The notes under the pieces were generated by a model. The model did not search any database. It was not told the DNA's origin and saw only the letters and a list, made by a program, of their open reading frames with translations. The position numbers and the translations under genes are program-made. Below are positions 1 through 32,000 of a stretch of DNA of 32,000 nucleotides, piece after piece; within the stretch, counting starts at the first letter, position 1, and every line of letters begins with the position of its first letter. Origin of the DNA: Prochlorococcus sp. MIT 0801 (GTDB lineage: Bacteria > Cyanobacteriota > Cyanobacteriia > PCC-6307 > Cyanobiaceae); contig NZ_CP007754.1 in the NCBI RefSeq assembly GCF_000757865.1, forward strand, positions 330,001 to 362,000, written 5' to 3'.

Positions 1-1420
1 GATCTTTAGAATCAAGGATTATTAAATCAGTTCCAGATCTAATACTATTCCAAACCAATGCAACAACCCATCCATCGTCTTCTTCAGATTTTGATTCTTG
101 AGATGGAATAAATATAGGTTCACTTACAAAACCTCTTGGAGCCGCACTCCAACTTATCTCTTTATTATTAGATAAATCGATTTTTTTTATGGCTTGAAGT
201 GGCCCATTCCCCTCTTTTTCTTCTGCAGTTGCCATCCAACTAAAGCGGGCCTTTAATCCTTCAAAATGAGGATTAACCATTGCAAATTCACAACATTGAT
301 TGCTTATTGTTGAGCAGGTAAATGTATTTTCTATGGGATTGATTTCACTTCTTTTCAAAATTCCTTCTGGTAAAAGATCAAAATCAATTTCTCTAAAATT
401 ATCTTCGGGTCCAATGCTCGGAAAATCATCATAAAAAATACTTTCAATATTGATTTTTTCATTATCTTCCCATGCATTTAGATGATGAAAAACAAAACCC
501 TTTGGAGCATCAACTGATTTTGGAGGTTGACCAGCAAACTTGCCAGAGTCCCTTGGAATTAATAAAAATTTTGGAGTTCCATCACTTTTAGAGGCTAAAC
601 ATTGTGCGGCTCCTTTTTGTCCAAGAAGAAAAGGGAGAGGATTAAAACTAATAGCATTTTGCAGAAATATTGCCCAGTTTGGAGTTATGGCAAAATCATG
701 CAAGAAGGCAAATCCATTAAAAGAATCTTTTCTATCACTTAAAAGAGAACCAATATTTTCTCCCTCTGTGGAAAATTCCATCAATCTTATTGTGCTTTTA
801 GGACCTGTGGATACCCCAAAAGTGACCATTCTTTGACTTTGATGATGGCCAGGGTCAAATCGTGGATGAGCACTAAATGCTTCACCTTTTTTTAAAACTC
901 CTTTTAAATTTGATAAACCTTTGGTCTCAAGGGTATTTGGATTAAGTGAATATGGACTAGATGCTTCCCATAAAGCTAGTAGATCATCTCCAAGTTTTAT
1001 GACGTGTGTATTGGCAATATTTTTTAGCCTTATATCAAAAGCATTAGCTAACACTCCTCCTTCTTTTTGAGTTCCAAATACACCTCTATATAGAAATTTT
1101 TGGGATTTTTCTTCTTCTGTCCATTCCTTTGTGCGAACAAAACGATTCGTCAGGTTTATTTTTCCATTGTCAAATTTGAAGGCAGCAATCATGCCATCTC
1201 CATCAAATGGATGATGGACCCATCTTCCCCCTCTTTCTAATCTACCTGGGCCGTTTCGATAAAAGGTACCAGAAATTTTTTCAGGAATAGATCCTTTTAC
1301 AAGCTTGAGTTGAACGTTATCTAATTCTTTTTCAACATTGCAATATGCACTGGACCAATCTTCTTTGTTGAAGATTGTTTGCTTTGGTGATGTTTCTCTT
1401 TTTAAATAACTAACTGCCAT
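1..1420 (-). CDS. Carotenoid cleavage dioxygenase (RPE65/apocarotenoid oxygenase family); C-terminal end lies beyond the window edge
   Basis: Manual translation of the minus strand from the ATG at 1420-1418 gives MAVSYLKRETSPKQTIFNKEDW...GTFYRNGPGRLERGGRWVHHPFDGDGMIAAFKF... and later FLHDFAITPNWAIFLQN. FDGDGM and HDFAIT are hallmark carotenoid oxygenase motifs. I did not hand-check the whole frame down to position 1. The ORF is missing from the supplied track, presumably because it has no stop inside the window. Confidence 0.85.
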   Translation of the reverse strand, partial: MAVSYLKRETSPKQTIFNKEDWSSAYCNVEKELDNVQLKLVKGSIPEKISGTFYRNGPGRLERGGRWVHHPFDGDGMIAAFKFDNGKINLTNRFVRTKEWTEEEKSQKFLYRGVFGTQKEGGVLANAFDIRLKNIANTHVIKLGDDLLALWEASSPYSLNPNTLETKGLSNLKGVLKKGEAFSAHPRFDPGHHQSQRMVTFGVSTGPKSTIRLMEFSTEGENIGSLLSDRKDSFNGFAFLHDFAITPNWAIFLQNAISFNPLPFLLGQKGAAQCLASKSDGTPKFLLIPRDSGKFAGQPPKSVDAPKGFVFHHLNAWEDNEKINIESIFYDDFPSIGPEDNFREIDFDLLPEGILKRSEINPIENTFTCSTISNQCCEFAMVNPHFEGLKARFSWMATAEEKEGNGPLQAIKKIDLSNNKEISWSAAPRGFVSEPIFIPSQESKSEEDDGWVVALVWNSIRSGTDLIILDSKD

Positions 1421-1508
1421 TATTTTTCTTGAATTGAAACTTGATTTTCGCTTAAAAGTCTGACTTTTGCGAGTTCAAGCTCAAATGATTTATTTAAATA
1501 TGGAGTTT

Positions 1509-2120
1509 TTATTGACCAGCCTGTTCAAGAACTCCTTTACTGCTTGGAATTTGACTTGATCTTCTAGGGTCAATTTCAGTAGCCATCCTAAGGGCTCTTG
1601 CAAACGATTTGAAAGTAGCCTCAATTATGTGGTGAGTATTATTTCCTGCCAGTTGTCTGATGTGGAGAGTTAAACCACCATTACTCACAACAGCACCAAA
1701 AAATTCTTTAACTAACTCCGTATCATAAGTGCCCACTTTTTGAGAAGGAATATCTAAACTAAAACTTAAATGTGGTCGACCGGAGCAATCAACCACAACC
1801 TGAATAAGAGCTTCATCAAGCGGAGCTAAAAAATGACCAAAACGTTTGATTCCAACTCGATCACCTAATGCTTTTGACAAAGCTTGTCCAATAGCAATTC
1901 CAACATCCTCATTGGTGTGATGATCGTCTATGTGAGTATCTCCATTTGCTCTTACTTCAATATCAAATAATCCATGACTAGATAATTGTTGGATCATATG
2001 GTCTAGAAAACCAATCCCCGTATTTGCACTGCATTTTCCAGAACCATCAAGATCAATTTTCACAAAAACGTCAGTTTCTTTAGTTTCCCGTCTAATCTCT
2101 CCTTCTCTAGTTTTTTCCAT
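1509..2120 (-). CDS. hisB: Imidazoleglycerol-phosphate dehydratase
   Basis: 203 aa. RETKETDV...[22 protein letters not shown] and HHIIEA are the conserved metal-binding histidine motifs of HisB. Confidence 0.93.
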
Positions 2121-2151
2121 ATTTAATTGGCAATTTTAAGTTGGCTTGAAA

Positions 2152-2934
2152 TTACATTCCATTGATGCAATAACCTGCATCAACATAAACAGTTTGTCCT
2201 GATATACCACTTGAAAGATCGCTAAGCAAGAAAGCTGCGGTATTGCCTACCTCTATTTGAGTAACGGTTCTCCTAAGGGGAGCTTTTTCTTCGACGTTAT
2301 GAATCATGTCCAGAATTCCTCCAATCGCTGAGCTAGCGAGAGTTCTTATTGGTCCAGCACTGATAGCATTAACTCGAACCTGATTCTCAGGACCAAGTTC
2401 TTCCGAAAGATATCTAACGGATGCCTCCAAAGCTGCTTTAGCAACCCCCATTACGTTGTAATTGGGAATTGCTCTTTCTGCTCCTAAATAAGTCAAGGTG
2501 ACTACGCCAGCGCCTTTACTGAAAAGAGGTTTTGCATATTTACATAGTGGGGCTAGTGAGTAAGCGCTGATTTCTAGGGCTCTTGAGAATCCCTCTGAAG
2601 AAGTTGCACTGTAATTGCCTACTAATTCTTCCTTCCCTGCAAAGGCTAGACAGTGAACTAATCCATCAAGCTGACCCCATTGATTTTTAATGGCTTCAAA
2701 AACTTCTTCAATTTGAGAAGAATTTTGAACATTAAGTGGTAAGAACAAGCTTGGATTTAAAGGAGAAGTAAGTTCTTTTACTTTCGCTTCAAATCTACCT
2801 TTTTCATCGGGCAAGTATGTAATTCCTAATTCAGCTCCAGCTGCTTTTAACTGTTGTGCAATGCCCCAGGCAATTGATCTATTGTTTGCTATTCCTGTAA
2901 CAAGGATTTTTTTGCCACTAAGATCGAGAAGCAT
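2152..2934 (-). CDS. fabI: Enoyl-[acyl-carrier-protein] reductase (NADH)
   Basis: 260 aa. N-terminal GKKILVTGIANNRSIAWGIA, YxxxxxxK region (SYSLAPLCKYAKP...MGVAKAALE) and NAISAGPIRTLA are typical of FabI. Confidence 0.92.
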   Translation of the reverse strand: MLLDLSGKKILVTGIANNRSIAWGIAQQLKAAGAELGITYLPDEKGRFEAKVKELTSPLNPSLFLPLNVQNSSQIEEVFEAIKNQWGQLDGLVHCLAFAGKEELVGNYSATSSEGFSRALEISAYSLAPLCKYAKPLFSKGAGVVTLTYLGAERAIPNYNVMGVAKAALEASVRYLSEELGPENQVRVNAISAGPIRTLASSAIGGILDMIHNVEEKAPLRRTVTQIEVGNTAAFLLSDLSSGISGQTVYVDAGYCINGM

Positions 2935-3054
2935 CTTTCGGACTCATTTGGTTAGTATTTCTAATTGTCCCTTATTTAGGGCTAAGACTCATAGTTAAAT
3001 GAAAATATAGTTAAAAGTTCTGTAATCCATTAACCCCAAAAAACTATAAGAATC

Positions 3055-3675
3055 ATGGTTCGAACAGCCTCAACAATGCTTCCATTAGGAACTCAATTAC
3101 CTGATTTTGAGTTAGGTGTGGTTTCAGGCGTGAACTCTGCTCCAGATGATCCTTTAAAAGGCCTTAGTCATATTAGAAGTGTTGACCTAACAAAAAGACC
3201 ATTGTTTTTGATGGTTATATGTGCTCATTGTCCATTTGTTAAACATGTAGAAAGTGGAATCACAAACCTATTCAATTCTTTTGGTAATGATATTCAATTT
3301 TTGGCTATTTCTAGCAATAGCTTGATAACCCATCCTCAAGATGCACCAGAATTCTTAGCCTCTCAAGCTAATAAACTGGGATGGAAGTTCCCATACCTAT
3401 TTGATTCTGATCAAAAATTAGCAAAAGCGCTTAGAGCCGCATGTACTCCCGATTTTTATGTTTTTTGGCCTTCTCCAGATGGAAACTTAACATTGAGATA
3501 TAGGGGACAAATGGACGGAAGTCGCCCTGGCAATGAAATTCCTGTATCTGGTGATGATATTCGTCTAGTATTCAAATCCTTATTAAAGGGAGAAGTTATT
3601 TCAGCTAATCAAAAACCTTCTATTGGTTGCAACATAAAATGGCATCCAGGTATGGAGCCTGAGTGGTTTGGATGA
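3055..3675 (+). CDS. Thioredoxin-fold thiol-disulfide oxidoreductase (AhpC/TSA-redoxin-like)
   Basis: 206 aa. LPDFEL at the N-terminus, a CxxC centre (CAHCPFV) and a length typical of cyanobacterial redoxin-family proteins. Confidence 0.7.
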   Translation: MVRTASTMLPLGTQLPDFELGVVSGVNSAPDDPLKGLSHIRSVDLTKRPLFLMVICAHCPFVKHVESGITNLFNSFGNDIQFLAISSNSLITHPQDAPEFLASQANKLGWKFPYLFDSDQKLAKALRAACTPDFYVFWPSPDGNLTLRYRGQMDGSRPGNEIPVSGDDIRLVFKSLLKGEVISANQKPSIGCNIKWHPGMEPEWFG

Positions 3676-3726
3676 ATTAATGAGAGTCTTTTAATTGTTC
3701 ATCGTTGCCACTTAATTTAAATAGTT

Positions 3727-4896
3727 ATGCAAATACCTCCTTTTAGTCTTGAAGCTCAAATTTCTGAAATTGGAGACGAGATTGAAGAAGCTTTAATTAA
3801 GGTTTTCAGAAGCGGAAAATATATTGGAGGAGAGGAAGTAGCTTCGTTCGAAAAAGCTTTTGCCTTAGCAACAGAAACTTCTTACTCAGTTAGTTGTAAT
3901 AGTGGAACAGATGCATTAATTCTTGCTTTAAGAGCACTAAATATTGGACAAGGTGATGAGGTGATCACCTCATCATTTAGTTTTTTTGCTACTGCAGAAG
4001 CAATCACCAGTGTTGGAGCTAGGCCGGTTTTTGTAGATATTGATTCTAAAAACTATCTTATGGATCTGGATTTAATAGAAAATGCAATAACTCCCAGAAC
4101 AAAAGCTATTTTGCCTGTGCATTTGTTTGGTCATCCACTAGATATGGATAAAATAATGGCAATTGCTGAATCCAATAATCTTAAGGTTGTAGAAGATTGT
4201 GCTCAAGCAGCTGGGGCGTATTGGCGAGGTAAACCTGTTGGAAGTTATGGGGATATAGGTTGTTTTAGTTTTTTCCCTACTAAAAACTTAGGTGCAGCAG
4301 GAGATGGAGGAGCTATAACTACTAATGATTTTGATCTAGCAAAAACAATTAGGGAACTAGCTATTCATGGGATGCCAAAGAGATATTTTCATACAAATAT
4401 TGGATATAATAGTCGACTTGATTCATTACAAGCTGCAATATTAAATGTTAAGTTAATCCGATTAAATAAATGGATTGAGCAAAGAAAAGAAATAGCTATT
4501 AATTACATAAATCAGTTATCAGCTATAGATTCAATTGAATTACCATCTAATACTTTTGTTAATAATTCTGGTCATTCTTGGAATCAATTTGTAATCAGAA
4601 TAATGGACAATTCTTTTATTAAAAATATAAAATATAACTCAGATGATGTTTTTGATAATCTAAATAGAGATCTATTTAAAACTGAACTTCATAGGCTTGG
4701 TGTAAATACAATAATTTATTACCCAATACCCATACATCTTCAACCTGCATATAAAAATTTAGAGTATAAAGAAGGATCTCTTCCTGTTACTGAAAAAGTA
4801 TGTAGTCAGGTTATTAGTTTACCTATTTTCCCAGAGTTAAAATCTATTCAGCAATCATATGTCATTGATAAAATAAAAGAACTATTTAAAAAATAA
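3727..4896 (+). CDS. DegT/DnrJ/EryC1/StrS-family PLP-dependent sugar aminotransferase
   Basis: 389 aa. GxYIGGEEVxxFEKxF, NSGTDAL, VHLFG and FSFFPTKNLGAAGDGGAITT (PLP-lysine region) are characteristic of the family. Confidence 0.85.
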   Translation: MQIPPFSLEAQISEIGDEIEEALIKVFRSGKYIGGEEVASFEKAFALATETSYSVSCNSGTDALILALRALNIGQGDEVITSSFSFFATAEAITSVGARPVFVDIDSKNYLMDLDLIENAITPRTKAILPVHLFGHPLDMDKIMAIAESNNLKVVEDCAQAAGAYWRGKPVGSYGDIGCFSFFPTKNLGAAGDGGAITTNDFDLAKTIRELAIHGMPKRYFHTNIGYNSRLDSLQAAILNVKLIRLNKWIEQRKEIAINYINQLSAIDSIELPSNTFVNNSGHSWNQFVIRIMDNSFIKNIKYNSDDVFDNLNRDLFKTELHRLGVNTIIYYPIPIHLQPAYKNLEYKEGSLPVTEKVCSQVISLPIFPELKSIQQSYVIDKIKELFKK

Positions 4897-4897
4897 G

Positions 4898-6379
4898 CTA
4901 TTTAATATTCGAATATAATTCTTTGAAGATTGATGTTTGATTTTTGTGGCTTATTATTGGTTTTGGATAGCTATTTCTCTCCGCAGAACTTATTTCACCT
5001 GAAAGTAAATTAGGCGTTGAAATATGTGATAGCTCAGGAATCCATTTTCGGATATATTCACCATCTTCGTCAAATTTAGAAGCTTGTCTAAAAGGATTAA
5101 ATATTCTCATGGGTTTTGGATCCATCCCACTGCTAGCACTCCATTGCCAACCCCCGTTGTTTGCTGCCAAGTCACCATCAACTAAGCTTTTCATGAAGAA
5201 AAGTTCTCCCAATCTCCAATCAATTAAAAGGTCTTTTACTAGAAAAGAGGCAACAATCATTCTGCAACGATTATGCATCCATCCAGAACACTTAAGTTGT
5301 CTCATTGCAGCATCAATTATTGGGATACCAGTCAATCCATCTCCCCATGCTTCAAACCAATCAGGTCTATTTTGCCATGAAAAATCTAACCATTTCTCCC
5401 TGTATGGACCTTTCTCAAGCTCTGGAAAATTAATGAGAGCATTTTGATAAAACTCTCTCCAAGCAAGTTCCTTTATCCATGTATCAATAGAATTTATTTT
5501 ATATTCATCATCCGTCGCGTTTTTTGATACTTGAGCCCCATTCCATACTACTCTGCAACTTATGGTACCTAAACTTAAAGCAGCACTTAGATGAGAAGTA
5601 TTCTCTAAAGATGGAATATCTCTTGCTTTATTGTATGAATTTATAACTCCTGAATGTATAAAAGAGTTTAATTGTTTTATTGATTCTGATTCTCCCGGCT
5701 TGCAAGGACATAGATTTGTATTGTTGAATCTATTTAAAGAAAGTAATTCATAAATAGATTTGCTTTTGTTTGTAATACAGTAGTTTAAATCAGAGTTTTT
5801 AATTGATGATAATTCTCTTTCATTAAGACCTGTAAGTTGTTTAGCTGTTTCTGAGGTTTGTATTAAATTATTCTCTGATGATTTGGTTGTATTGATTATA
5901 TCAATCCATTTGCGATAAAAAGGTCCATATACCTTGTATGGTTCATCATTGTTTGTTTTGATATTACTTGGGTTAACAATTAATTGATCTAAAAATGTAT
6001 AAACTTTCCTTTTTTCTTTTGAAAGTTTTTCTGCAATTTGTTTGTCTCTATTGATTTCATAAGGTTCAATATTTTCGTTCCAGTAAATACATTCAGCATG
6101 AACTAACTCAGCTAATTTAGATATTAATTCAATAGGATCTCCATTTAATATTAATAAACGACTTCCTCTAATCTCCCAATTCTTTTGTAGTTCTATAAGA
6201 CTTTCACCTAAAAACCAGTTTTTTGCTTCAGATGTAGTTCTATTTAGATCTAAGAGTTTGGGATCTAAAACATATACTCCGATAAGGCTTTTTGAATTTT
6301 TTGATGCTTCGAATAGGCCGATATTATCTCCAAATCTTAAATCTCTCCTATGCCAAAATATTGATTGAAATTTTGTCAT
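4898..6379 (-). CDS. phrB: Deoxyribodipyrimidine (CPD) photolyase, class I
   Basis: IFWHRRDLRFGDN at the N-terminus; WREFY, GWMHNRCRMIVASFL and DGDLAANNGGWQW in the FAD-binding domain. The ORF stays open upstream to ATGs at 6412 and 6400. I prefer the ATG at 6379-6377 because it forms an ATGA overlap with the NUDIX stop and gives a canonical short N-terminus (MTKFQSIFWHRRDLR). Confidence 0.9.
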   Translation of the reverse strand: MTKFQSIFWHRRDLRFGDNIGLFEASKNSKSLIGVYVLDPKLLDLNRTTSEAKNWFLGESLIELQKNWEIRGSRLLILNGDPIELISKLAELVHAECIYWNENIEPYEINRDKQIAEKLSKEKRKVYTFLDQLIVNPSNIKTNNDEPYKVYGPFYRKWIDIINTTKSSENNLIQTSETAKQLTGLNERELSSIKNSDLNYCITNKSKSIYELLSLNRFNNTNLCPCKPGESESIKQLNSFIHSGVINSYNKARDIPSLENTSHLSAALSLGTISCRVVWNGAQVSKNATDDEYKINSIDTWIKELAWREFYQNALINFPELEKGPYREKWLDFSWQNRPDWFEAWGDGLTGIPIIDAAMRQLKCSGWMHNRCRMIVASFLVKDLLIDWRLGELFFMKSLVDGDLAANNGGWQWSASSGMDPKPMRIFNPFRQASKFDEDGEYIRKWIPELSHISTPNLLSGEISSAERNSYPKPIISHKNQTSIFKELYSNIK

Positions 6380-6936
6380 CTCATATTCAAGAGTTGGCAT
6401 GCTCTGAACCATGCTGTAATAGTTTTCCCATCAAGTGACTCTTCCCCACTTGCAATGATTTCATTTAATTTTCTTGGGGAAATTTTTAATACTTCAATAT
6501 CTTCATCTGCATCGCCCTCAGGTTTTTTTTCAAGTTTTGTTAGATCCCTTGCAAGAAAAATATGAATTGTTTCGTCAGAATATCCTGGGCAAGGAAGCAT
6601 TTCTCCTAGTTTGTCCCATCTTTTTGCAGAGTAACCACTTTCTTCTTGAACTTCTCTTTTGATTGATTCAAGAGGGCTTTCGCCTAATTCTAATGTTCCA
6701 GCAGGAAACTCAAGAATTCTTCTCGAGCAAGCAAATCTGTATTGACGAAGAATAACGACTTCTCCAGAATCTGTTATTGGTACGGCTAATGCAGCCCCAG
6801 GATGACGAATGATCCCAAATTCGCCCTCCATTGAATTAGGTAAAAGAAATTTATTAATTTCAAAACGAATTTTTTTTGCATCAAGACAATCTTTTGTCTC
6901 AATAATTTTTGAGGGTTCAGGTCCTGGAATTGACAT
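6376..6936 (-). CDS. NUDIX hydrolase (ADP-ribose pyrophosphatase-like)
   Basis: 186 aa. Nudix box GTLELGESPLESIKREVQEESGY preceded by VVILRQYR, as in the NudF/ADPRase subgroup. Confidence 0.8.
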   Translation of the reverse strand: MSIPGPEPSKIIETKDCLDAKKIRFEINKFLLPNSMEGEFGIIRHPGAALAVPITDSGEVVILRQYRFACSRRILEFPAGTLELGESPLESIKREVQEESGYSAKRWDKLGEMLPCPGYSDETIHIFLARDLTKLEKKPEGDADEDIEVLKISPRKLNEIIASGEESLDGKTITAWFRACQLLNMR

Positions 6937-7004
6937 GCTTTTTTTTCTATCCTTATAGGATGGCTGATTTTTTTAGAAAAGGTTGGTGATTTTTGTTACG
7001 AGTT

Positions 7005-7586
7005 TTATTCAGGCCAAATATTTTGAGAACTGATTCGTTTCGTTTTACCTTGGGTTTTTGATAAAACTTCTGCAAGGGGAATTAAAACAAAGTTTCTTTC
7101 ACTAAATCTTGGATGAGGCAAAATCAAAGTGTCAGTATTTATTTGTAGTCCGCCCCAAGAAATGAAGTCAATATCCAAAGATCTTGGCCCCCAAATAATC
7201 TCTATATTTTCTCTTTCCCTTCCTGCAATTTTTTCTAATTCTAAAAATTTTTTCATCAAACATTTAGCTGCTTTTTCATTTGGGGTGACTGAGGCAAAAC
7301 CCTCTCCCTCCACAACAAGTACGGTATTAATGAATTTTGGTTGGTCAATTGGCCCCCCTAAAGGATCAGTCTCAAATAGAGGAGCCCATTGAAAAGATAA
7401 AGACTTATCAAAATTTTGAGAGTCTATTTTTGGATGATTTAAAGCAATATTCCACTCGATTATGCTTTTTTCTATATGCGGCCTCATGGCAGCGATTGTT
7501 CTTATGGGATCTCCTAGAATGCCAGGGATATTTGCGCCTATTGAGATGACGAGTTTCAATTCTGGTTTTTGTTTTGCATAAGTCAT
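7005..7586 (-). CDS. folK: 2-amino-4-hydroxy-6-hydroxymethyldihydropteridine pyrophosphokinase (HPPK)
   Basis: 193 aa. ISIGANI..., FINTVLVVE, WGPRSLDIDFI and LILPHPRFSERNFVLIPLAEV match the HPPK signature. Confidence 0.85.
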   Translation of the reverse strand: MTYAKQKPELKLVISIGANIPGILGDPIRTIAAMRPHIEKSIIEWNIALNHPKIDSQNFDKSLSFQWAPLFETDPLGGPIDQPKFINTVLVVEGEGFASVTPNEKAAKCLMKKFLELEKIAGRERENIEIIWGPRSLDIDFISWGGLQINTDTLILPHPRFSERNFVLIPLAEVLSKTQGKTKRISSQNIWPE

Positions 7587-7632
7587 GCGAATATTAAAAG
7601 ACTTTTAAAAATTTGCTTGTTGATCCAACCCT

Positions 7633-9786
7633 ATGGTTTCCAGTGGATTGAACAATAACAATATGTCTTCGACTTCAAAAGACATTGCTGTAAAGGATAG
7701 AGCCAATCTTGCTTTCCCTTTGGCTGCAATTACAGGCCATGGAACTTTAAAGCTTGCTTTAATGCTCGCCGCAGTTGATCCTGGTTTGGGAGGAGTAATA
7801 ATTGCGGGTGGTCGCGGGACTGGGAAATCTGTTTTAGCTAGAGGCTTACATGCCCTTCTCCCGCCGATTGAAATAATTGATTTAGACGAATTAGCCAATA
7901 CTGAGGATGGAGATGATTCATTTATTTATCCGGCAGGTAGAAATTTAGATCCTTCTTTTTCAGGCGAATGGGATGATTTAACTAAAAAACTTTTCACAAA
8001 AAAGATAGGGAGTTATGAAAATACTGATGACTTAGAAAATATCCCTACAAAAGTTGTTTCTGCGCCCTTTATTCAGGTTCCTTTAGGAGTAACGGAGGAT
8101 AGGCTTGTTGGTGCAGTTGATGTCGCTGCTTCATTATCAAGCGGAACTCCAGTATTTCAGCCAGGCTTACTAGCTGAGGCTCACAGAGGAGTTTTGTACA
8201 TAGACGAATTGAATTTATTGGATGACGGCATTGTCAATCTTCTTTTGGCTTCAGTAGGTGCAGGTGAAAATAGAGTTGAACGAGAAGGATTGAGCCTAAG
8301 TCACCCTTGCCGTCCTCTTTTGATTGCTACTTACAATCCTGAAGAGGGGGGATTAAGGGACCACCTCTTGGACAGATTTGCAATTGTTTTATCTGCAGAT
8401 CAATTAATTACAAACGAACAAAGAGTTGAAATAACTCAATCTGCCATTTCTCATGGTCAATCAAGTGAAGCTTTTTCTAAGAAATGGTCTGAAGACACAG
8501 AATCTCTATCAACACAGTTGCTTTTGGCAAGGCAATGGCTTCCAGATGTTCAAATCAGTGAGGATCAAATTGAATACTTAGTTGTGGAAGCCATACGTGG
8601 AGGTGTAGAAGGACACAGATCAGAGCTTTATGCAGTAAGGGTTGCAAAGGCTCATGCTGCCTTGTGTGGAAGGGATTCAGTGGACGCAGAAGATTTAAAA
8701 GCGGCAGTAAGACTTGTCATCGCTCCCAGGGCTATGCAAATGCCGTCAGAAGAGGAGATGGAGCCTCCGGCCCCTGAAGATCAGCAGCCACCACCACCGC
8801 CTCCTGAAGACTCTGATGACAATAATGATCAAGAGGAAGATCAAGAAGAAGATCAGGAAGAGGAGCAAGATGAAGAGTCATCCCCTCCAATCCCAGAGGA
8901 ATTTATGCTTGATCCAGAAGCATGTGCCGTAGATCCTGATTTGTTGTTGTTTTCATCTACTAAATCAAAGAGTGGAAATAGCGGAAGTCGATCAGCTGTC
9001 TTAAGTGATAACAGAGGTCGATACGTAAAACCAATTATTCCTAGAGGACCTGTTAGAAGGATTGCCGTTGATGCAACCTTAAGAGCTGCAGCTCCTTATC
9101 AGAAAGCAAGAAGGGAAAGAGAACCTAATAGGAAAGTTATTGTTGAGGAAGGCGATCTACGCGCAAAATTACTGCAGCGTAAAGCTGGTGCATTGGTAAT
9201 TTTCTTGGTTGATGCAAGTGGATCAATGGCGCTCAATAGAATGCAAAGTGCAAAGGGAGCTGTTATTCGGTTGCTAACCGAAGCTTATGAAAACAGAGAT
9301 GAAGTTTCTCTTATACCTTTCAGAGGGGATCAAGCAGAAGTTTTACTCCCTCCAACCAGATCAATCACCGCTGCGAAAAGGAGACTTGAGGCAATGCCAT
9401 GTGGCGGTGGCTCTCCACTAGCTCATGGTTTAACTCAGGCTGCAAGAGTTGGAGCAAATGCCTTAGCCACAGGAGATCTCGGACAGGTTGTAGTAGTGGC
9501 AATTACGGATGGGCGTGGAAACGTTCCATTAAGCACTTCACTAGGTCAACCAATTCTTGAGGGAGAGACACCACCCGACTTGAAGCAAGAAGTTCTTGAT
9601 GTCGCTTCGCGTTATCGTGCGCTGGGTATTAAATTGCTTGTAATTGATACAGAAAGAAAGTTTATTGCTAGTGGAATGGGTAAAGACCTGGCTGAAGCAT
9701 CCGGAGGTAAATATGTTCAATTACCTAAGGCAAGTGATAAGGCTATTGCTTCAATTGCAATGGATGCGATTAACAGCGTTACCTGA
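7633..9786 (+). CDS. chlD: Magnesium-protoporphyrin IX chelatase subunit D
   Basis: 717 aa. N-terminal AAA+ module ([26 protein letters not shown]), central Pro-rich/acidic linker ([30 protein letters not shown]) and C-terminal vWA/MIDAS domain (FLVDASGSM). Confidence 0.95.
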
Positions 9787-9796
9787 AACTTGTTTT

Positions 9797-10642
9797 TTAA
9801 GGATATATATCATCAAATAATTTACTTAAACCAATGGTTACCTTTTTTAGAGCATTTATAAGTTCTTTGTCTTCCATAATATTTCCCATATCTGAGCTCA
9901 TTTGATCAATTTTCTTTGTTAGAGAGCTAGATGTTGAGGCAAGTTCCTGAATATCTTTTAAAGTCTCAGGGTTGTCTAGGCTTTCAAGAATATTATTTAA
10001 ATGAAAAGAAGCTTTTGTTAGTTCAGAAATTATAGGCTTTGCTCTTATAAGTTCTGATTTAGATAACAAGACAAGTTCATCAAGATTAGCTTGAGTACGA
10101 TCAAATTGTTGAATAGATTCAGATACTTTATTTACTATTTCTTGTTTGTCGGCTTCACCAATAATTCCATTTATACCCTCTGTCAAGCTTGATATGCTAA
10201 CCATTTTAACACCTTTAATTTTATCTCCACTACATAAGATTATTTTTTGAGGACAATCTTTATTGACTGTAATTAGTTCATTTTTATTTAATGATTTGCC
10301 TAGTGAAATTAAAGATAATTGAGCATCTCCTCCAAGCATAGAACTTGTGACGATTTTGGCAATTACAGGTTTTGGTAGAATTAGATTATCGTTATTTAAT
10401 TTTATTTTAGTTTCAACTGTGTTTGGCGTGAAACTAATATTTTGAACAGATCCAACAATGATTCCCCGATAAGTAACTGGAGACATCTTGGCAAGACCAC
10501 TTGCATCTTTAAAGCTTGCAGATATTTCCCACGTTTTTGAGCCTAAACGAAAATCTCTTAACCAGAGCATTGCTCCTGAAAAGATAACTAACCCACCTAA
10601 TAGTGAAAAGCCAACAAAAGCATCTCGTAAACTTCTTCGCAT
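9797..10642 (-). CDS. MCE/MlaD-domain substrate-binding component of an Mla/TGD-type ABC lipid transporter
   Basis: 281 aa. N-terminal membrane anchor, then an MlaD domain (ASGLAKMSPVTYRGIIVGSVQNISF) and a coiled-coil C-terminus. Sits 4 nt downstream of the MlaF-like ATPase. Confidence 0.75.
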   Translation of the reverse strand: MRRSLRDAFVGFSLLGGLVIFSGAMLWLRDFRLGSKTWEISASFKDASGLAKMSPVTYRGIIVGSVQNISFTPNTVETKIKLNNDNLILPKPVIAKIVTSSMLGGDAQLSLISLGKSLNKNELITVNKDCPQKIILCSGDKIKGVKMVSISSLTEGINGIIGEADKQEIVNKVSESIQQFDRTQANLDELVLLSKSELIRAKPIISELTKASFHLNNILESLDNPETLKDIQELASTSSSLTKKIDQMSSDMGNIMEDKELINALKKVTIGLSKLFDDIYP

Positions 10643-10646
10643 AAAT

Positions 10647-11432
10647 TTATGAGTCCTCAGGTTGCATTGGTCCTTGAAGATTGCCTGTGCGAAATTGTTT
10701 CACATAGGCATTTTCACTTTGTTTAAATTGATCTATAGATCCATCCCATTGAAACTTGCCACCGTAAAGCAAAATAACTCTATTAGCCGTTCTTTCAATT
10801 GTACTTGAAACGTGACTAACTACAATTGAACATCCTTCCGCAGCCTCAGTCGTTTTAATAATTAGATCTTCAATACGAGTACAAGCTATTGGATCTAACC
10901 CAGCAGTTGGTTCGTCATATAAAAGAAGCGGAATAGAGCCTTTTCCTTTCTTGGAGTCACTGATTAATGCTCGAGCAAAACTTACTCTTTTTTGCATTCC
11001 TCCACTCAGTTGATTTGGAAATTTGTCCGCAACATCAAATAAGCCTACTTTCTGTAAGCAATTTATGACTTTTTTATTGATAATTTCCTCTGGTAAAACT
11101 TTCTGTTTTTCAAGCAAAAAGCCTACATTTTCCCTAACAGTTAATGATGCTAATAATGCTGGATTTTGAAAAACTAATCTCACATCAGGAGGACTATTTT
11201 GATCAAGCCTTAAATAATTTTGATCAATACCTGATATTTTAAGGCTTCCTTCAGAAGGTAAGAGCAAACCAGCTAGTAAGCGAAGTATTGTTGACTTGCC
11301 CGAGCCTGATGGACCAACAATTGCCAATCTCTCTCCAGCCATCATGGCTAGATTGACTGAATCGAGGACTTTGTTTGACCCCAGTACAACACTGAGATCT
11401 TTCATCAACATTACTTGAGTGTTTTTTGGCAC
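10647..11432 (-). CDS. ABC transporter ATP-binding protein (MlaF/TGD3-like)
   Basis: 261 aa. Walker A GPSGSGKST, signature LSGGMQKRVSFARAL, Walker B LLLYDEPTAGLDP. Confidence 0.88.
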   Translation of the reverse strand: MPKNTQVMLMKDLSVVLGSNKVLDSVNLAMMAGERLAIVGPSGSGKSTILRLLAGLLLPSEGSLKISGIDQNYLRLDQNSPPDVRLVFQNPALLASLTVRENVGFLLEKQKVLPEEIINKKVINCLQKVGLFDVADKFPNQLSGGMQKRVSFARALISDSKKGKGSIPLLLYDEPTAGLDPIACTRIEDLIIKTTEAAEGCSIVVSHVSSTIERTANRVILLYGGKFQWDGSIDQFKQSENAYVKQFRTGNLQGPMQPEDS

Positions 11433-11559
11433 ACTCTCCCCTAATGTTTGTTTACCTGTCTCATTTTGTATGAGATCTGTGAAATGGGAAGTTTAATTAG
11501 AGTTTATATGAATTAATTATTTAGTTCTCTTTTTTGAAATTTCCTCAAACTCGAATCCA

Positions 11560-12957
11560 TTGAACAAAAGAAGAAAAAGAAAATTAAGAAGAGCCACCTT
11601 GCGTAAAAGCCTTCTCGCTAGCTTGTCTTTTCATCTTTACTCTCGCTTCAAAAGAGCTATTAGATGGCTTTTGCCTGGATTAGTAGTCAAAAGGTGGATG
11701 ATGACATCTGGATTGGGCTTGTTAATTGCTTTGATTGGAGCCTCTATTTGGGCTGACTTGCGTCCAATTTATTGGGTAGTTGAAATACTTTTTTGGTTTT
11801 TAGGATTTATAACTACTTTTTTACCCAGAACCATTTCTGGACCTATAGTCTTTTTTATAGGGATATCTCTTTTAATTTGGGGGCAAGGGAGAAGTTTTGA
11901 ATCTATTAGGCAGGCGTTAGGTTCAAAAAAAGATACTTTTTTGGTTGATGCTTTAAGAGCTAAGCAAAAATTAAATAGAGGTCCAAATATTGTTGCTATT
12001 GGAGGAGGAACAGGTTTATCTTCATTATTAAAAGGCTTAAAAAGATATAGCAGCCGAATCACGGCAATAGTGACTGTTGCTGATGATGGAGGAAGTAGTG
12101 GAGTTCTCAGGAGAGAACTGGGTGTTCAGCCTCCAGGAGACATAAGGAATTGTTTAGCAGCTTTAGCAACAGAAGAACCTCTTATTAAAGGACTTTTTCA
12201 ATATCGCTTTCCCTCAGGTAGTGGACTTGAGGGACATAGTTTTGGGAATCTTTTCCTATCTGCCTTGACTGAGATAACTGGAAGCTTAGAGACCGCAATT
12301 ACTGCTTCAAGTCGTGTTCTTGCAGTTCAGGGTCAAGTTGTACCAGCAACTAATGTAGATGTTCGTTTGTGGGCGGAACTCGAAAATGGTGACCGAATAG
12401 ATGGAGAGTCAGCCATAGGAAAAGCCCCCTTGCCAATAATCAGAATAGGCTGTTACCCATCGCGACCCCCAGCTTTGCCAAGAGCTCTAGAAGCTATAAG
12501 AAATGCTGAAATTATTTTGATAGGTCCAGGAAGTTTATATACTTCAATTCTCCCAAACCTGCTAGTCCCTGAAATAGTCGAGGCGATTGAGAAGAGCAAA
12601 GCTCCTAAGCTATATGTATGTAATTTGATGACTCAACCTGGAGAAACTGATGGACTTGACGTAACTGGTCATGTAAGAGCCATAGAAGCGCAATTGGCAT
12701 CAAGAGGAATTTCTAGGAAAATATTTAGTTCAATTCTTGCTCAAGATGAATTAAAACCATCCCCATTGGTTGATTACTACAAATCAAAAGGGGCTGAACC
12801 AGTCAAATGCAACAAGATTGATCTTTTATCTAGAGGATATAATGTTTATTTAGCTTCTCTTCAGGGTTCAAAGGTCACTCCAACTTTGAGGCACGACCCA
12901 AGAAGTCTCGCTTTAGCAATAATGAGGTTTTACAGAAGATACAAAAAAGGTAAATAA
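11560..12957 (+). CDS. YvcK/CofD-family (UPF0052, gluconeogenesis-factor-like) protein with an N-terminal membrane extension
   Basis: 465 aa. VAIGGGTGLSSLLKGLK, ITAIVTVADDGGSSGVLRRELGVQPPGDIRNCL and GPGSLYTSILPNLLV are YvcK/CofD motifs. The ORF opens with TTG at 11560, so the true start is uncertain. The next in-frame ATGs are the MM pair about 45 codons downstream. Confidence 0.8.
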   Translation: MNKRRKRKLRRATLRKSLLASLSFHLYSRFKRAIRWLLPGLVVKRWMMTSGLGLLIALIGASIWADLRPIYWVVEILFWFLGFITTFLPRTISGPIVFFIGISLLIWGQGRSFESIRQALGSKKDTFLVDALRAKQKLNRGPNIVAIGGGTGLSSLLKGLKRYSSRITAIVTVADDGGSSGVLRRELGVQPPGDIRNCLAALATEEPLIKGLFQYRFPSGSGLEGHSFGNLFLSALTEITGSLETAITASSRVLAVQGQVVPATNVDVRLWAELENGDRIDGESAIGKAPLPIIRIGCYPSRPPALPRALEAIRNAEIILIGPGSLYTSILPNLLVPEIVEAIEKSKAPKLYVCNLMTQPGETDGLDVTGHVRAIEAQLASRGISRKIFSSILAQDELKPSPLVDYYKSKGAEPVKCNKIDLLSRGYNVYLASLQGSKVTPTLRHDPRSLALAIMRFYRRYKKGK

Positions 12958-12958
12958 A

Positions 12959-13480
12959 TTAGTAAGCATCTTGCATTTCATAAAAATCAGGCTGAACATA
13001 GTCTTTTCTGAGAGGCCATCCTTTCCAGTCTTCAGGCATTAAAAGTCTTTTAGGATGAGGGTGACCCTTGAAGTTAACACCGTACATATCGAATGTTTCT
13101 CTTTCTTGCCAATCTGCTCCTCTGAAAAGACTGTATAAACTAGGTACAGTTAGGTCACCATTACGATCTAGGAATACTTTTAATCTGACTTCGCGAGGAG
13201 AAATACCTTCTTGAAATTCACTCATTTCCATTAAATTATAAAAACAAACTATATTTAAACCAGGTCCTTCATCGTATCCACCTTGGCATTGCAGATAATT
13301 AAATCCATCATTCTTTAATGCCTCAACTATTGATAAAAGATTGATTGGCAAGATTTTTATAACTTCAACTCCTAAGTGATCTTCTTTGAGAGGAACATTT
13401 TCAAATCCATTCTTAGAGAGCCAATCGCTTATTGGACATGAGATTTTTTCTTCAACTACAATTTCCGATTCGTTTGTCAT
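12959..13480 (-). CDS. ndhJ: NAD(P)H-quinone oxidoreductase (NDH-1) subunit J
   Basis: 173 aa. [29 protein letters not shown] is the NuoC/NdhJ signature. Last gene of the ndhC-K-J run. Confidence 0.93.
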
Positions 13481-13495
13481 TTTTTTATGAGAGGT

Positions 13496-14245
13496 TTAAT
13501 TACTTGAAAGTTCTTCAGATATTTTCTGAACCTCTTTTAAAGATTGATCAAACTCTTCAGAAAGAGAAGGATTAAGAGCAATTAATTGAGTTTTTGCCTT
13601 TAGATATTGTCCATTTACTTTTGCTGCTACTCGCTTCATTTTATGAGGGATAGTTAGATAACGATGAGTTTGGGTGATCTTTGATCTCTCTGATATTGAT
13701 TCGTTCGCAACTTTTTTTCTTAATTTAATGACAGCATCAAATATTGCTTCAGGTCTTGGAGGACATCCAGGAAGGTAAAGGTCAACAGGTATTAATTTAT
13801 CAACACCTCTAACTGCCGTGGTTGAGTCTGCGCTGAACATTCCACCCGTAATAGTGCAAGCTCCCATTGCAATAACGTATTTGGGATCTGGCATTTGCTC
13901 ATAAAGCCTGACAAGAGCGGGTGCCATTTTCATTGTGACTGTGCCTGCCACTATTAGTAGATCTGCCTGCCTAGGAGAACTTCTTGGTACTAATCCAAAT
14001 CTGTCAAAATCAAATCTAGATCCAATTAGAGCTGCAAATTCGATAAAACAGCAGGCAGTTCCATAAAGAAGAGGCCATAAACTACTTAATCGTGCCCAAT
14101 TGTGAAGATCTTCAAGGCTGGTGAGGATTATGTTTTCACTTAAATCATTTGTTACTGTCGGAGTACCAATTGGGCCACAGGAAGCTTCTCTAAGATTTCT
14201 TACAGCTTCAGAAGAGGGAGGTTTTTTCAAGGGATTTAACTCCAT
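13496..14245 (-). CDS. ndhK: NAD(P)H-quinone oxidoreductase (NDH-1) subunit K
   Basis: 249 aa. [33 protein letters not shown] and LPGCPPRPE are the Fe-S ligand motifs of NuoB/NdhK. Overlaps ndhC by 10 nt. Confidence 0.93.
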
Positions 14246-14598
14246 TCAAGGGCACCTTTTCTCCATGCATATGCTAATGCCACAACCAATATTGTGATAA
14301 AAACAAGTGCTTCTATGAATGCTAATAACCCAAGTTTGTGAAATGCAACTGCCCATGGGTAAAGGAACACAGTCTCAACGTCAAATATAACGAAAACAAG
14401 AGCGAACATGTAGTAACGAATATTAAATTGAATCCATGCCCCACCAATGGGCTCCATACCAGATTCATATGTAAGCTGTCTTTCTCCTGCCTTACTTTTA
14501 GGAGCTATTAACTTATTTGTTGTTAGAGCAAGAATTGGAACTGCTCCAGAAATAAGAAGAAATCCTAAAAAATACTCATAACCCTGAAGGGAAAACAT
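14236..14598 (-). CDS. ndhC: NAD(P)H-quinone oxidoreductase (NDH-1) subunit 3
   Basis: 120 aa, three transmembrane segments. YESGMEP and [12 protein letters not shown] are conserved NuoA/NdhC motifs. Confidence 0.93.
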
Positions 14599-14658
14599 GA
14601 ATGAATTACTGATTTCAATATCAGTCTGACAGTCATTTTCTAGATTAGTGACATAGAG

Positions 14659-15108
14659 TTGTTATATGTGAAAGTGAAAACTGTGAGTGAAGGCACAAAA
14701 AAAGAATCAAATCCTTTGGAAAATTTGAATCCTAATGAACAACAAAATCAAGTTATTTCATTTGAACCAAAAAACTCAACCAAGGAATTTGATCCAAAAG
14801 CCAATCGCTTCGAATGTATGAGCTGTGGTTTTATTTTTGATCCTGATGAGGGTATAAAAAAGCTAAATATTGAACCAGGGACGCCATTCCTAGACATAGA
14901 TAGAGACAAGTTTAGATGTCCTGTCTGTCGAGTAGGATTTGGTGGATACAAGGATATTGGCCCTAAATCAAAGCCGAGTGGATTTGAAGAAAACCTTACT
15001 TATGGCTTTGGATTTAATAAACTTCCTTCAGGCCAGAAAAACGTTCTTATTTTTGGAAGCTTGGCTTTAGCCGCTGCCTGTTTTCTCTCTCTTTATTCTT
15101 TGAAATGA
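14659..15108 (+). CDS. rubA: Membrane-anchored rubredoxin (photosystem II assembly-associated)
   Basis: Rubredoxin CxxC...CxxC core ([12 protein letters not shown]...FRCPVCRV) plus a C-terminal transmembrane helix ([20 protein letters not shown]). Sits immediately upstream of ycf48 and psbE, as in other cyanobacteria. The start is uncertain: the ORF opens with TTG at 14659 and has in-frame GTGs at 14668, 14674 and 14683. Confidence 0.85.
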
Positions 15109-16121
15109 AACGTCTGTTTTCAAATGTCATTAATTTGACCCTTGTCTTAGTAGTTGGAGTAGCTCTTAGTGGTTGTACTGTTAGTAATGCTTCAATAGGC
15201 TCATCAAGCCCTTGGTCACCAGTTGACCTAGATACTGAGGCAAATCCATTAGATGTTGACTTTGTAGATGACAAAAATGGGTTCTTAGTCGGAACAAACA
15301 GATTGATTCTGGAGACAAATGATGGAGGAATAACTTGGAAAGAAAGAAATTTAGATATCCCAAGCGAAGGTAATTTTCGTTTAATAAGCGTTGATTTCAA
15401 AGGCCAAGAAGGTTGGATTGCAGGTCAACCAGGATTGATTCTTCATACCACTGATGGAGGAAAAAATTGGACTCGTCTTGATTTGGGAAATAAGTTGCCC
15501 GGAGATCCGTATTTGATAACAACAATTGATACTGATTCTGCCGAGTTAGCAACTACTGCTGGAGCAATTTATAAAACTACTGATGGTGGTACCAATTGGG
15601 AAGCAATTGTTCTTGATACTTCTGGCTCTGGAGGCATAAGAGAATTAAGACGTACAAATAACGGTGGATATATAAGTGTTAGTAGCCTTGGTAACTTTTT
15701 CTCAGTCTTAAGACCGGGAGAAGAGGTATGGAGCCCTCATCAAAGAGCAAGTAGTAAGAGAGTTCAAAGTGTTGGTGAACAGCCAAATGGTGATTTATGG
15801 ATGCTTTCTAGAGGAGCTGAAATCAGATTTAACGCAGATCCTGAAGATATCGATTCATGGTCAAAGCCCATAATCCCAATCGTCAATGGGTATAACTATC
15901 AAGATCTTGTTTGGGATCCATCTAAGTCGATTTGGGCGGCTGGAGGAAATGGAACTTTATTAGTCAGCAATGATGATGGAAAAACTTGGGAAAAAGACCC
16001 TGTTGGTGAATCTGTTCCAACAAATTTCATAAGAATTCAATTTCTGGACGATTTAAATAGTGACAGTCCTAAGGGATTTGTATTCGGAGAAAGGGGCAAT
16101 TTACTGCGGTGGCAGGGTTGA
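15105..16121 (+). CDS. ycf48: Photosystem II stability/assembly factor Ycf48 (HCF136 homologue)
   Basis: 338 aa. Lipoprotein signal with lipobox LSGC, and repeated beta-propeller T(T/N)DGGxxW blades (TNDGGITW, TTDGGKNW, TTDGGTNW, NDDGKTW). Its ATG overlaps the rubA TGA (ATGA at 15105-15108). Confidence 0.92.
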   Translation: MKRLFSNVINLTLVLVVGVALSGCTVSNASIGSSSPWSPVDLDTEANPLDVDFVDDKNGFLVGTNRLILETNDGGITWKERNLDIPSEGNFRLISVDFKGQEGWIAGQPGLILHTTDGGKNWTRLDLGNKLPGDPYLITTIDTDSAELATTAGAIYKTTDGGTNWEAIVLDTSGSGGIRELRRTNNGGYISVSSLGNFFSVLRPGEEVWSPHQRASSKRVQSVGEQPNGDLWMLSRGAEIRFNADPEDIDSWSKPIIPIVNGYNYQDLVWDPSKSIWAAGGNGTLLVSNDDGKTWEKDPVGESVPTNFIRIQFLDDLNSDSPKGFVFGERGNLLRWQG

Positions 16122-16228
16122 TATCATAAATTTTTGATGATTTCCATGACTCTGTGTAACCACCTTGCAACAGAGATCGTTTCTTATGGTTTCGCTTGAT
16201 AAGATCACTGAGCTGATTAAGTGAGGCT

Positions 16229-16477
16229 ATGGCTGCCGGCTCTACCGGGGAACGCCCGTTTTTTGAGATCATTACTAGTGTCCGCTATTGGATTATCCAT
16301 GCGGTAGCACTTCCTGCGATCTTCGTGGCAGGATTCCTATTTGTGTCTTCTGGGCTTGCCTACGACGCTTTTGGAACTCCTAGACCAGATACGTATTTTC
16401 AGGCTGGAGAAAGCAAAGCTCCTGTTGTTGTTCAGCGCTTTGATTCCAAGGCTGAACTTGACACTCGTCTGAAATAA
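16229..16477 (+). CDS. psbE: Cytochrome b559 alpha subunit
   Basis: 82 aa, full length. [47 protein letters not shown] includes the heme-ligand His in RYWIIH. Confidence 0.96.
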
Positions 16478-16506
16478 CCAAATTTCAACTGATTGCTTTT
16501 TTATCC

Positions 16507-16626
16507 ATGCAAGTCAATCCAAATCCAAATAAAGTTCCGGTTGAGTTAAACCGGACAAGTCTTTATCTTGGACTCTTACTTGTTTTCGTAATGGGAATTC
16601 TTTTTTCCAGTTACTTCTTTAACTAA
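16507..16626 (+). CDS. psbL: Photosystem II protein L
   Basis: Hand-translated 39-aa ORF, below the track cutoff: [39 protein letters not shown]. It matches the PsbL consensus ([18 protein letters not shown]...[10 protein letters not shown]). Confidence 0.93.
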
Positions 16627-16637
16627 ATCTCTTTATC

Positions 16638-16835
16638 ATGAGTAAATTAAAAGGTCCTGATGGACGAGTAGGAGATCGTCTGCCAGATGGTAGACCTGCA
16701 GTCTCCTGGCAAAGACGGTGGACAGAAGGAGCACTTCCTTTATGGTTAGTAGCGACTGCTGGTGGAACAGCTGTAATTTTTGTTCTGGGTATTTTCTTTT
16801 ATGGTTCATACACTGGTATTGGTAACGCTGGTTAG
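16638..16835 (+). CDS. psbJ: Photosystem II protein J, with an N-terminal extension
   Basis: 65 aa. The C-terminal half, [29 protein letters not shown], is the PsbJ transmembrane core. Positioned directly after psbL. Confidence 0.9.
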
Positions 16836-16868
16836 TCTTAACTAGATAAATACTATTGAATTGAAATT

Positions 16869-16911
16869 AAAAAAAACCAACCGTCACTTAATGTGTCGGT
16901 TGGTTTTTTTT
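16869..16911. terminator. Bidirectional intrinsic terminator between convergent psbJ and mtnP
   Basis: A-run (16869-16876), stem CCAACCGTCAC (16877-16887), loop TTAAT (16888-16892), stem GTGTCGGTTGG (16893-16903; 11 bp with 1 mismatch), then a T-run (16904-16911). The flanking A-run and T-run allow termination in both directions. Confidence 0.75.
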
Positions 16912-17841
16912 AAGCCAATATTTATCTGTAAATAATTTGATCTTGCTTTTAGTTTTGTCTGGTACATGCTCTTTTGGAGTGACTAAGGCATCTTTTAATG
17001 CATTGTGAAAAGAGCTTGGCGGCCTTAATAATGAGACCCTTTTAGCAACAGCAGAAATTATTGATTTAGCAAAATTTGCATTTTCCTGAAGATTTTCAAT
17101 AACCATTTCTACAGATACATTTTCGCAATTTTGATTCCAGCAATCATAATCAGTAACCATTGAGAGGCTGGAATAGGCGATTTCAGCTTCTTTTGCCAAT
17201 CTAGCTTCAGTATGATTTGTCATCCCTATTATTGAGCATCCCCAATCTCTATATAAGTTTGATTCTGCTCTTGTTGAAAAGGCTGGTCCTTCCATAGCAA
17301 GGTATGTTCCTCCAATATGCAGTTTTTTGTCTTTTGTTAACAGTTTTTCTATCTCTTTCGAAAGTATTTGAGAAAGAATGTCGCAAAATGGATTTGCCAT
17401 GCTTATGTGCGCTACAACTCCATTGTTGAAAAAAGTCAATGGCCTTTGATGAGTGCGATCAATAAATTGATCAGGAATAACAATGTCGCAAGGTTTGATA
17501 TTTTCTTTTAATGATCCCACCGCTGATGCGGATATCAACCATCTAACATTTAGAGAGCGCATAGCCCAGATATTTGCTTTGTATGGAATTTCACTTGGAT
17601 TTAAAGTATGTTTCTCTCCGTGGCGAGCAAGAAAAACAATCTCAATTCCAAATAGATTGCCTATTAGTAACTTATTAGATGGTTTCCCATAGGGAGTGTC
17701 TAAGCTTAACTCGACTATGTCTTTAAGATTTTCTATCCTATATAGTCCGCTTCCGCCAATAATTCCTAATCTTGCTTGTTTGAAATCGTAGGCATCTGAT
17801 TGTGTTCCAGAAATATTCAAAAAATCATGTTCAGTGATCAT
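16888..17841 (-). CDS. mtnP: S-methyl-5'-thioadenosine phosphorylase (purine nucleoside phosphorylase family 2)
   Basis: 317 aa. LGIIGGSGLY, FLARHG..H and SASAVGSL are MTAP/PNP motifs. The N-terminal ~25 aa extension and exact start are uncertain. Confidence 0.85.
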   Translation of the reverse strand: MITEHDFLNISGTQSDAYDFKQARLGIIGGSGLYRIENLKDIVELSLDTPYGKPSNKLLIGNLFGIEIVFLARHGEKHTLNPSEIPYKANIWAMRSLNVRWLISASAVGSLKENIKPCDIVIPDQFIDRTHQRPLTFFNNGVVAHISMANPFCDILSQILSKEIEKLLTKDKKLHIGGTYLAMEGPAFSTRAESNLYRDWGCSIIGMTNHTEARLAKEAEIAYSSLSMVTDYDCWNQNCENVSVEMVIENLQENANFAKSIISAVAKRVSLLRPPSSFHNALKDALVTPKEHVPDKTKSKIKLFTDKYWLKKNQPTH

Positions 17842-20007
17842 CTCGTTCTAGCTGGTGGTGGTCATACTCATGCCCTTGTGTTGCTCCAGTGGGCAATGAA
17901 TCCAAAATTGAAGCCTGCTGGAATGATTACTTTAGTTAATAAAGCAAGTACAACTGTTTATTCTGGAATGTTTCCAGGTGTCATAGCAGGTAAATACAAG
18001 ATAGATGAAATACTAATTGATTTGAGGAAACTTGCTTTAAAAGCAGGAGTTTCATTTGTGATGGCAGAAATTGAGGGAATCAATCTTAAGGAAAAAAAGT
18101 TACTTTTAGCAGGACGGCCAGAAATTGAATATTCTCTATTATCCCTAAATATAGGAACAAAAACTAATATAAATTCTAAACTTTTTATTAGAGGTGATAA
18201 AGATTTAGCTGTTCCAATTAAACCTTTTTCTGAATCCTATAAATTTATTGTCGATCAAGATATCCACAAGAATGATTCTTCTGCAAAACCATTTGTAATT
18301 ATTGGTGGAGGATTCGCTGGAATAGAAATAGCTTTTTCTTTAAGAAAAAGATGGCCAAAAAGGACTATTTTATTAAAAGTCAAATCAGGAAGAAATATAA
18401 ATAAAAATCTTTTAAGAAATTTAAAGGCTTTAGATATTGAAATTACAAAAAAGCAACCATCTATTTTATATCCAAAATTAATATGTACCGGTAATAAATC
18501 TTTTAATTGGTTAAAGAATAGTGGTTTACCTATAGATGAGAATGGGAGAGTTCTAACTGAAAAAACTCTTCAAGTCCTTAACTATCCAGAGTTATTTGCT
18601 GTAGGAGATTGTGGTGTCATTAAGGATTATCCTCGACCTTCTTCTGGAGTATGGGCGGTTCGTGCAGCAAAACCACTTGCAAATAATTTAGAGTTTATAA
18701 CTAAAGGTTTAAAACTAGAGGAATGGAAACCTCAAAGAAAAGCAATACAACTTTTGGATATCAATATTAGAAAAAAGAAATCTAAAGCTTTTATTTCCTG
18801 GGGTGAAGTTATTATTGGTCCTTTTGATTTTTTATCAAGTTTAAAAGAATTAATTGATAAACAATTTATCTCTAAATTTGATCTAGTTAAAGATATAAAT
18901 TCAGATATGTCTTCTGAAGAAGAGATGATTAAATGTAGAGGATGTGCGGCAAAATTAGCTTTTACTCCATTAAGTTCAGCATTAAAAAAAGTAGATTTAA
19001 TAGAATCTTCAAAAGATGATTCTATGAATATAGGGATATTAAATTCTGATAAAACTTTGATACAAAGTGTAGATGGATTCCCTTCTTTAATTAGTGATCC
19101 TTGGTTAAATGGAAGACTTTTGGCGTTTCATTCCTGTTCTGATATTTGGGCATGCGGAGGATCTGTGATCTCTGCACAGTCTCTTATCAACTTACCATCC
19201 ATATCTAATAACTTACAGAAAGAATTGTTATATCAAGTTTTGGAAGGTATTAATTCTGCTTTAACTATCCAAGGTGCAAATCTTATAGGTGGGCATACAT
19301 TAGAATCAAGAAAAATATCTGAAGAGCCTTTTTCCCTAGGAATAGAAAGCTCATTAACTGTAAATGGGGTTATTGATGATAAAAAATATTTTTGGCCTAA
19401 GGGAGGAATGAGAAATGGAGATGAAATTTTAATTAGTCGTTCTTTGGGAACTGGAATTATTTTTTCTGCATTTATGAATGGTCAAGTAAAACCTTATATA
19501 CTTGATAATGTCTTAAAAGAAATGAATAAAAGTCAGCATGAGATTGTCAATTATATTAATCAATTAACAAATCTAAATCCACGCTCAAAAATAGTTAATG
19601 CATGTACTGATATAACTGGATTTGGTTTGCTAGGTCATTTGTCAGAAATGTTGGAATCTACTAATAGTGACCAATTAAAGATGAATTTAGAACCATTTAA
19701 AGTCACTCTTGAACTGGATAATATACCATTATATGATGGTGTAAAAGAACTTTTAGATAAAGGCTTTGAAAGCACTTTAGCCCCTGCAAATCATATTTTT
19801 CTAAAAAATATTGATGGAGATAAAAACTTAAGGTTTGAGCTCAAATCTAATGATTCTTCCTCTAATAGATCCTTTTATAATGCCATGCTAAAAATCTTAG
19901 TAGACCCACAAACTTGTGGCCCTTTGGTTGTTTGTTGTTCATCGATTTATTCAGAAAAACTTATACAGCAAGGACCTTGGATTAAAATAGGTTTTATTTC
20001 TAAATAA
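17827..20007 (+). CDS. selD: Fusion protein: N-terminal FAD/NAD(P)-dependent pyridine nucleotide-disulfide oxidoreductase-like domain and C-terminal selenide, water dikinase (SelD)
   Basis: N-terminus LVLAGGGHTHA plus a second Rossmann motif FVIIGGGFAGIEIA. The C-terminal half begins MIKCRGCAAKLA (Cys form of the SelD active-site loop) and carries AIR-synthase-like PurM-fold motifs (GGHT, CTDITGFGLLGHL). The ORF is open from TTG at 17800. I call the ATG at 17827 (MFSDHLVLAGGG...). Confidence 0.85.
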   Translation: MFSDHLVLAGGGHTHALVLLQWAMNPKLKPAGMITLVNKASTTVYSGMFPGVIAGKYKIDEILIDLRKLALKAGVSFVMAEIEGINLKEKKLLLAGRPEIEYSLLSLNIGTKTNINSKLFIRGDKDLAVPIKPFSESYKFIVDQDIHKNDSSAKPFVIIGGGFAGIEIAFSLRKRWPKRTILLKVKSGRNINKNLLRNLKALDIEITKKQPSILYPKLICTGNKSFNWLKNSGLPIDENGRVLTEKTLQVLNYPELFAVGDCGVIKDYPRPSSGVWAVRAAKPLANNLEFITKGLKLEEWKPQRKAIQLLDINIRKKKSKAFISWGEVIIGPFDFLSSLKELIDKQFISKFDLVKDINSDMSSEEEMIKCRGCAAKLAFTPLSSALKKVDLIESSKDDSMNIGILNSDKTLIQSVDGFPSLISDPWLNGRLLAFHSCSDIWACGGSVISAQSLINLPSISNNLQKELLYQVLEGINSALTIQGANLIGGHTLESRKISEEPFSLGIESSLTVNGVIDDKKYFWPKGGMRNGDEILISRSLGTGIIFSAFMNGQVKPYILDNVLKEMNKSQHEIVNYINQLTNLNPRSKIVNACTDITGFGLLGHLSEMLESTNSDQLKMNLEPFKVTLELDNIPLYDGVKELLDKGFESTLAPANHIFLKNIDGDKNLRFELKSNDSSSNRSFYNAMLKILVDPQTCGPLVVCCSSIYSEKLIQQGPWIKIGFISK

Positions 20008-20022
20008 ATACTTATTAAATTT

Positions 20023-21279
20023 TTAAAAAGCAATATTTTCATCAATTAATTTCATTCTTTGCCGTTTTATTTCTATTCCTATTTCTGGTCCAGGTTCCCA
20101 ACCTTTAGCTATTAAATCATCTCCTTTTATTGGAGACTCTATATTCTTCCAATTAAATAGCCAAGATTTCAAATATTCTTTTAGTGGGTTATTTCTACAT
20201 ATTTCAAGCATGAAAGAAGATTCATTAGCATTGATTTTCTCAAGGTTTGTTGTCCACTTTGATGGTGACCAATTTTTATATAAATGATTAGCTGTTATAT
20301 TTTTTAGATATTTATTTAATCTACAAGCTCCTTCTATTATTTCTTTTTGCTGTTGATTTAAGTGTAATCTCTTAGCTAGATAAATAGGGCTTTTAGATTC
20401 ATAAACAAATGCTGTTAGGGGTTCAATATTAGACTTCTTTGCAATGAAAATTTTTTCAATAAGTCGTTGATCATTTTGTAATTTCGAATCTACTATTTTT
20501 AGCCCTCCACAGACTTGTAGATTTTTTAATGCATTCTTCCAATATTTGTCTTCTAAAAGCAATTCTAGTTCCATTTTTAATCTTATTGATAATGCTGAAG
20601 GTGCTAAATCAGTATTATCTCCAATATGCCAATTCCAAGGCCAAAGATTTATTGTATCTTTTATTTGTTTTAAGGCTTGATTTGATAGATCAAAATCTAA
20701 CTTAGCAGAATAGCGAGAAGCTCTAATAACTCTAGTTGGGTCATCTAAAACACTTGATTTATGCAAAAAGTCCATTTTCATATTTTCAATTGCATCTGAT
20801 CCTGAAAATAAATCGATTAGTCTATTATCTTTCAGTTCAATTGCCATTGCATTTATATTAAAATCTCTTCTTATTAGATCTTTTTTGATTGTTGATAATT
20901 CGACTATTGGGTTTTCTCCAGGTATTGGATACGTTTCTTTACGAGCAGATGCAATATCAACTTTTATGCCATTAATTATCACTTCTGAGGTTTTGTAATT
21001 TCTGTTATCTCGTATGACTTTTACTCTTTCTGCTCCAAGAACTTTTTGCAATTCTTTGATATAGGTTGAGGTCTCACCTTCAATAATTAAATCTAGATCA
21101 TTGAAGATAATTTCATAATCTTGATTTTTAGATTTTTTTATTAAGTCTCTTACAACTCCTCCAACTATTGCAATAGAAGTTATATTGACTGAGCAAGCTG
21201 CTTCTAAAATAATAGTTAGAATTCCACTCGGTAATTCTTTTATCTCTTTTTCAATTGTAGATTTATCAAATAATTCCAT
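20023..21279 (-). CDS. tRNA nucleotidyltransferase (CCA-adding) / poly(A) polymerase family protein
   Basis: 418 aa. GGVVRDLI...DLDLIIEG nucleotidyltransferase head motif and RRDFNINAMA (RRDFTINA-type) motif. Confidence 0.8.
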   Translation of the reverse strand: MELFDKSTIEKEIKELPSGILTIILEAACSVNITSIAIVGGVVRDLIKKSKNQDYEIIFNDLDLIIEGETSTYIKELQKVLGAERVKVIRDNRNYKTSEVIINGIKVDIASARKETYPIPGENPIVELSTIKKDLIRRDFNINAMAIELKDNRLIDLFSGSDAIENMKMDFLHKSSVLDDPTRVIRASRYSAKLDFDLSNQALKQIKDTINLWPWNWHIGDNTDLAPSALSIRLKMELELLLEDKYWKNALKNLQVCGGLKIVDSKLQNDQRLIEKIFIAKKSNIEPLTAFVYESKSPIYLAKRLHLNQQQKEIIEGACRLNKYLKNITANHLYKNWSPSKWTTNLEKINANESSFMLEICRNNPLKEYLKSWLFNWKNIESPIKGDDLIAKGWEPGPEIGIEIKRQRMKLIDENIAF

Positions 21280-21322
21280 GAGAAATATGGTTTTAGCTAG
21301 TTAACATTTTTCAGATTAAATC

Positions 21323-23740
21323 TTACTCATCTATCAATTTCAATGGAGCTAGTCTTGGGTCTAATATTTTTGGCCCCATTCCTGAGAATTTTATGGCCAG
21401 TGAGATTTTTTCTCCTGAACCAAAAACATGTGTGATTATCCCTTCTCCAAATGAAGAATGTTCAACTCTATCGTTAACTGACCATCGCTTCCCTGGGGAA
21501 GGACCAGAATATGTTTTTCTTACTGCATTTTCAGCTTCACTAGGAAAGGACTTTTTATTACTTTGGCGATCAATTCTAGTTAGTCTGTCTAGATTTTTTT
21601 CTCTTCTTAATGTAGCCCCACCAGATAATGGGATATCGCCTTTAACAAGTTCTTCTGGTATTTCGGAGAGGAATATAGATGCGATAGCTGGTTCTCTCAT
21701 CCCTCCCCACATTCTTCTCTCAGATGCATGAAAGAGAAATAGTTTTTCTTTTGCTCTAGTAAGTCCTACGTAACAAAGTCGCCTTTCTTCCTCAAGTGAA
21801 GATGGATCATCAAGTGATCTATAGCTTGGGAATAAGCCTTGCTCCATTCCCACAAGACAAACGACAGGAAATTCCAAACCTTTACTGCTGTGAAGAGTCA
21901 TTAATGTGACTCGATTTGACGCAGTGTCTTTATTATCTGCATCGCTTGATAGAGCAGCAGTTGATAAAAAACCTTCTAAATTTGCATCTTCGCTTTCTTC
22001 CTGATATTGCAACGCGGCATTAACTAATTCTTGAAGATTGCGTCTTCTTTCTTCTGCCTCATCTGTTCCTGTTGCAATTAATTCACTTAAATAGCCACTT
22101 TTTTCTAAAACTAATTGAACCAACTCGGCGGGGCTTGAAGAGAGAAGATGACTTTGTAATTCATTAATAAGCTCACTAAAAATTAAAAGACCTTTGGCTG
22201 ATCTTCCTGCGAGTGATCTGACAGCTTCGGGGTCATTTACAACTTCCCAAAGAGGAATTTTTAATTGACTAGCAGCATCACTCAATCTTTGAACTGTTGT
22301 TTTGCCAATCCCTCTTTTAGGAACGTTTAAAACTCTCAGAAGACTGACACTGTCAGATGGATTAATTAAAAGTCTTAAATAAGCTAGTAGATCTTTAATT
22401 TCTCTTCGATCATAAAAACGTAATCCTCCAACCACAATGTATGGAATACTCCAGCGGACCAATGAGTCCTCAATTGCTCTTGATTGCGCATTGGTTCTAT
22501 AAAGAATAGCCATATCTCCCCAATTTAATTCTGGATTCGAGGCATCTAAAATTCTTAGCCTATGAATAACTGCCTCTGCCTCTGCTATCTCATCGTCACA
22601 CCTTGTTAATCTAATAGGCTCACCTTCTCCTCTAGTTGCTCTAAGAACTTTATCTATTCTTTCTTTATTGTTGGAGATTAGTGAATTTGCTGCTTCGAGG
22701 ATGGTAGAGGTAGATCGATAATTTTCTTCTAGTTTTACAAGAGTTGAATCATATGTATTGTCTAGGCTTTTCTTTCCAAAGTCCTCTTGAAATCCCATTA
22801 GTATCCTAAAGTCCGCAGCTCTAAAGCTGTAAATACTTTGATCTGCATCGCCAACAACAAAAACTGATCGATTATTCCAATCTTGAAAAGAAGATGGATC
22901 TTTACCATTGGTAACCAATTGTTTAATTAATTCGTATTGTGTCCAATTAGTATCTTGATATTCATCAACTAAAACATGTTTGAAGCGACTGTGCCAATAA
23001 GTCCTTATTTTTTCATTTTGTTGTAGTAATTGAACAGGTATTAATAGAAGATCATCAAAATCTAATGCATTATTAGCAGCTAAAGCTTTTCTATAAAGTC
23101 TATAAGTTTCAGCAACTAATTTTCCTCTTTGACCTTCTTGATTATTTGATAAATCATCAGGAAGTAAGCATTGATTTTTGGCATTACTGATTGCCCATCG
23201 TACTTTTTTTGGTTCAAATCTTTTTGGATCTAATTGTAGATCTTGTGTAACTATTTCTTTGATAAGACTTTGGGCATCTGTTTCGTCATATATTGAAAAC
23301 TGTTTAGTCCATGTCAATCCTTCAGGGTCTTTGAATTTATCGATGTCAAAGCGTAATAATCTTGAAAACAAAGCGTGAAAAGTACCTATCCATAATTCAC
23401 GACTGATTTCACGATGTATACGATTACGAATTTCTCTTTGTTCTGCTACTTGCAAGGCAGTCCAAGGCTTCCCGTGGGTAAGACTTGATAACCTTTTTGC
23501 TAAAAGCAATTCAAGTCTATCTTTCATCTCTCTTGCAGCTTTATTGGTAAAAGTAACTGCAAGAATAGAACTAGGATCAACTTTGTATTCAGTAATTAAA
23601 TGCGCAATACGATGAGTAAGAGCTCTTGTTTTTCCGCTTCCTGCTCCTGCTATAACTAATAATGGACCATGAAAATGATCAACTGCATGTGACTGCGCCT
23701 CGTTTAATCCATTTAGAAATATACTGTTTGATTGTTTCAT
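21323..23740 (-). CDS. pcrA: ATP-dependent DNA helicase, UvrD/PcrA (superfamily 1A)
   Basis: 805 aa. LNEAQSHAV, AGAGSGKTRALTHRIAHL (motif I), VDEYQDTN (motif II), GDADQSIYSFRAA, TLHSSKGLEF and CYVGLTRAK. Confidence 0.93.
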   Translation of the reverse strand: MKQSNSIFLNGLNEAQSHAVDHFHGPLLVIAGAGSGKTRALTHRIAHLITEYKVDPSSILAVTFTNKAAREMKDRLELLLAKRLSSLTHGKPWTALQVAEQREIRNRIHREISRELWIGTFHALFSRLLRFDIDKFKDPEGLTWTKQFSIYDETDAQSLIKEIVTQDLQLDPKRFEPKKVRWAISNAKNQCLLPDDLSNNQEGQRGKLVAETYRLYRKALAANNALDFDDLLLIPVQLLQQNEKIRTYWHSRFKHVLVDEYQDTNWTQYELIKQLVTNGKDPSSFQDWNNRSVFVVGDADQSIYSFRAADFRILMGFQEDFGKKSLDNTYDSTLVKLEENYRSTSTILEAANSLISNNKERIDKVLRATRGEGEPIRLTRCDDEIAEAEAVIHRLRILDASNPELNWGDMAILYRTNAQSRAIEDSLVRWSIPYIVVGGLRFYDRREIKDLLAYLRLLINPSDSVSLLRVLNVPKRGIGKTTVQRLSDAASQLKIPLWEVVNDPEAVRSLAGRSAKGLLIFSELINELQSHLLSSSPAELVQLVLEKSGYLSELIATGTDEAEERRRNLQELVNAALQYQEESEDANLEGFLSTAALSSDADNKDTASNRVTLMTLHSSKGLEFPVVCLVGMEQGLFPSYRSLDDPSSLEEERRLCYVGLTRAKEKLFLFHASERRMWGGMREPAIASIFLSEIPEELVKGDIPLSGGATLRREKNLDRLTRIDRQSNKKSFPSEAENAVRKTYSGPSPGKRWSVNDRVEHSSFGEGIITHVFGSGEKISLAIKFSGMGPKILDPRLAPLKLIDE

Positions 23741-23828
23741 TTTATAGACTTTAAATACATTTAATTGAATTTAGTTTTGCAACATTCATGGGGTACATTT
23801 TTATATTATTTAAGCAGCAAAAATAAAA

Positions 23829-24068
23829 TCATAAAAGCAGATTTGATGTTGCATTTTCTTTTTGTTTATATAGCTTAGAAAGTATTATTTTTATTTTATT
23901 AAGTTCTTGATGAGAGTTGATAATTGATTCGATTTTTCTTTGAGGCATTTTGAGCTTTTGTGAAATAGTTACAACCTCTTTTTCTAAACGATTTTTGTAT
24001 TCGCTTAGTTCTTTAATTGACTCTTCTAATTCTTCTTCAGTTGGACTTTTCATTTTTTTGTTTAACAA
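23829..24068 (-). CDS. Hypothetical small coiled-coil protein (79 aa)
   Basis: Only an open frame with a Lys/Glu-rich heptad-like sequence (EEELEESIKELSEYKNRLEKEV...), in the gap between pcrA and cpeB. No recognisable family, so it could be a chance ORF in AT-rich DNA. Confidence 0.35.
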   Translation of the reverse strand: MLNKKMKSPTEEELEESIKELSEYKNRLEKEVVTISQKLKMPQRKIESIINSHQELNKIKIILSKLYKQKENATSNLLL

Positions 24069-24217
24069 TAGCTCAAATTAGTGATATCCCACTTTGCTTA
24101 TAAGCTTTTTGAGATAACTCTATGGTTAGTTTTTCTTGGAAATTTTTCTTACAGTTAAGAAGCATTGCGTTCTTAGGTCTCTTTCAATCAAATTTGACTG
24201 TAAGTCTTAAGTTGAAT

Positions 24218-24241
24218 AAGTAATGAAGTAATGAAGTAATG
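24218..24241. repeat. Perfect 3 x 8-nt tandem repeat (AAGTAATG)3 in the cpeB upstream/leader region
   Basis: Read directly: AAGTAATG at 24218-24225, 24226-24233 and 24234-24241. The array ends 56 nt upstream of the cpeB ATG. It is flanked by a direct repeat TTAAGTCTT (approximately 24200-24208 and 24247-24255). Confidence 0.9.
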
Positions 24242-24293
24242 ACTATTAAGTCTTTACTTGAACTCTTTTACTTATTAGAAGGTAGGTATTTAA

Positions 24294-24845
<552 letters not shown>

Positions 24846-24901
24846 ATATTAAACTCTAATTGCTCCACTACATCACGCAAACCATTTCTTATTAAGCCAC
24901 T

Positions 24902-25369
24902 ATGAAATCTGCAGTTACAACCGTTGTTAGCGCAGCTGATGCAGCAGGAAGATTTCCCAGCATGAGTGATTTTGAGTCTGTGAAAGGATCTTTTGATAGG
25001 GCAAAAGCTCGTCTAGAGGCTGCAGAAAAACTTGCTTCTTGTCTTGATAAATTTACCAATCTTGCCGTTGATGCTGTTTATCAAAATGGTTCATATGAGC
25101 AGGCTAATAAAGATAAGTGCGTGAGAGATATTCATCATTACTTGCGTCTTATTAATTATTGCTTAGTAACTGGTGGCACTGGTCCTTTAGATGAATGGGG
25201 AATATCAGGTATGAGAGAAATTATTCGTATCCAGCTATTACCAACAGCTGCTTATATTGAAGCATTTATTTTTATTCGAGATGAAATTAAAATCAATGAT
25301 GTTATGGGTCAGCAAGCCGAAACGGAATTCAAAGGATTATTGGATTATTTAATAAACGCACTTGCATAA
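24902..25369 (+). CDS. cpeA: Phycoerythrin alpha subunit (shortened, Prochlorococcus-type)
   Basis: 155 aa. MKSAVTTVVSAADAAGRFPS start. One canonical attachment motif KDKCVRDI (Cys73). No Cys in the C-terminal half, where alpha-139/143-type sites would lie. Confidence 0.95.
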   Translation: MKSAVTTVVSAADAAGRFPSMSDFESVKGSFDRAKARLEAAEKLASCLDKFTNLAVDAVYQNGSYEQANKDKCVRDIHHYLRLINYCLVTGGTGPLDEWGISGMREIIRIQLLPTAAYIEAFIFIRDEIKINDVMGQQAETEFKGLLDYLINALA

Positions 25370-25434
25370 AAATAAATTAATTTAATTTATTTAAAATATT
25401 TTTTCGTAGTGTTAAATAATTATTTGAACTTTTA

Positions 25435-26031
25435 ATGATTAATTCTTTAGATTTAAATAAATATATAGAACTTTATCAAGATTTTTTGCATCCAAATCCA
25501 AATATTAATTCTCAAGCATTTTTGATTTTAAAAAAAGAATTTGAGGTTAAGTTTATGAATAATCTTTTAGCTAATCTCAAGGAAGAAGATTTATTTATAA
25601 GAAGAAAATCAATATTAGCTTTGGGACGATTTGGAGAAAAAGCCTTAAAGTCAATCGTTCAATTGTATATGGATACTAACAATACAACTGTTAAAGTTAG
25701 CTGCCTTAAAACAATTATCAAAGTTGTAGTTAATTTTAATTTAGAAGAATTAACTCAGGATGCGATGTTAGTAGTTGATTTAGCTCTTAAAGATAGTTCT
25801 CCTGAAATGATCTTGACTGTTATTTCTCTTTTGAGGCAATTAGGGAGAACTGGTAGAGATATTTTGATGAAAACCTGTAGAGATAAAGACTTATTAAGAG
25901 CGAAAGCTTCTATCAGCGCCCTTTTGGAAATGAAAGATCAGACTATTGATGATTTATTTGAAGACTTATTAAATGATAAATCTATTGATCAAATGATAAA
26001 GGAAGATATTTTGAGAGACAAAATTATTTAA
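25435..26031 (+). CDS. cpeZ: HEAT-repeat E/F-type phycobilin lyase-related protein (CpeZ-like)
   Basis: 198 aa with HEAT-like PBS-lyase repeats (RRKSILALGRFGEKALKSIVQLY...). The size and the position right after cpeBA match cpeZ. The symbol is assigned from size and synteny, not from a search. Confidence 0.7.
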   Translation: MINSLDLNKYIELYQDFLHPNPNINSQAFLILKKEFEVKFMNNLLANLKEEDLFIRRKSILALGRFGEKALKSIVQLYMDTNNTTVKVSCLKTIIKVVVNFNLEELTQDAMLVVDLALKDSSPEMILTVISLLRQLGRTGRDILMKTCRDKDLLRAKASISALLEMKDQTIDDLFEDLLNDKSIDQMIKEDILRDKII

Positions 26032-26056
26032 TATTCCAGATTCTTTATTAAGTCTT

Positions 26057-26920
26057 TTAGTTATTGATTTTTTTTATAGCTAATTTAATAATTGCGATAA
26101 CATTTTTATCTTGCTCAATTTTAAGAAGGTCCCTGAGTGGATTTATAGCTTCATTAATATTAAGTTGGATTAATGACAATATGGAAGCTTTTCGAATATC
26201 TGGATTTTTGTGTTTTAATTTTAATATTAAGGTAGGAATTAAAGATTCTATCCTATACAATTTACCAACTAATTTAATAGCTTCAATCTGAACATTTTCA
26301 GCAGGATCATTAATAGCCCTTTCTACTATTTGAATTGCTTCCTGATCTTGGGACTGTCTAATGTGTTCTTCAAGTGCTGAAATTGCAGCTGATTTTACAT
26401 TGGTGTTTTTTGATTTAGCTGCTTTTTTTATTGCATTAGAAGCTTTAGCTCCAATAAATTCTAAACACCATGCTGCAAGACCATATTGCATTTCTGTATA
26501 TTCTTGATTCTCCAAGACAATGATTAGATGATTAACAGCAGCCTCTCCAAAAATTGCAATTGCACCAGCTGCTGAAAATTGCACTACAGAATCTGAATCA
26601 CTGGTAAGTGCTTTTATTAAATGAGGTAAAGCTGATGGATCGTTAACTAACTTTAAAGTCTTAGCTGCCGCTCTTCTCTGTATTACGTTTTTACTATTCA
26701 GAAGAGCTTTGATTAATTCAGGTAACGCTGCCGAACCAACCTCGGCTAGTGCTATTGCATAATTTCTTCTTACCAAACCATTTTCATCACTAAGTCCTTT
26801 GATTAATAGCTTGATGTCTTTTTGACTTGATTTTTTCTTACTCATTATGTTTTGTTTATCCCCCTTGGCCTTTTCACTTTCTTCTTCAGTCGATATTTCA
26901 CTGTTCAAGTAATTATCCAC
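26057..26920 (-). CDS. mpeX: HEAT-repeat phycobilin lyase-related protein (MpeU/MpeV-like; MpeX of Prochlorococcus)
   Basis: 287 aa with tandem HEAT-like repeats (VRRNYAIALAEVGSAALPELIKALL..., IQRRAAAKTLKLVNDPSALPHLIKAL..., VQFSAAGAIAIFGEAAVNHLI). The size fits the MpeU/V class. The symbol comes from recollection of the SS120 cluster. Confidence 0.65.
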   Translation of the reverse strand: MDNYLNSEISTEEESEKAKGDKQNIMSKKKSSQKDIKLLIKGLSDENGLVRRNYAIALAEVGSAALPELIKALLNSKNVIQRRAAAKTLKLVNDPSALPHLIKALTSDSDSVVQFSAAGAIAIFGEAAVNHLIIVLENQEYTEMQYGLAAWCLEFIGAKASNAIKKAAKSKNTNVKSAAISALEEHIRQSQDQEAIQIVERAINDPAENVQIEAIKLVGKLYRIESLIPTLILKLKHKNPDIRKASILSLIQLNINEAINPLRDLLKIEQDKNVIAIIKLAIKKINN

Positions 26921-27086
26921 TTTTTCTTATATCCTTGAAAGCTTATTATATAATCTAGATTAAATTATTCACTATAATTTTATTACATGTATTTTCATAA
27001 ATAATATCCTTTTACATTCAGTATAAATTTTATGCTGAATATAATGCTCTCAGCTTATCTAATAAATACATATCCTTATATTTAAA

Positions 27087-28391
27087 GTGCAATCTAATCC
27101 ATTTAATAATCTACCGAAAATCAATAAAATAGACGCTATCAATATTCTTAGAAGACCAATTTCTGAGGTTAAGCTTTTAGCAGATTATTATAAGGCTGTA
27201 TTCCACTTAGCAAATTTTCCTTGTGAAGAATCAGAACTGGTCCTTCTTGACTTTATTAAATATGACTGTGAAAAACTTGAATATAAGATAGCTAAAAGGA
27301 AAGCAATTGAGGTACTCGCTAATTTCGGTTGTAAACAAGCCATCCAAGCTATTGCGGAGTTTCTAGAAAATGATGATGATTATCTTGTTGAGACAGTTAT
27401 TTGGTCATTAGCTAAACTTAAATGTAATGATATTGATATCATTAACAAGATTTGTTCAAAATTATATAAGCAATTTAATAATAAAAGAGTAGTAATACAA
27501 ACATTAACTCATTTAGGAGTTAGAAAAGAAATAGATATGATTAGATCATTATCAAGAGATAAACAATCCTCCAATGGAGTTAAAGGAGCCTCTTTTGCGG
27601 CATTAATAAAACTTGCTGGTGAAGAGGATAAGCTGACTGATCTGAAAAGATTTTTGAGACTATCAAATCAAAATGATAGACATTGTGCAGTTCAAGATAT
27701 TATAAATGCTGGTCATCTATCTGTTTTACCTGATTTAATTAAGGCGCCACTTTCTCCATCATTTAAATTACAGGCAATAGATTCTCTTTGGATTAATGAA
27801 GTAGTATTATGTGAAAATATAAATCTATTTAATTGTATAGACTCCGTAGTTGTTGATGATCCAAGGAATATAGATACTTTAGAAATTAATAATTTTAATA
27901 ATGACTTGAGTTTTCTTGTTGAGCAACTCTTTCATACAGATTTTAATAGATGTTATAAGTCAATTAAAGAATTAATAAAATTCCCTTTAGATAAAGTTTT
28001 ATATTTTCTAAATAAAAATTGGGATAGAGCAAAATCAGATTATGGGGCCATATATTTCTTTATTAATGTATATAAATTACTATTAGATCAGCAATTATAT
28101 GATGAATTGCTTTTAGATAAAGTAGGTTTTTTACTATCCAATAATTGGCCTGATTATATGAAATTTAAATCTTCAGCAATACAAATATTGGGTCGTTTAA
28201 ATGAAAATAGATTTTATAATAACTTAATTTATTTTTCAGATGAGAGTCATACACCTTATTGGAAAAATAGATATACTGCTTTGCTTGTATTACAAAATAA
28301 GCAAATTCATATTAAAAATAAATTCGCTAAATTATTTTTGAATGATAGTCATAGATTTGTGAGATTAAAAGCAAAAGAAATTAGTACTTAG
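27087..28391 (+). CDS. cpeY: Phycoerythrobilin lyase subunit CpeY (large E/F-type HEAT-repeat protein)
   Basis: 434 aa. HEAT-like repeats (AKRKAIEVLANFGCKQAIQAIAEFLENDDDYLVETVIWSLAKL). The size and cluster position are typical of CpeY. GTG start at 27087. Confidence 0.75.
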   Translation: MQSNPFNNLPKINKIDAINILRRPISEVKLLADYYKAVFHLANFPCEESELVLLDFIKYDCEKLEYKIAKRKAIEVLANFGCKQAIQAIAEFLENDDDYLVETVIWSLAKLKCNDIDIINKICSKLYKQFNNKRVVIQTLTHLGVRKEIDMIRSLSRDKQSSNGVKGASFAALIKLAGEEDKLTDLKRFLRLSNQNDRHCAVQDIINAGHLSVLPDLIKAPLSPSFKLQAIDSLWINEVVLCENINLFNCIDSVVVDDPRNIDTLEINNFNNDLSFLVEQLFHTDFNRCYKSIKELIKFPLDKVLYFLNKNWDRAKSDYGAIYFFINVYKLLLDQQLYDELLLDKVGFLLSNNWPDYMKFKSSAIQILGRLNENRFYNNLIYFSDESHTPYWKNRYTALLVLQNKQIHIKNKFAKLFLNDSHRFVRLKAKEIST

Positions 28392-28424
28392 TTTATTTCT
28401 CTTTAGTTAAGGTAATGAGAATCT

Positions 28425-29024
28425 TTATTTCCAATTCTCGTTAATGAAACAATCAAAATTAACTATTTTTTTAAATATTAATGGCCCAAACTCTGATCCC
28501 CAAACTTTTTTATCAGTTTCTATTGCATATCCAGAATCTTCTGAAATAAGAAGGTTTTTGTTCACTGTTACTTTACTTTTTACATAAGTCTTATCACTCC
28601 CATATTCTATATAGCATTTACAACCTGATTCGAGAGATCCTAAAAAATTTCCTGGGTTTGTTTCTTTAAAATACATAGAACACCCAGACTTTTTACATAA
28701 CTTATATTTAGATATGTTGTCTAGAAGAGATATATCTAATGCACCACCAGTAAATCTTTCTTTGTCTTCAATCTTATAATTACTAAAAATAAAAATTTCT
28801 TCTTCTTGGGATAACTTATTTATAGACTGCCTATAAGGATTCCATATGTCGTGTTGATATCTCTGTTCAGAGTAAAACGCAAAACATTTATAAGTTTTAA
28901 AAAATAATGGCCTAATATGTATTTGAATATGTGCAAATTTTTTTGGATTATTTAAAGCTTGTTCCTTATTACTAAATACGCCTGAAAGTATCTTTGAAAA
29001 TTCTAGGATAGTTTTTTTTCTCAT
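28425..29024 (-). CDS. cpeT: T-type phycobiliprotein lyase (CpcT/CpeT family)
   Basis: 199 aa. The N-terminus LSGVFSNKEQALNNPKKFAHIQIHIRP is the CpcT/CpeT signature (FSN..QA...P..FAHI). Confidence 0.85.
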   Translation of the reverse strand: MRKKTILEFSKILSGVFSNKEQALNNPKKFAHIQIHIRPLFFKTYKCFAFYSEQRYQHDIWNPYRQSINKLSQEEEIFIFSNYKIEDKERFTGGALDISLLDNISKYKLCKKSGCSMYFKETNPGNFLGSLESGCKCYIEYGSDKTYVKSKVTVNKNLLISEDSGYAIETDKKVWGSEFGPLIFKKIVNFDCFINENWK

Positions 29025-29037
29025 CTTTATATATTAT

Positions 29038-29571
29038 TTATTTTTTTAAAGAACGAATCTCAGATGCATAAGATGTTTGAAGGATTGCTAATGAATCTAG
29101 TGATCTTGTAACAGAAGATCTACTCCTTAAATTGTTTGAGATAAACCATATTCTTTCCTCTGTGCAAATATGACTGTATTCTGAATAAATAATTAGAGTT
29201 CCATCAGCAAGAATTTTATATAATGACACTACTTGAATTGCTTCAGTGTATCCAACGCTCCTAACTATTTTTCCTTTTGTTTTAGAGACTTCTATAGGAA
29301 CAAGTATACTTTCTCCAGAAGAGTTCCCTTTTTGATTCTCCTCACCCCATTCACTTTTTGCTTCCCAACTAATTAGGAATGCTTTATTTAGTGCTTTAGT
29401 AGTTATTAAATTATCTTTTAAAAATTTAATAACTCTTGCGTCGTTAGGTTTAGAAGGTGATATTTTTATTTTACTTCTTATTTCTTCAAATTCTTGAAAT
29501 GCTAGAGAATGTCCGCTTCTCATTGAATTCCATTCCCCAACGCTTTTTAAGAAAAATTCTTTAATATTCAT
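29038..29571 (-). CDS. cpeS: S-type phycobiliprotein lyase (CpcS/CpeS family)
   Basis: 177 aa. MNIKEFFLKSVGEWNSMRSGHSLAF matches the CpeS N-terminal motif (F...S.G.W.S.RS.H). The length is typical of a lipocalin-like lyase. Confidence 0.85.
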   Translation of the reverse strand: MNIKEFFLKSVGEWNSMRSGHSLAFQEFEEIRSKIKISPSKPNDARVIKFLKDNLITTKALNKAFLISWEAKSEWGEENQKGNSSGESILVPIEVSKTKGKIVRSVGYTEAIQVVSLYKILADGTLIIYSEYSHICTEERIWFISNNLRSRSSVTRSLDSLAILQTSYASEIRSLKK

Positions 29572-29610
29572 CTACTTTAATTGGATTGCTATTAATTTAT
29601 TTTTAAAAGA

Positions 29611-30402
29611 TTAAATAATTTTACAAATATCACTTGTCGCAAAAGCTTTAGTTAAGTACGAAGTTTCTAGGAAACTTTTTGTTTTAAAACCAGTCGGAGA
29701 ATTCCATGATCTCATGTATGGAACAATATCTTCGCCAAAAATATTATTATATTCATTAGAATCTATTAGAAAATCAATATGCGCTTCAAAACCTAGGTTA
29801 TTTATAATATATGAACTTTGAGTTACTTCGCTTTTACTTTTGATGGGCCTACCAAGAATATGCTTGTATCTTAATTTGATAGCTTTATATTGGCTAATAC
29901 CATCAAAGTAGAAATTTCTATAAATAGTTGATTTACAAATTTTCCTTGTAAATTCTCTTACTGTGAGATCACCATTCCTTAGTTTCCTTTCAATATCAAT
30001 TGGACGCTCCGATTGCATTAATAATAAGTTTCCAAAGATGTGTTTATATAATGCATTGATTGCTACAAGTAATGCATCATCATCATTAGGAGCAAATTCA
30101 TTGATTTGAAGCATATTTATTTCAGCACTTTCCTTATTTAATATTTTGTATTTATAACTTTCAATCTTCCCCCTTTTGTAACTGCTCATAACTTTGTTAT
30201 GAATTAAGTTTTCGAATTGCTTAGGTTTGGTTTTAGATGTGACTGTGAATTTCTCTTTTTTTCCTGGCATTGATGCTCCTCTTATATGTAATCCATACGT
30301 TGTTTTTTTGCTTCCAGATACTCTACTTTTGTTAAACTTAACTGGATCCTTATTGATAGCTTCTGCTCCTATTTTAAGCGCTTTAAAAGGAATACTTGAC
30401 AT
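29611..30402 (-). CDS. ppeC: Phycoerythrin-associated linker polypeptide (PBS linker domain)
   Basis: 263 aa. PBS-linker domain motifs: AINALYKHIFGNLLLMQSERP, LRNGDLTVREFTRKICKSTIYRNFYF and YKHILGRP. First gene of the ppeC-cpeS-cpeT minus-strand run. Confidence 0.85.
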   Translation of the reverse strand: MSSIPFKALKIGAEAINKDPVKFNKSRVSGSKKTTYGLHIRGASMPGKKEKFTVTSKTKPKQFENLIHNKVMSSYKRGKIESYKYKILNKESAEINMLQINEFAPNDDDALLVAINALYKHIFGNLLLMQSERPIDIERKLRNGDLTVREFTRKICKSTIYRNFYFDGISQYKAIKLRYKHILGRPIKSKSEVTQSSYIINNLGFEAHIDFLIDSNEYNNIFGEDIVPYMRSWNSPTGFKTKSFLETSYLTKAFATSDICKII

Positions 30403-30506
30403 ATCAATACTTAATACTAATTTAGTTTAACAATATGATGAGAATAAATATAAATTTTTTATTTTTAGTTATCTATATTATTTAATTTCTTAATAATTTT
30501 TTAAAT

Positions 30507-31166
30507 TCATTGGCTTTTTTTCTGCGTTTCGGAAACTTTATTTTTATTAAATCCAGTAATAGTGGCTAGTGCAAACATTCCAAGTAAGGCACCCCCCAAC
30601 ATTAGTCCAGCGCCCTGACTTACGCCTGCTCCAACTGCAACAATAATTGAATCACTTATTAATAAACTGATTATTAGAGCGGGCGTGAAAAGCCTCCATC
30701 GTGTTCCCCCTATCCCTAACGCGTAGCTTAAAAAGTCAAAAAGTCCAGTCATTAGTAGTCCAGTCATTAGAAAGAAATTTCCCTCTAGTTGATTTTGGTT
30801 GAAACTTTCAATTCTTTTCATGGCTTTTATGCCAACTAATTTCCGAACAGGAGCTCGGCCGAAATTTCTAGCTATAAAAAATGCTATCTGGCAAAAAATT
30901 AGGTCAGATATAAAAATAGTTAGATAACCTGTTTTGAAACCAAGTAATGATCCGGCTAAAAGTGAATAAACTGAGCTAGGTAATGCTGGAAGGATTACGC
31001 TAATTCCTCGAAGTATCAGAATTCCCAGAGGTGCCCAAATGCCCATTTCTTTAACGGCACTTCTTAATGGTTCAATTCCATACGTCTGAATTAAGAAGAC
31101 AAGTAAAATGAAAGCACCTATAAAAAATGCAATAGTCAGGTATTTTTGTAATTTTTCTTTTTTCAA
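30507..31166 (-). CDS. TVP38/TMEM64 (DedA/SNARE-associated) family integral membrane protein
   Basis: 219 aa, polytopic and hydrophobic. LPALPSSVYSLLAGSLLG followed by ARNFGR resembles the DedA/TVP38 core. Assignment is by overall pattern only. Confidence 0.6.
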   Translation of the reverse strand: MKKEKLQKYLTIAFFIGAFILLVFLIQTYGIEPLRSAVKEMGIWAPLGILILRGISVILPALPSSVYSLLAGSLLGFKTGYLTIFISDLIFCQIAFFIARNFGRAPVRKLVGIKAMKRIESFNQNQLEGNFFLMTGLLMTGLFDFLSYALGIGGTRWRLFTPALIISLLISDSIIVAVGAGVSQGAGLMLGGALLGMFALATITGFNKNKVSETQKKSQ

Positions 31167-31334
31167 ATTGAACTCCTAGATATAGAGGATAAGCTCTTAA
31201 AAGACTTCTATGTAAATTAACCTATTTAAAATGTGTTTGATTTAGTTAATCCATAAAGATTTACGTGACATAAAATTAATCAATTTTCTACTTTTTAGCA
31301 CGATACTAAGATAAACTTTTAAGCGTAAAATTTT

Positions 31335-32000
31335 GTGCCCACAGCTCCTGTCAAAAACTTGGTTACTGGAGGGGCTGGCATCATTGGTTCTCATTTGGTT
31401 GATCGTTTAATTAAGTCTGGAGAAAAAGTTATATGTTTGGATAATTTTTTTACTGTGTGTAAAGAAAATATTGCACATTGGATTGGAAATCCATCTTTTG
31501 AGCTTATACATCAACCTTGCCGAACAAATCAAGCTTGATGTGGATACGATTTGGCATTTAGCTTGTCCAGCTTCTCCAATTCATTTTCAATTCAACCCTA
31601 TTAAAACAGCTAAAACGAGCTTTCTTGGGACTTATGATTTGCTCGGATTCTCTAGGAGAGTTGGAACTCGAATATTATTCGCAAGTATTAGTGAAGTTTA
31701 TGGAAATCCCGAAATACATCCTCAACTTTAAAACCATAACGGCAATGTAAACCCTGTAGGAATTCGTAGTTGCAACGATGAAGGTAAACGTATTGCGGAA
31801 TCATTGTGTTATGACTGCGTGAGAATACATGGTGTAGAAATAAGAATTGCCAGAATTTTTAATATCTATGGTCTTCGAATGTTATTAAATGATGGAAGAC
31901 TTGTTATCAACTTATTAGTTCAATCAATAAATGGAAATGACTTAATTATTTATGAAAATGGTAATAAAAAAAGAAGCGTTTGTTTTGCTGATGACTTGAT
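31335..32000 (+). pseudogene. Decayed UDP-glucuronate decarboxylase / dTDP-glucose 4,6-dehydratase-like extended-SDR gene (frameshift plus in-frame stop); continues beyond the window
   Basis: Three collinear fragments of one SDR.
1. 31335-31538: [18 protein letters not shown]...[28 protein letters not shown], then out of frame.
2. The +1 frame from about 31515: [37 protein letters not shown]...FASISEVYGNPEIHPQL, ending at TAA 31729-31731.
3. Same frame continuing: NHNGNVNPVGIRSCNDEGKRIAESLCYD...ARIFNIYGLRM.
The catalytic Thr (TSEVYG to ISEVYG) and Tyr (YDEGK to NDEGK) are both replaced. Confidence 0.85.

Follow-up and report, generated by a model that had tools for sequence, protein, structure and literature searches.

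To our knowledge, no photosystem II (PSII) has been studied that lacks cytochrome b559, and both subunits of this cytochrome are essential for PSII assembly. The locus considered here, in Prochlorococcus sp. MIT 0801, raises the question of what becomes of this cytochrome when the gene of its beta subunit, psbF, is missing from the psbEFLJ operon. It lies in a stretch of 32,000 nucleotides, called the window below, which belongs to low-light clade I (LLI, NATL-type) Prochlorococcus and is 96.8% identical to NATL1A. Compared with the psbEFLJ operon of cyanobacteria and plastids, the LLI operon has the same ycf48 neighbour, gene order, strand and tight spacing, and a terminator of its own, but it departs clade-wide by lacking the second gene, psbF, a 29-nt spacer standing in place of about 135 nt.

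The coordinates proposed for psbE, psbL and psbJ in the initial annotation, as well as the 29-nt gap between the first two, were exact, and all three proteins scored above curated NCBIfam cutoffs (Table 1). PsbE retains the heme-ligand His24, and an identical protein was found in 3627 index blocks, of which 35 have contigs longer than 1 Mb. PsbL is 100% identical in most LLI loci, while PsbJ of the window carries an N-terminal extension typical of marine picocyanobacteria. The neighbour 5' of psbE is ycf48, as in other cyanobacteria, and the intrinsic terminator downstream of psbJ closes both the psbE-psbL-psbJ unit and the convergent mtnP. Beyond mtnP, a 735-aa fusion ORF (17800-20007, + strand) joins an FAD-dependent oxidoreductase domain to SelD/AIRS domains and is named "selenophosphate synthase / NADH dehydrogenase-like" in NATL2A. 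From the TTG listed as its start, this ORF would share about 40 nt with the 5' end of mtnP, which diverges from it; a more downstream start, such as some LLI gene calls have, is therefore the more probable one.

Table 1. Features of the psbE-psbL-psbJ locus in the window, and the long-form gene of a complete LLI genome.
Feature	Position	Strand	Description
ycf48	15105..16121	+	338-aa ORF; PSII assembly factor; PF14870 PSII_BNR in identical LLI layout
psbE	16229..16477	+	82 aa, full length; cytochrome b559 alpha; TIGR01332, 118 bits (cutoff 93.95)
psbE-psbL spacer	16478..16506	+	29 nt, CCAAATTTCAACTGATTGCTTTTTTATCC; probable scar of in-situ psbF deletion
psbL	16507..16626	+	39 aa; NF001972, 96.7 bits (cutoff 74)
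psbJ	16638..16835	+	65 aa; NF002722, 96.6 bits (cutoff 57)
Bidirectional intrinsic terminator	16867..16913	.	A-run, 17-bp stem, T-run; -28.3 kcal/mol, z = -8.9 versus shuffles
mtnP	16888-17841	-	Convergent with psbE-psbL-psbJ
LLI long form, MIT 0916	L123:5305-5598 (region of CP138980)		97 aa, FTVRTLAVN

The absence of psbF from the window was confirmed by several methods. The 32 kb yielded no PsbF when three PsbF references were used as tblastn queries (E<=1000), when motif regular expressions were applied, or when every stop-to-stop segment of the six frames was scored with profile HMMs built for canonical, long-form and mixed PsbF. The sole match was PsbE, a known distant paralogue, with a weak score. 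A diverged or frameshifted psbF within the window was rejected on the same empty searches. No psbF thus stands between psbE and psbL, whereas psbE, psbL and psbJ are all in place, and the agreement of the methods in all frames bears out the initial statement that PsbF is absent from the psbE-psbL gap and that the other intergenic gaps of the window show no PsbF-like ORF. We also share its warning that annotating psbF here by operon expectation would be an error; extended to the clade, such annotation would invent a psbF gene in LLI.

This organization is common to the whole of LLI as sampled here. An exact look-up of PsbE returned ten long contigs, eight of the ten representing finished or near-finished genomes, NATL1A (CP000553) and NATL2A (CP000095) included, and psbE (3001-3249) and psbL (3279-3398) were separated by the same 29 nt in all of them. 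When one genome per species was scanned with Ycf48 as the query, six further Prochlorococcus (Ycf48 85-94% identical to that of the window) also had psbE abutting psbL, with spacers of 27-29 nt. The psbF-less layout was therefore found in 16 of the 16 other LLI genomes examined; NATL1A and NATL2A, put forward in the initial annotation among the psbF-containing references, lack psbF as well, and its proviso that the arrangement would be normal for the clade if relatives also had psbE next to psbL describes what these genomes contain. By contrast, psbF lay between psbE and psbL in every non-LLI cyanobacterium fetched, that is, in Prochlorococcus of HL-type and other LL clades, whose Ycf48 is about 61% identical, in a freshwater picocyanobacterium and in about 35 other cyanobacteria. 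PsbE is 100% conserved across LLI, with His24 strictly kept. As an observation on gene calling, psbL is present in the DNA of three of the ten LLI genomes (L082, L083 and L089; position 3279-3398) in which it is left uncalled, and for genes as small as this a missing gene call is hence weak evidence of absence.

An assembly or editing artefact had been listed among the possible explanations, whereby psbF would have been lost through mis-assembly, sequencing error or an edit of the window sequence. The only point in its favour is that psbEFLJ was expected beforehand to be universal, and it is refuted by a psbE-psbL junction common to 17 independent genomes: the junction is identical in the 16 other LLI genomes, which were independently sequenced and include finished and single-cell assemblies. 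In NATL2A, moreover, the accessions of psbE, psbL and psbJ are consecutive, as are the locus tags (PMN2A_1662 for ycf48, then 1663 for psbE, 1664 for psbL and 1665 for psbJ; PMC5974335, Table S3). The probability left to an artefact is negligible.

The spacer itself suggests how psbF disappeared. When the junction was aligned with eight operons that contain psbF, the hexamer AACCAA directly following the psbE stop codon came to lie on the psbE-psbF spacer, and ATTTCAaCTGAT aligned to the final codons and stop of psbF, ATTTCATC-TGAT falling on the psbF 3' end CAATTCATCCGTCGCTGATC, which reads Q-F-I-R-R-stop. The T-rich remainder, TTTTTTATCC, corresponds to the psbF-psbL spacer. This pattern is suggestive of an in-situ deletion of about 135 nt, and no more than suggestive given the shortness of the matching stretch. 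The spacer hardly varies among the 16 other LLI genomes, from which that of the window differs only at 16488 (A versus T; TTTCAaCTGATT versus TTTCATCTGATT), a substitution which falls inside the putative remnant of the psbF 3' end. The loss is old, since the psbF-less genomes are just 80-97% identical to the window at the DNA level over a 6.2-kb segment. The precise deletion envisaged in the initial annotation is thus supported as a deletion, but it is an ancient trait fixed in the clade and not a peculiarity of the window sequence.

The search for canonical PsbF also brought to light (as P0043) a second family, "cytochrome b559 subunit beta, long form" (NCBIfam NF002717/NF002720). Annotations and one preprint have already recorded the long form and an "extra PsbF copy": MIT9312 has the gene as "PsbF-like protein" (e.g., PMT9312_1176; PMC6517427), and the preprint infers that the ancestor of streamlined Prochlorococcus acquired this additional copy of PsbF. 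Members of this family have 95-101 aa, in which a hydrophobic helix at the N-terminus is followed by a loop and then by a C-terminal helix that matches PsbF almost throughout (28 of 33 residues). That helix differs from PsbF in both heme-contacting residues, with Thr for the Trp and Asn for the axial-ligand His, whereas its remainder, the Arg included, is retained. FTVRWLAVH in PsbF accordingly reads FTVRTLAVN in all 120 long forms among the matches listed, and T67 and N71 did not vary among 56 aligned long forms drawn from all clades. In the non-LLI clades of Prochlorococcus, the long form is present in addition to canonical psbF.

The clade of long-form loci was assigned through 90%-identity clusters of their housekeeping neighbours, base composition giving no clade. 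A 97-aa group beginning with MNTLK is abundant in metagenomes of the deep chlorophyll maximum, with clusters of 186, 62 and 84 members, and one such protein sits on a single-cell genome contig (L100). The housekeeping neighbours on that contig cluster at 90% identity with complete P. marinus genomes, and its peroxiredoxin with that of Prochlorococcus sp. MIT 0916, whose complete genome (CP138980) contains both the psbF-less operon and the long form. The LLI gene is a full member of the long-form family, sharing with the HL clades the extra helix, the invariant Thr and Asn and the position on the isiB side. It differs in its company: elsewhere the long form accompanies canonical psbF, whereas in LLI it is the only beta-type gene. 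P0197, representing LLI, and P0200 matched NF002717 over their full length with 173 and 171 bits (cutoff 153). P0197 also passed the canonical model TIGR01333, with 64.1 bits against a cutoff of 61.15, over its C-terminal 34 residues. The protein nevertheless lacks the axial His of canonical PsbF (R-W-[LI]-A-[VL]-H), as MIT 0916 and all LLI alleles read FTVRTLAVN, and the MIT 0916 protein contains no His and no Cys at all. Nor does its size agree with that of canonical PsbF, a single helix of about 40-48 aa, since it has 97 aa and two predicted helices, of which the extra, N-terminal one is transmembrane and is connected to the PsbF-like one by a cytoplasmic loop. An AF2 model placed these at residues 2-26 and 65-89, with a modest overall pLDDT of 71 and values of 84-88 for helix 2-26.

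The long-form locus lies about 1 Mb from the LLI psbE-psbL-psbJ operon, beside the flavodoxin gene isiB. In LLI and other low-GC clades, the long form was consistently observed two genes from isiB, with a conserved hypothetical gene of 125-144 aa between them (L091, L097, L100, L110, L113, L114, L117 and L123, e.g., L123:3692-5598); in L091, a pcb/isiA-like gene is also adjacent. This conserved position may point to a link with iron stress or iron economy, although such a link is speculative. The gene is clearly functional, in view of the strong purifying selection acting on it within LLI (pN/pS over 18 distinct alleles: 0.06 for the whole gene, 0.02 for the PsbF-like helix). In axenic NATL2A cultures kept in extended darkness, the transcript of PMN2A_0792 rises with psbE, psbL and psbJ, by +1.9 and +2.0 log2 at 40 and 48 h, and isiB does not (PMC5974335, Table S3).

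It is very probable that LLI is devoid of any canonical psbF. Searches of 206 kb of LLI DNA by tblastn and HMM recovered PsbE and the long form only, and the protein-database searches (43 hits, and the best 120 of 1,546) yielded no canonical PsbF cluster attributable to LLI. In the genome-wide table of NATL2A, which combines RAST, RefSeq and GenBank tracks, "PsbF" or "b559 beta" appears in a single row, PMN2A_0792, and its neighbours PMN2A_0793 (hypothetical) and PMN2A_0794 (isiB) identify the long-form locus (PMC5974335, Table S3). In line with this, canonical PsbF of MIT9312 has no NATL2A orthologue and its PsbF-like gene corresponds to WP_011294880, while MIT9312 Ycf48, PsbE, PsbL and PsbJ map to consecutive NATL2A accessions (PMC6517427). 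Every sizeable Prochlorococcus-type cluster of canonical PsbF that was checked for context was in-operon and non-LLI. Four candidates for a relocated LLI copy, P0122 (RFFAVH), P0018, P0011 and P0022, all turned out to lie in ordinary psbEFLJ operons of other clades. Among 80 canonical PsbF loci of a metagenome scan, the picocyanobacterial ones were in-operon save for one, LLIV-like, type, the other exceptions being plastid; no stand-alone canonical psbF was found in a low-GC picocyanobacterial context in this sample, and the viral collection held essentially no psbF. A stand-alone psbF with AT-rich flanks (L212, P0010) was likewise discarded as a relocated LLI copy, the contigs being LLIV-like with 52% GC.

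On these LLIV-like contigs (L219-L228 and L212), whose GC content is about 52%, there is a further canonical psbF that stands alone; it encodes 45 aa with the His intact (L219:10001-10138) and is located about 1.1 kb from a divergent long form of 101 aa (L221:3117-3422, - strand). The locus sits between glnA/cpeB and GUN4/psb28/secDF, and the stand-alone psbF has 60% GC with flanks at 34-36% GC. It may be the site where the long form arose by duplication.

The existence of such copies outside the operon makes relocation biologically possible, and a canonical, His-bearing psbF might likewise persist elsewhere in LLI genomes as a small, unannotated stand-alone gene, the operon having merely been rearranged. 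The retention of the PsbE His ligand in LLI would fit this reading, as would the fact that PsbF is essential in model organisms, and gene callers often miss small genes, as illustrated above by psbL. On the other hand, PGAP annotates even smaller PSII genes in NATL2A, and all three annotation tracks of this genome (RAST, PGAP and GenBank) reserve the name PsbF for the long form. The lack of a NATL2A orthologue of MIT9312 PsbF, of a canonical gene in the 206 kb of LLI DNA and of a stand-alone copy in low-GC picocyanobacterial metagenome contigs argues in the same direction. Canonical LLI clusters were moreover missing from the top PsbF hits, though the LLI long-form clusters are large. Relocation, which the initial annotation had proposed among its explanations, thus found no support, the long form being an old paralogue and not the displaced gene, and we hold it to be quite improbable.

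We therefore favour, with moderate confidence, the view that an LLI ancestor lost the psbF of its operon and that the His-less long form took the place of PsbF, the heme being absent or held in an unconventional way. The data show that psbF has gone from psbEFLJ, leaving the compact psbE-psbL-psbJ, and the in-situ deletion of about 135 nt would be the event that removed it. The long form arose earlier in the evolution of Prochlorococcus, and LLI kept it as the sole beta-type homologue found. Under this proposal, it would occupy the position of PsbF beside PsbE in LLI PSII and supply the structural role of the beta subunit with no heme ligand, so that the b559 heme of LLI would be missing or unconventionally bound. 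Clades that retain psbF would use the long form in its stead or next to it. A stricter formulation, in which LLI PSII has no canonical PsbF, a His-less two-helix beta subunit and no bis-His b559 heme, and in which the long form of other clades is an alternative, iron-sparing beta subunit, is advanced more tentatively. A b559 without a beta subunit, which had been ranked as the least likely explanation, comes near to the favoured reading, except that a beta-like subunit does exist and what it lacks is the heme-ligating His. Heme-free b559 is indeed compatible with PSII assembly in ligand mutants of Thermosynechococcus. The complete conservation of PsbE His24 in LLI speaks against a heme-free cytochrome, being easier to understand if heme is still bound. 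There is also no sign of LLI-specific adaptation, as the PsbF-like helix of LLI is identical to that of the psbF-bearing clades. In the PDB copy searched, there was no PSII structure from LLI or any other Prochlorococcus, and no LLI PSII proteomics was found.

The conserved His24 could also be accounted for in another way, namely if two PsbE His, or one PsbE His and a non-His ligand, held the heme in LLI and the long form were not a beta subunit at all, but an assembly factor or a stress-specific subunit. Homodimers of b559 subunits can bind heme in vitro, and the long form coexists with canonical PsbF in other clades and should therefore have a function of its own. PSII, however, has in its structure one defined site for the beta helix, in contact with D2, PsbE and PsbJ, and the long-form helix, so close to that of PsbF and changed at the heme-contacting residues, has the pattern expected if the PsbF site was kept. 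An alpha-alpha cytochrome would in addition draw on the one psbE copy of the operon, no second psbE having been seen in the 206 kb of LLI DNA. This arrangement appears unlikely to us, and replacement of PsbF by the long form remains the preferred reading.

Known systems offer partial parallels to this replacement. The heme-ligand mutants of b559 in Thermosynechococcus, Synechocystis and Chlamydomonas likewise have a beta subunit whose axial His was replaced, and in the thermophile PSII then assembles and evolves oxygen without the heme. Those are laboratory mutants, whereas the LLI long form occurs naturally, is of ancient origin, is maintained by purifying selection and combines His-to-Asn and Trp-to-Thr replacements with an added helix. 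Split b559 genes are known from algal plastids, as in Chlamydomonas, where psbE lies apart from psbF-psbL, and co-transcription of psbE and psbF is thus not required; plastid-type psbF loci with no adjacent psbE also occurred in the metagenome sample. These plastids, however, keep a canonical, His-bearing psbF elsewhere, whereas none was found in LLI. In the literature searched, we came across no paper that discusses a complete loss of canonical psbF from LLI with only a His-less paralogue remaining.

The function of the b559 heme has been debated for decades with no consensus (PMC12661325). LLI Prochlorococcus (NATL1A, NATL2A and MIT0801-type) are cultured and abundant, and if their sole beta subunit lacks the axial His, they would constitute a natural experiment on this heme. 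Oxygenic photosynthesis in the open ocean might then do without the b559 heme, with a possible saving of iron, which is a major selective pressure on Prochlorococcus. At a practical level, the loss of psbF is concealed wherever pathway tools assign the long form to K02708/PsbF, and psbF and the long form are best kept as separate families in lists of the Prochlorococcus core genome.

Some further variants of the beta subunit were encountered. An intermediate b559-beta of 78 aa (P0041, on a 517-bp ENA contig) has a loop resembling that of the long form and Asn at the ligand position, with the Trp kept (RWIAVN). A psbF of normal length, located in the operon, also has its ligand His replaced by Asn (RWLAVN; L132:112-255); it comes from a 685-bp metagenome contig with 2x coverage and could be either an error of sequencing or a case in which the ligand was lost a second time, independently. 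Single ORFs of 89-90 aa reading through psbF and psbL (PF00283 + PF02419; P0083, P0086, P0088, P0119 and P0130) recur in several clusters, one of them with 11 members, and may be real fusions or recurrent stop-codon errors. Finally, the in-operon canonical psbF of an MIT 1307-like clade (L096:5001-5141 and L158) reads RFFAVH in place of the otherwise invariant RWLAVH.
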